A DNA stretch of 32,256 nt. It comes from Candidatus Woesearchaeota archaeon (GTDB lineage: Archaea; Nanobdellota; Nanobdellia; SCGC-AAA011-G17; GW2011-AR20). Position 1 is the first letter of the stretch. The number at the start of each line of letters is the position of its first letter. The DNA lies in NCBI GenBank assembly GCA_018302885.1, contig JAGVZC010000005.1, forward strand, positions 1 to 32,256. Reading direction: 5' to 3'. Under the pieces are notes generated by a model. That model was given only the letters and a program-made list of their open reading frames with translations, made no database searches and was not told where the DNA came from. Both the position numbers and the translations under genes were made by a program. Shown here one piece after another: positions 1-32,256 of this stretch.

Positions 1-372
1 CAATGCCAAAACTCTTTTGAAAACTTCTACCTGTTTATCCAGATGAATTTCATCAGAACGATTAAAATCCTCAGAACTTTTATCCAAACCAATTTCTCCA
101 ACTGCAATTATGTTGTCTTTATTTTTTTTAATGAAATTAATTTCCTCATCTAATTGCTTTTCATTCAATTTTATTGCATGCAGCGGATACAGACCCAAAG
201 AAGATTTTACTATATTATACTTCCTTGAAATTTCAAGGGATCTTTTTGCATCTTCCATGTTTGTTGCTGAATCAACAACGGTCATGTTTAATTTTTCTGC
301 TCTCTTTACAACTGCATCTCTGTCTTCATCAAAATCCTTAAAATTCAAATGACAATGAACATCTACCAACAT
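1..372 (-). CDS. TatD-family metal-dependent hydrolase; N-terminal part only, gene runs off the left edge
   Basis: Absent from the ORF track because it is open at the window edge. Reverse translation from the ATG at 372 gives MLVDVHCHLNFKDFDEDRDAVVKR (HxH metal motif) and further on IAVGEIGLDKSSEDF (TatD hallmark GEIGLD). The listed + ORF 110..352 is its antisense shadow. Confidence 0.75.
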   Translation of the reverse strand, partial: MLVDVHCHLNFKDFDEDRDAVVKRAEKLNMTVVDSATNMEDAKRSLEISRKYNIVKSSLGLYPLHAIKLNEKQLDEEINFIKKNKDNIIAVGEIGLDKSSEDFNRSDEIHLDKQVEVFKRVLAL

Positions 373-373
373 T

Positions 374-1528
374 TTATATTATCAGTGAGAACAACCAGTT
401 TAATAAGTTTATCAAATAAGGCAACAGGTTAATTATTATCAGTCCCAAGACAAAGAAGCTGATATATTTCCATATCTTTTTTATTTTATTTGCATCTTTA
501 ATAATAAAGGACAAACCAAGCGGAAGCATTCTCCCCCCGTCAACAGGACCTAAAGGCAGCAGATTAAACAATCCAACGCCAAGCGATATCAACCACAACC
601 ATTTGAATAATTCAAAGAACCAGCTGAAAACAGAAGTTCCAATATTTTTATTTTTATAATCCTGAAGTTGAATTGTCTGTATACCTATTACATTAATATC
701 ATTTTCTTTTTTTGGTGTTACTGAATAATCTCCCTTGTCAGTGTTAAGAACAAATTCATCTTCACTGTTTTTTATGAAATCCAAAAGCTCATTTGAAGAT
801 TTTATCTCGTTATCATTTATTCCGGTTATTATAGAACCTATTTCAACTCCGGAAATATTAGCCGGATATCCATCCATAACTCCAGCGACGTAAAGTCCTG
901 TTGGTTCAACCAAGGACTGTTGCATTGGTGAAAATACAAACAATAAAATTAAAAATATCAGGAAAGCAAGAATAATATTTGAAAAAGGGCCTGCAGAAAG
1001 TATAGACAATTGCGCTTTCCTTGATTTCCTTGCCGTCTGCTTTTCATCAGGTTCGACAAACGCAGCAGGTATTGGACCAAGAAATGCAAATCCAGAAGAT
1101 TTAATTTTAATGTTATTTAATCTTGCATAGATTCCATGGCTGAATTCATGAACCAATGCGATTATGAAAATAATTATTATCCAATGCCAGAAACTTAAAA
1201 CAGGTAATAAGGGAGAAACTTTTATTCCGGGAAGAACAGGAACCAATCCCGGTGCTGATGTTGGTTGTATTATTAATTTAAAAGTCATCTGAACAAGCAA
1301 TAAAAACATCATTATCATTCCAAGAAAACCAGTTATTATTCCTATGATCCCAATTACATTTAATGATTTAGGAGAGAACTTTGATAATTTATCCATGAAT
1401 TTCAAACCAAATTTTGTTCTGTAAAGAAAAAATATTTTTCCCTGAACTTCAAATTTCTTTTTATGTGTCAAATAAAAGATATAAACTAGAAAAAAGAAAA
1501 CAAGCAATAAAATTAAATCCCAATTCAT
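374..1528 (-). CDS. Site-2 protease family (peptidase M50) membrane metalloprotease with an inserted PDZ-like segment
   Basis: HEFSHG (HExxH) lies in a hydrophobic helix and NLLPLGPVDGG lies near the C-terminus. There are many TM helices. Its start overlaps the stop of the upstream rpl40e (ATGA). Confidence 0.85.
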   Translation of the reverse strand: MNWDLILLLVFFFLVYIFYLTHKKKFEVQGKIFFLYRTKFGLKFMDKLSKFSPKSLNVIGIIGIITGFLGMIMMFLLLVQMTFKLIIQPTSAPGLVPVLPGIKVSPLLPVLSFWHWIIIIFIIALVHEFSHGIYARLNNIKIKSSGFAFLGPIPAAFVEPDEKQTARKSRKAQLSILSAGPFSNIILAFLIFLILLFVFSPMQQSLVEPTGLYVAGVMDGYPANISGVEIGSIITGINDNEIKSSNELLDFIKNSEDEFVLNTDKGDYSVTPKKENDINVIGIQTIQLQDYKNKNIGTSVFSWFFELFKWLWLISLGVGLFNLLPLGPVDGGRMLPLGLSFIIKDANKIKKIWKYISFFVLGLIIINLLPYLINLLNWLFSLII

Positions 1529-1686
1529 TTTTTTCTTACAGGCCTTAAAGCTTTACTTCCGCATTTTCTGCATGAAACCTTTTTCTGAATAATTTTCTGT
1601 GGCTGAGCTCTTTGTTTTGTCTTGCATTTTCTGCAAACAAACATATTCTTATACAATCTTTCATTAGCTTCTGGGAATTTTACCAT
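1525..1686 (-). CDS. rpl40e: Ribosomal protein eL40 (L40e), 53 aa
   Basis: Too short for the ORF track; I translated it by hand as MVKFPEANERLYKNMFVCRKCKTKQRAQPQKIIQKKVSCRKCGSKALRPVRKK. It shows the CxxC...CxxC zinc ribbon and basic tail typical of archaeal L40e. It abuts the aIF5A stop codon. Confidence 0.8.
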   Translation of the reverse strand: MVKFPEANERLYKNMFVCRKCKTKQRAQPQKIIQKKVSCRKCGSKALRPVRKK

Positions 1687-2394
1687 TTATTTCACCTGTT
1701 TCATAACTTTTTCACCAAGAATCTTCCAGTAAATAATTTCTTTACCTTCGTGAATCTGGGATTTTAATTCATCCGGTATTTTCAAATCAAAGTTTTCATA
1801 TGTTTCCATTTCCATCAAGTTTGCGACATGACCTGATATTGACAATACCTGGGCTGAATGTTTTGTGACAATCGGAACATCAACTTTATCATGTGTTGGA
1901 GCAACAAATATTTTTTTCTGACTGTCAATCATTCCAATGGCTTCAACTCTTGCCTTTGCATGTCCGTGCTTACCTGTCTTTGATGTCTGAACATCCTTAA
2001 CAATACAAGCTATGCCATCAATGATCACATAATTCCCTTTTTTTAAGGAACCAACATTTGTTTGTTTCTTGTCACCCTCATCCATGAAAGAGAAAGAATT
2101 AATATAATTTATAAAGATTTCTAAAACTTCTTCCAATTCCTTAAGAACATCCTCTGGCTTTTTCTCTGTAGTTTTCAATAATCTTTCATTCAAATCCCTT
2201 ATAGCACCCTCAAGATATTTTATCTTTAACTCCAGATTAAACAAATGTTTTGTCATGTTTGCAACTGCAATCCACAATTGCGCATCTGCTTTGTTCTTTG
2301 CTTGAGAATAAGCATCTTTGAATTTAGCTGTCTCTTTTACCTGCAAGTCCAAATAATCTTTTATTATTGGATCAACATTTTTTCTCCATGGCAT
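1687..2394 (-). CDS. eif5a: Translation initiation factor 5A (aIF5A); canonical core begins at ATG 2085, preceded in frame by a 103-codon helical extension starting at ATG 2394
   Basis: The core MDEGDKKQTNVGSLKKGNYVIIDGIACIVKDVQTSKTGKHGHAKARVEAIG carries the hypusine-loop motif STSKTGKHGHAK. No stop codon separates it from MPWRKNVDPIIKDYLDLQ... The longest ORF start (2514) would overlap the upstream gene by about 120 nt, so I reject it. Confidence 0.85.
   Translation of the reverse strand: MPWRKNVDPIIKDYLDLQVKETAKFKDAYSQAKNKADAQLWIAVANMTKHLFNLELKIKYLEGAIRDLNERLLKTTEKKPEDVLKELEEVLEIFINYINSFSFMDEGDKKQTNVGSLKKGNYVIIDGIACIVKDVQTSKTGKHGHAKARVEAIGMIDSQKKIFVAPTHDKVDVPIVTKHSAQVLSISGHVANLMEMETYENFDLKIPDELKSQIHEGKEIIYWKILGEKVMKQVK
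2108..2115 (-). promoter_or_regulatory. TATA-like box TTTATAAA inside the extension, centred about 26 nt upstream of the canonical aIF5A ATG (2085)
   Basis: It has the same motif and spacing as the promoters of ftsZ, secE, ZPR1, FKBP and others in this window. In AT-rich DNA it could also occur by chance. Confidence 0.35.
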
Positions 2395-2395
2395 T

Positions 2396-3094
2396 TTAAA
2401 TATCCTCCAAAAATTTCGCGCGCACCCCAAGACAACCATGCGAGCCGGACGGATTCCCATTGTAATACAGGTCAGCCCTGCCAGGATTGGCAAAGAGCCC
2501 AGCAACGTTTTCATCTACTGGGGAAAATAGTAAAATATTTTTACCTTCAAAGTATTTTTTGATTTTTGATTTTTTTTCGGGAAACCCCTGAGAATTAAAT
2601 GAATCTAAATCCACAAAAACACTATTTTCCATAACACAATTTTCCAAAGGTTTTGAGTATAGTGGCCTCAAATTTCCATTTTCATCAATTATATGATTGT
2701 GGTTTACTATTAATCCCTTTTTTCCGGAACTAAATCTTGTGCTTGTGTACTCCCAACAATTTGTTAGAGCAACTCTTTTTATTTCTTTTAATTTATTAGG
2801 ACTTATTTCATTTTTATTTCCATCATAAACTGGTTTATCTGAAGACAGCAAAATATGCAGATTTAACCTATCTACTGAAGAAGGCACCGCTCTTTTATAT
2901 TCGGACAGAACTTTATGAAAATCCACCCAATTTAAATTAAAAATAAATGGAAAATCTGTTAAAATTAATTGTTTCTTTTCTCCTATTGCAATATCCTCTT
3001 CAGGTATACAGATGTAATTGGATTTATCTGCAAGGATTCTTTTAATCCTCTTGTCTACGGAAGGTTCATACTTAGGATTTAGGATAATGTTCAT
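2396..3094 (-). CDS. Hypothetical protein (232 aa), translationally abutted to the aIF5A ORF
   Basis: Long ORF with coding-like composition. Its stop lies 1 nt before the 2394 start. I recognise no motif. Confidence 0.5.
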   Translation of the reverse strand: MNIILNPKYEPSVDKRIKRILADKSNYICIPEEDIAIGEKKQLILTDFPFIFNLNWVDFHKVLSEYKRAVPSSVDRLNLHILLSSDKPVYDGNKNEISPNKLKEIKRVALTNCWEYTSTRFSSGKKGLIVNHNHIIDENGNLRPLYSKPLENCVMENSVFVDLDSFNSQGFPEKKSKIKKYFEGKNILLFSPVDENVAGLFANPGRADLYYNGNPSGSHGCLGVRAKFLEDI

Positions 3095-3155
3095 TTTGTT
3101 TAGGAAAGTTGTAATTATTTATAAAAGTTTCCATTTTGAAGTGGTTATAAAAACA

Positions 3156-3163
3156 TTTATATA
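3156..3163 (+). promoter_or_regulatory. TATA box TTTATATA, about 26 nt upstream of the FKBP start codon (leaderless)
   Basis: Motif plus spacing to the ATG at 3186. Confidence 0.5.
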
Positions 3164-3185
3164 AACAACAAAAATTCAATTTAAA

Positions 3186-3821
3186 ATGTTAAATGAAAAT
3201 GATTTCATAGAAATTGATTACATAGCAAGAATCAAGGATAATGGCATATTTGATTTGACTAATAAAGAGATTGCAAAAGAAAATAATATCTATAATAAAG
3301 ATTTCAAATACAAGCCAGTAATTATCTGCTTAGGAAAGGGGGATATAATAAAAGGGTTGGACAGTAAAATAATAGGGAAAGACATAGGAAAATATACAAT
3401 AGAATTAAATCCTGAAGAGGGTTTTGGAAAAAAAGACGGTAAATTAATAAAATTAGTGCCAACAAAGGAGTTTACAAAGCAAAACATAAAACCCATGCCG
3501 GGCATGCAGTTGAATCTTGATGGCTTCATTGGAAGAATTATTTCCGTAACTGGCGGAAGAACATTGGTTGATTTCAACAATCCATTATCAGGAAAAAATC
3601 TGGTTTATGAAATTGAGATAAAAAGAAAGATTACAGACAAAAAAGAACAATTGGAAGGCTTTCTGGACATTTTATTCAAGGATTACAAATTAGAATTAAA
3701 GGATGATGAAGCAGTAATTGATACCAAGATAAGCAAAGAAATGGAAGAAAGCCTAAAAAAGGAAATTCTTGAGAGAGTAAAAATCAAAAAAGTGACTTTT
3801 AAAATAAATAATGAAAAATAA
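3186..3821 (+). CDS. FKBP-type peptidyl-prolyl cis-trans isomerase (archaeal long type with insert-in-flap and C-terminal domain)
   Basis: Contains DYIARIKDNGIFDLT, VIICLGKGDIIKGLDSKIIGK and LVDFNNPLSGKNLVYEIEI, which are FKBP/SlyD-like blocks. Confidence 0.8.
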   Translation: MLNENDFIEIDYIARIKDNGIFDLTNKEIAKENNIYNKDFKYKPVIICLGKGDIIKGLDSKIIGKDIGKYTIELNPEEGFGKKDGKLIKLVPTKEFTKQNIKPMPGMQLNLDGFIGRIISVTGGRTLVDFNNPLSGKNLVYEIEIKRKITDKKEQLEGFLDILFKDYKLELKDDEAVIDTKISKEMEESLKKEILERVKIKKVTFKINNEK

Positions 3822-3840
3822 TCACTTTAGGATAAATATC

Positions 3841-3848
3841 TTTAAATA
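3841..3848 (+). promoter_or_regulatory. TATA box TTTAAATA, about 26 nt upstream of the ftsZ ATG
   Basis: Motif plus spacing to 3871. Confidence 0.5.
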
Positions 3849-3870
3849 ATAGTTTAAGAATTTTTAAGCT

Positions 3871-4980
3871 ATGGAATCTATGATACGCAGAGCAACTTCT
3901 AATCTTAGTTTCAAAAAAGAAGTTCAAAAGACTTCTGCTATTGATGAAGAGCTTGAACAATTGCTTTCTAAACAAAAAGCCAAAATAAAAGTTGTTGGAG
4001 CTGGCGGTGCTGGCAATAATACCATCAACAGAATGACTGAAATAGGAATTACTGGCGCTGAGACAATAGCAATCAACACAGATGCTCAGGATTTATTATA
4101 TACAAATGCTGATGTTAAAATTCTAATTGGGAAAGAAGTGACAGGTGGTTTAGGGGCCGGTTCTATTCCCAAAGTAGGTGAGGAGGCTGCAAGAGAATCT
4201 GAAACTGACATAAAAAAAGCAATAACTGGTGCTGATATGGTGTTTATTACATGCGGTCTTGGCGGAGGAACGGGTACTGGAAGCGCTCCAATTGTGGCAG
4301 AGATTGCAAAGAAGCAGAACTGCCTTACAGTTGGTGTTGTAACTATCCCCTTTTCCATGGAAGGCCAAAGAAGATATGAGAATGCAATAATCGGCCTTGA
4401 AAAATTAGAAAATATCGTTGATACTTTAATTGTAATTCCAAACGACAAGCTATTGGAGTTGGCTCCTGACTTGCCATTGCATACTGCATTCAAGATTGCA
4501 GATGAAATATTGACAAATGCTGTAAAAGGAATTGCTGAATTGGTTACAAAAGCTGGTTTGGTTAACCTTGACTTTGCAGATATCAAGACAGTAATGTCAA
4601 ATGGCGGAGTTGCAATGATCGGCGTTGGTGAATCAGACACAGCAAACAGGGCTGTTGAAGCTGTTGAAAAAGCAATAAACAATCCGATACTGGATGTTGA
4701 TATCTCCGGAGCAAATGGCGCATTAATAAATGTTGCCGGCGGTCCAGACATGACTTTGGATGAAGCAAGGAAAGTTGTTGAAACAATCTCAACAAAACTT
4801 GACGAGGATGCAAGGATAATCTGGGGAGCAAGCATAAGCGAGGATCTTGAAAATACAATAAGAACAATGCTGATAGTTACTGGTGTTAGTTCTCCGCAGA
4901 TATTTGGTCCAAGAAGATCTACTTCTACAAGAAGGAAGAAAGAAATTGAGAATGAATTAGGAATAGAGTTTGTTGATTAA
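3871..4980 (+). CDS. ftsZ: Cell division GTPase FtsZ
   Basis: Contains [13 protein letters not shown] and the tubulin signature [10 protein letters not shown], plus NTDAQ and a basic C-terminal tail. Confidence 0.95.
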
Positions 4981-5077
4981 AATACTTTTTGATTATGTTG
5001 AAGAAAGATTAAAACAAGCAGGAATAGTTGCCCAGAATTATGCAAGTTCAGAAGTTAGAATTGTTAATTTAATAACA

Positions 5078-5085
5078 TTTATAAA
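5078..5085 (+). promoter_or_regulatory. TATA box TTTATAAA, about 27 nt upstream of the secE ATG
   Basis: Motif plus spacing to 5109. Confidence 0.5.
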
Positions 5086-5108
5086 TACTATTTTTATTTC
5101 TTAAAATA

Positions 5109-5291
5109 ATGATTAAGAATCTATTCATAAAATTAAAAACTTTCTTCATAGAAAGCAAAAGAGTTTTTAAGATAACAAAGAAACCAAGCAACGAAGAATT
5201 TAAAACCATTGTAAAAGTAACTGCAATAGGAACAGCCATAATTGGTCTGTTAGGGGCAATGATACAAATAGGATATCATTTGTTAAGATGA
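5109..5291 (+). CDS. secE: Protein translocase subunit SecE / Sec61-gamma
   Basis: A 60-aa protein with KKPSNEEFKTIVKVTAIGTAIIGLLGAMI, a single C-terminal TM helix. It has the canonical position immediately upstream of spt5-rpl11. Confidence 0.75.
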   Translation: MIKNLFIKLKTFFIESKRVFKITKKPSNEEFKTIVKVTAIGTAIIGLLGAMIQIGYHLLR

Positions 5292-5743
5292 GTGAAATAT
5301 ATACATTAAAAACAACTGCAAACAGGGAAGAACAGGTACTTGACTTTGTAGTCAATAACATAAAGAAAAAAGGCCTTAATGTTTATTCTGTCTTTCATCC
5401 ACACGGAATGAGAGGATATATTTTTGTTGAAGCTGAAACAAAGGATGATGCACAAAAATCATATCAGGGAGTTCCATATGCGAAAGGGTTATTAAGAGCT
5501 CCTGTAAATTATCAGGAAGTTGAGCATATGCTTGAACAAGCCAAAGCCCAGGTTAATATTCAAAACAGGGACATTGTAGAAATAATATCTGGCCCGTTCA
5601 AGGGAGAGAAAGCAAGAGTTACAAGAATAGAAGAGCAAAAAGAAGAAATTATTCTGGAATTACTTGAATCAGCAGTTCCAATCCCAATAACTGTGAAGTT
5701 AGATTCTGTAAAGGTCATAAGAAGAGATAAAGAAGATGAGTAA
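5288..5743 (+). CDS. spt5: Transcription elongation factor Spt5 (archaeal NusG)
   Basis: An NGN-like N-terminus (RGYIFVEAE) and a KOW motif (GPFKGEKARVTRI). It lies in secE-spt5-rpl11 synteny. Confidence 0.85.
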   Translation: MSEIYTLKTTANREEQVLDFVVNNIKKKGLNVYSVFHPHGMRGYIFVEAETKDDAQKSYQGVPYAKGLLRAPVNYQEVEHMLEQAKAQVNIQNRDIVEIISGPFKGEKARVTRIEEQKEEIILELLESAVPIPITVKLDSVKVIRRDKEDE

Positions 5744-6407
5744 AAAAGAAACAATTGAAATGCTTGTAGATGGCGGAAAAGCAAAAGCAGATGCTTCAGT
5801 TGCACAAAAATTAGGACCAATGAAAATTAATGTCCAGGAAGTTCTTAAGGTTGTCAATGAAAAGACAAGCTCATTTAATGGAATGAAGGTTCCTGTTAAA
5901 TTAATAGTTGATACTGAAACAAAAGAGTTTGAGATAAGCATTGGCACTCCTCCAATCTCTGAATTAATCAAAAAGGAATTAGAATTGCAAAAAGGAAGTT
6001 CATTTCCAAACAAAGACAAAGTAGCAAACATCGGGATTGAACAAGTCATTAAGATTGCAAAGATGAAAGAATCAAGCATTTTGCATAATTCCATGAAGTC
6101 TGTTGTTAAAACCGTCATAGGAAGCTGCAATGCCTTGGGAATTCTAGTTGAGGGTGAAGAAGCAAGAGACATCAATAAAGAAATAGACAACGGAAAATAT
6201 GACAAGGAAATTAAAGAAGAAAGAAAAGAAGTCAGTGAAGACAAAAAGAAAAGACTGCAAACAGAACTTGAACAATTCAGAAAGAAGTATGCTGGTGACA
6301 TTGAAATTTTGAAGGCTAAGGTAAAAGAAAAAGCCAAGGCTGCAACAGAAAGGAAAGAGAAGGAAGGCGGAGAGAAGAAGGAAGAGACTGCAGCCCAGAA
6401 AAAATAG
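5736..6407 (+). CDS. rpl11: Ribosomal protein uL11 with a K/E-rich C-terminal extension of about 60 aa
   Basis: Contains VDGGKAKADASVAQKLGPMKINV, VPVKLIVD and ISIGTPPISELIKKE, ending the normal fold near EIDNGKYD. It then continues with KEIKEERKEVSEDKKKRLQ...KEKEGGEKKEETAAQKK. Confidence 0.9.
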   Translation: MSKKETIEMLVDGGKAKADASVAQKLGPMKINVQEVLKVVNEKTSSFNGMKVPVKLIVDTETKEFEISIGTPPISELIKKELELQKGSSFPNKDKVANIGIEQVIKIAKMKESSILHNSMKSVVKTVIGSCNALGILVEGEEARDINKEIDNGKYDKEIKEERKEVSEDKKKRLQTELEQFRKKYAGDIEILKAKVKEKAKAATERKEKEGGEKKEETAAQKK

Positions 6408-6426
6408 GAAAATTTATTATTTTCTT

Positions 6427-7296
6427 TCAATAAATTCTACTCTTCATTCCATCCAATAAGTTAAATGTTTTCAAAAGAGAGACCCCCCTCCCTAAATTAT
6501 ATTTTCCATCAAAATTATGATAACTTTTATTTGCTAAATGATATAATTGTAATATTCCATTTGGGTTCATTTTAAATATTTTTAAGATCACTAGTTCTTC
6601 TTTTGTTATTTCCAAACCCCTTTGTATTCCATCAAAATCAAAGGTTTCATCCAATAAAACTTCATCTTTTTCTTGATACACAAAAGCAGGAAATTGTTCT
6701 TTCCTTTTATCTCTAGTTTCTAAACCAATTATAATGCTTACTGGGTTATATTTAGAGGTTCTTCTGTTGATATTAGTACTTTTTAGGTCTGACTTTGAAG
6801 GCCTGGTTCTTTCAATCTCAATATCCTCAAATCCATCTTCAATAAAGTTAAAAAGTGGGTGAGTATGAAACTCAAGTATCATTTGATGACTTGGATCACA
6901 AGATAGATTGTCTTTATCTTCATAATGTTTAAAATAATCCATTCTGGTTTTTAATCCTTTGGATATTGGGAAAGGCATGCTTGATGTTATATTTCTCTTT
7001 TTAAGTTCATAATGTAGTTTACCCAATTCAAGAACATTTAATTCTCTAAGTTCTCTCCCAAACCATTTTCTAGACATCTCTTTTTCTCTTGCATGCCCTA
7101 TTAGTTTATCTTTGCAACCTATAATAATATCATCAAAAAAAATACCAACTTCAGAATCATAGAACATATGAAATCCAGTTTCAAATCCGGTTTCTTGAGT
7201 TATTCTTATAGATTTATCTACTCCAGCTACGAATGCTTCATTATTTAATTCTGCCAAGTAATCTTCTATAGTTTTAAAATTTTTTTGTCTTTCCAT
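6427..7296 (-). CDS. Hypothetical protein, possibly a divergent JAB/MPN (JAMM) metalloprotease-like domain
   Basis: QETGFETGF (candidate Glu), EFHTHP (HxH) and PSKSD (SxxD) occur in JAMM order. The HxH-to-SxxD spacer is much longer than canonical, so the call is weak. Confidence 0.35.
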   Translation of the reverse strand: MERQKNFKTIEDYLAELNNEAFVAGVDKSIRITQETGFETGFHMFYDSEVGIFFDDIIIGCKDKLIGHAREKEMSRKWFGRELRELNVLELGKLHYELKKRNITSSMPFPISKGLKTRMDYFKHYEDKDNLSCDPSHQMILEFHTHPLFNFIEDGFEDIEIERTRPSKSDLKSTNINRRTSKYNPVSIIIGLETRDKRKEQFPAFVYQEKDEVLLDETFDFDGIQRGLEITKEELVILKIFKMNPNGILQLYHLANKSYHNFDGKYNLGRGVSLLKTFNLLDGMKSRIY

Positions 7297-7378
7297 CTTA
7301 ACCTTTTTGTAATTTTAATTACTATTTAGTAATAGTTAATTATATATAAACTTTTGTTGTAATAAAACTTACGAAATA

Positions 7379-7386
7379 TTTATATA
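7379..7386 (+). promoter_or_regulatory. TATA box TTTATATA, about 25 nt upstream of the TrmB-like gene
   Basis: Motif plus spacing to the ATG at 7408. Confidence 0.45.
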
Positions 7387-7407
7387 CTATATTTATTAAT
7401 TAACATT

Positions 7408-8127
7408 ATGTATGAACAAGAATTAAATGAAATTGGACTAAGCAATAATGAGATAAAAATATATTTGGCTTTATTGAAATCGGGATTATTGAATCCCACC
7501 CAATTGGCAGAAAAAACAGGTCTGCATAGATCTTATGTTTATGACACCTTAGAAAGATTATTGGAAAAAGGAATAATAAATACCCTTCTAGTAAATAATA
7601 AAAAGAATTATCAGGCAGTTGACCCAAAAATACTAAGAGAAATATTTGAATTAAAAATTAAGCAATTAGATAGGATTATCCCAGAATTATCCTCATTATT
7701 TGAATCCAAAAATGAAGGGACAAAAATTGAGCTTCATAAAGGAAAGAATGTCTATCTGACATTAATCAAAGATTTGACTGCAAATTTGAGAAAAAATGAT
7801 GTGGTATTTATTATTGGCGCAAATGAAGAAGTGTTAGAAACTATTGAACCAATTTATCTTAAGCAGTATTTTAGCATAATAAAAGAAAAAAATGTAAAAG
7901 AAAGAGTAATAATTGCTGATGGAAGTAAACGGTTCAAAGAAAGAAATATAGAGTACAAAAATTTAAATAGGAATTATCTTGGGGATACCACAATTGTAAT
8001 TTATCAAAAGAAAGTATTCTTATTTACATGGGATGACCCTTATTATCTTATTTTAATTAACAGCAGAAAAATTGTTGAATCTTACAAAAAACAGTTTAAT
8101 TTATTATGGAAGATTGCTAAAAAATGA
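7408..8127 (+). CDS. TrmB-family winged-helix transcriptional regulator
   Basis: The N-terminus LSNNEIKIYLALLKSGLLNPTQLAEKTGLHRSYVYDTLERLLEKGII is typical of the TrmB HTH. A coiled linker and a C-terminal domain follow. Confidence 0.75.
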   Translation: MYEQELNEIGLSNNEIKIYLALLKSGLLNPTQLAEKTGLHRSYVYDTLERLLEKGIINTLLVNNKKNYQAVDPKILREIFELKIKQLDRIIPELSSLFESKNEGTKIELHKGKNVYLTLIKDLTANLRKNDVVFIIGANEEVLETIEPIYLKQYFSIIKEKNVKERVIIADGSKRFKERNIEYKNLNRNYLGDTTIVIYQKKVFLFTWDDPYYLILINSRKIVESYKKQFNLLWKIAKK

Positions 8128-8927
8128 ACAAAGAGGAAGTGATTAAAGAATTAAGAATAATTACAAAAGAAAGGGGCAAGTCCCCCACTAGAAGAAGTAT
8201 TCCATTAAAATTATATTATCACTGCATTAAACAATTTAAATATTTCAATGAAGCAAAAAAACAAGCAGGATTAAAATTATACAATAATAGATTCCTTGAG
8301 TTACCCCCTAGTTCTTATATTCAGGATAAAGATTTAGTTAGACTAGTCAGTTTTTTAACTTTTGATGGTCATTTATATAAAAGTTTAAACGCAATAATAT
8401 TAATATCTAAGTATAAAAATGAACTAAAAAAATATGAGAAATTAATTAAAAATAAATTTGGATTAAATGGAAATTACAGATTAAAAGCAGATGGTTTTGG
8501 TGAATCTTTTAATTATAGAGTTTACAGTAAAGAATTAGGTAAACTTCTAAATAAATTTGGAACTCCGAGAGGGGATAAGATGTTAACTCCTTTTGATGTT
8601 CCTAATTGGATTAAAGAAAACAAAGAATTCACTAGAGAATACTTAAAAGTTGCATTTTATTGCGAAGGGTGTAAATATAAAACCTCAGAAAATACAGAAA
8701 TAATACAATTTAATCTAAATAAAAGTGAAGAGTTACTAGAAGATGGTTTAAAATTCATTGAATCTTTAATTTATTTGCTTAAAGAGTTTAATATTGAAAC
8801 AACAAAAACATGGATTATGAAAGGGAATTTAAGAAAAAAGGATGGAAAAACAACAAAAATGATAAAATTTAAGATAAAGGCTAATAGTATCAATAAGTTT
8901 ATAAAAGAGATTGGTTGGATTAAATAA
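8124..8927 (+). CDS. Free-standing LAGLIDADG-type endonuclease-like protein with an N-terminal homing-endonuclease-associated repeat (HEAR)-like module
   Basis: The N-terminal KEEVIKELRIITKERGKSPTRRSI...FKYFNEAKKQAGL resembles HEAR. There are two LAGLIDADG-like blocks, LVSFLTFDGHLY and YLKVAFYCEGCKY. It shares an ATGA overlap with the TrmB-like gene. Confidence 0.55.
   Translation: MNKEEVIKELRIITKERGKSPTRRSIPLKLYYHCIKQFKYFNEAKKQAGLKLYNNRFLELPPSSYIQDKDLVRLVSFLTFDGHLYKSLNAIILISKYKNELKKYEKLIKNKFGLNGNYRLKADGFGESFNYRVYSKELGKLLNKFGTPRGDKMLTPFDVPNWIKENKEFTREYLKVAFYCEGCKYKTSENTEIIQFNLNKSEELLEDGLKFIESLIYLLKEFNIETTKTWIMKGNLRKKDGKTTKMIKFKIKANSINKFIKEIGWIK
8920..8927 (+). promoter_or_regulatory. TATA-like TTAAATAA, centred about 26 nt upstream of G8950
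   Basis: The spacing matches a transcript starting at GGGACTA (8950). The box overlaps the stop codon of the preceding gene. Confidence 0.35.
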
Positions 8928-8949
8928 ATGAGGTTAAAGCCCATAAGAT

Positions 8950-9042
8950 GGGACTAAGAAATTAGCATTTAGTTATGGGCTAACTTGGCTATGCTTCGAG
9001 GTTTGGGACCTCGCGATCTGGGTTCAAATCCCAGTAGCCCCA
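8950..9042 (+). tRNA. tRNA-Pro (anticodon TGG); positions 8-73 are contiguous at 8976..9042 and the 5' acceptor strand is displaced or absent
   Basis: I folded it by hand as: U8 G9; D stem GGCU/UGCU; D loop AACUUGGCUA; U26; anticodon stem CGAGG/CCUCG; loop UUUGGGA; variable loop CGAU; T stem CUGGG/CCCAG; T loop UUCAAAU; 3' acceptor UAGCCCC; discriminator A. The 7 nt before U8 do not pair. The best 5' strand is GGGACUA at 8950..8956, which lies 19 nt upstream and leaves one A-C mismatch. Confidence 0.6.
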
Positions 9043-9109
9043 TTTAAAATTAATAAAAAAATTTAAGAAAACTTTATAAAATCTATTACAAGAAAACTTA
9101 AATATTAAA

Positions 9110-9322
9110 ATGGCAACAAAAAAAGTAGGAACAACTGGCAGATTTGGAGCAAGATATGGTAAAACAGTAAAGAAAAAAGTTGCAGACATTGAAGCCAAGA
9201 TGAAAGTCTGGCATAAATGCCCTTACTGTAACAAACAAAAAGTTAAGAGGGAATTCGCCGGAGTTTGGAAATGCAGAAACTGCAAAGCAAAATTCACGGG
9301 TAAAGCTTATTTACCAAAATAA
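9110..9322 (+). CDS. rpl37ae: Ribosomal protein eL43 (L37Ae)
   Basis: Contains [18 protein letters not shown] and a zinc ribbon, CPYC...CRNC. Confidence 0.9.
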
Positions 9323-9327
9323 AAAAA

Positions 9328-9465
9328 ATGGTATTACATAAATGTTTTGAATGCGACAAGGAAATAAAAGCTGAATACATCAAGAAAAAGATAAGATGCC
9401 CTTACTGCGGTTCTAAAATCATATACAAACCAAGAATTATAAGTTCTAAAGTTAAGGCAGAATGA
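9328..9465 (+). CDS. rpoP: DNA-directed RNA polymerase subunit P (Rpo12), 45 aa
   Basis: Too short for the ORF track; I translated it by hand as MVLHKCFECDKEIKAEYIKKKIRCPYCGSKIIYKPRIISSKVKAE. It matches the RpoP zinc ribbon and the RCPYCGxKI(I/L)YK pattern. It shares an ATGA overlap with the prefoldin gene. Confidence 0.8.
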   Translation: MVLHKCFECDKEIKAEYIKKKIRCPYCGSKIIYKPRIISSKVKAE

Positions 9466-9785
9466 ATAAAGAAACAGAGAAAAAGATTCAGCAGTTACAA
9501 TTGCTAGAGCAAAATCTATCAAATATAATCATGCAGAAACAGACTTTTCAGATGCATTTGATGGAAAATGAGAATGCACTCAAAGAACTGGAAAAAACAA
9601 ATAAAAATGCTTATAAAATAATTGGCACTATTATGATAAGTTCTGCAAAAGAGGATTTAAAAAAAGAATTAAAAGAACAAAAAGAAATTTTAGATCTAAG
9701 AATTAAAAATTTAGAAAAACAAGAGAAAAATTTCAAGGAAAAAGCCGAGGAAATTCAGAAAGAGGTTATGAAAGAAATAAAATGA
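9462..9785 (+). CDS. pfdB: Prefoldin beta subunit
   Basis: A coiled-coil / beta-hairpin / coiled-coil layout with QQLQLLEQNL...AYKIIGTIMISS...LEKQEK. It lies in the conserved rpl37ae-rpoP-pfdB neighbourhood. Confidence 0.8.
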   Translation: MNKETEKKIQQLQLLEQNLSNIIMQKQTFQMHLMENENALKELEKTNKNAYKIIGTIMISSAKEDLKKELKEQKEILDLRIKNLEKQEKNFKEKAEEIQKEVMKEIK

Positions 9786-10027
9786 ATGATCAACTAGACA
9801 ACATAAAGGAAATTCTTGGAGAAATAAAGGGGGATAATTCTGTTCCAAGGAATATAAGAGCAAAAATAGATGATATTATATGCCAAATAGGCAACAATGA
9901 CTGTGGGTTTGATATCAAAATAAGCAGGTTACTGAATGATTTGGAAGAGATAAGCGATGATGCCAACCTTCCAAGTTATATAAGAACAGAGATACTAATG
10001 ACCATAGGCATATTAAGTGAGATATGA
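9782..10027 (+). CDS. UPF0147-family small protein
   Basis: Contains DNSVPRNIRAKIDD and LEEISDDANLPSYIRTEI, which resemble the UPF0147 blocks that usually follow archaeal pfdB. Confidence 0.65.
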   Translation: MNDQLDNIKEILGEIKGDNSVPRNIRAKIDDIICQIGNNDCGFDIKISRLLNDLEEISDDANLPSYIRTEILMTIGILSEI

Positions 10028-10047
10028 TATAAAACAAAATAGAAATA

Positions 10048-10055
10048 TTTATATA
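10048..10055 (+). promoter_or_regulatory. TATA box TTTATATA, about 28 nt upstream of the sepF ATG (10080)
   Basis: The motif and spacing support the internal ATG rather than the ORF-track start at 10017. Confidence 0.45.
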
Positions 10056-10079
10056 ATTTGTTGTTATTTAAAAAGTAAA

Positions 10080-10454
10080 ATGAGAAATTGGTTATCAAAA
10101 ATGATGGGTAAAAGTGATTTGCCTGAAGAGTTGAATGATGATTATGTAGAGATTGATACTAATGTGACAAAATCTGGCAAGACTAAGATTAGTGTAAGGC
10201 CTTTTATTGTTCAGGACTTTGGGGATATCAAACCAATACTGGACTGTTTAAGGGAAGGAATGACTATTTCTTTGATTAATATTAAACAGTTAAAAGAAAG
10301 GGACATTGTAGAATTAAAGAGAGCTGTAAACAAATTAAAGAAAACATGCGACGCTATTGAAGGCGATATTGCTGGATTTGGAGAGGACTGGATTGTTGTA
10401 ACTCCAAGCTTTGCACAGATTCACAGAGCTAACACTGAAGAAGTAGAAGAATAG
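10080..10454 (+). CDS. sepF: Cell division protein SepF (DUF552-type FtsZ anchor)
   Basis: Contains YVEIDTN...ISVRPFIVQDFGDIKPILDCLREGMTISLINIKQL...CDAIEGDIAGFGEDWIVVTP, matching the SepF core. I chose the start at MRNWLSK. Confidence 0.75.
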   Translation: MRNWLSKMMGKSDLPEELNDDYVEIDTNVTKSGKTKISVRPFIVQDFGDIKPILDCLREGMTISLINIKQLKERDIVELKRAVNKLKKTCDAIEGDIAGFGEDWIVVTPSFAQIHRANTEEVEE

Positions 10455-10455
10455 T

Positions 10456-10463
10456 TTTATAAA
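10456..10463 (+). promoter_or_regulatory. TATA box TTTATAAA, about 26 nt upstream of the ZPR1-like gene
   Basis: Motif plus spacing to the ATG at 10486. Confidence 0.5.
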
Positions 10464-10485
10464 TTTTCTTTATAATTTATTTATT

Positions 10486-11010
10486 ATGGAAGAAATCAAG
10501 AATCAACCTTGTCCTTTTTGCAATAAAAAAACGCTAACATTAATAGAAGAAGAAAAGGATATTCCTTATTTTGGTAAATGCTATCTAATGTCCATGAGAT
10601 GTGAAAATTGCAGTTATTACAAATCAGACATTGAGTCTGTTGAGCAAAAAGACCCTATAAAATATGAATTTACTGTAAAAGATAAAAAAGACCTGAATGT
10701 AAGGGTGGTTAAAGGCTCTAACGCAACTGTTAAAATTCCTAATTTAAGGATGAGCATAGAACCTGCAATAGCTTCTATAGGTTATATAACCAATGTTGAG
10801 GGGATTATAAGAAGGTTCAAGAAAATAATAGAGGATCAGAGAGATATTGCAGAGGATGATTCAACAAAGAAATCAGCAAAGAATTTATTGAAAAAATTAT
10901 GGAAGATAGAGAATGGCGAGGAGGAAATGAAGATTGTAATTGAAGATCCCTCCGGAAACTCCGCAATAATTTCTGACAAAGCAATTATAAGCAAATTAAA
11001 GAAAAAATGA
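10486..11010 (+). CDS. ZPR1-type zinc-finger protein
   Basis: Contains CPFCNKKTL...IPYFGKCYLMSMRCENCSY followed by a beta-rich domain, which is the archaeal single ZPR1 module. Confidence 0.75.
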   Translation: MEEIKNQPCPFCNKKTLTLIEEEKDIPYFGKCYLMSMRCENCSYYKSDIESVEQKDPIKYEFTVKDKKDLNVRVVKGSNATVKIPNLRMSIEPAIASIGYITNVEGIIRRFKKIIEDQRDIAEDDSTKKSAKNLLKKLWKIENGEEEMKIVIEDPSGNSAIISDKAIISKLKKK

Positions 11011-11678
11011 AGATTTTAGTGGGGTGCCCTACTTCAAATCACAAGGAATACTCATTAAAAGAATATTTAGAAGGGGTTAAGAAATTAAGTTATGAGAATA
11101 TTCATTTTGTTCTTGTTGACAATTCTGAAACAAGCAATTATTATGAAAAACTAAAAAGCCTTGGTGTAAGTGTGATAAAAGACAAATACAAGGAAAGTGC
11201 AAAAGAAAGGGTAATTAATTCAAGAAATATTTTAAGAAGATATTTTCTGGAGAATGATTATGATTATTTTTTAAGCCTTGAGCAGGATGTTGTTCCTCCA
11301 AAAGATGTCATTGAAAAATTATTAAGCCACAATAAAGATATTGTTGGCGGATTATATTTTTATCTTGGAGATGATAATAAAACTTTATTGCCTATGGTAT
11401 GGATTCATCATGAAGGAGAATATGCAAGAAGATTAAGATTCAGCGAAGTTCCAAAAGATGAGCTAATTGAAGTCATAACATGTGGCCTGGGTTGCGTCCT
11501 GATAAAAAGAGATGTTCTTGAGAATATAAAATTTCGATATGAAAAAGGCAAAGAACCATGGGATGATCTCTGGTTTTGCGAAGATGCAAGAGCAAAAGGT
11601 TTTAAAGTATATGTTGATACATCAGCCAAGTGCAAGCATTTTGTTAAAGGAATGGACTGGAGCAAAATAAAAAAATGA
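11007..11678 (+). CDS. Glycosyltransferase, GT-A fold (family 2-like)
   Basis: Contains ILVGCPT...FVLVDNS, an acidic LEQDV motif, GGLYF, GLGCVLIKRDV and WFCEDARAKGF. Confidence 0.6.
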   Translation: MKILVGCPTSNHKEYSLKEYLEGVKKLSYENIHFVLVDNSETSNYYEKLKSLGVSVIKDKYKESAKERVINSRNILRRYFLENDYDYFLSLEQDVVPPKDVIEKLLSHNKDIVGGLYFYLGDDNKTLLPMVWIHHEGEYARRLRFSEVPKDELIEVITCGLGCVLIKRDVLENIKFRYEKGKEPWDDLWFCEDARAKGFKVYVDTSAKCKHFVKGMDWSKIKK

Positions 11679-12283
11679 AAATAATGTTCATTGAAGCAAA
11701 GAATAAGGAAGACATAACTTCTGTAGTAAAAAAATCATTAAACAAAGTCAAAGGAAAGGTTGGTTTGGTAAGCTCTGTTCAGTATCTTAATCAACTGCCA
11801 AAAGCACAGGAAATGATTAAAGATTCCGTCATGGTCGGGCAGGTTTTGGGATGCAACATGAGCAACCCAATGATCCATAAAAGAAAAGTTGATATGTTTC
11901 TTTTCATAGGAAGCGCTTATTTTTATCCAATATACTTAGCATACAAGACAAAAAAAAGAGTTTTGATTGCCAATCCTATGACAAATGAAGTTTCCGAAGT
12001 AAAAAAGCAGGATGTTGATGATTATGAAAAAAAATTAAGAGGCAAACAAGCAAAATTCCTGATGTCAAAAACAAAAGGAGTAATAGTTTCAACAAAACCC
12101 GGGCAGGAAAGATTGAAGGAAGCACTGAAATTAAATTATCCTGTATTTATCTGCAATGATCTGGATGGAAATGAGCTGGAAAATTTCAGCGGGATTGATT
12201 TTTGGATTAACACCGCATGCAATCGAATAGAAGGCAAAAACATTATAAATTTAGAAGACTTGCCTAAAAGTAATGAAAAGTGA
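11675..12283 (+). CDS. dph2: Dph2-like diphthamide synthesis protein, N-terminally short (202 aa)
   Basis: VGQVLGCN, LFIGSAYFYPIYLA, GVIVSTKPGQ and INTACNRI align with domains 2-3 of archaeal Dph2. No room exists for a domain-1 equivalent because the GT gene overlaps the start. Confidence 0.6.
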   Translation: MKIMFIEAKNKEDITSVVKKSLNKVKGKVGLVSSVQYLNQLPKAQEMIKDSVMVGQVLGCNMSNPMIHKRKVDMFLFIGSAYFYPIYLAYKTKKRVLIANPMTNEVSEVKKQDVDDYEKKLRGKQAKFLMSKTKGVIVSTKPGQERLKEALKLNYPVFICNDLDGNELENFSGIDFWINTACNRIEGKNIINLEDLPKSNEK

Positions 12284-13568
12284 AGAAATACTCAACATAG
12301 CAAGCAAAAGAGGTTTCTTTTTTCCTTCTGGCGAGATTTACGGCGCCAAATCAGGGTTCTGGACATACGGGCATCTAGGAACAATAATGAAGCATAAATT
12401 TGAAGATTTATGGAGAAATTATTTTCTGAAATTAAACGACAATTACTTTGAAATTGAAGATGTAAACATACTAAGCGAGGATGTATTCAAGAATTCCGGG
12501 CACCTGAAGCATTTTCATGATCCCCTGGAAGAAAATGGAAAAACTGAAAACTTTAATTTGATGTTTGGATTAAAAGTTGGAGTCAAGGGTGATGAAATGA
12601 TGTATTTAAGACCTGAAACTGCGCAAAGCCCTTACATTGCTTTCAAAAATGAGTTCATGGCATTAAGAGAAAGACTGCCAATGGGTCTGGCGATAATAGG
12701 AAAAGCATTTAGAAATGAAATAAATCCAAGACAGGGTTTTTTCAGATTAAGGGAATTCACACAGGCTGAATTGCAGATATTTTTTGATGGCAATAACCTT
12801 GATGTTAATTTTGATGAGATAAAAGATTACAAATTAAGAATTTCAGACAAAGAAATTAAATGCAAGGATATCAAGGAACCAAAATTTTATGTTTATCATC
12901 TTGCAAAGATCCAGCAGTTTTACCTTGATCTACTGGGAATTCCAAAAGAAAAATTCAGATTCAGAAAACTTGACAACAATGAAAAAGCATTCTACAACAA
13001 GGTGCATTATGATCTTGAACTTAAAATGGACACTTTAAACGGCTTCAAGGAAATTGGCGGACTGCATTACAGGACAGATTATGACATGAAAAACCACAAT
13101 ATGAGCATTAACTATGATGGAAAAAAAATATATCCTCATGTCCTTGAATTAAGCTTTGGTGTTGACAGGAATATCTGGGGTTTAATGGATATTTTTTACA
13201 AGAAAGAAAAAGAAAGAAGCTTATTTTTATTTAATAAAAAAGTTTCTCCGGTTGAGGTTGCCGTATTTCCATTGGTTAACAAAGATAAAATCCCGGAAAA
13301 AGCAAAAGAAATCTATGAATCAGTAAAGAATGAATTCAATTGTTTTTATGACAGCAAGGGTTCAATAGGAAAAATGTACAGGAGAATGGATGAAATAGGA
13401 TGCAATGCAATGATAACCGTCGATCATGAAAGTTTGAAGAATAATGATGTGACTCTAAGAGACAGGGATTCAATGAAACAGATAAGGGTTAAAATAAGCG
13501 AGCTAAAAGAAACATTGAATAAATTTCTTGATGGTGTTGACATAAAAAAATTAGGAAAATTAATCTAA
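12273..13568 (+). CDS. glyS: Glycyl-tRNA synthetase (archaeal/eukaryotic-type class II), compact form
   Basis: Contains RGFFFPSGEIYGAKSGFWTYGHLG, YLRPETAQ, FRNEINPRQGFFRLREFTQAE and an anticodon-binding C-terminus. Confidence 0.9.
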   Translation: MKSEEILNIASKRGFFFPSGEIYGAKSGFWTYGHLGTIMKHKFEDLWRNYFLKLNDNYFEIEDVNILSEDVFKNSGHLKHFHDPLEENGKTENFNLMFGLKVGVKGDEMMYLRPETAQSPYIAFKNEFMALRERLPMGLAIIGKAFRNEINPRQGFFRLREFTQAELQIFFDGNNLDVNFDEIKDYKLRISDKEIKCKDIKEPKFYVYHLAKIQQFYLDLLGIPKEKFRFRKLDNNEKAFYNKVHYDLELKMDTLNGFKEIGGLHYRTDYDMKNHNMSINYDGKKIYPHVLELSFGVDRNIWGLMDIFYKKEKERSLFLFNKKVSPVEVAVFPLVNKDKIPEKAKEIYESVKNEFNCFYDSKGSIGKMYRRMDEIGCNAMITVDHESLKNNDVTLRDRDSMKQIRVKISELKETLNKFLDGVDIKKLGKLI

Positions 13569-13816
13569 TTCTTATTAAGGAGGAAATAATTAACCAATGA
13601 TATAATTAGATAAGTAAATAAAAAAATTACCGGATATGATATTATAAATGCAAGAAAGGAGGCAAACAAATATATTAAATTTATTTCAAAATTAAATATA
13701 ATTCCGCTATAAGTCCCCTGAGCAGATGTAATTATCAGGGAAAGTATTATTGAAACCATCAGCGATATTTTAGATGCAAAAGGTACAATTTGTATGATAT
13801 GCAATCTATTTCCCAT
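13565..13816 (-). CDS. Small hydrophobic membrane protein (83 aa), hypothetical
   Basis: It has three predicted hydrophobic helices and overlaps the upstream gene by 11 nt. Confidence 0.4.
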   Translation of the reverse strand: MGNRLHIIQIVPFASKISLMVSIILSLIITSAQGTYSGIIFNFEINLIYLFASFLAFIISYPVIFLFTYLIISLVNYFLLNKN

Positions 13817-14570
13817 AATAAAATCCTCTTCTGGTCTTTGCCATTACAATTTTTGTTAAATCTTCATCAAAAAGATCTATCGGAGTGGCATATTTGTAAT
13901 CTTTACCATTAAATTTCAATGAGTGGTATAAACTTGCTGCATAAGATGAGCATACCAGTTCATCATCCTTTATTTTATAATTCAAATTTATTCCCGTTGC
14001 CCTTGAAAACACTATCAATAACCCATTCCTGAAGCTGTATTTTATATTTTTATTCTTCAAATCAATATTTGTCTTTTCTATTGCTTCATTTCTGACTTCC
14101 TCACTGACAATAGGCCTTAATACTATGAAATAATAAGAGTTCGTGAAATAAATAGTAAAATTTTCCTCATCCACACCCTTCAATGACAATGAATTCATCC
14201 TTCCATCTCCGACATAAACAAAACTATGCCAGTAATTGCCTTCACCCATGGAATCAATCAAGAACTCAAAAATATTGTAATACAAAAAGAAAATAAACCT
14301 GTTATTTATTGTTTCATCAAACTGCTGCTGATAAATGTACCTGTCACCGTATGAAATTGGTTTATCCAGGATTATATCCCCCGATTTCAATTCATTCAGG
14401 GATATTCTATATATTTCCTCATTATCCAATAATCTATAATTTAAATTCTCAATTCTTTCTTCTGTATAAAATTTAGGATGAAAAAACAAGAAAGTTAAAA
14501 AAACTATCAAGAAGAAAAACAAACCCCAGAACAGGAATTTTCTTGAACTTCTTTCGAATAGATTAAACAT
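13806..14570 (-). CDS. Membrane-anchored protein, possibly a permuted papain-like (NlpC/P60, YiiX-type) hydrolase
   Basis: An N-terminal TM helix, then SGDIILDK...WHSFVYVGDGRMNS...ELVCSSYAASLYH. The His-before-Cys order matches permuted NlpC/P60. The assignment is weak. Confidence 0.4.
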   Translation of the reverse strand: MFNLFERSSRKFLFWGLFFFLIVFLTFLFFHPKFYTEERIENLNYRLLDNEEIYRISLNELKSGDIILDKPISYGDRYIYQQQFDETINNRFIFFLYYNIFEFLIDSMGEGNYWHSFVYVGDGRMNSLSLKGVDEENFTIYFTNSYYFIVLRPIVSEEVRNEAIEKTNIDLKNKNIKYSFRNGLLIVFSRATGINLNYKIKDDELVCSSYAASLYHSLKFNGKDYKYATPIDLFDEDLTKIVMAKTRRGFYYGK

Positions 14571-14616
14571 ACTTATTTAATCATTTAATTTTTTAAAAAG
14601 GTTTTCAAATGACAAA

Positions 14617-14625
14617 TTTTATAAA
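14617..14625 (+). promoter_or_regulatory. TATA box TTTTATAAA, about 26 nt upstream of the SRP RNA 5' end
   Basis: Motif plus spacing to 14647. Confidence 0.5.
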
Positions 14626-14646
14626 GAGAATTTCCAAGTTAATATT

Positions 14647-14914
14647 GTAGACTAGGCTGGCGGGTTAATCCTCCGCTGCAACTGTAAATGGATTCTGACA
14701 GAGCTGAAACTCAGGGAGAGGTTTAGACTTCAAGTATTAGTCTTGATTCGGACTGTGAAACCTTGTCCTGTAGGGTTGGTCTATATGTGAATCAGGTCAG
14801 ACCTTGACGGGAGCAGCCTTAAGCGTGTAGATTGGCGCTTATAGGGAAGCAGGGAGGAGAAAGTTTCAAGGTAGCTGATATTTGTTTTCTATATCAATTT
14901 CTGGGTGCGTCTAC
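14647..14914 (+). ncRNA. ffs: Signal recognition particle RNA (7S/SRP RNA)
   Basis: A GC-enriched island with no ORF. The 5' GTAGAC pairs with GTCTAC at the 3' end. The 5' motif ACUAGGCUGGCGGG and the helix-8 motif AUCAGGUCAGACCUUGACGGGAGCAGCC resemble the conserved CAGGUC...GGAA...GGAGCAGCC core. The ends are approximate. Confidence 0.8.
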
Positions 14915-14955
14915 ATTAAAACTTTTAAGAAAAGTTTTATAAAAAAAGAAAAAAA

Positions 14956-16203
14956 TCAGCTCAAATCTTTTTGAGTCAGTATGTTAATTCTTGTTTCTCT
15001 TGGATTTACTTTTGAGCTCATAGCAATGATATATTTAATATCTGATTTCTCTGCATTTGAAGCTATCTCCCTGTCAACAAAACCATCAAAAACAACAGCA
15101 TAAGCTTTGATGTTTTTCATTGTTATTGTTAACTCAGATATAGGAACCTTTCCAAGAACATTCAGATTATTATCCAAGAAATAAGCTGCTCTTGTTCCAA
15201 CCAAATCATCAAGCAACTCCTTGAATTTTTTATTTTCAACAGGAGATGTGCTTGTAACTGCCTGTTTTGAAGGTTGAGATGCAGTATGAGAAATTCTGCT
15301 TACTTCATGCCTTTTTGGAACAAATCTGCTTGAGTTGCTGCTTTTGTTTGAATCTTCATCCTTAATCTTGGCTATTTCCATCTTTATCTGTTCAATAGCC
15401 ACCTTGCTTCTCAATGCTTTATGAACTTCTTTCTTTGTTATTTCCTCAACTTCTTTTCCATCCGGTGCTTTTGCAACATAATCTATTTCAACACCAGCAT
15501 CAACCAACCCCCTTATAATAAGATCTCCTCCCCTGTCTCCATCAACAAACAGAGTAAGCACTTTCTTTTTACCTAGAAATTTAATTGTATCCGGAATTGA
15601 AGTTCCATTTAAAGCAATAGCATTCTTAATTCCCTGTTTTAAAAGATTAAGAACATCTGCTCTCCCCTCTACAACTATAATTTCCTCAGATTCGTCAATT
15701 GCAGGACCAGAAGCAAGCCTTTCCCTGCCATATTCTGTGATTTCCATCATCCTTACAGATTGCGCCACCTGATCCGTAATATCCTGTGAATCAGGCAATA
15801 CTTTTGATGTCAAATCTCTAAGCAATTCCTTTGCCCTTTCTATAACCTGATTTCTCTTTGAAACCCTGACATCTTCTATTAATTTAACATTTACCTTAGA
15901 ATCGCATGGACCTATTCTCTGAATAGTTTCAAGAGAAGCTCCAATTATGGCTGTTTCAGCCTTATCCAAAGAACTTGGAATTATAATTTCACCACGGGTT
16001 TTTCCAGATCTAGTCTCAATTTTTACTTCAATTCTGCCTATTCTTCCAGACCTTTGTAATTCCCTTAATTCCAATTCACTGCCCAATAAACCTTCAGTCT
16101 GTCCAAAAACAGCTCCAATTACATCGGGCTTGTCAACCACCCCTTCTATAAAAATATCAGTATGTATAATATACTTAGCTACTACTGGGCTAATTTTTCC
16201 CAT
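14956..16203 (-). CDS. dnaG: Archaeal DnaG primase (TOPRIM; exosome-associated)
   Basis: The N-terminus AKYIIHTDIFIEGVVDKPDVIGAVFGQTEGLLG is typical of archaeal DnaG, and TOPRIM is present (IIVVEGRADVLNL...FVDGDRGGDLI). AGGAGG lies upstream of the ATG. Confidence 0.9.
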   Translation of the reverse strand: MGKISPVVAKYIIHTDIFIEGVVDKPDVIGAVFGQTEGLLGSELELRELQRSGRIGRIEVKIETRSGKTRGEIIIPSSLDKAETAIIGASLETIQRIGPCDSKVNVKLIEDVRVSKRNQVIERAKELLRDLTSKVLPDSQDITDQVAQSVRMMEITEYGRERLASGPAIDESEEIIVVEGRADVLNLLKQGIKNAIALNGTSIPDTIKFLGKKKVLTLFVDGDRGGDLIIRGLVDAGVEIDYVAKAPDGKEVEEITKKEVHKALRSKVAIEQIKMEIAKIKDEDSNKSSNSSRFVPKRHEVSRISHTASQPSKQAVTSTSPVENKKFKELLDDLVGTRAAYFLDNNLNVLGKVPISELTITMKNIKAYAVVFDGFVDREIASNAEKSDIKYIIAMSSKVNPRETRINILTQKDLS

Positions 16204-16360
16204 TTTATCCTCCTATAAGAACAAGCCAATATTTATTACACCAGTAACCTTATTTTTTCATTTTTTGGTGTTTTTTCATTTTTTGAGTCAAAATCTTTGA
16301 TTTTTGTGAAAATAATAATGATCGGCTTTGTTCTTTGTTTTTAAGTTAATTATTAATATT

Positions 16361-16437
16361 TGTAGCCCGCAACACTAACTCCCAAATTCATTGTCATCGC
16401 CATTGGCTTACTCCATTGAGTATTCTCATGGCGGGCT
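16361..16437 (-). ncRNA. Candidate small structured RNA, possibly an H/ACA-like guide RNA
   Basis: A 7-bp terminal stem AGCCCGC/GCGGGCU encloses about 60 nt that contain CGAUGA. On the minus strand the stem is followed immediately by ACA. TTTAAATA lies about 26 nt upstream on the minus strand. It is relatively GC-rich and has no ORF. I could not fold a convincing pseudouridylation pocket by hand. Confidence 0.3.
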
Positions 16438-16458
16438 TAATTATATATAGAATAATGG

Positions 16459-16466
16459 TATTTAAA
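16459..16466 (-). promoter_or_regulatory. TATA box TTTAAATA (minus strand), about 26 nt upstream of the candidate sRNA 5' end
   Basis: Motif plus spacing to 16437. Confidence 0.35.
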
Positions 16467-16475
16467 CTTAACTGT

Positions 16476-16955
16476 TTACAATTTCATGACATTGAGATAC
16501 GCTTTTATCTCATCAAATAAGGAATAAGCCTCTTTTTTTACCTGATCTCCAAATCTATTAAATTCATATTTCTTGGTTGTATAATCAAATAATTCCCTGA
16601 AGAATTTTATAATTGGCTTTCCTTCATAATAATCCCTAAAGTCTTTATTGATTTTTGCCTCTATCTCAACCTCAAACTTTCCTGAAAAAGCATCTCTTTT
16701 GTTTAATTTTATTTTTTTCAGCCCTGAACCCTTGACAGTCACTTCAATCTGAAACTGAACATAGTCGTTTATATTCTGTGTTGCCTCCCATTTCATTTTC
16801 AGGGAGCCTTTTTCAGAATAATTGTGCTCTTTTTCATCAATATCGTATCTTTTATCAGTTAAGAAATCCTTGATTAACTTATAAATTTCCTTAACATCCA
16901 AATTTCCCTCATATTTTATGAATATTGGGGAAAGCACCCTGTCAACTTCTGTCAT
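16476..16955 (-). CDS. Uncharacterised ~160-aa protein, paralogue 1 of 3 in tandem
   Basis: It shares its layout with the two upstream ORFs: I.YEG...Y..IK.(F/W)L....Y...E, then W.A.....DYV.F.IEV, then G.FEV.I.A, then a helical C-terminus. Confidence 0.6.
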   Translation of the reverse strand: MTEVDRVLSPIFIKYEGNLDVKEIYKLIKDFLTDKRYDIDEKEHNYSEKGSLKMKWEATQNINDYVQFQIEVTVKGSGLKKIKLNKRDAFSGKFEVEIEAKINKDFRDYYEGKPIIKFFRELFDYTTKKYEFNRFGDQVKKEAYSLFDEIKAYLNVMKL

Positions 16956-16992
16956 GTTTATTCATTAATCCGTATTTTAATAAATGTTTTGA

Positions 16993-17487
16993 TTAATCCC
17001 TCAATCCCAAAAGACTTTTGACATAAGAGTGAAAAGATGTTGATTTTTTATAAAGCTCTTCTAAATACAAATCAATTCTCTTTCTTATGAAAAAATCCAA
17101 GTATAATTTCTGCAATCCCTTAAGCTGGTTCCATTTTTCTGTACTTGTAATATATGAACTAACCCTGACTTCAAAAGTTCCTTTCTGCATTTTTCTCTTG
17201 GAGCCATCCTCCTGCTGAACTTCAATGTCACTCATATTTAAAATCAGAATGGTCATATCTATATGATAATCAAAGAATTCCGATTTTGATTTTTTTGATT
17301 CCCATGCTATTTCAACCTGTTTTTTTCCTTCTGGCTTTGCTCTCTCAATATATTTTTTTTCAAGACTTCTTTCCTTTGCATAACCGTTGTCCTGCAGCCA
17401 CAATTTAAGATATTTGTAAAATTCCGGGAAATCAGTGATTCCTTCCCATTTTATCTTCTGTTTATGTAAAAGATCTATTCTTATCAT
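16993..17487 (-). CDS. Uncharacterised ~160-aa protein, paralogue 2 of 3
   Basis: Same conserved layout (KIKWEG...FYKYLKLWLQDNGY...IAWES...GTFEVRV...YVKSLLGL). It shares an ATGA overlap with paralogue 3. Confidence 0.6.
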   Translation of the reverse strand: MIRIDLLHKQKIKWEGITDFPEFYKYLKLWLQDNGYAKERSLEKKYIERAKPEGKKQVEIAWESKKSKSEFFDYHIDMTILILNMSDIEVQQEDGSKRKMQKGTFEVRVSSYITSTEKWNQLKGLQKLYLDFFIRKRIDLYLEELYKKSTSFHSYVKSLLGLRD

Positions 17488-17966
17488 TCTATAAGTCCAA
17501 GCGTGGATTTTATATATGAATTTAATTCCATCATTTCATCATATGCCTTTACCCAATAATAAGTCAGTATTTTTTTCTTTAATATAACATTATTATAAAT
17601 GTAAAACAGGAAGGGAAGAAGAGTCCAATTACCCTTATAATCAAAAGTCATAAAGCACCTTATAGTTATCCTTGCCTCTCCAGAATATCCTTTGCTTAAT
17701 TTTTTCACTTTTTTTATTTCATCAAAATCAACTTCAAAATCAAACCTTACGTAATCATCAATTTCCCTTTGTGCGAGCATCTTTATAATCAAAGTGTTTC
17801 CCTGTGGCTTGTTTTTCTCTGTATTTTCACTTTCATAATAATCATACTTATGGCTAACAAACCAGGATTTTACACCTTTGTACAAAGCATCTATATCAAT
17901 TATTCCATCATACCTTATAATTATTCCGTTTGATGGATGTATACTCTCTTTCTTTTTTATAACCAT
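17484..17966 (-). CDS. Uncharacterised ~160-aa protein, paralogue 3 of 3
   Basis: Same layout (IIRYDG...LYKGVKSWFVSHKY...DDYVRFDFEV...YIKSTLGL). It also has a hydrophobic stretch, WTLLPFLFYIY. Confidence 0.6.
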   Translation of the reverse strand: MVIKKKESIHPSNGIIIRYDGIIDIDALYKGVKSWFVSHKYDYYESENTEKNKPQGNTLIIKMLAQREIDDYVRFDFEVDFDEIKKVKKLSKGYSGEARITIRCFMTFDYKGNWTLLPFLFYIYNNVILKKKILTYYWVKAYDEMMELNSYIKSTLGLIE

Positions 17967-17998
17967 TATAGAAATAAGTTAATATTAGTATAAAAATG

Positions 17999-18433
17999 TT
18001 ACATTTTTTGAGGTGAATTTTTTATATCTATCATATCCATAGTTAATTCAAAAAGTGTCGGCTGTATTGCCAGAATATCCTTTAAGGTTATTAAGCCTAT
18101 AACTCTTTCATTCACCATTACCGGCAGCCTTCTGATATTTTCCCTGTTCATTAAGGTGATAGCATCATAAATATCCTTTTCAGGGGTTATTGTTATTATC
18201 CTTGTTGTCATAATCTGTTTTACTTTTGTTGTTTTTGGATCAATCCCCATTGATATCATCCTTACCAAGTCCCTTTCAGTCAGAAAACCAAGAAGTTTTT
18301 CATTCTCCTTTACCAATAGGCTTCCTACATGCTTGTCAAGCATAATTTTTGTACAGTTTGTTATATTTTCATCTGGAGAAACAGATACCGGCTTTTTTGT
18401 CATAGCATCCATAACACTAACACCTATTTTCAT
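17999..18433 (-). CDS. CBS-domain pair protein
   Basis: Two CBS repeats are visible (MTKKPVSVSPDENI...HVGSLLV and IMTTRIITITPEKDIYDAITLM...IRRLPVM). Confidence 0.8.
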   Translation of the reverse strand: MKIGVSVMDAMTKKPVSVSPDENITNCTKIMLDKHVGSLLVKENEKLLGFLTERDLVRMISMGIDPKTTKVKQIMTTRIITITPEKDIYDAITLMNRENIRRLPVMVNERVIGLITLKDILAIQPTLFELTMDMIDIKNSPQKM

Positions 18434-18534
18434 AATGTTTTTTATAGTAATGCAATTTAATAAATAAATCTATAAATTAAAATAGTTAAAGAAATATCAA
18501 AATATTTAAAAATTAATTCATTGGAGAGTTAAAT

Positions 18535-18723
18535 ATGGACAAAGAAAGGATTTTTATCATAAAATTTCTGCTGGACAAGGGAAATATAAAGACACAGATA
18601 CATACAAAGAATATAAGCCCTCAGGAAGCCATTGGCTTGCTTGAAACTGCAAAAGACCAGATACTTGAGAATGTGAGAAAAGGAAGAAAGGAAATTTTCA
18701 AAAGTTCAAAAAAAGATGAATGA
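18535..18723 (+). CDS. Small hypothetical protein (62 aa)
   Basis: The ORF overlaps the HIT gene start by 8 nt. I recognise no motif. Confidence 0.35.
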   Translation: MDKERIFIIKFLLDKGNIKTQIHTKNISPQEAIGLLETAKDQILENVRKGRKEIFKSSKKDE

Positions 18724-19129
18724 CTGCGTTTTTTGTAAGATTGTTGAAGGAAAATTGCCGAGCTATAAAATTTATGAGGATAAAGATGTCCTGGCTTTTC
18801 TCGATATAAAACCGGTTCATCTTGGGCATACTTTAATAATTCCAAAGAAACATTCTGAAACTATTCTGGATACTGAAGAAAAAATTCTGAAAAAGCTGAT
18901 AGTGGTTACAAAAAAAATATCCAAGGCAATGTATGAATCTTTAAAGTTAGACGGGTTCAATATTGGAATAAACCAATTTGAGGCAGGCAACCAGATAGTG
19001 CCTCACCTGCATATTCATATAACACCAAGGTACAAGGATGATAATTTCAAGTTATGGCCTTCAAGAGAATATAGGTCTGAAAAAGAAAGAAAAGAAATTC
19101 AGGAAAAAATAACAAAACTTTTAAAATAA
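18716..19129 (+). CDS. HIT-family (histidine triad) nucleotide hydrolase/transferase
   Basis: Contains CVFCKIVEGKLPSYKIYEDKDVLAFLDI and the triad VPHLHIHITPR. Confidence 0.9.
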   Translation: MNDCVFCKIVEGKLPSYKIYEDKDVLAFLDIKPVHLGHTLIIPKKHSETILDTEEKILKKLIVVTKKISKAMYESLKLDGFNIGINQFEAGNQIVPHLHIHITPRYKDDNFKLWPSREYRSEKERKEIQEKITKLLK

Positions 19130-19151
19130 TTCCATTTTACTATTTCTATAT

Positions 19152-19224
19152 GCCTCTGTAGCTCAGTTGGTAGAGCATCGCTTTCATGCGGCGAGGGTCG
19201 AGGGTTCGAATCCCTTCGGAGGCA
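19152..19224 (+). tRNA. tRNA with CAT anticodon (elongator Met, or Ile2 if C34 is modified)
   Basis: A 73-nt canonical cloverleaf: GCCTCTG / TA / GCTC-AGTTGGTA-GAGC / A / TCGCT-TTCATGC-GGCGA / GGGTC / GAGGG-TTCGAAT-CCCTT / CGGAGGC / A. The G1-C72 pair argues against an archaeal initiator. Confidence 0.9.
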
Positions 19225-19228
19225 TTAA

Positions 19229-20935
19229 TTATTTTTCAATTCTTGGATGCTTATGCCCTTCTCTGATTCTTTCCTTAAGATGATCTATCTGGTATCTTGA
19301 TTCTTTCAGATAATTCTTCTTATTAACACCATTCCTTTCTATCATCTTAGAGACATATTCTCCACCAAGGAAATGAGGCATAATCACATAGTCTGCGTCA
19401 GCCTTGTACAAAGTTAGTGAATCATCTATTGAATGGGAAGTAACCATTATAACAACATCTGGATTTTTCCTTTTTATCTCTTTTATTATTAAGGAATTAG
19501 TTTCTATTTTAGGGATTGTGGATATAACAATTTTTAGTTTGCTCAGGTTTAAATCATTGAATAATTCTATGTCATCTGCATCTCCATATATGCAGTTTTT
19601 GCCTTTCTTTGTCAAATCAATAATAACTTCAGGGTCAAAATCTATTACAACATATTTAATTTTTAACTTATCAAAAGTCTTCAAAATGTTAAATCCTATT
19701 CTGTTATAACCAAACAAAACAGATTCATAACTTTTTTTAATTTTAGTATTATCCTTTAACCTTCCTTTTTTTTCAAAAATGTTTAGGTGTTTTGAAATTA
19801 AAGGATATATCTTATCAGCATAGATTATCATGTAAGTTGATCCGGTAATTGTTATAAGACCAACCAATGTTACCAAGGAAAGAATTTCCTGAGATAAATG
19901 GCCAATGCTGACTCCTAGAGAAATCAAAATCAAAGAGAATTCTGATATCTGAGCCACAGTCAAACCAGCAAGGAAACCATTTCTTTTTGTAAATCCCAAC
20001 AGACCCATCAGCACCATCACAATCAACGGATTTCCAATTAGAATAAACAAAGAGAAGATTATTGCCGGAAGCAATATGCTGGGAATATTTGAAAGATGCA
20101 TTTGACTGCCTAAAATTATGAAGAATATTATTATGAAAAAATCTCTTAATGGCTTTACTTTGTAAGCAATTTCCATCTTATATGAGGACATGGACAATCC
20201 TATACCTGCCAGTAATGCCCCTATTTCTATTGAGAAACCAAAATAAAAAAACAAGGAAGCAATAAAGAAACACCATCCTATTGAAAACAAAAATAAAAGC
20301 TCCTGATTTTTTGCAATTTGTTTTGTTATCTTAGGCAGAATATAAAGACTTAAAACCCATATTAAAATTATAAGAAAAATTCCTTTTAGCACATTGAATG
20401 CCAGAATACCAACACCCAAATCCTCTGAAAGCAATGGTATAAACATCAGTATGAGTATTGCAACCAAATCCTGAACAATAAGGAACCCTATTGATATCTT
20501 CCCATACAGGGAATCTAAGTCATCCTTATCAGAAAGAAGTTTCATAATAATAATTGTGCTTGAAAATGTAAGCGCAACTGAAATATACAATGCCTCTGTC
20601 GTTGAAAAACCAAGATATAAGGATATAAAAAATCCGATAACCGAGGTGAATATTATCTGCCCAATCCCAGTTACCGTCGCCACAATACCTATTTCTTTTA
20701 TTACCTTAGGATTCAGATTTAAACCAACAAGAAACAGAAGAAATGCAATTCCAATTTTTGAAAAAATTTGAGTAATCTCATTGAATGTAACAAAATCTAC
20801 AAAGAATGAAGTCACTAAAACCCCAGTTAAGATATAAGCAATTATCAATGGTTGTTTAAGGGTATTCGCAATAATGCTTGTAACTAGCGCTAGAAGAATT
20901 ATAAAAGTTAATTCAATGAATAACTCCTGAACCAT
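19229..20935 (-). CDS. Monovalent cation:proton antiporter (CPA2/Kef-type) with a C-terminal RCK/TrkA-N domain
   Basis: About 12 TM helices of the Na+/H+ exchanger type, then VLFGYNRIGFNILKTF...VVIDFD, a Rossmann-like RCK domain. Confidence 0.85.
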   Translation of the reverse strand: MVQELFIELTFIILLALVTSIIANTLKQPLIIAYILTGVLVTSFFVDFVTFNEITQIFSKIGIAFLLFLVGLNLNPKVIKEIGIVATVTGIGQIIFTSVIGFFISLYLGFSTTEALYISVALTFSSTIIIMKLLSDKDDLDSLYGKISIGFLIVQDLVAILILMFIPLLSEDLGVGILAFNVLKGIFLIILIWVLSLYILPKITKQIAKNQELLFLFSIGWCFFIASLFFYFGFSIEIGALLAGIGLSMSSYKMEIAYKVKPLRDFFIIIFFIILGSQMHLSNIPSILLPAIIFSLFILIGNPLIVMVLMGLLGFTKRNGFLAGLTVAQISEFSLILISLGVSIGHLSQEILSLVTLVGLITITGSTYMIIYADKIYPLISKHLNIFEKKGRLKDNTKIKKSYESVLFGYNRIGFNILKTFDKLKIKYVVIDFDPEVIIDLTKKGKNCIYGDADDIELFNDLNLSKLKIVISTIPKIETNSLIIKEIKRKNPDVVIMVTSHSIDDSLTLYKADADYVIMPHFLGGEYVSKMIERNGVNKKNYLKESRYQIDHLKERIREGHKHPRIEK

Positions 20936-20999
20936 TAATATTTAAAATAAATCATCCTTTAAATTTGTTTTGGAGATTGTAAAAAGAAAAAGAAAATAA

Positions 21000-21352
21000 T
21001 TATTTCTTTCCAAGAGTAATTTCAATTGTGGAAACTCTTACCTGCTTCCCTTCCTTGTTTTCAAACTCTTCTGAATCTATCCTTATGTCTTTTATGTTTA
21101 TTGTCCCTTCCAAGAATCTCTTTGCTGCAACTTCTGCAACATCAACTGCTCTTGCAATGAATTTTCCTCTTGCTTTTATAATCACTTCGGGTGCTCCTTG
21201 CGTGGTTACCTGCATAACAACACCTGTTACATAACTGATGTTGGCAAAGAATTAACTTACGCCAAATTCATAAACGGCTTATTGCCTATGAACACAATGT
21301 TGTCTTTTGCATTCCTTGGAGCATTTTTGTCTTTGTAGTTTTCGTCTTTCAT
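21000..21352 (-). CDS. albA: Chromatin protein Alba, coding sequence interrupted by a 32-nt intervening sequence
   Basis: Exon 1 (21352..21266) reads MKDENYKDKNAPRNAKDNIVFIGNKPFMN and exon 2 (21233..21000) reads YVTGVVMQVTTQGAPEVIIKARGKFIARAVDVAEV...RVSTIEITLGKK. Joined, they give a full-length Alba with the conserved IGxKPxMNYV block. GGGGG lies upstream of ATG 21352. Confidence 0.8.
21234..21265 (-). other. Putative bulge-helix-bulge intron within the alba mRNA (32 nt; register ambiguous by 1 nt)
   Basis: The stem is UUGGC (21265-21261) / GCCAA (21245-21241). The 3-nt bulges are AAU (21268-21266) and AGU (21236-21234). A central helix, UAUG (21272-21269) paired with CAUC (21240-21237), has 3 Watson-Crick pairs plus one U-C. 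Removal changes the frame by exactly the amount needed. Confidence 0.6.
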
Positions 21353-21368
21353 TTTTGTTTCCCCCTAG

Positions 21369-21560
21369 TTATTTTTGTTGTTTTTTTACTAAATTGATAA
21401 TATAACCACTTATAACATTCCTTAATTTCTTAGAATTTATCTGTGCAATTTCATCAACTGCTTTCTTGTTTTTACTAAAATCCCTGCTAAATTTGCCTTT
21501 ATTCTTCTCATAAATCTTAACGCCAGTGGTTTTTACAAATGTTGTACGTATTCTACCCAT
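21369..21560 (-). CDS. rps17e: Ribosomal protein eS17 (S17e)
   Basis: Contains MGRIRTTFVKTTG...SKKLRNVISGYI, the S17e signature. Confidence 0.9.
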   Translation of the reverse strand: MGRIRTTFVKTTGVKIYEKNKGKFSRDFSKNKKAVDEIAQINSKKLRNVISGYIINLVKKQQK

Positions 21561-21583
21561 GATGATTTAAGCTTAGAATAAAG

Positions 21584-21592
21584 CTATTTAAG
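21584..21592 (-). promoter_or_regulatory. TATA-like CTTAAATAG (minus strand), about 26 nt upstream of the rps17e ATG
   Basis: The motif and spacing to 21560 imply a leaderless rps17e-alba transcript. Confidence 0.4.
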
Positions 21593-22471
21593 CTTTTCGA
21601 AGATTAAAAAATTCTCTTCAACATAATTTTGTGCCTTTTTTGTCAAATCTCCTGAAGATACAAAGTACAATGGCAATTTCTTTGACTCATTATGCGCTGT
21701 TATTAAATCAGAATCTGATATTTTTTTCTTATCCTTGAATTTTATGAAAATTTTGACTAATCCCAAGTCGGAATTCATTTCTCCCTTAAAATTTATCTCT
21801 TTCTTGTTTACCTGAAATTTGTCTGTAATATTAATTTTCTTCTCATTGAAGAAGTTTTCAAGTTCTCCCAAATCAATCTCTTTTTTTAGGACCTCCTGCT
21901 TCTCTTTTTTTGGTTTTTCAACTTTCTTTAATTTCTGAGGCTCTATCTTATCTTCATGTTCCTTTATTTCTGGTTCTTTTATTTCTGGTTCTGCTTTTTC
22001 CGGCTCTATTTTCTTTTCTTCCACTATTCCAAGAATCTTTTTTATAATGGATTCAGCTTCGCTGTCTGAAGTCAAATACCATTTCCAGAATATCTCTCCA
22101 CTTGTTAAATTAAGCATAACTGCAAAATCCTTTAATTCTCTCAGAGCAACTCTCTGCCAAGGCTCCAGTTCATTATCCTTCAAAATAACATTCTTTTTTA
22201 AAAGATCGTAAGCTCTTTTGTAAATTTCCTTTAGGTGAGGGTATAAAACCTGCGACAGTTTATATTCCTGCCCTTGAATATAATATACAGGAGATCCACC
22301 AATTTTTGCAGTACTTATAAAAATTTTTTTATTTGCAATAAGTTCAGAGAGAACCGCACCAGAAAAAATCATATTTTCATTTATTTGCTTTGAAATCTGC
22401 ACGGGCAATGAAGGGCCGTTTCTTTGAATAAAAGACAATATTTTAGATTTTATTTCCGGAACATTTGGCAT
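21584..22471 (-). CDS. Hypothetical protein with an N-terminal tandem winged-helix-like region, a P/E/K repeat linker and an unknown C-terminal domain
   Basis: ILSFIQRNGPSLPVQISKQIN...KIGGSPVYYIQGQ looks like a wHTH. The linker is EPEKAEPEIKEPEIKEHEDKIEPQ. I could not assign a family. Confidence 0.4.
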   Translation of the reverse strand: MPNVPEIKSKILSFIQRNGPSLPVQISKQINENMIFSGAVLSELIANKKIFISTAKIGGSPVYYIQGQEYKLSQVLYPHLKEIYKRAYDLLKKNVILKDNELEPWQRVALRELKDFAVMLNLTSGEIFWKWYLTSDSEAESIIKKILGIVEEKKIEPEKAEPEIKEPEIKEHEDKIEPQKLKKVEKPKKEKQEVLKKEIDLGELENFFNEKKINITDKFQVNKKEINFKGEMNSDLGLVKIFIKFKDKKKISDSDLITAHNESKKLPLYFVSSGDLTKKAQNYVEENFLIFEKLK

Positions 22472-22516
22472 AATCTCTTAGAATTTGTTTAATATAAAAG
22501 GATTATTGTAATTAAG

Positions 22517-23047
22517 TCAAGGTTTGGTCCAAGCCACATTATAATAGGTTACATCTGATTCTGAATCTACAATTCCAATAAGCAAACTTTTTCTTGTTGA
22601 ATGAGCTACCCTGTTCATTGCACTGAAAGAATGCCATGTTAATCCTTTTGATTCTGAAACTGGAAATAAAATCCATTTTGCATGATCTTCTCCAGGCTTG
22701 ACCCCCCTGTCATAAACCCTGAAATCAGCCCCAAATTTCAATGCTGTTTTTACAATATACCCCCTGTTTCTCATATCCCTGAAAACAATATATCTTTCCA
22801 AAAAATTCTTTTCCTTTTTTGAAGCTTCCCTCATAAATTCATCTTTTTTGATTGATTTTTTTTCCTCTTTAACTGCTAATTTATTTTTTTCAATCAAGTA
22901 AAGGGCCTCAACCAGCATATATTGTATTTTATTATCGATTATTTCACCAAATCTTGATTTAGAATAAAGCTCTTTAGCCTGCCCTTTATTTTCTGCAATT
23001 ACTATCTTACCCAAAAATGAAGCACTAATTTTCTTTTCTGAAACCAT
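22517..23047 (-). CDS. endA: tRNA-splicing (BHB) endonuclease EndA, short homotetramer-size form
   Basis: Contains LVEALYLIEKNKL, YIVFRDMRNRGYIVKTALKFGADFRVYDRG and RVAHSTRKSLLIGIVDSESDVTYYNVAWTKP. It closely parallels Methanocaldococcus EndA, including the Tyr/His/Lys catalytic positions. Confidence 0.9.
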   Translation of the reverse strand: MVSEKKISASFLGKIVIAENKGQAKELYSKSRFGEIIDNKIQYMLVEALYLIEKNKLAVKEEKKSIKKDEFMREASKKEKNFLERYIVFRDMRNRGYIVKTALKFGADFRVYDRGVKPGEDHAKWILFPVSESKGLTWHSFSAMNRVAHSTRKSLLIGIVDSESDVTYYNVAWTKP

Positions 23048-23095
23048 GCTCTAAATAAAGAAAAGTTATTTAAAATAGTTTTGGTTCAGAATATT

Positions 23096-23431
23096 ATGAA
23101 ACCAAATCTACACCATATTCATAATAGAAAAATTTCAAGCAAAGTATTAAAAAAATACCCCAATAAAAATAAATACATAAGGTTTCTTGATAAAATTATT
23201 CTCGCAGTTGCAGTTATAGGTCCTGCATTAACAATACCGCAAATATTCAAGATATTCTATTATCAGAATGCAGAAGGGGTTTCAATCACAACCTGGTCTC
23301 TTTATGTCTTATTTGACATACCATGGATAATCTACGGGATTGTCCATAAAGAAAAACCGATAACCATTGCATATGCCTTTTGGATTTTGACTGGATTAAC
23401 AGTCGTTCTAGGAATTTTGATGTATGGATAA
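23096..23431 (+). CDS. SemiSWEET / PQ-loop family small transporter (3 TM)
   Basis: Contains AVIGPALTIPQIFKIFYYQNAEGVSITTW (PQ-loop motif) and three hydrophobic helices. I prefer the ATG at 23096 over the TTG at 23081. Confidence 0.65.
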   Translation: MKPNLHHIHNRKISSKVLKKYPNKNKYIRFLDKIILAVAVIGPALTIPQIFKIFYYQNAEGVSITTWSLYVLFDIPWIIYGIVHKEKPITIAYAFWILTGLTVVLGILMYG

Positions 23432-23471
23432 TTAACGAAAGTTTCTTAAAATACTTTTCATTATTAAAATA

Positions 23472-24356
23472 ATGGAAATTATATTTTTGGGGACATCCGG
23501 AATGCACCCCACAAAGGAGAGAAATTTATTCAGTGTTTTAGTCAGATATAAATCTGAGAATATTCTGATAGATTGCGGTGAAGGAACACAAAGGCAAATG
23601 AGAATTATCGGACTCAAGACTCCAAAAATAAGCAGAATATTTCTAACGCATTTGCATGGAGATCATATTAACGGATTGCCGGGATTAATACAGAATTTAC
23701 AGGCCAATCAATATTCAAAAGGACTTGACATTTATGGTCCCACAGGAACAAGGGAATTGATGAAGCACATTTTAGAGATTACAAGATTTCGGATAAAAAT
23801 AAATGTTCATGAGATAGTATCGGGCGTTGTTTACAAAGATGAAGATTTTCATGTTGAGGCAATTGAATTAAAACATTCAATTAAAGTTTACGGCTATAGC
23901 ATAATTGAAAATGATAAAAGAAGAATCAATCTGGATTATCTTAAAAAATTCAATTTAAAGAAACATATTTTGCTTGGTGACCTGCAAAAAGGAAAAGACA
24001 TTGTTTACGAAGGTAAAAAAATAAAGGCAAAGGATGCAACAATTCTGGTTAAAGGCAAGAAATTAACATTAATTACAGACACTGTTTATTGTGACAATTG
24101 CGTTAAATTAAGCAAGGATGCTGATTTATTGGTTAGCGAGTGCACCTACAGCGATAAACTGAAAGATTTGGCAAAAGAAAGAAAACACTTGACTGCTGTC
24201 GATGCTGCTACAATTGCAAAAAAAGCAAAAGTAAAGAAACTAATAATAACTCATTTCTCACAAAGATACAACGACCTTAGTATTTTGTTAAAAGAAGCAA
24301 ATAAAGTTTTCAAGAATACTTATGTTGCAAAAGATTTCATGAAAATAAAAATTTAA
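23472..24356 (+). CDS. rnz: Ribonuclease Z (tRNA 3' endonuclease, metallo-beta-lactamase fold)
   Basis: Contains MEIIFLGTSG, ILIDCGEGTQRQM, THLHGDHINGLPGL and ITHFSQRY. Confidence 0.9.
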   Translation: MEIIFLGTSGMHPTKERNLFSVLVRYKSENILIDCGEGTQRQMRIIGLKTPKISRIFLTHLHGDHINGLPGLIQNLQANQYSKGLDIYGPTGTRELMKHILEITRFRIKINVHEIVSGVVYKDEDFHVEAIELKHSIKVYGYSIIENDKRRINLDYLKKFNLKKHILLGDLQKGKDIVYEGKKIKAKDATILVKGKKLTLITDTVYCDNCVKLSKDADLLVSECTYSDKLKDLAKERKHLTAVDAATIAKKAKVKKLIITHFSQRYNDLSILLKEANKVFKNTYVAKDFMKIKI

Positions 24357-24358
24357 AA

Positions 24359-25288
24359 TTATTTTCCTTCAGCTTCCTCTATCTTTCTTTTTAGTTCCTT
24401 GTCCAATTTTAATTTTTTGAGCAATTCCTTGTATCTATTTCTTATTGTAACTTCTGTAACGCCTGCAACATCTGCAACCTCTCTCTGTGTCCTTTTTTCA
24501 TTGTTAATCAATGTTGCAACATACAAAGAAGCTGCTGCTATTCCTGTAGGTCCTCTTCCGGATGTCAATTCAGCTTTCTGCGCCTTTTCCAGAATTTCAA
24601 CTGCTCTGGTCTGTGTCTCAGGACTTAATTTCAAAGATGTAGCAAATCTTGGTATATAATCAACGGGATTGCTTGGCAATATTCTAATTCCCAACTCCCT
24701 TGTAATGAACCTATAAGTTCTTCCTATTTCCTTTTTGTCAATACCAGAAGCTTCAGATATCTCATCAAGAGTTCTTGGAACTTCATGTCTTCTGCATGAT
24801 GCATACAATGCCCCAGCAACAACAGACTCCATTGATCTCCCCCTTACAAGGCCTCTCTGAACTGCCATGGTATAAATTCTAGCTGCTTCCTCTTCAACTG
24901 CAGGAGGCAATTTTAAAAAATTAGAAACTCTTTTTAATTCAGCCAAAGCCAACTTCAGATTTCTTTCAATGGCTGTTGAAACCCTGTGCTGCCATTTTCT
25001 TAATCTGAAATATTTGTTCCTTTCCTTTGATTGTAACTGGTAAATATCCCCGCCAGCACCAATATCAGTACCTAAACCTCTATCAAATTTTGTGTAAGTC
25101 ATAGGAGCACCAGTTCTTCTTCTCTTTTCACCTTGCTGATTATCGAACTCTCTCCACTCTTGTGAGAAATCAATCATTCTTTCTTCAATAACAAATCCAC
25201 AATCTTTACAAATAACCTCTCCTTTGTCTTTATTGACTATCAGGTTGATAGAACCACACTCAGGGCACTTTTTTATATATTTTGACAA
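24359..25288 (-). CDS. tfb: Transcription initiation factor B (TFB)
   Basis: A zinc ribbon (CPECGS...CKDCG), a B-reader/linker and two cyclin folds. As assembled, the frame opens with TTG at 25288. An ATG at 25302 is out of frame by one base across a C7 run (see findings). Confidence 0.9.
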   Translation of the reverse strand: MSKYIKKCPECGSINLIVNKDKGEVICKDCGFVIEERMIDFSQEWREFDNQQGEKRRRTGAPMTYTKFDRGLGTDIGAGGDIYQLQSKERNKYFRLRKWQHRVSTAIERNLKLALAELKRVSNFLKLPPAVEEEAARIYTMAVQRGLVRGRSMESVVAGALYASCRRHEVPRTLDEISEASGIDKKEIGRTYRFITRELGIRILPSNPVDYIPRFATSLKLSPETQTRAVEILEKAQKAELTSGRGPTGIAAASLYVATLINNEKRTQREVADVAGVTEVTIRNRYKELLKKLKLDKELKRKIEEAEGK

Positions 25289-25325
25289 TTTTACCCCCCC
25301 ATGATAGAGTCAGAGACTCTGATAA

Positions 25326-25333
25326 TATTTAAA
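25326..25333 (-). promoter_or_regulatory. TATA box TTTAAATA (minus strand), centred about 27 nt upstream of ATG 25302
   Basis: The motif and spacing predict a leaderless start at or near the ATG at 25302, not at the TTG at 25288. Confidence 0.45.
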
Positions 25334-25445
25334 TAAGTTTATTGGTTTGCATATATAAACCTTTTGGTTATTGTGCAGATTTTCTTAAAATTTATAAAGG
25401 AAACCTTAATTTCGTGTGGAGCGACAAAGTCCATAAAATAGGATT

Positions 25446-25991
25446 TTAGAGAAATTTAAAATAAGAAATAATCTTCTTAAAATTAGCCTCTGTCTGATTT
25501 TTCTTGTATTGCTTTAGCAATTTTATCAGCTCTTTTTTATTAATCCTGTATTTTGCAATGTCCAAAACTTTCTTTGACATCAAAAACTGGCAGAATTGCG
25601 TTACATTCTTTGGTTTTTGTGTTTTGTAAACCCTCTCAAAGTCAATCATAACAGGTTTTCTATTATTAATTATTATGTGCTTGTAGGGGTTATGCATTTC
25701 TAATTTATTCACTTTCAGCTTATCCATCATCCTGCACTGCTTCAGAACATCAATTATAATTGGCTTAGAATTATTTGATTTAAAATAATCAAGAATAAAA
25801 TCCCCTTTTATAAATTTATATTTGAAATAATTTTTTTTTACTTCAATCAGTTTCGGACCAATGCCATATTTATTAAGTATTTTCAGCCATGAAGACTCAT
25901 TCTTCACCCTTTTAGGAAGTGACTTTTTTATTGCTGTATTTCCTTCGACGTATATTTTTCCTCTTTTGCCTTTTGTTAAATATCTAAACAT
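25446..25991 (-). CDS. Small protein-kinase-like fold protein (Bud32/RIO/APH-like), atypical
   Basis: Contains GKRGKIYVEGNTAIKK (Gly-rich loop plus Lys), ESSWLKILNKYGIGPKLI, LEMHNPYKHIIINN and MIDFERV, in kinase-subdomain order. The usual HxD Asp is not evident. Confidence 0.4.
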   Translation of the reverse strand: MFRYLTKGKRGKIYVEGNTAIKKSLPKRVKNESSWLKILNKYGIGPKLIEVKKNYFKYKFIKGDFILDYFKSNNSKPIIIDVLKQCRMMDKLKVNKLEMHNPYKHIIINNRKPVMIDFERVYKTQKPKNVTQFCQFLMSKKVLDIAKYRINKKELIKLLKQYKKNQTEANFKKIISYFKFL

Positions 25992-26012
25992 ACTGCAAAT
26001 AAAGAAAAGGTT

Positions 26013-26020
26013 TTTAAATA
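26013..26020. promoter_or_regulatory. Shared divergent TATA region TTTAAATA between the kinase-like gene and the first surface-protein gene
   Basis: It lies about 24-27 nt from both start codons (25991 on the minus strand, 26040 on the plus strand). Confidence 0.4.
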
Positions 26021-26039
26021 ATTTACCTATTGTATATAC

Positions 26040-27746
26040 ATGAAGAGGCTTGTCTTTTTGATTGTATTTTTATTAATGATAGGAAGTGTTAGTGCTGAAT
26101 TCAATCAGCAAAATGCAGTTAACTGGCTGAATTCAAACATTCAGTGGAGCAGGGCTACAATTGAAGAAATTGCGTTCTCTGCAATGGCTTTGGATTCTCA
26201 GGAAGGTGCAAACCAGTTGAAAGTCAATAAAATGGATGCTTCAGGATGTTTTCCAAAGAACAACTGCAATTCAAAGGATACTGCACTGGCAACATTAGCC
26301 CTTTCTTCAAACAGCGAATCAATTGCTGATCAATTAACATATCTGGAAGATAGTTTAACAAGTGCACCATTGGATGAATCAGAATGGAGAATTCAGGTTG
26401 TAACCAATACTGCAGGAACATGTACGGTTGGTTATGAGGGTGGGACATATTCATTGAATTTTGATGAGGAAGGAAAATTGGCTGATGGAAGTTCCTGGGT
26501 AAGCTTTAGTACCTTTCCTAATTTCAACTTTGATCGGGCTGTTGAAGAAATAAACGTGGATTGCAATGATCTTGATTATGTTCAGAAAATTTCAATAGTA
26601 AAAGTACAGGGGAATACTTTCTACATAATTGATGAAAGTGATTCAAAGAATGCATTATTTGAAATGGAAAATGGATGTTATGCTACAAATAAAGACAGCA
26701 ATACATGCGATGCTGATTCCTCATTCTATATTTCATGGGTGTTGAACAAATTAGGAAAAAGCATTACAACACAAAATTATCTTGAAGATGAGGCAAACAG
26801 CATTTTGTACAATGCAATGTTAACAGACATAGATAACTCAAAATCCTCAAGCTTGGTTGGAATGAAAAGCCAGGATAATTCTTTTGAAAATAAAATTTAC
26901 ACAACTTCCTTTGCAGTTAATGCACTGAAAAACAGCATTTACAGTACAGAAAGAGACAATTCAATAACATGGATTGAAAGCAAGCAAAATGAAAATACAG
27001 GAAAAATAGGAGATAATCTGATTGACACTGCAGCTGCATTATATTTGATTTATAGCGATGTTATTTATTCCGGAGGAGAAGATGAAGGAGAGCAAACAAC
27101 ATGCGTGACTGACTTTGACTGCGCTAACAATGAAGAATGCATAAACGGAATATGCCAGGCAATAGCACAGCAATGTACAAATGACGGAATATGCACTGAA
27201 TCTGAATATTCAACAGGAAATTGCGTTGATTGTTATGGCTGCGGCGACAAATACTGCAGTCCTCTTGAAAATGAATTCAGCTGCCCTTCTGACTGCGCTG
27301 AAGAAGAGATTATATGTAATGATGATGGCTTCTGTGATACCAGCGAGAGTGAATTTAACTGCCCAAATGACTGTCCAGCAACAAGCACAGGAGAGCAAGA
27401 AGAGGACAGATGCGGGAATGGCGTATGCGAATTAACATACGGCGAAGATGAGTTTACATGCTCCATTGATTGTGAACCAGAGAAAAAAGCAAGCTTGCTG
27501 TGGCTATGGTTAATTATAATAATTTTAATAATTGGCGGAGCAGCATTCTTTGTATTAACAAAAATGAAAAAAGGAAAAGGGGGGAATGAAAGACCTTCCT
27601 ACCTGCAAAATCAGAAAATTACCCCACAATATCCTTCAAGAAAAACAACCGTTGGTGACATAAAATCTTCAAGGGATCAAACAGTAGAGAGTGAACTTGA
27701 CAAGTCAATAAGCGAGGCAAGGGAATTGCTGAAAAGGAAGAAATAA
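26040..27746 (+). CDS. Type-I membrane surface protein: signal peptide, alpha/alpha-toroid (prenyltransferase/terpene-cyclase-like) repeat region, four Cys-rich modules, TM anchor, cytoplasmic tail
   Basis: The signal peptide is MKRLVFLIVFLLMIGSVSA. GCFPKNNCNSKDTALATLALSS is shared with the next gene. The Cys-rich repeats follow the pattern DG.C..SE.EF.CP.DC. The TM helix is LLWLWLIIIILIIGGAAFFVL. Confidence 0.7.
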   Translation: MKRLVFLIVFLLMIGSVSAEFNQQNAVNWLNSNIQWSRATIEEIAFSAMALDSQEGANQLKVNKMDASGCFPKNNCNSKDTALATLALSSNSESIADQLTYLEDSLTSAPLDESEWRIQVVTNTAGTCTVGYEGGTYSLNFDEEGKLADGSSWVSFSTFPNFNFDRAVEEINVDCNDLDYVQKISIVKVQGNTFYIIDESDSKNALFEMENGCYATNKDSNTCDADSSFYISWVLNKLGKSITTQNYLEDEANSILYNAMLTDIDNSKSSSLVGMKSQDNSFENKIYTTSFAVNALKNSIYSTERDNSITWIESKQNENTGKIGDNLIDTAAALYLIYSDVIYSGGEDEGEQTTCVTDFDCANNEECINGICQAIAQQCTNDGICTESEYSTGNCVDCYGCGDKYCSPLENEFSCPSDCAEEEIICNDDGFCDTSESEFNCPNDCPATSTGEQEEDRCGNGVCELTYGEDEFTCSIDCEPEKKASLLWLWLIIIILIIGGAAFFVLTKMKKGKGGNERPSYLQNQKITPQYPSRKTTVGDIKSSRDQTVESELDKSISEARELLKRKK

Positions 27747-27753
27747 AAACCCT

Positions 27754-27761
27754 TTTATATT
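27754..27761 (+). promoter_or_regulatory. TATA box TTTATATT, about 26 nt upstream of the second surface-protein gene
   Basis: Motif plus spacing to the ATG at 27781. Confidence 0.4.
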
Positions 27762-27780
27762 TCTGATAATTTAAGATTTC

Positions 27781-29853
27781 ATGAAGAGGTTATCATATTT
27801 GTTTATTTTTTTAATAGTTTGTTTCAGTGTCTATGCTGCTGATATAAATATTTTAACTTACAGAGATGATTATAATCCATTGGAAACATTTCAGGCAGAG
27901 GTAATTTTAGACAGTGAACCTGCAAGTGAATTAACTAATCTAAATTTTGAATTTTCAAAAGACAGTCAGATAGGAATTCTGTTATTTCTTGAAAAGATAA
28001 GCGACAAGCATTACTTTGTCTATTTTAACATTCCTGATGTCAATAAAGGTGAATACAAATTCAAAGTAAAAAATATAAATGTCATAGAGAATGGAATCCT
28101 GAAGAGAATTTCTGCAGAAAAAACAGTTAATGTTCTGGAAGCAAACAGCGGTTTTGAGTATTTATTAAATCATCAGAACATTGACGGAAGTTTTGGCAAT
28201 GTTATGGAAACCTCTTTGTCTTCATTGGCATTAAAAAACATCGATTATGAAAAAGCAATTCTCGGGGTGAATTATTTATTGAACAACCAAGATCCAACCG
28301 GATGCTATCCAAAAAATAACTGCAATGTCAGGGATACTTCCTTTGCATTACTGGCTTTAAGCAAATTCAACCAGAATTACATAAAAACAAAAAACTGGCT
28401 GAAAGATGCAGGCAATAATTTTGATTTGGGGTTGTGGAATTTAAAATTAGAAGGCAATGCTGTCTGCGGGAATATCCAGCTGAATGGAGTATATAATTTA
28501 AACATAGAAGATAAAGAGACAAATATAACCTGCAACAATGCTGTTGATTTTACACTAACCCATAATTATCTCGGAAATACCCACACAATACACCAATATA
28601 GCGGAAATAATTTTTATTATTCAATTGAGGATTCAGGATGTTATGGATCAACATACAAGAGCAGCTGTGATTACATAAACAGCTTATATGCAAGTTGGGC
28701 ATTAGACAGCATAAATGAAGATTTTCCTCAGCAATATCTGGAAAACAACAAACTTGACAATCGAACAATAGATCACTCCATTGGCTATATATTAAACAAT
28801 GATAATGAAGATAAAGACTGGCTGTTAAACAATTATCTCAATGGCTACTGGAGCTACAGCTCTGCTTCATTATCCCAAACACCTGATTATTTCGTCAGTG
28901 CATTATCAGCATATGCTTTAAGGAATGAATTTTTATTTGAAGAGGCAAAAAATTACCTTGAAAGCAGAACACAGACAAGCATATTGAACTCTGGTTTGAT
29001 ATTATATCTCCTGTTTGATGATGAAATGAATCTTCCTTCAGTATCAATAACCCCCGGAATCTCAAATAAACTAAGGTCATTTAATCTTAAAATAAAAAAC
29101 AACAAAGAACCATTAAATATTTTTATAGAAGCACCAAACTCAAGCAGACTGCCATCAGAGATATACCTGCAAAATGAAGCGAATTACAATGTCAATATAA
29201 TTGAAAGTTTTGATATACTCATCAATTATGGAAATTTCTCATATACAATACCTGTAATAGCACAAAATGAAGAAGCAAGCGAAAGTCCATTGCTGCCACC
29301 TCCAAAAGATGCAATACAATTTATCAATGAAGACGTTGAGATATACCTAAATATTGATGAAAGCCCAAGTGATGAACTGGAATTAATCAACATGTGGGAT
29401 TTCAAAATAAATGATATAACCATTAATGTCACAGGGAATTTAAGGGATATTCTTGAAATTGAGCAGGATTACTTTGATTCAATTGAAAGCGGGAAAACAT
29501 TAAGGACTTCAATCATATTAAACAAAGATAAAAAACCAGTTTATCCAATATATGAGGGATATGTAATCATAAAATCCTCAAAGAATATTTTTGATTCAAT
29601 AAAATTTTCAGTTAATTTCGAAGTGGGGGATTATAAGCAGGAAGAAAGCATTGATAATAATGAGGAAACTGTAACATCCGATGAAGAACAATCAACAACA
29701 AGTGAAAAAACAAGCTCTGAAAAGAAAAGAAATCTCTGGTGGTTATGGACAATAATTATATTAATCATTGGGGTATTAATATTCATATTTTTCAGAAAGA
29801 GAAAAGAAGTAACCCAAAGCTTTGATGATTATGCAAAAAAAATAAAAAAATGA
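27781..29853 (+). CDS. Type-I membrane surface protein, paralogue of the preceding gene (signal peptide, beta-rich N-domain, alpha/alpha-toroid-like repeats, TM anchor)
   Basis: The signal peptide is MKRLSYLFIFLIVCFSVYA. LLNHQNIDGSFG and LLNNQDPTGCYPKNNCNVRDTSFALLALSK are QW-like repeats. The TM helix is LWWLWTIIILIIGVLIFIFF. Confidence 0.7.
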   Translation: MKRLSYLFIFLIVCFSVYAADINILTYRDDYNPLETFQAEVILDSEPASELTNLNFEFSKDSQIGILLFLEKISDKHYFVYFNIPDVNKGEYKFKVKNINVIENGILKRISAEKTVNVLEANSGFEYLLNHQNIDGSFGNVMETSLSSLALKNIDYEKAILGVNYLLNNQDPTGCYPKNNCNVRDTSFALLALSKFNQNYIKTKNWLKDAGNNFDLGLWNLKLEGNAVCGNIQLNGVYNLNIEDKETNITCNNAVDFTLTHNYLGNTHTIHQYSGNNFYYSIEDSGCYGSTYKSSCDYINSLYASWALDSINEDFPQQYLENNKLDNRTIDHSIGYILNNDNEDKDWLLNNYLNGYWSYSSASLSQTPDYFVSALSAYALRNEFLFEEAKNYLESRTQTSILNSGLILYLLFDDEMNLPSVSITPGISNKLRSFNLKIKNNKEPLNIFIEAPNSSRLPSEIYLQNEANYNVNIIESFDILINYGNFSYTIPVIAQNEEASESPLLPPPKDAIQFINEDVEIYLNIDESPSDELELINMWDFKINDITINVTGNLRDILEIEQDYFDSIESGKTLRTSIILNKDKKPVYPIYEGYVIIKSSKNIFDSIKFSVNFEVGDYKQEESIDNNEETVTSDEEQSTTSEKTSSEKKRNLWWLWTIIILIIGVLIFIFFRKRKEVTQSFDDYAKKIKK

Positions 29854-30350
29854 TAAAAAAATTAATGATGGTTTTGCTTATGTTTTCCCTGATATTTCTA
29901 ATAATAGTTATATTCATTGATTCAAGCAACAATCCAGACTTGCAGAATCCGATAAATAAGGCAATTTACAAATTAATGACTGGCGAAAAATTAAGCCCGG
30001 CAGACCATATAAAAGAAGACCAGATAAGGATTGAAGATGATCAGGTGATAATAACCATAAGAAATGCAAAAATAGCAAGGTTTGCAGATACAAATTCAAT
30101 GGATCCTTTATTGGACGAGGAAAGCAACGCCATTCAGATAGTACCAAACTCACCTGACCAGATATATGTGGGTGATATAATAAGCTACACTTCAAAAAAT
30201 GGCGATATAATAATTCACAGGGTTGTCAAAATTGATGAGGACGAAGAAGGAATGTTTTATATAACTCAGGGTGATAACAATTCAAGCCCTGACAATGAAA
30301 AAATAAGGTTCTGGCAGGTTAGATTTATAACTGTCGGAATAATATACTAA
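29850..30350 (+). CDS. Signal peptidase I (S26 family, archaeal/ER-type)
   Basis: An N-terminal TM helix, then the boxes NSMDP (catalytic Ser), GDIISY, IIHRVV (His) and TQGDNNSSPD. It shares an ATGA overlap with the preceding surface-protein gene. Confidence 0.75.
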   Translation: MIKKLMMVLLMFSLIFLIIVIFIDSSNNPDLQNPINKAIYKLMTGEKLSPADHIKEDQIRIEDDQVIITIRNAKIARFADTNSMDPLLDEESNAIQIVPNSPDQIYVGDIISYTSKNGDIIIHRVVKIDEDEEGMFYITQGDNNSSPDNEKIRFWQVRFITVGIIY

Positions 30351-30353
30351 AAA

Positions 30354-30587
30354 ATGAAAATTTGGCACTGGGTTTTGATAATAATTGTAATATTGATACT
30401 AGCTGGAGCAATTCTATATAAAAATTACAGGGAAAATTTTGTTGTCGGTAATGAATTTGAGGAACTTGAAATAAGCAAATCTGATCTTAAAGAATGCTGC
30501 CAGTATTATGAAAATGGGGAATTAAAAACATGCAGCATACTAAAAAGATTTGATTGCAGCCTGTGTGAATCTAAGTGTTCTTCCTGA
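30354..30587 (+). CDS. Small membrane protein with a Cys-rich ectodomain (77 aa)
   Basis: An N-terminal TM helix (WHWVLIIIVILILAGAILY), then ECCQYYENGELKTCSILKRFDCSLCESKCSS. Confidence 0.45.
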   Translation: MKIWHWVLIIIVILILAGAILYKNYRENFVVGNEFEELEISKSDLKECCQYYENGELKTCSILKRFDCSLCESKCSS

Positions 30588-30939
30588 GAATAAGCTCTGC
30601 CTTTAGGTTTTTCACAGTCATATCATACATATGCAATTTTGCAAGCAAATCATTAAGCGTGTTTTCTATTTCTTCCCTTTTTACATTAATCTTATCATCC
30701 AACAATTCTATTGATGATGGAAAGTAATCAAGACAGAAACCAGTTAATTCTTGAAAAGTATTGAAATCAATCTCCATTTCAGTGAACGAAAAGAACAATT
30801 TTTCCTTTTGCTGTGCCTCAAATATATTGTATTTCAGAACTTTCTTTTCATTCTGAATTTTCTGAACCATCTCCTTTATCACATTCTCAACGTGCTCCTT
30901 TGGAGAACCTACAATTTCTATAATCAAATTTGCCCTCAT
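30571..30939 (-). CDS. Hypothetical protein (122 aa)
   Basis: Clean ORF with no recognised motif. It overlaps the preceding gene convergently by 17 nt. Confidence 0.45.
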   Translation of the reverse strand: MRANLIIEIVGSPKEHVENVIKEMVQKIQNEKKVLKYNIFEAQQKEKLFFSFTEMEIDFNTFQELTGFCLDYFPSSIELLDDKINVKREEIENTLNDLLAKLHMYDMTVKNLKAELILRKNT

Positions 30940-30961
30940 AATTATACCTTAGAATATATTT

Positions 30962-31522
30962 TTATAAGCTTTTCTTAAAAATCAAGTATATAATCAACAA
31001 CAATAAAACAGCACAAAAGAAATAAATTCCGAGATTTCTTGCCTTTACATCCGAAGACTGATAAATTACAGAGGAAGTAATCGGGCTTGTAAAAGATTCG
31101 CTTTCTGATTCCATAGAATTTGCGCTAAAGGATATCGGTGTTGTTTTTAATGAAGTTTCTTCCTTAATTTTTATTTCCTCGCATAAAGATTCTGTTATGC
31201 CCTCTATTTCTATCTCTTCTGCATCAATTTCATCCAATCCTTTCAGAATTATTTTATAAGTTCCATCAGGATATTTTTTATTGCAGTTTGGCTCTATCTG
31301 AAGAGGAACTATCATTGTGTAATTTATGAATTTATCCTCTATGTTTACCTCTGACCTTTTTGAAACCTGCTTGTTGCTTTCATCCACCAAATATAAATCC
31401 AGATTATATTTCTCTGTATCTCCCTTGTAAATTTTCATTTGGCGTAGGAATTGTCTGTATCCAGTAATCATTGACTTTTGACCATGATAAGCCTTCTTTC
31501 GTATGACTATAACTAATTTCAT
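30962..31522 (-). CDS. Beta-rich segment with a C-terminal TM anchor; probably the continuation of the LTD protein after a 1-nt frame change (otherwise starts at ATG 31438)
   Basis: It has no signal peptide of its own and ends in a TM helix, LGIYFFCAVLLLLIIYLIF. The first 28 codons of the listed ORF are simply the out-of-frame LTD gene. Confidence 0.5.
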   Translation of the reverse strand: MKLVIVIRKKAYHGQKSMITGYRQFLRQMKIYKGDTEKYNLDLYLVDESNKQVSKRSEVNIEDKFINYTMIVPLQIEPNCNKKYPDGTYKIILKGLDEIDAEEIEIEGITESLCEEIKIKEETSLKTTPISFSANSMESESESFTSPITSSVIYQSSDVKARNLGIYFFCAVLLLLIIYLIFKKSL

Positions 31523-32228
31523 CTAATAAAATGTTTTTATAAAACAACCTAACTTTATCAAATCCCTCATTATTTAACTCTAATCTCCCATCTTGATTTC
31601 TATAAATCACCAGATAATCATGAGGCTCAATTATGGTTGTATTTTGTAGTATGTTTACATCCGAAATATTTATTCCATTCCCATAGTCATCATTTATTAT
31701 CAATTTTTCGATGTCTAGATATTCATCTCCAGAATTATAAAGTTCGATCCACTCTCCCTCAGGCATAGGAGCATCGTGTTTTGTTGGATGTGGAAAGAAT
31801 TCTGTAATTTCTAATGTGGTGTAATCTTGACCTAATGGTTCTGGTAAAACAAATATTAATTTTTCATTAAAATTATTTATTGAATTAGTATCATTACAAT
31901 TTATTTCTGACAAATTAAAATAAATTATATATGGGCTTCCTGCTGGAACTCTTGGTTCACGTTTAGGATTTCTTTCATTAGCAACGCCATTTAAACTAAT
32001 TCTATAATTTTCTATCACATTTCCAAATAAATCAGTTATTTTTCCCTCAAGGATTATATCTGAAGTTGGTCCATTGTTCTTAAAAACATTTATTGTAAAA
32101 TTTGCATTCTCATTATATTCAAAAACATATTTGTTTGGAATTATTTCAATTCCAAAGTCACATTCTTCTGCATAAACAGAAAAAGATGATAATATCAAGA
32201 AAAACAGCAATATTATACTAAATCTCAT
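31404..32228 (-). CDS. Secreted lamin-tail-domain (LTD) protein
   Basis: The signal peptide is MRFSIILLFFLILSSFSVYA. An Ig-like N-domain is followed by the LTD blocks ITEFFPHP...GEWIELYNSGDEYLDI...LELNNEGFDKVRLFY...LSWSKVNDYWIQTIPTPNEN. Confidence 0.75.
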   Translation of the reverse strand: MRFSIILLFFLILSSFSVYAEECDFGIEIIPNKYVFEYNENANFTINVFKNNGPTSDIILEGKITDLFGNVIENYRISLNGVANERNPKREPRVPAGSPYIIYFNLSEINCNDTNSINNFNEKLIFVLPEPLGQDYTTLEITEFFPHPTKHDAPMPEGEWIELYNSGDEYLDIEKLIINDDYGNGINISDVNILQNTTIIEPHDYLVIYRNQDGRLELNNEGFDKVRLFYKNILLDEISYSHTKEGLSWSKVNDYWIQTIPTPNENLQGRYREI

Positions 32229-32256
32229 TGTTTACATTGAATACTTTGTAGTATAA

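Follow-up and report, generated by a model that had tools for sequence, protein, structure and literature searches.

In the window (the whole stretch of DNA that was analysed, 32,256 nucleotides), a tRNA-Pro(UGG) locus follows an open reading frame (ORF) for a free-standing, double-LAGLIDADG, homing-endonuclease-like protein with an N-terminal HEAR repeat (8124..8927, plus strand). From 5' to 3' on the same strand, the locus comprises a probable TATA box (TTTATAAA, 8899..8906, placed by spacing and situated inside the last codons of the ORF), a 6/7 degenerate copy of the acceptor 5' strand GGGGUUA (GAGGUUA, 8930..8936) at the predicted transcription start, a 5' leader (8931..8949), exon 1 (tRNA nucleotides G1-G3, GGG, 8950..8952), a putative 19-nt intron (ACUAAGAAAUUAGCAUUUA, 8953..8971), and exon 2 (8972..9042), which corresponds to tRNA-Pro(UGG) positions 4-73. 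The ORF stops 3 nt short of where transcription of the tRNA is predicted to begin. Further along the window, a 176-aa tRNA-splicing endonuclease, EndA, is encoded on the minus strand (22517..23047; PF01974, 94.8 bits), and is the enzyme expected to cut the intron's bulge-helix-bulge (BHB) motif.

The T arm (CUGGG/CCCAG), the anticodon arm (CGAGG-UUUGGGA-CCUCG, with the UGG anticodon at 9004-9006), and the 3' acceptor strand (UAGCCCC, followed by the discriminator A73 at 9042) can all be read directly from the sequence, and exon 2 has no encoded CCA and is followed by a T-run. The initial annotation described this body as perfect. The arms are indeed intact, but the D stem has a G10.U25 pair and a U13.U22 mismatch; these irregularities are found in relatives as well and are thus normal for the clade. 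It was also stated that no contiguous 5' acceptor strand exists. In agreement with that description, no GGGG[CT]T[AG] occurs within 100 nt upstream, GGGACUA is present at 8950-8956, and the direct repeat ATGGGACTAA/ATGGGCTAA is present. However, GUUA (8972-8975) pairs with UAGC (9035-9038), with one U.G pair, and therefore four of the seven acceptor pairs are contiguous with the body and only G1-G3 are displaced. This pairing was overlooked because GGGGCUA had been demanded at that place.

Two independent profiles begin exactly at tRNA position 4, which is nucleotide 8972: the Rfam tRNA match extends over 8972-9038 (35.3 bits, model positions 4-67 only), and an nhmmer profile of the tRNA-Pro genes of relatives aligns its positions 4-74 with 8972-9042 (E 3.8e-20). 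ARAGORN called no tRNA on the unspliced locus. If 8952 is joined to 8972 in silico, then the 5' strand becomes GGGGUUA and forms 7/7 pairs with UAGCCCC, and the spliced 74-nt product (8950-8952 plus 8972-9042) is called by ARAGORN as tRNA-Pro(UGG) with a canonical cloverleaf. The locus is very probably a functional, syntenic tRNA-Pro(UGG) gene with one 19-nt intron of the archaeal EndA type between nucleotides 3 and 4.

Although it had been reported that no BHB could be built around the spacer, a strict hBHBh' motif was found at position 3/4 (BHB scorer: central 4/4, outer 9, inner 4). Its central helix, GAUG/CAUU (8947-8950/8966-8969), has 4/4 bp; the 5' strand consists of leader nucleotides 8947-8949 and G1, which closes the helix, and the 5' bulge opens with G2 and G3. 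The bulges are 3 nt each, on opposite strands (GG|A and UA|G). The outer helix has 9 bp, with 5 more beyond them, and is formed by leader nucleotides 8931-8935 and 8938-8946 with exon 2 nucleotides 8982-8986 and 8973-8981, respectively. The 9-bp portion is the pairing of AGCCCAUAA (8938-8946) with UUAUGGGCU (8973-8981), which had been noticed previously and is perfect throughout the pair list. The intron itself supplies the bulge base A8953, the inner hairpin CUAA-GAAA-UUAG (8954-8965, with an inner helix of 4 bp), the central strand CAUU (8966-8969), and the bulge bases UA (8970-8971). The full BHB structure has a folding energy of -16.0 kcal/mol, within 0.5 kcal/mol of the minimum free energy (MFE, -16.5 kcal/mol). 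Both the outer and the inner helix appear in MFE folds, and the 5+9 bp helix of the leader in MFE and centroid folds alike. A permissive genome-wide scan (outer helix at least 6 bp, inner helix at least 2 bp) gave 807 matches and is uninformative alone; in this genome of 32% G+C, only strict thresholds discriminate. With strict thresholds (a minimum of 9 bp for the outer helix and 4 bp for the inner), 14 matches, the present motif included, were obtained in 1.12 Mb over 50 scanned intron lengths, which corresponds to a chance of about 2.5e-7 per fixed splice-site pair, and the BHB at position 3/4 is the sole candidate of such quality at the locus.

Searching with the upstream LAGLIDADG ORF led to homologous introns, giving 12 homologous 3/4-intron loci in the same archaeal order (7 in tRNA-Pro and 5 in tRNA-Phe, from 11 genomes). 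The BHB geometry is kept with compensatory changes in these 12 loci, 11 of them besides the present one, and the cut is placed after GGG in all of them. Paired cells amount to 83.9%, compared to 27.8-45.0% in slid controls, in an alignment that was anchored on the BHB geometry picked by pairing score, with intron loops removed, and in which the proportion of paired cells is therefore inflated. This anchoring has less influence on the slid controls and on the changes at both sides of a pair, which were counted in 12/16 pairs. Pairs between leader and exon 2 covary. None of 500 shuffles reached the observed score, and the central and inner helices are 100% and 97% paired. All of these values refer to the 12 loci of the 3/4 type; four introns of the 4/5 type were left out of the 16-sequence alignment (a one-column MAFFT shift). 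The covariation is drawn from homologous introns in other genomes and not from copies of the present intron; a search for a second copy of the exact intron gave none, a metagenome scan with exon 2 gave the intron-less allele only, and a 3/4 intron in tRNA-Pro is absent from the 60 nearest genomes. The same genome does have a second 3/4 intron, in tRNA-Phe(GAA) (C24), and other non-canonical BHB introns. A module, GGAUGGG ... (A/G)(G/A)CAU, is common to the Pro and Phe introns, each of which adjoins a paralogous LAGLIDADG gene.

The spacing of promoter elements in relatives bears on where the transcript may begin. The end of TTTATAAA lies 23-26 nt ahead of G1 in relatives without the intron, and 22-24 nt ahead of the first base of the leader helix in 3/4-intron loci (tRNA-Pro here, tRNA-Phe in genomes G000 and G009). 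Because relatives hold this box 22-26 nt before the first transcribed base, the copy at 8899-8906 is probably the tRNA promoter, with a start near 8930, where the leader helix begins. The initial annotation had instead pointed to a TTAAATAA box at 8920-8927. That box is present, but it is probably not the promoter in use, as the spacing in relatives favours TTTATAAA. A transcript from TTAAATAA would begin near 8950 and so lack the leader required for the BHB.

The gene order L11 ... tRNA-Pro - L37ae is conserved, and the orthologous tRNA-Pro(UGG) genes at the same L11/L37ae site are intron-less. The tRNA reads CCA, which is the commonest proline codon. No other tRNA-Pro or tRNA-Pro-like piece was found in the assembly (79% complete), profile search included. 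If the locus were instead a decaying, nonfunctional, 5'-truncated tRNA-Pro at the junction of an inserted LAGLIDADG/TrmB/ORF6427 block, in line with one earlier suggestion, then the LAGLIDADG ORF, an indel when compared with genome G001 of the same genus and with others, and the degenerate acceptor-strand copy at 8930-8936 would be accounted for; since the assembly is only 79% complete, a further, functional tRNA-Pro could exist elsewhere. However, the tRNA body scores with every arm intact, a strict BHB sits exactly where the perfect stem is restored, and this architecture is maintained with compensatory changes in the 11 other loci. Additionally, the locus is the syntenic tRNA-Pro(UGG) beside L37ae and the sole tRNA-Pro found, and the probable promoter is placed to transcribe the leader. 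A truncated remnant is thus very unlikely.

Another earlier suggestion, a non-canonical intron at position 7/8, was right about the kind of element and wrong about its position. Exon 1 would then be GGGACUA (8950-8956), with the 19 nt at 8957-8975 removed, a piece as long as the intron at 3/4, and ARAGORN calls tRNA-Pro(UGG) on this join too. Nevertheless, with the 7/8 join the acceptor stem has a mismatch, A4.C69, and the corresponding BHB candidate (56_75) has an outer helix of 0 and an inner helix of 4. Neither the uniform cut after GGG at the homologous loci nor the start of both profiles at position 4 (8972) agrees with it, and an intron at 7/8 is therefore extremely improbable.

The processing enzymes for an intron at position 3/4 are encoded in the genome. 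EndA matches PDB entries 3IEY_A (1.6e-35) and 1A79 (1.8e-32) and is most similar to the alpha subunit of Nanoarchaeum equitans. Its alignment to 1A79 is interrupted by one gap of one residue, near residue 60, and runs gapless through the catalytic loop; judged by eye, the Y..H..K context is conserved there. Neither a paralogue nor a beta subunit of EndA was found by Pfam, phmmer, or an HMM from 80 relatives run against all ORFs of the assembly (79% complete). One weak second match to the EndA HMM is a low-complexity neighbouring ORF. By its sequence, EndA looks like a plain alpha4 enzyme. Alpha4 EndA enzymes are described as strict for the BHB, and a strict specificity would fit the strict motif at this locus. 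RtcB (574 bits) and RNase P RNA (131.5 bits) are also present. A 5' acceptor strand supplied from another locus and trans-spliced, as in N. equitans, might be suggested by the affinity of EndA to the N. equitans alpha subunit and by the complementarity of the leader, a feature of split tRNAs (PMC4090602), but such a split, one of the earlier suggestions, is needless and hardly credible: the solution in cis is complete, with exons 19 nt apart, the leader is complementary to exon 2 of its own gene rather than to the trailer of another, a search for a second EndA or a beta subunit gave none, and no further tRNA-Pro-like piece was found in the genome.

For the tRNA-Pro gene with its intron at position 3/4, we infer in vivo splicing, a transcription start and an order of events as follows. 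Transcription from the TTTATAAA box would start near 8930 and give a leader of about 20 nt. Leader nucleotides 8931-8946 would pair with exon 2 nucleotides 8973-8986, which later become acceptor positions 5-7, U8, G9, and the D arm, and this outer helix, the central GAUG/CAUU helix, and the intron hairpin would together form a strict helix-bulge-helix-bulge-helix. EndA would cut each bulge behind its second base (at 8952|8953 and 8971|8972), and RtcB would ligate the exons. The acceptor stem GGGGUUA/UAGCCCC could form only once the transcript is spliced, and would then make the product an RNase P substrate; splicing would therefore precede 5' maturation. RNase P would remove the leader at G8950, and CCA would be added post-transcriptionally. 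The mature tRNA-Pro would begin 5'-GGGGUUAUGG, and mature reads across the 8952-8972 junction would begin GGGGUUAUGGGCUAAC.

The ORF upstream of the tRNA gene gives Pfam matches to HNH_repeat (25.5 bits) and LAGLIDADG_3 (17.2 bits), and the latter family (PF14528) is matched by 17/22 homologues. Its two LAGLIDADG motifs are LTFDGHL and FYCEGCK, in which D81 and E181 are invariant among the 22 homologues. A search of PDB sequences with the ORF returned no match. The AF2 model has a mean pLDDT of 93, and Foldseek on this model returned the TliVMA intein endonuclease domain, I-Tsp061I, I-SceI, and I-DmoI (E 4e-10 to 1e-6). The product of 8124-8927 is thus predicted to have the LAGLIDADG double-domain fold, alpha-beta-beta-alpha-beta-beta-alpha.

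Homologues of the LAGLIDADG gene abut tRNA-Pro(UGG) across the order, at one fixed insertion site, with a patchy presence and some degenerate copies. An acceptor-stem intron occurs in tRNA-Pro(UGG) at 9/14 loci that have the gene and at 0/21 that do not (Fisher 2.8e-5, ignoring phylogeny). The association is incomplete in both directions: five loci have the gene and no intron, and three tRNA-Phe loci have the intron and no gene. Between genomes G000 and G142, identity is 61% for the LAGLIDADG protein, which is no lower than for the ribosomal proteins L37ae (54%) and L11 (57%). The fixed site, the 9/14 versus 0/21 distribution, the module common to the Pro and Phe introns, and the 61% LAGLIDADG identity fit the tentative possibility, to which we give somewhat less than an even chance, that the LAGLIDADG gene, its embedded promoter, the leader, exon 1, and the 3/4 intron constitute a mobile cassette, an archaeal BHB version of "collaborative homing". 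In such a cassette, the free-standing endonuclease would cut, near the 5' end, tRNA genes that start with GGG and have no intron, and repair that draws on a carrier allele would bring in the leader and intron along with the endonuclease gene. A carrier would itself be protected, its target site being interrupted by the intron. The cassette would have moved across families of the order, and between tRNA-Pro(UGG) and tRNA-Phe(GAA). If true, the cassette would be a concrete mechanism for the gain of non-canonical BHB introns. That a LAGLIDADG gene recurs beside this intron family, at one site in many genomes, is a testable lead on archaeal tRNA intron gain.

In F-CphI/psbA of cyanophage (PMC6083498) and in T4 mobE/I-TevIII (PMC2790892), which are cases of collaborative homing, a free-standing endonuclease gene likewise adjoins an intron-containing gene, with the intron close to the endonuclease gene; endonuclease and intron occur together across genomes, here at part of the loci, and some endonuclease copies are degenerate. 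However, the phage cases involve self-splicing group I introns and endonucleases of the GIY-YIG/HNH/EndoVII types, whereas the present intron is of the BHB type and lies in the tRNA gene of a cellular archaeon, next to a LAGLIDADG-type gene of putative endonuclease function. I-DmoI and I-Tsp061I, from archaeal rRNA BHB introns, have the same fold (Foldseek E 2e-8 to 3e-7) and belong with the same intron class, but their genes are internal to the mobilised intron, while the present gene is upstream of an intron of only 19 nt and not part of it.

The intron at position 3/4 is of a rare but known kind, in a new lineage. Non-canonical BHB introns at 3/4 have been reported in Thermoproteales tRNAs (Sugahara et al. 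2008, in the summary of Yoshihisa 2014, PMC4090602). They are likewise protein-spliced, BHB-defined, located in the acceptor stem, and short (usually 11-129 nt); as in the present case, their BHB must use sequence upstream of the mature 5' end. In contrast to the Thermoproteales, which are Crenarchaeota with (alpha-beta)2 enzymes carrying a specific loop, the present intron is in a MAG of the DPANN/Woesearchaeota type whose EndA looks plain alpha4, and its family spans tRNA-Pro and tRNA-Phe and adjoins a LAGLIDADG gene. In the split tRNAs of N. equitans and Caldivirga maquilingensis, leader or trailer sequence outside the mature tRNA similarly pairs to build the BHB cut by EndA and is indispensable to the splicing substrate; those are trans-spliced, whereas here a single transcript carries both exons and its leader pairs with its own exon 2. 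With the intron placed after nucleotide 3, the 5' leader becomes part of the splicing substrate, which would imply obligatory splicing before RNase P.

In DPANN archaea, among them Woesearchaeota and Pacearchaeota, numerous tRNAs are reported to carry introns that are non-canonical or multiple, and disrupted genes that escaped detection are given as the cause of the incomplete predicted tRNA sets (Kaneta et al. 2018, PMC5829648; Fujishima et al. 2011, PMC3239211). The present locus is such a disrupted gene, missed by ARAGORN, and genes like it probably explain part of the "incomplete tRNA sets" of DPANN genomes. The sections of these papers drawn on here give per-genome counts, and this locus, a 3/4 position in DPANN, and a leader-built BHB are not described in them. 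They also link tRNA disruption to the EndA loop inserts L2 and L3; the present EndA is gapless relative to the alpha4 enzyme of M. jannaschii in the loop that is 6 residues longer in N. equitans. A plain-looking alpha4 EndA together with a strict motif fits the view that intron position is immaterial if the BHB is canonical.

Degenerate copies of the acceptor strand are also found at loci L143, L145, and L153, and the copy at L153 (GAGGCUG) could form 7/7 pairs with its own 3' strand. The GAGGUUA at 8930-8936 may be what is left of the ancestral 5' end, or it may serve as a substitute strand.

The initial annotation described a tRNA-Pro(UGG) body without a contiguous 5' acceptor strand, and this is borne out by the Rfam tRNA model, whose local match (8972-9038, 35.3 bits, above the gathering score) covers model positions 4-67 only. 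Similarly, the alignment of an nhmmer profile built on the tRNA-Pro genes of relatives (26 genes) begins at profile position 4, which falls exactly on window position 8972 (E 3.8e-20). Because GUUA at 8972-8975 is paired with UAGC at 9035-9038 in the Rfam alignment, the body already carries four of the seven acceptor pairs without interruption and lacks only G1-G3. A GGG is present at 8950-8952 (exon 1), 19 nt upstream of exon 2 (8972-9042), and joining 8952 to 8972 creates GGGGUUA, which forms 7/7 pairs with UAGCCCC. ARAGORN calls no tRNA at 8938-9042 as it stands, and reports an ordinary tRNA-Pro(UGG) from the joined sequence. Of the options proposed initially, the intron is thus retained, but the complete stem and a strict bulge-helix-bulge (BHB) motif place it at 3/4 (8953-8971) and not at 7/8, a position chosen because GGGGCUA was demanded and the U5.G68 wobble was missed.

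Archaeal pre-tRNAs are cut in a motif with a 4-bp central helix and, on each side, a 3-nt bulge that holds the splice site (PMC4090602). Under this geometry the locus is a strict hBHBh' motif, with central helix GAUG (8947-8950) and CAUU (8966-8969), bulges GG|A (8951-8953) and UA|G (8970-8972), and inner hairpin CUAA-GAAA-UUAG (8954-8965). The 9-bp pairing of AGCCCAUAA (8938-8946) with UUAUGGGCU (8973-8981), already seen in the initial annotation, is real and constitutes the outer helix, which AGGUU (8931-8935) and AACUU (8982-8986) extend beyond a 2-nt bulge; the BHB that could not be built at that time does form once the 3/4 junction is used. Cuts were assumed between the second and third bases of each bulge, because the first two anticodon bases sit in the central helix (PMC4090602, where the placement is not given directly). 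The outer and inner helices are recovered by MFE and centroid folds of both the isolated region and the whole precursor, and the full BHB structure is only 0.5 kcal/mol above the MFE. Loose BHB-like matches are frequent in this 32% G+C genome; motifs of equal quality number 14 in 1.12 Mb with 50 intron lengths scanned, a chance of ~2.5e-7 per fixed splice-site pair, and here the choice of splice sites is dictated independently, by the requirement that the acceptor stem be restored. Every testable feature of a BHB tRNA intron was found at the locus, which is very probably a functional tRNA-Pro(UGG) with a strict-BHB intron at 3/4.

Homologous introns were found by searching the archaeal order of the host (240 genomes) for relatives of the window ORF that terminates directly before the tRNA (8124-8927). 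In six relatives (G142, G061, G046, G097, G055, and G078), tRNA-Pro(UGG) is interrupted after GGG by introns of 18-31 nt. The bulge pattern is unchanged and the central helix is GAUG/CAUU or GAUG/CAUC (UAUG/CAUA in G055), while the inner helices differ (CUAA/UUAG, CUUAUU/AAUAAG, CUC/GAG, UUAUC/GAUAA, UUCCU/AGGAA, and CUAAAA/UUUUAG) and each leader follows the exon 2 of its own lineage. The same module occurs in tRNA-Phe(GAA) of the genome carrying the window (G000) and of G009, G085, G079, and G092. Twelve loci of the 3/4 type were aligned on their splice sites, with intron loops taken out. Pairing reaches 100% in the central helix and 97% in the inner helix, and 83.9% of all cells are paired, a figure inflated because registers were picked by pairing score; the more meaningful numbers are the 27.8-45.0% obtained with 3' partners slid by 1-3 columns and the both-sided changes seen in 12 of the 16 pairs. 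None of 500 shuffles reached the observed covariation score. One of the tRNA-Phe loci (L159, G092) has a tandem duplication upstream of the tRNA, covering the leader, exon 1, and the beginning of the 3/4 intron (...TTCTTCTGTTTTAACTGAGTTATTGGATGGGTCTCAAAAGA twice).

The position of tRNA-Pro(UGG) upstream of the L37ae gene is syntenic throughout the order. The 5' strand is contiguous at 21 relatives' loci, including the nearest exon match (L002/L114, 90% identical; order L11 gene, TTTATAAA, GGGGTTATGGG...). It is contiguous in the same-genus G001 as well (L031, C5 ~10040-10160). Since relatives' 5' strands are contiguous, the 3/4 intron is a gain/loss polymorphism and not an ancestral fixture. 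The G001 gene has, in place of the 3/4 intron, a different intron of ~30 nt where T stem and T loop meet (53/54), its inner helix being 9 bp long. Because this type recurs in other families (L145, L149, and L154), intron positions change fast within one orthologous gene. In four further loci (L013 of G001, L015, L021, and L027), ARAGORN calls a tRNA-Pro with anticodon AGG; A34 tRNAs are uncommon in Archaea.

The host MAG (560 kb in 38 contigs, the window being contig 11) is only 79% complete, which leaves some room for an intact tRNA-Pro elsewhere and a dead remnant here. This is highly improbable, as the body is intact, synteny is kept, the strict BHB is conserved with compensatory change, and the gene is the sole tRNA-Pro that ARAGORN, Rfam, and the Pro profile found in the assembly, in which CCA is the most frequent proline codon. 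An intron at 7/8 would likewise explain the interrupted strand, but it leaves an A.C mismatch in the acceptor stem and lacks an outer helix, and is extremely improbable. A split tRNA with its 5' strand supplied in trans is scarcely conceivable and superfluous, since the two exons lie in cis, with a leader complementary to the gene's own exon 2.

For the 3/4 intron, promoter spacing agrees with the leader being transcribed: in intron-less genes, 23-26 nt separate the end of TTTATAAA from G1, and in intron-bearing ones 22-24 nt separate it from the base that opens the leader helix, a spacing that would place the start here near 8930. From there, the leader and exon 2 would pair to form the BHB, EndA would cleave at 8952|8953 and 8971|8972, RtcB would ligate the exons, the acceptor stem would fold, RNase P would remove the leader at G8950, and CCA, which the gene does not encode, would be added. 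Splicing would precede RNase P, because there is no 7-bp acceptor stem before splicing and no BHB once the leader is gone. At the predicted start, GAGGUUA (8930-8936) is a degenerate copy of the gene's own acceptor strand GGGGUUA. Similar copies lie just past the LAGLIDADG stop codon in L143, L145, and L153, the last of which (GAGGCUG) could pair 7/7 with the 3' strand; such copies could be relics of an ancestral 5' end or stand-in strands in the precursor.

RtcB and RNase P RNA are both encoded in the genome, and a single EndA gene (22517-23047, -, 176 aa) is located in the window, with its closest homologues in Candidatus Woesearchaeota and Nanoarchaeota MAGs; a search of the assembly for a second subunit was negative. 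In the alignment of EndA with the M. jannaschii alpha4 enzyme, the only gap is of one residue, near residue 60, and there is none in the catalytic loop, which is longer by six residues in the N. equitans alpha subunit. Judged from sequence, a strict-type EndA and a strict motif at an odd position are consistent with EndA reading the BHB and not the tRNA body. Despite the gap-free loop, the genome has many non-canonical introns, some with short flanking helices, which may bear on the published link of EndA loop inserts to tRNA disruption. Introns at 3/4 are known from Thermoproteales (2008 work cited in PMC4090602); the mechanism is of textbook type, at a rare position and in a new lineage.

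Directly upstream of the tRNA, the ORF at 8124-8927 encodes a single-chain, double-LAGLIDADG protein with an N-terminal homing-endonuclease-associated repeat. PF14528 is matched by 17 of its 22 homologues, D81 and E181 are invariant, and the AF2 model (mean pLDDT 93) has an intein endonuclease domain (E 4e-10), I-Tsp061I, I-SceI, and I-DmoI among its Foldseek matches. In at least seven families of the order, homologues lie at one fixed site, with the L11 gene (or a TrmB-like gene) on one side and tRNA-Pro(UGG)-L37ae on the other; their distribution is patchy, and certain copies are truncated or contain stop codons. The gene's conserved C-terminal codons (..KFIKEIGWxK*) contain the probable TATA box of the tRNA. 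Order-wide, this free-standing family (L143-L155, L169, the window ORF, and G000 C24:1944-2567) directly precedes mainly tRNA-Pro(UGG) and tRNA-Phe(GAA), and also Tyr, Cys, and Leu; the C24 member, a 35%-identical paralogue, precedes a tRNA-Phe with a 3/4 intron. Acceptor-stem introns occur in 9/14 tRNA-Pro(UGG) loci with the gene and in 0/21 without (Fisher 2.8e-5, ignoring phylogeny). The link is imperfect, as the gene stands without an intron at five loci, and the intron without the gene at three tRNA-Phe loci. In the body of literature searched, no description of this association was found; the nearest analogue is collaborative homing in phages, by free-standing endonucleases and group I introns (PMC6083498, PMC2790892). 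Based on this analogy, the gene and the 3/4 intron might tentatively be viewed as a collaborative-homing-like pair, and the neighbour is a worthwhile lead on intron mobility.

DPANN genomes, including Woesearchaeota, are reported to contain many disrupted tRNA genes, and undetected ones are given as the reason for the gaps in their predicted tRNA sets (PMC5829648). Further disrupted tRNAs in G000 become canonical after removal of a BHB candidate. For instance, the tRNA-Phe(GAA) at C24:2620-2734 (L115/L116) has a second 3/4 intron, GGG|AUUAAAAACGUUAA|ACGG; its Rfam match again covers model positions 4-67 only, its central helix is AACG/CGUU, and its leader-body helix has 5 bp by the scorer and ~7 more by eye past a 1-nt bulge. 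Others are a tRNA-Ala(UGC) with a 26-nt T-loop intron (C29:2100-2191, -; outer helix 5, inner 7), an initiator-like tRNA (C3:11928-12042) that ARAGORN wrongly labels Pro(agg) and in which two introns are seen by eye, and two multi-intron tRNA-Leu genes (C25:4444-4566 and C19:4161-4279). Elsewhere in the window, a 289-aa ORF (6427-7296, -) between the L11 and TrmB-like genes has no Pfam match and is absent at the corresponding G001 site. The archaeal SRP RNA (14645-14916, 109.7 bits) and the tRNA-Met(CAU) (19151-19225), which has no intron, are ordinary.

Follow-up and report, generated by a model that had tools for sequence, protein, structure and literature searches.

Organization of the locus

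A TFIIB gene upstream and a GC content of ~32% in the window (the whole 32,256-nt stretch of DNA analysed) indicate an archaeal, low-GC context; relatives carry the names Woesearchaeota or Nanoarchaeota, and the source of the window is a Woesearchaeota-type DPANN archaeon. The surface locus contains two large plus-strand genes, here called P1 and P2, followed by genes for a signal peptidase (SPase) and a Cys-rich mini-protein, while a gene for a lamin-tail-domain (LTD) membrane protein lies on the minus strand (Table 1). All of these open reading frames were present as proposed in an earlier note on this DNA. Two further minus-strand genes belong to the neighbourhood: a small ArkI-like kinase gene and an MJ0538-family gene, the latter convergent with the P1-P2 operon and overlapping its 3' end.

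Table 1. Genes, domains and motifs of the surface locus (nucleotide positions in the window; residues in the encoded protein).
Feature	Nucleotides	Residues or length	Strand	Basis or remarks
ArkI-like protein kinase-fold gene, small	25446..25991		-	profile match to PDB; left-hand neighbour of P1
P1	26040-27746	568 aa	+	ORF confirmed
P1 signal peptide		aa 1-19	+	
P1 toroid, (alpha/alpha)6	26103..27065	aa 22-342	+	AF2 model
P1 Cys-loop motif GCFPKNNCNSKDTALA	26244..26291	C70...C76	+	
P1 beta-sandwich insert in toroid	26352-26687	aa 105-216	+	AF2 model
P1 Cys-rich stalk		aa 343-480	+	20 Cys
P1 TM		aa 486-509	+	
P1 C-terminal cytoplasmic helix ESELDKSISEARELLKRKK	27675..27743	aa 546-568	+	family conservation and AF2
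P2	27781-29853	690 aa	+	ORF confirmed
P2 signal peptide, then N-terminal MG-like beta-sandwich		aa 20-118 (sandwich)	+	AF2
P2 toroid module	28135..29025	aa 119-415	+	AF2, HMM cross-matches
P2 Cys-loop motif GCYPKNNCNVRDTSFA	28300..28347	C175...C181	+	
P2 beta insert in toroid	28417-28635	aa 213-285	+	
P2 two C-terminal beta-sandwiches, then acidic linker		aa 416-615 (sandwiches)	+	
P2 TM		aa 651-672	+	
SPase, Sec11/archaeal-type signal peptidase I (S26B)	29850-30350	166 aa	+	N-terminal TM anchor
Mini-protein, single-pass membrane	30354-30587	77 aa	+	six conserved extracytoplasmic Cys
MJ0538-family cytoplasmic protein	30571..30939		-	PF27325 on orthologues
LTD membrane-protein gene, disrupted	30962..32228		-	signal peptide, beta-sandwich, lamin-tail domain, beta-sandwich, TM

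Architecture and paralogy of P1 and P2

The type-I membrane topology and surface location claimed for P1 and P2 are supported. In the AF2 models of P1 (pLDDT about 90 over aa 20-340) and P2 (pLDDT 85.7, pTM 0.72), each protein has a toroid of 12 helices, (alpha/alpha)6, with a beta-sandwich inserted between helices 5 and 6. The P1 model has no beta-sandwich domains outside this insert. P1 would display its toroid head on the Cys-rich stalk, and P2 would hold one between Ig-like/MG-like domains.

Kinship between the two proteins, which the earlier note had read from a shared block and similar C-terminal anchors, is far above chance (BLASTP: 28% identity over 228 aa, E=1e-15; family HMM cross-matches down to 1e-26, covering P2-model positions 125-420). 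The anchors are likewise alike (HMM cross-match 6e-5), and the paralogy is confined to the toroid module and the anchor, the remainder of the proteins being different. The shared block, GC(F/Y)PKNNCN.(K/R)DT, is the best-conserved part; its C, P, C and T do not vary among 22 toroids drawn from both families, and the invariant GC(Y/F/W)P...C.(K/R)DT loop is probably the functional site. Six Cys are invariant in an alignment of both families, and probably form three disulfides that staple the toroid; no toroid residues other than Cys, Pro, Thr, Trp and Leu are invariant.

In the toroid tree the P1 and P2 modules fall into two distinct clades, and the P2 toroid probably derives from a single old duplication of a P1-type module. 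Some lineages, e.g. AR20, have a P2 without a toroid; genes of this type match the P2 model only at positions 1-122 and 423-697.

The conservation of both proteins extends beyond the membrane. P1 has a cytoplasmic tail of 59 aa ending in a conserved helix (544-567 in the AF2 model), where conservation within the P1 family peaks (majority-residue fraction 0.71, versus 0.41-0.60 elsewhere), while the 18-aa tail of P2 is short and conserved (SFDDYAKKIKK). Such tails are unlike the short basic end of sortase and archaeosortase signals, and searches of P1 and P2 for sorting signals (PGF-CTERM, LPXTG) gave sub-threshold matches only (LPXTG_anchor 11.9 bits versus 15.9; FILTED 18.3 versus 40).

Family distribution and conserved neighbourhood

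The toroid surface proteins are a widespread, unstudied family, with 405 representatives at E<=1e-30. Named members are all 'hypothetical protein' from Woesearchaeota, Pacearchaeota or Nanoarchaeota; one relative is named 'prenyltransferase/squalene oxidase repeat-containing protein' by NCBI.

Synteny was surveyed in 19 independent loci, of which 18 were informative for SPase and MJ0538 and 17 for LTD. The conserved core order is ArkI-like kinase(-) / P1 P2 / MJ0538-like(-) / LTD membrane protein(-). The ArkI-like gene adjoins P1 in 14 loci, and its family profile matches the PDB entry 8yv4, a 'putative Ser/Thr protein kinase' (5e-26), and TkArkI (7vnx; 5e-6). ArkI is a tRNA 2'-kinase (PMC9095486), and the gene is probably a housekeeping one outside the surface function. 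The MJ0538-family gene lies 3' of P2 in 18/18 informative loci; a PDB search found no relative of its product.

A linkage of the toroid genes with an LTD membrane protein had been claimed and is borne out, an LTD-family gene occurring in the cluster in 14/17 loci. The window copy is a secreted, anchored lamin-tail protein on the opposite strand, as described, although its gene is broken: a 110-bp deletion (junction about 31434) has left it as two overlapping ORFs, 31404-32228 and 30962-31522, whereas the 99.9%-identical sibling contigs carry an intact 458-aa gene (seen in L003 and L004). The window ORF matches PF00932 (9e-11, 42.5 bits; gathering score 34.3), and its orthologues do so at 41-120 bits. 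Other prokaryotic LTD surface proteins share the arrangement of a secreted LTD between beta-sandwiches with a C-terminal anchor; the present one differs in belonging to a conserved cluster with toroid proteins, and in that its window copy is frameshifted. One orthologue (L021) is fused to a staphylococcal nuclease domain, matching bacterial LTD-nuclease proteins.

P1 and P2 would be a vertically inherited, co-oriented gene pair for type-I membrane-anchored surface proteins, with an LTD-bearing third anchored protein usually encoded close by. Their synteny may in part reflect a slow-rearranging backbone and not function, since the neighbourhood kept across loci also includes housekeeping genes (TFB, ArkI-like kinase, MJ0538, Hjc).

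The same distribution bears on a rather unlikely alternative, the most probable of those weighed here, in which P1, P2 and the LTD protein serve as building blocks of the envelope (S-layer-like or stalk-forming) and not as ligand-binding adhesins or receptors. In its favour, the genes are near-universal and syntenic across Woesearchaeales, lie among core genes and belong to a large family inherited vertically, and the proteins have C-terminal TM anchors, conserved tails and arrays of Ig-like domains. However, conservation in the ectodomain is highest in a small loop on the toroid surface, a pattern that fits a binding site better than a lattice contact, and no lattice-forming domain was recognised.

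Signal peptidase and mini-protein

The end of P2 and the start of SPase share an ATGA, as had been observed, and the upstream start is supported because its MIKK N-terminus is conserved in orthologues. The protein matches the NCBIfam model for archaeal signal peptidase I (TIGR02228; 55.1 bits, cut-off 51.85), with no match in Pfam. Its family profile aligns with human SEC11A (8e-8) through SMDP, HRV and GDNN..D, so that all catalytic boxes are present, as reported earlier; they read SM.P, HR. and GDN..D, and 20 orthologues share S83, H123, D142 and D148 without exception. Because Ser, His and Asp align with SEC11A, the enzyme is of the ER/archaeal Ser-His-Asp type, like other S26 peptidases of the SEC11/TIGR02228 group, and not of the bacterial Ser-Lys type. 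An unusual extension of ~55 aa between the TM anchor and the catalytic Ser is conserved in the family.

The 77-aa membrane mini-protein is present as the earlier note described, although with six Cys and not seven. It follows SPase in 5/5 lineages in which SPase adjoins P2, and also in L025, where SPase sits away from P2. The two genes travel as a cassette, which in the window's lineage closes the P2 transcript on its 3' side; a small membrane partner loosely recalls the accessory subunits of the eukaryotic signal peptidase complex. In the L025 genome the cassette is duplicated.

The earlier note had inferred a dedicated signal peptidase and a co-processed module. On this account P1, P2 and the LTD protein would be the specific substrates of an extra SPase, comparable to SipW in the B. 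subtilis tapA-sipW-tasA operon, where an ER-type S26 peptidase is likewise encoded among secreted surface proteins. The family-wide extension, the constant pairing with the mini-protein and the cassette duplication are in its favour, and the ATGA overlap, found in three of the five adjacent-SPase lineages (window, L002, L010), fits deliberate co-expression of SPase with P2. We nevertheless consider the account improbable. Firstly, linkage to the toroid genes is not conserved in relatives: SPase and mini-protein adjoin P2 in only 5/18 informative loci, and are missing from L007, whose P2 is 65% identical. Secondly, orthologues of the same family (43-56% identity) are widespread in unrelated neighbourhoods, and, unlike SipW, may stand alone; the SipW model itself scores 39.5 bits against a cut-off of 190. 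Thirdly, the protein passes the equivalog model for the general archaeal enzyme, and no second SPase was found in the 32-kb window or in any fetched locus (+/-10 kb around matches). Since linkage is patchy and orthologues occur in unrelated contexts, a dedicated role is not supported; the enzyme looks like the cell's ordinary signal peptidase, a housekeeping status that we infer, and would process P1, P2 and the LTD protein by cleaving off their signal peptides, like those of any Sec substrate.

Relatives of the toroid

The alpha/alpha-toroid fold, its QW-like repeats and its kinship with prenyltransferase, terpene-cyclase and thioester (TED) domains, all proposed earlier, were recovered by structure prediction, which gave a confident 12-helix toroid, and by Pfam, profile and Foldseek comparisons. 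Searched against PDB, a toroid-only profile matched several QW repeats of squalene-hopene cyclase (3e-8), TEP1 (2.4e-4) and class II cyclases, and weakly C4/C3d/CVF. Pfam matches in individual members, among them SQHop_cyclase beside TED_complement and MG2, and precomputed Pfam assignments on three members (P0038, P0063, P0064) back the superfamily assignment, and the toroid, as modelled, is a member of the terpene-cyclase / prenyltransferase / A2M-TED superfamily. The isolated P1 toroid returned Foldseek matches of high probability to the class II diterpene cyclase 6vpt, transcobalamin and C4Adg; because their E-values were non-significant (best 0.056), the subfamily (TED, cyclase or transcobalamin-like) is not fixed.

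Two catalytic signatures were sought. The CxEQ thioester (regex C.EQ), already reported as missing, is absent from the toroids of all 48 family members (0/25 P2-family, 0/23 P1-family). The positions aligned to the DVDDTA of squalene-hopene cyclase, an instance of the DxDD(T/S)A acid motif, read x(K/R)DT(A/S) or DxYxTS, and the alignment contains no conserved acidic triad at the DxDD-equivalent position. The toroid is therefore probably a non-catalytic ligand-binding head, and not an enzyme or protease trap. A single CPEQ among the 48 members sits in a Cys-rich stalk, outside the toroid.

TED (PF07678; A2M, C3/C4, insect TEP1, bacterial ECAM) offers a close parallel in setting, as an extracytoplasmic, non-enzymatic 12-helix (alpha/alpha)6 toroid among MG-like beta-sandwiches, and its sequence and structure matches to P1 and P2 are weak but repeated. 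It is nonetheless very improbable that P2 acts at the surface of the archaeon as an opsonin or a protease trap, in the manner of a small alpha-2-macroglobulin or TEP. Its MG-like sandwich followed by a TED-like toroid, the match of the toroid profile to TEP1, and member-by-member Pfam matches in the P2 family (TED_complement 9/25, best 1.6e-5; MG2 3/25, weak) would suit such a role, and its top Foldseek TM-scores are all to the A2M family (ECAM, CD109, A2ML1, A2M), albeit low globally (0.21-0.26; TMq <=0.26). However, it has neither the CGEQ thioester nor a bait region, CUB domain or receptor-binding domain. A2M proteins have 7-8 MG domains, P2 three beta-sandwiches and the P1/P2 family 0-3; the toroid carries an inserted beta-sandwich unseen in TEDs and three conserved Cys pairs; and a C-terminal TM, followed by a cytoplasmic tail, holds the proteins in the membrane.

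The best sequence match is to squalene-hopene cyclase and class II terpene cyclases (PF13243/PF13249), through the QW-like repeats (W/Y-L-x3-Q-x2-5-G-S-W/F), and the top Foldseek probability of the P1 toroid is to Rv3377c and drimenyl-PP synthase. The AF2 models contain one toroid per protein and not the beta-gamma didomain of these enzymes, and x(K/R)DT replaces DxDD; the toroid is probably non-catalytic, unlike class II cyclases, because it is secreted and disulfide-bonded. An active extracellular enzyme (class II terpene cyclase/prenyltransferase or six-hairpin glycosidase) is very improbable despite the QW-repeat likeness and the NCBI name of one relative, given the unconserved general-acid motif, the invariant residues listed above, the single toroid and an extracellular domain for which a supply of prenyl diphosphate is implausible.

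The alpha-domain of transcobalamin and intrinsic factor provides a precedent for an alpha6/alpha6 barrel outside the cell whose only role is to bind a ligand, together with a beta domain. Its match to the P1 toroid is structural (Foldseek probability 0.8-0.9, TMt 0.37), with no sequence similarity; the beta domain follows the barrel in transcobalamin, whereas in P1 and P2 it lies inside. No cobalamin transporter gene occurs in the neighbourhood of the locus.

Possible roles

Taken together, we somewhat favour a reading of the P1/P2 toroid pair as non-catalytic surface heads in a vertically inherited unit, served by a signal peptidase that is not dedicated to it. A function in surface binding or adhesion is what we infer for them, the host or substrate attachment suggested in the earlier note being a reasonable possibility, and the pair would represent a known superfamily fold in a new form: a disulfide-stapled, membrane-anchored surface toroid. 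Given their conserved TM segments and cytoplasmic tails, an intracellular partner might tether P1 and P2 or receive signals from them; the clearest case for such coupling would be the terminal helix of P1.

A more specific proposal, to which we attach little probability, is that the heads are receptors capturing a host-derived molecule, with P1 and P2 acting as a transmembrane relay to a cytoplasmic partner. If true, Woesearchaeota/Pacearchaeota would possess, across the lineage, a device for sensing hosts or for scavenging, whose heads capture a molecule that these reduced archaea are unable to make. Isoprenoid lipids, the ancestral ligands of the toroid fold, and a corrinoid, as in transcobalamin, are candidate ligands, and the invariably adjacent MJ0538-family protein could be the cytoplasmic partner.

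Fold and placement of the toroid proteins

Every open reading frame described in the earlier note was recovered at its coordinates, and the observation as a whole was confirmed with two small corrections, to the cysteine count of the Cys-rich mini-protein and to the lamin-tail-domain (LTD) gene, which is split. The features discussed here are collected in the table below.

Features of the surface locus, of related loci (L numbers) and of the wider window
Feature	Sequence	Coordinates	Strand	Length or residues
Kinase-fold gene	window	25446-25991	-	181 aa
P1	window	26040-27746	+	568 aa
P1 C-terminal cytoplasmic helix	window	27675-27743		aa 546-568
P2	window	27781-29853	+	690 aa
P2 C-terminal motif	window			aa 673-690
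Signal peptidase I (SPase)	window	29850-30350	+	
Cys-rich mini-protein	window	30354-30587	+	77 aa
MJ0538-family gene	window	30571-30939	-	
LTD gene	window	30962-32228	-	
LTD deletion junction	window	~31434		
tRNA-Met(CAT)	window	19151-19225		
1-kb bin of raised GC	window	4001-5000		
ORF covered by that bin	window	3871-4980		
GH16 glycoside hydrolase gene	L002	8956-9960		
TFB homologue	L009	5416-7875	-	819 aa
SPase orthologue	L010	12130-12633		
SPase orthologue	L011	6996-7499		
Toroid-less P2	L017	11710-12891		
LTD-nuclease protein	L021	11588-13795	-	
SPase and mini-protein cassette	L025	4562-5042; 6001-6709	-; +	

The paralogy claimed for the paired membrane proteins P1 and P2 was borne out by 28% identity over 228 aa (E=1e-15) and by cross-matches between the family HMMs at 1e-26 to 1e-53. 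Their type-I topology likewise stands, since each has an N-terminal signal peptide and a C-terminal transmembrane (TM) segment followed by basic residues; the signal peptides close with V-x-A, whose -1 Ala is conserved at 90% or more in each family. A C-terminal signal of the sortase or archaeosortase type was considered and rejected after an NCBIfam scan. The 466 ectodomain residues of P1 contain no N-x-S/T sequon, although they are rich in Asn, Ser and Thr; P2 has five.

The AF2 model of P2, built from 25 homologues, was confident (pLDDT 85.7, pTM 0.72) and opens with a beta-sandwich (aa 22-118). Five helices (123-210) and seven more (298-411) follow, separated by an inserted beta-sandwich (218-281); after them come another two beta-sandwiches (421-613), an acidic, disordered linker and the TM helix. 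P1, modelled at a pLDDT of ~90 across aa 20-340, has the same toroid arrangement of five helices, beta-insert and seven helices, after which come a poorly modelled Cys-rich stalk (20 Cys), the TM helix and a cytoplasmic tail with a terminal helix. In a toroid-only alignment of both families the only invariant positions are C57, P59, C63, T68, W101, C111, C133, C169, C178 and L190, which amount to three Cys pairs and the loop GC(Y/F/W)P...C.(K/R)DT. In P1 the disulfides are predicted to be C70-C76, C128-C175 and C213-C223.

P1 and P2 scanned directly against Pfam and NCBIfam gave no useful match, single-sequence phmmer found no match in the PDB, and the sole PDB match of the full-length P2 profile was a de novo design (E=0.056). 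Against the PDB the superfamily relation was visible solely with a toroid-only profile, which matched squalene-hopene cyclase (SHC) over several QW repeats (3e-8), Anopheles TEP1 (2.4e-4), class II cyclases (~1e-3) and, weakly, C4, cobra venom factor and C3d. When 25 family members were scanned individually, nine matched TED_complement (a thioester domain; best 1.6e-5) and three MG2, with matches to the SHC N and C domains as well; precomputed Pfam and NCBI names of three member proteins (P0038, P0063 and P0064) agree with these assignments. Ig-like arrays of ciliary proteins and transglutaminases dominated the Foldseek results for full-length P2, so TM-scores were read in place of E-value rank, and the highest (0.21-0.26) were to ECAM, CD109, A2ML1 and A2M (alpha-2-macroglobulin). 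For P1, Foldseek E-values were non-significant while probabilities were high for Rv3377c, transcobalamin, drimenyl-PP synthase and C4Adg. The toroid reading of the earlier note is thus upheld by the predicted structures and by the profile matches to SHC and TEP1. We consider the fold and superfamily, but not the subfamily, established.

The nearest relatives of the toroid are the thioester domains of A2M, C3 and TEP proteins, the QW-repeat class II terpene cyclases and the transcobalamin alpha-domain, the last being a comparator as a purely binding toroid. The features that define A2M proteins (thioester, MG array and bait) and those that define the cyclases (DxDD and a didomain) are all absent from the P1/P2 family, which we therefore place inside the superfamily as neither an A2M protein nor a cyclase. 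As the earlier note had remarked of the CxEQ thioester, C.EQ is missing from the toroid of every family member, and the position matching the DxDD of SHC reads x(K/R)DT. Together with an extracellular, disulfide-rich setting, these absences speak for a probable binding module and against a protease trap or cyclase.

Under this reading, P1, P2 and the LTD protein would be exported by Sec, have their signal peptides removed by the Sec11-type enzyme and remain anchored through their C-terminal TM helices. The disulfide-stapled toroid heads could present the invariant Cys loop for putative ligand binding, the P1 head perhaps lifted on its Cys-rich stalk and the P2 head framed by Ig-like domains. 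In the P1 family conservation is strongest in the C-terminal cytoplasmic helix, E.ELDKSI.EA..LLKK (0.71, against 0.41-0.60), which resembles the ESCRT MIM1 motif only in part; the TM segments are also conserved (0.60-0.61), and P2 ends in a conserved SF(D/E)(D/E)Y.KKIK motif. Conservation of the P1 helix and of the TM segments suggests a putative intracellular partner.

Family size and domain history

An exhaustive profile search returned 405 representatives at E<=1e-30; relaxing the cut-off to 1e-10 gave 901, and to 1e-3, 2448. The majority have the P1 architecture, with the toroid starting near residue 25, and a minority that of P2, with a start near residue 125; all named representatives are 'hypothetical protein' from DPANN lineages. 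P2 is only ~395 aa long in eight genome loci (L015-L022), including that of archaeon GW2011_AR20 (L017), where it matches profile positions 1-122 and 423-697 alone: the N-terminal beta-sandwich is joined straight to the two C-terminal ones, and the accompanying P1 retains its toroid. A history of domain duplication is clear, leading from the P1 type to P2, with the AR20 P2 devoid of a toroid. In a neighbour-joining tree P1 toroids separate from P2 toroids, a split compatible with one ancient event of duplication and insertion or with toroid loss in the AR20 group.

The Woesearchaeota and Pacearchaeota, small-genome archaea that are abundant and as yet uncultivated, are believed to depend on partner organisms, and to our knowledge almost nothing is known of their surface proteins. 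Literature searches on Woesearchaeota or DPANN surface proteins, macroglobulin, SHC and the lamin tail domain returned nothing on the toroid family; the one LTD paper found concerns CPR bacteria and is not relevant here. The family comprises hundreds of clusters at 50% identity that carry no annotation beyond 'hypothetical', its synteny is conserved, and a fold known from eukaryotic and bacterial immunity and from enzymes is here reused as an archaeal surface module. It offers a specific candidate for recognising a host or substrate, one that could be expressed and screened for ligands: a large, little-studied family of DPANN surface proteins that gives experiments a clear handle and whose function we only infer.

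Conservation of the gene neighbourhood

Related loci were gathered with an alignment of 16 closer sequences, the 25-sequence alignment having no conserved stretch, and 19 independent loci were annotated with HMMs built for this analysis. The MJ0538-family gene, whose profile found no relative in the PDB, lies convergently downstream of P2 in all 18 informative loci; P1 is immediately upstream of P2 in 16 of 19, the LTD family follows in 14 of 17, and in 14 loci the small kinase-fold gene is found ahead of P1. In L002 a secreted GH16 glycoside hydrolase is encoded between P1 and P2.

The kinase-fold protein is homologous to PDB 8yv4 and, more distantly, to TkArkI; since it is ArkI-type and ArkI is a tRNA 2'-kinase (PMC9095486), we set it aside as a signalling partner. 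Invariant in its family are K, E, H..KH and DFER motifs, but the Asp normally found in the HxD catalytic loop is not apparent. Genes for TFB and Hjc are also found near the locus and, with the ArkI-like kinase, raise the possibility that part of the synteny is conserved housekeeping backbone. The TFB homologue of L009, 819 aa long against ~310 aa elsewhere, may be a gene fusion or harbour an intein.

TATA-like boxes lie ~25 nt ahead of both the P1 and P2 start codons, while SPase and mini-protein have no space for a promoter of their own; from this we infer two probable transcripts, P1 and P2-SPase-mini.

The signal peptidase and mini-protein

By the NCBIfam equivalog model the SPase is an archaeal signal peptidase I. 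Its catalytic boxes are as described in the earlier note: the profile aligns SMDP, HRV and GDNN..D to human SEC11A (8e-8), and the Ser, His and two Asp are invariant across 20 orthologues. The peptidase comparators are Sec11 and SipW. The orthologues in L010 and L011 have SQEP/SEEP in place of SMDP near the catalytic Ser and THS in place of TNS, with the Ser, His and Asp residues retained. The ATGA overlap of P2 stop and SPase start is present; the start is sometimes called at a downstream ATG in sibling contigs, and conservation of the MIKK N-terminus among orthologues favours the overlapping ATG as the probable start. The mini-protein gene is real, with six cysteines rather than seven, all conserved in six lineages.

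The fold and the surface module proposed earlier survive, but the dedicated peptidase does not. Among the 19 annotated loci, SPase and mini-protein adjoin P2 only in the window clade, L002, L009, L010 and L011; the pair is missing from L001, L008, L012, L014-L022 and L007, whose P2 is 65% identical. Agreement of tabulated 'longest contig' lengths suggests that there may be further co-located cases among SPase relatives at the 57-70% level. On long contigs, the neighbours of orthologues of 43-56% identity are adenylate kinase, proteasome/CPSF genes or ABC transporters, and neither P1 nor P2 lies within 6 kb of them. L025 repeats the pairing of SPase with a mini-protein homologue behind it, at a site apart from P1 and P2; a second mini gene in inverted orientation and an SPase-like fragment of 56 aa accompany this cassette and suggest its duplication or decay. 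Because the pairing is kept while adjacency to P1/P2 varies, SPase and mini-protein are a stable unit whose position shifts relative to P1/P2. A housekeeping role for the SPase appears more likely, and the most unusual-sounding part of the finding, the dedicated peptidase, is probably ordinary.

The LTD gene and the source of the window

An LTD gene does lie on the opposite strand, but it is not intact: a 110-bp segment present in sibling contigs L003 and L004 is missing, and the resulting frameshift splits the gene into two ORFs. Those siblings, 99.9% identical to the window, encode one 458-aa LTD protein. The deletion, whose junction is flanked by a short GAAA microhomology, may be a variant within the population or may have arisen in assembly. 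In the LTD-family protein of L021 the LTD is followed by a staphylococcal nuclease domain (PF00565, 1.9e-21), a hint that some LTD proteins of the cluster may bind or cut extracellular nucleic acid.

TFIIB and an RNase Z-like protein are encoded directly upstream of the P1/P2 locus, which identifies the window as archaeal. Homologues come from metagenomes and MAGs named Candidatus Woesearchaeota, Pacearchaeota, Nanoarchaeota or 'archaeon', and from the complete genome GW2011_AR20; contigs 99.9% identical to the window are present in several samples. ARAGORN found one tRNA gene. The GC content of the window is ~32%, rising to 40% in a single 1-kb bin and staying at ~31% elsewhere.
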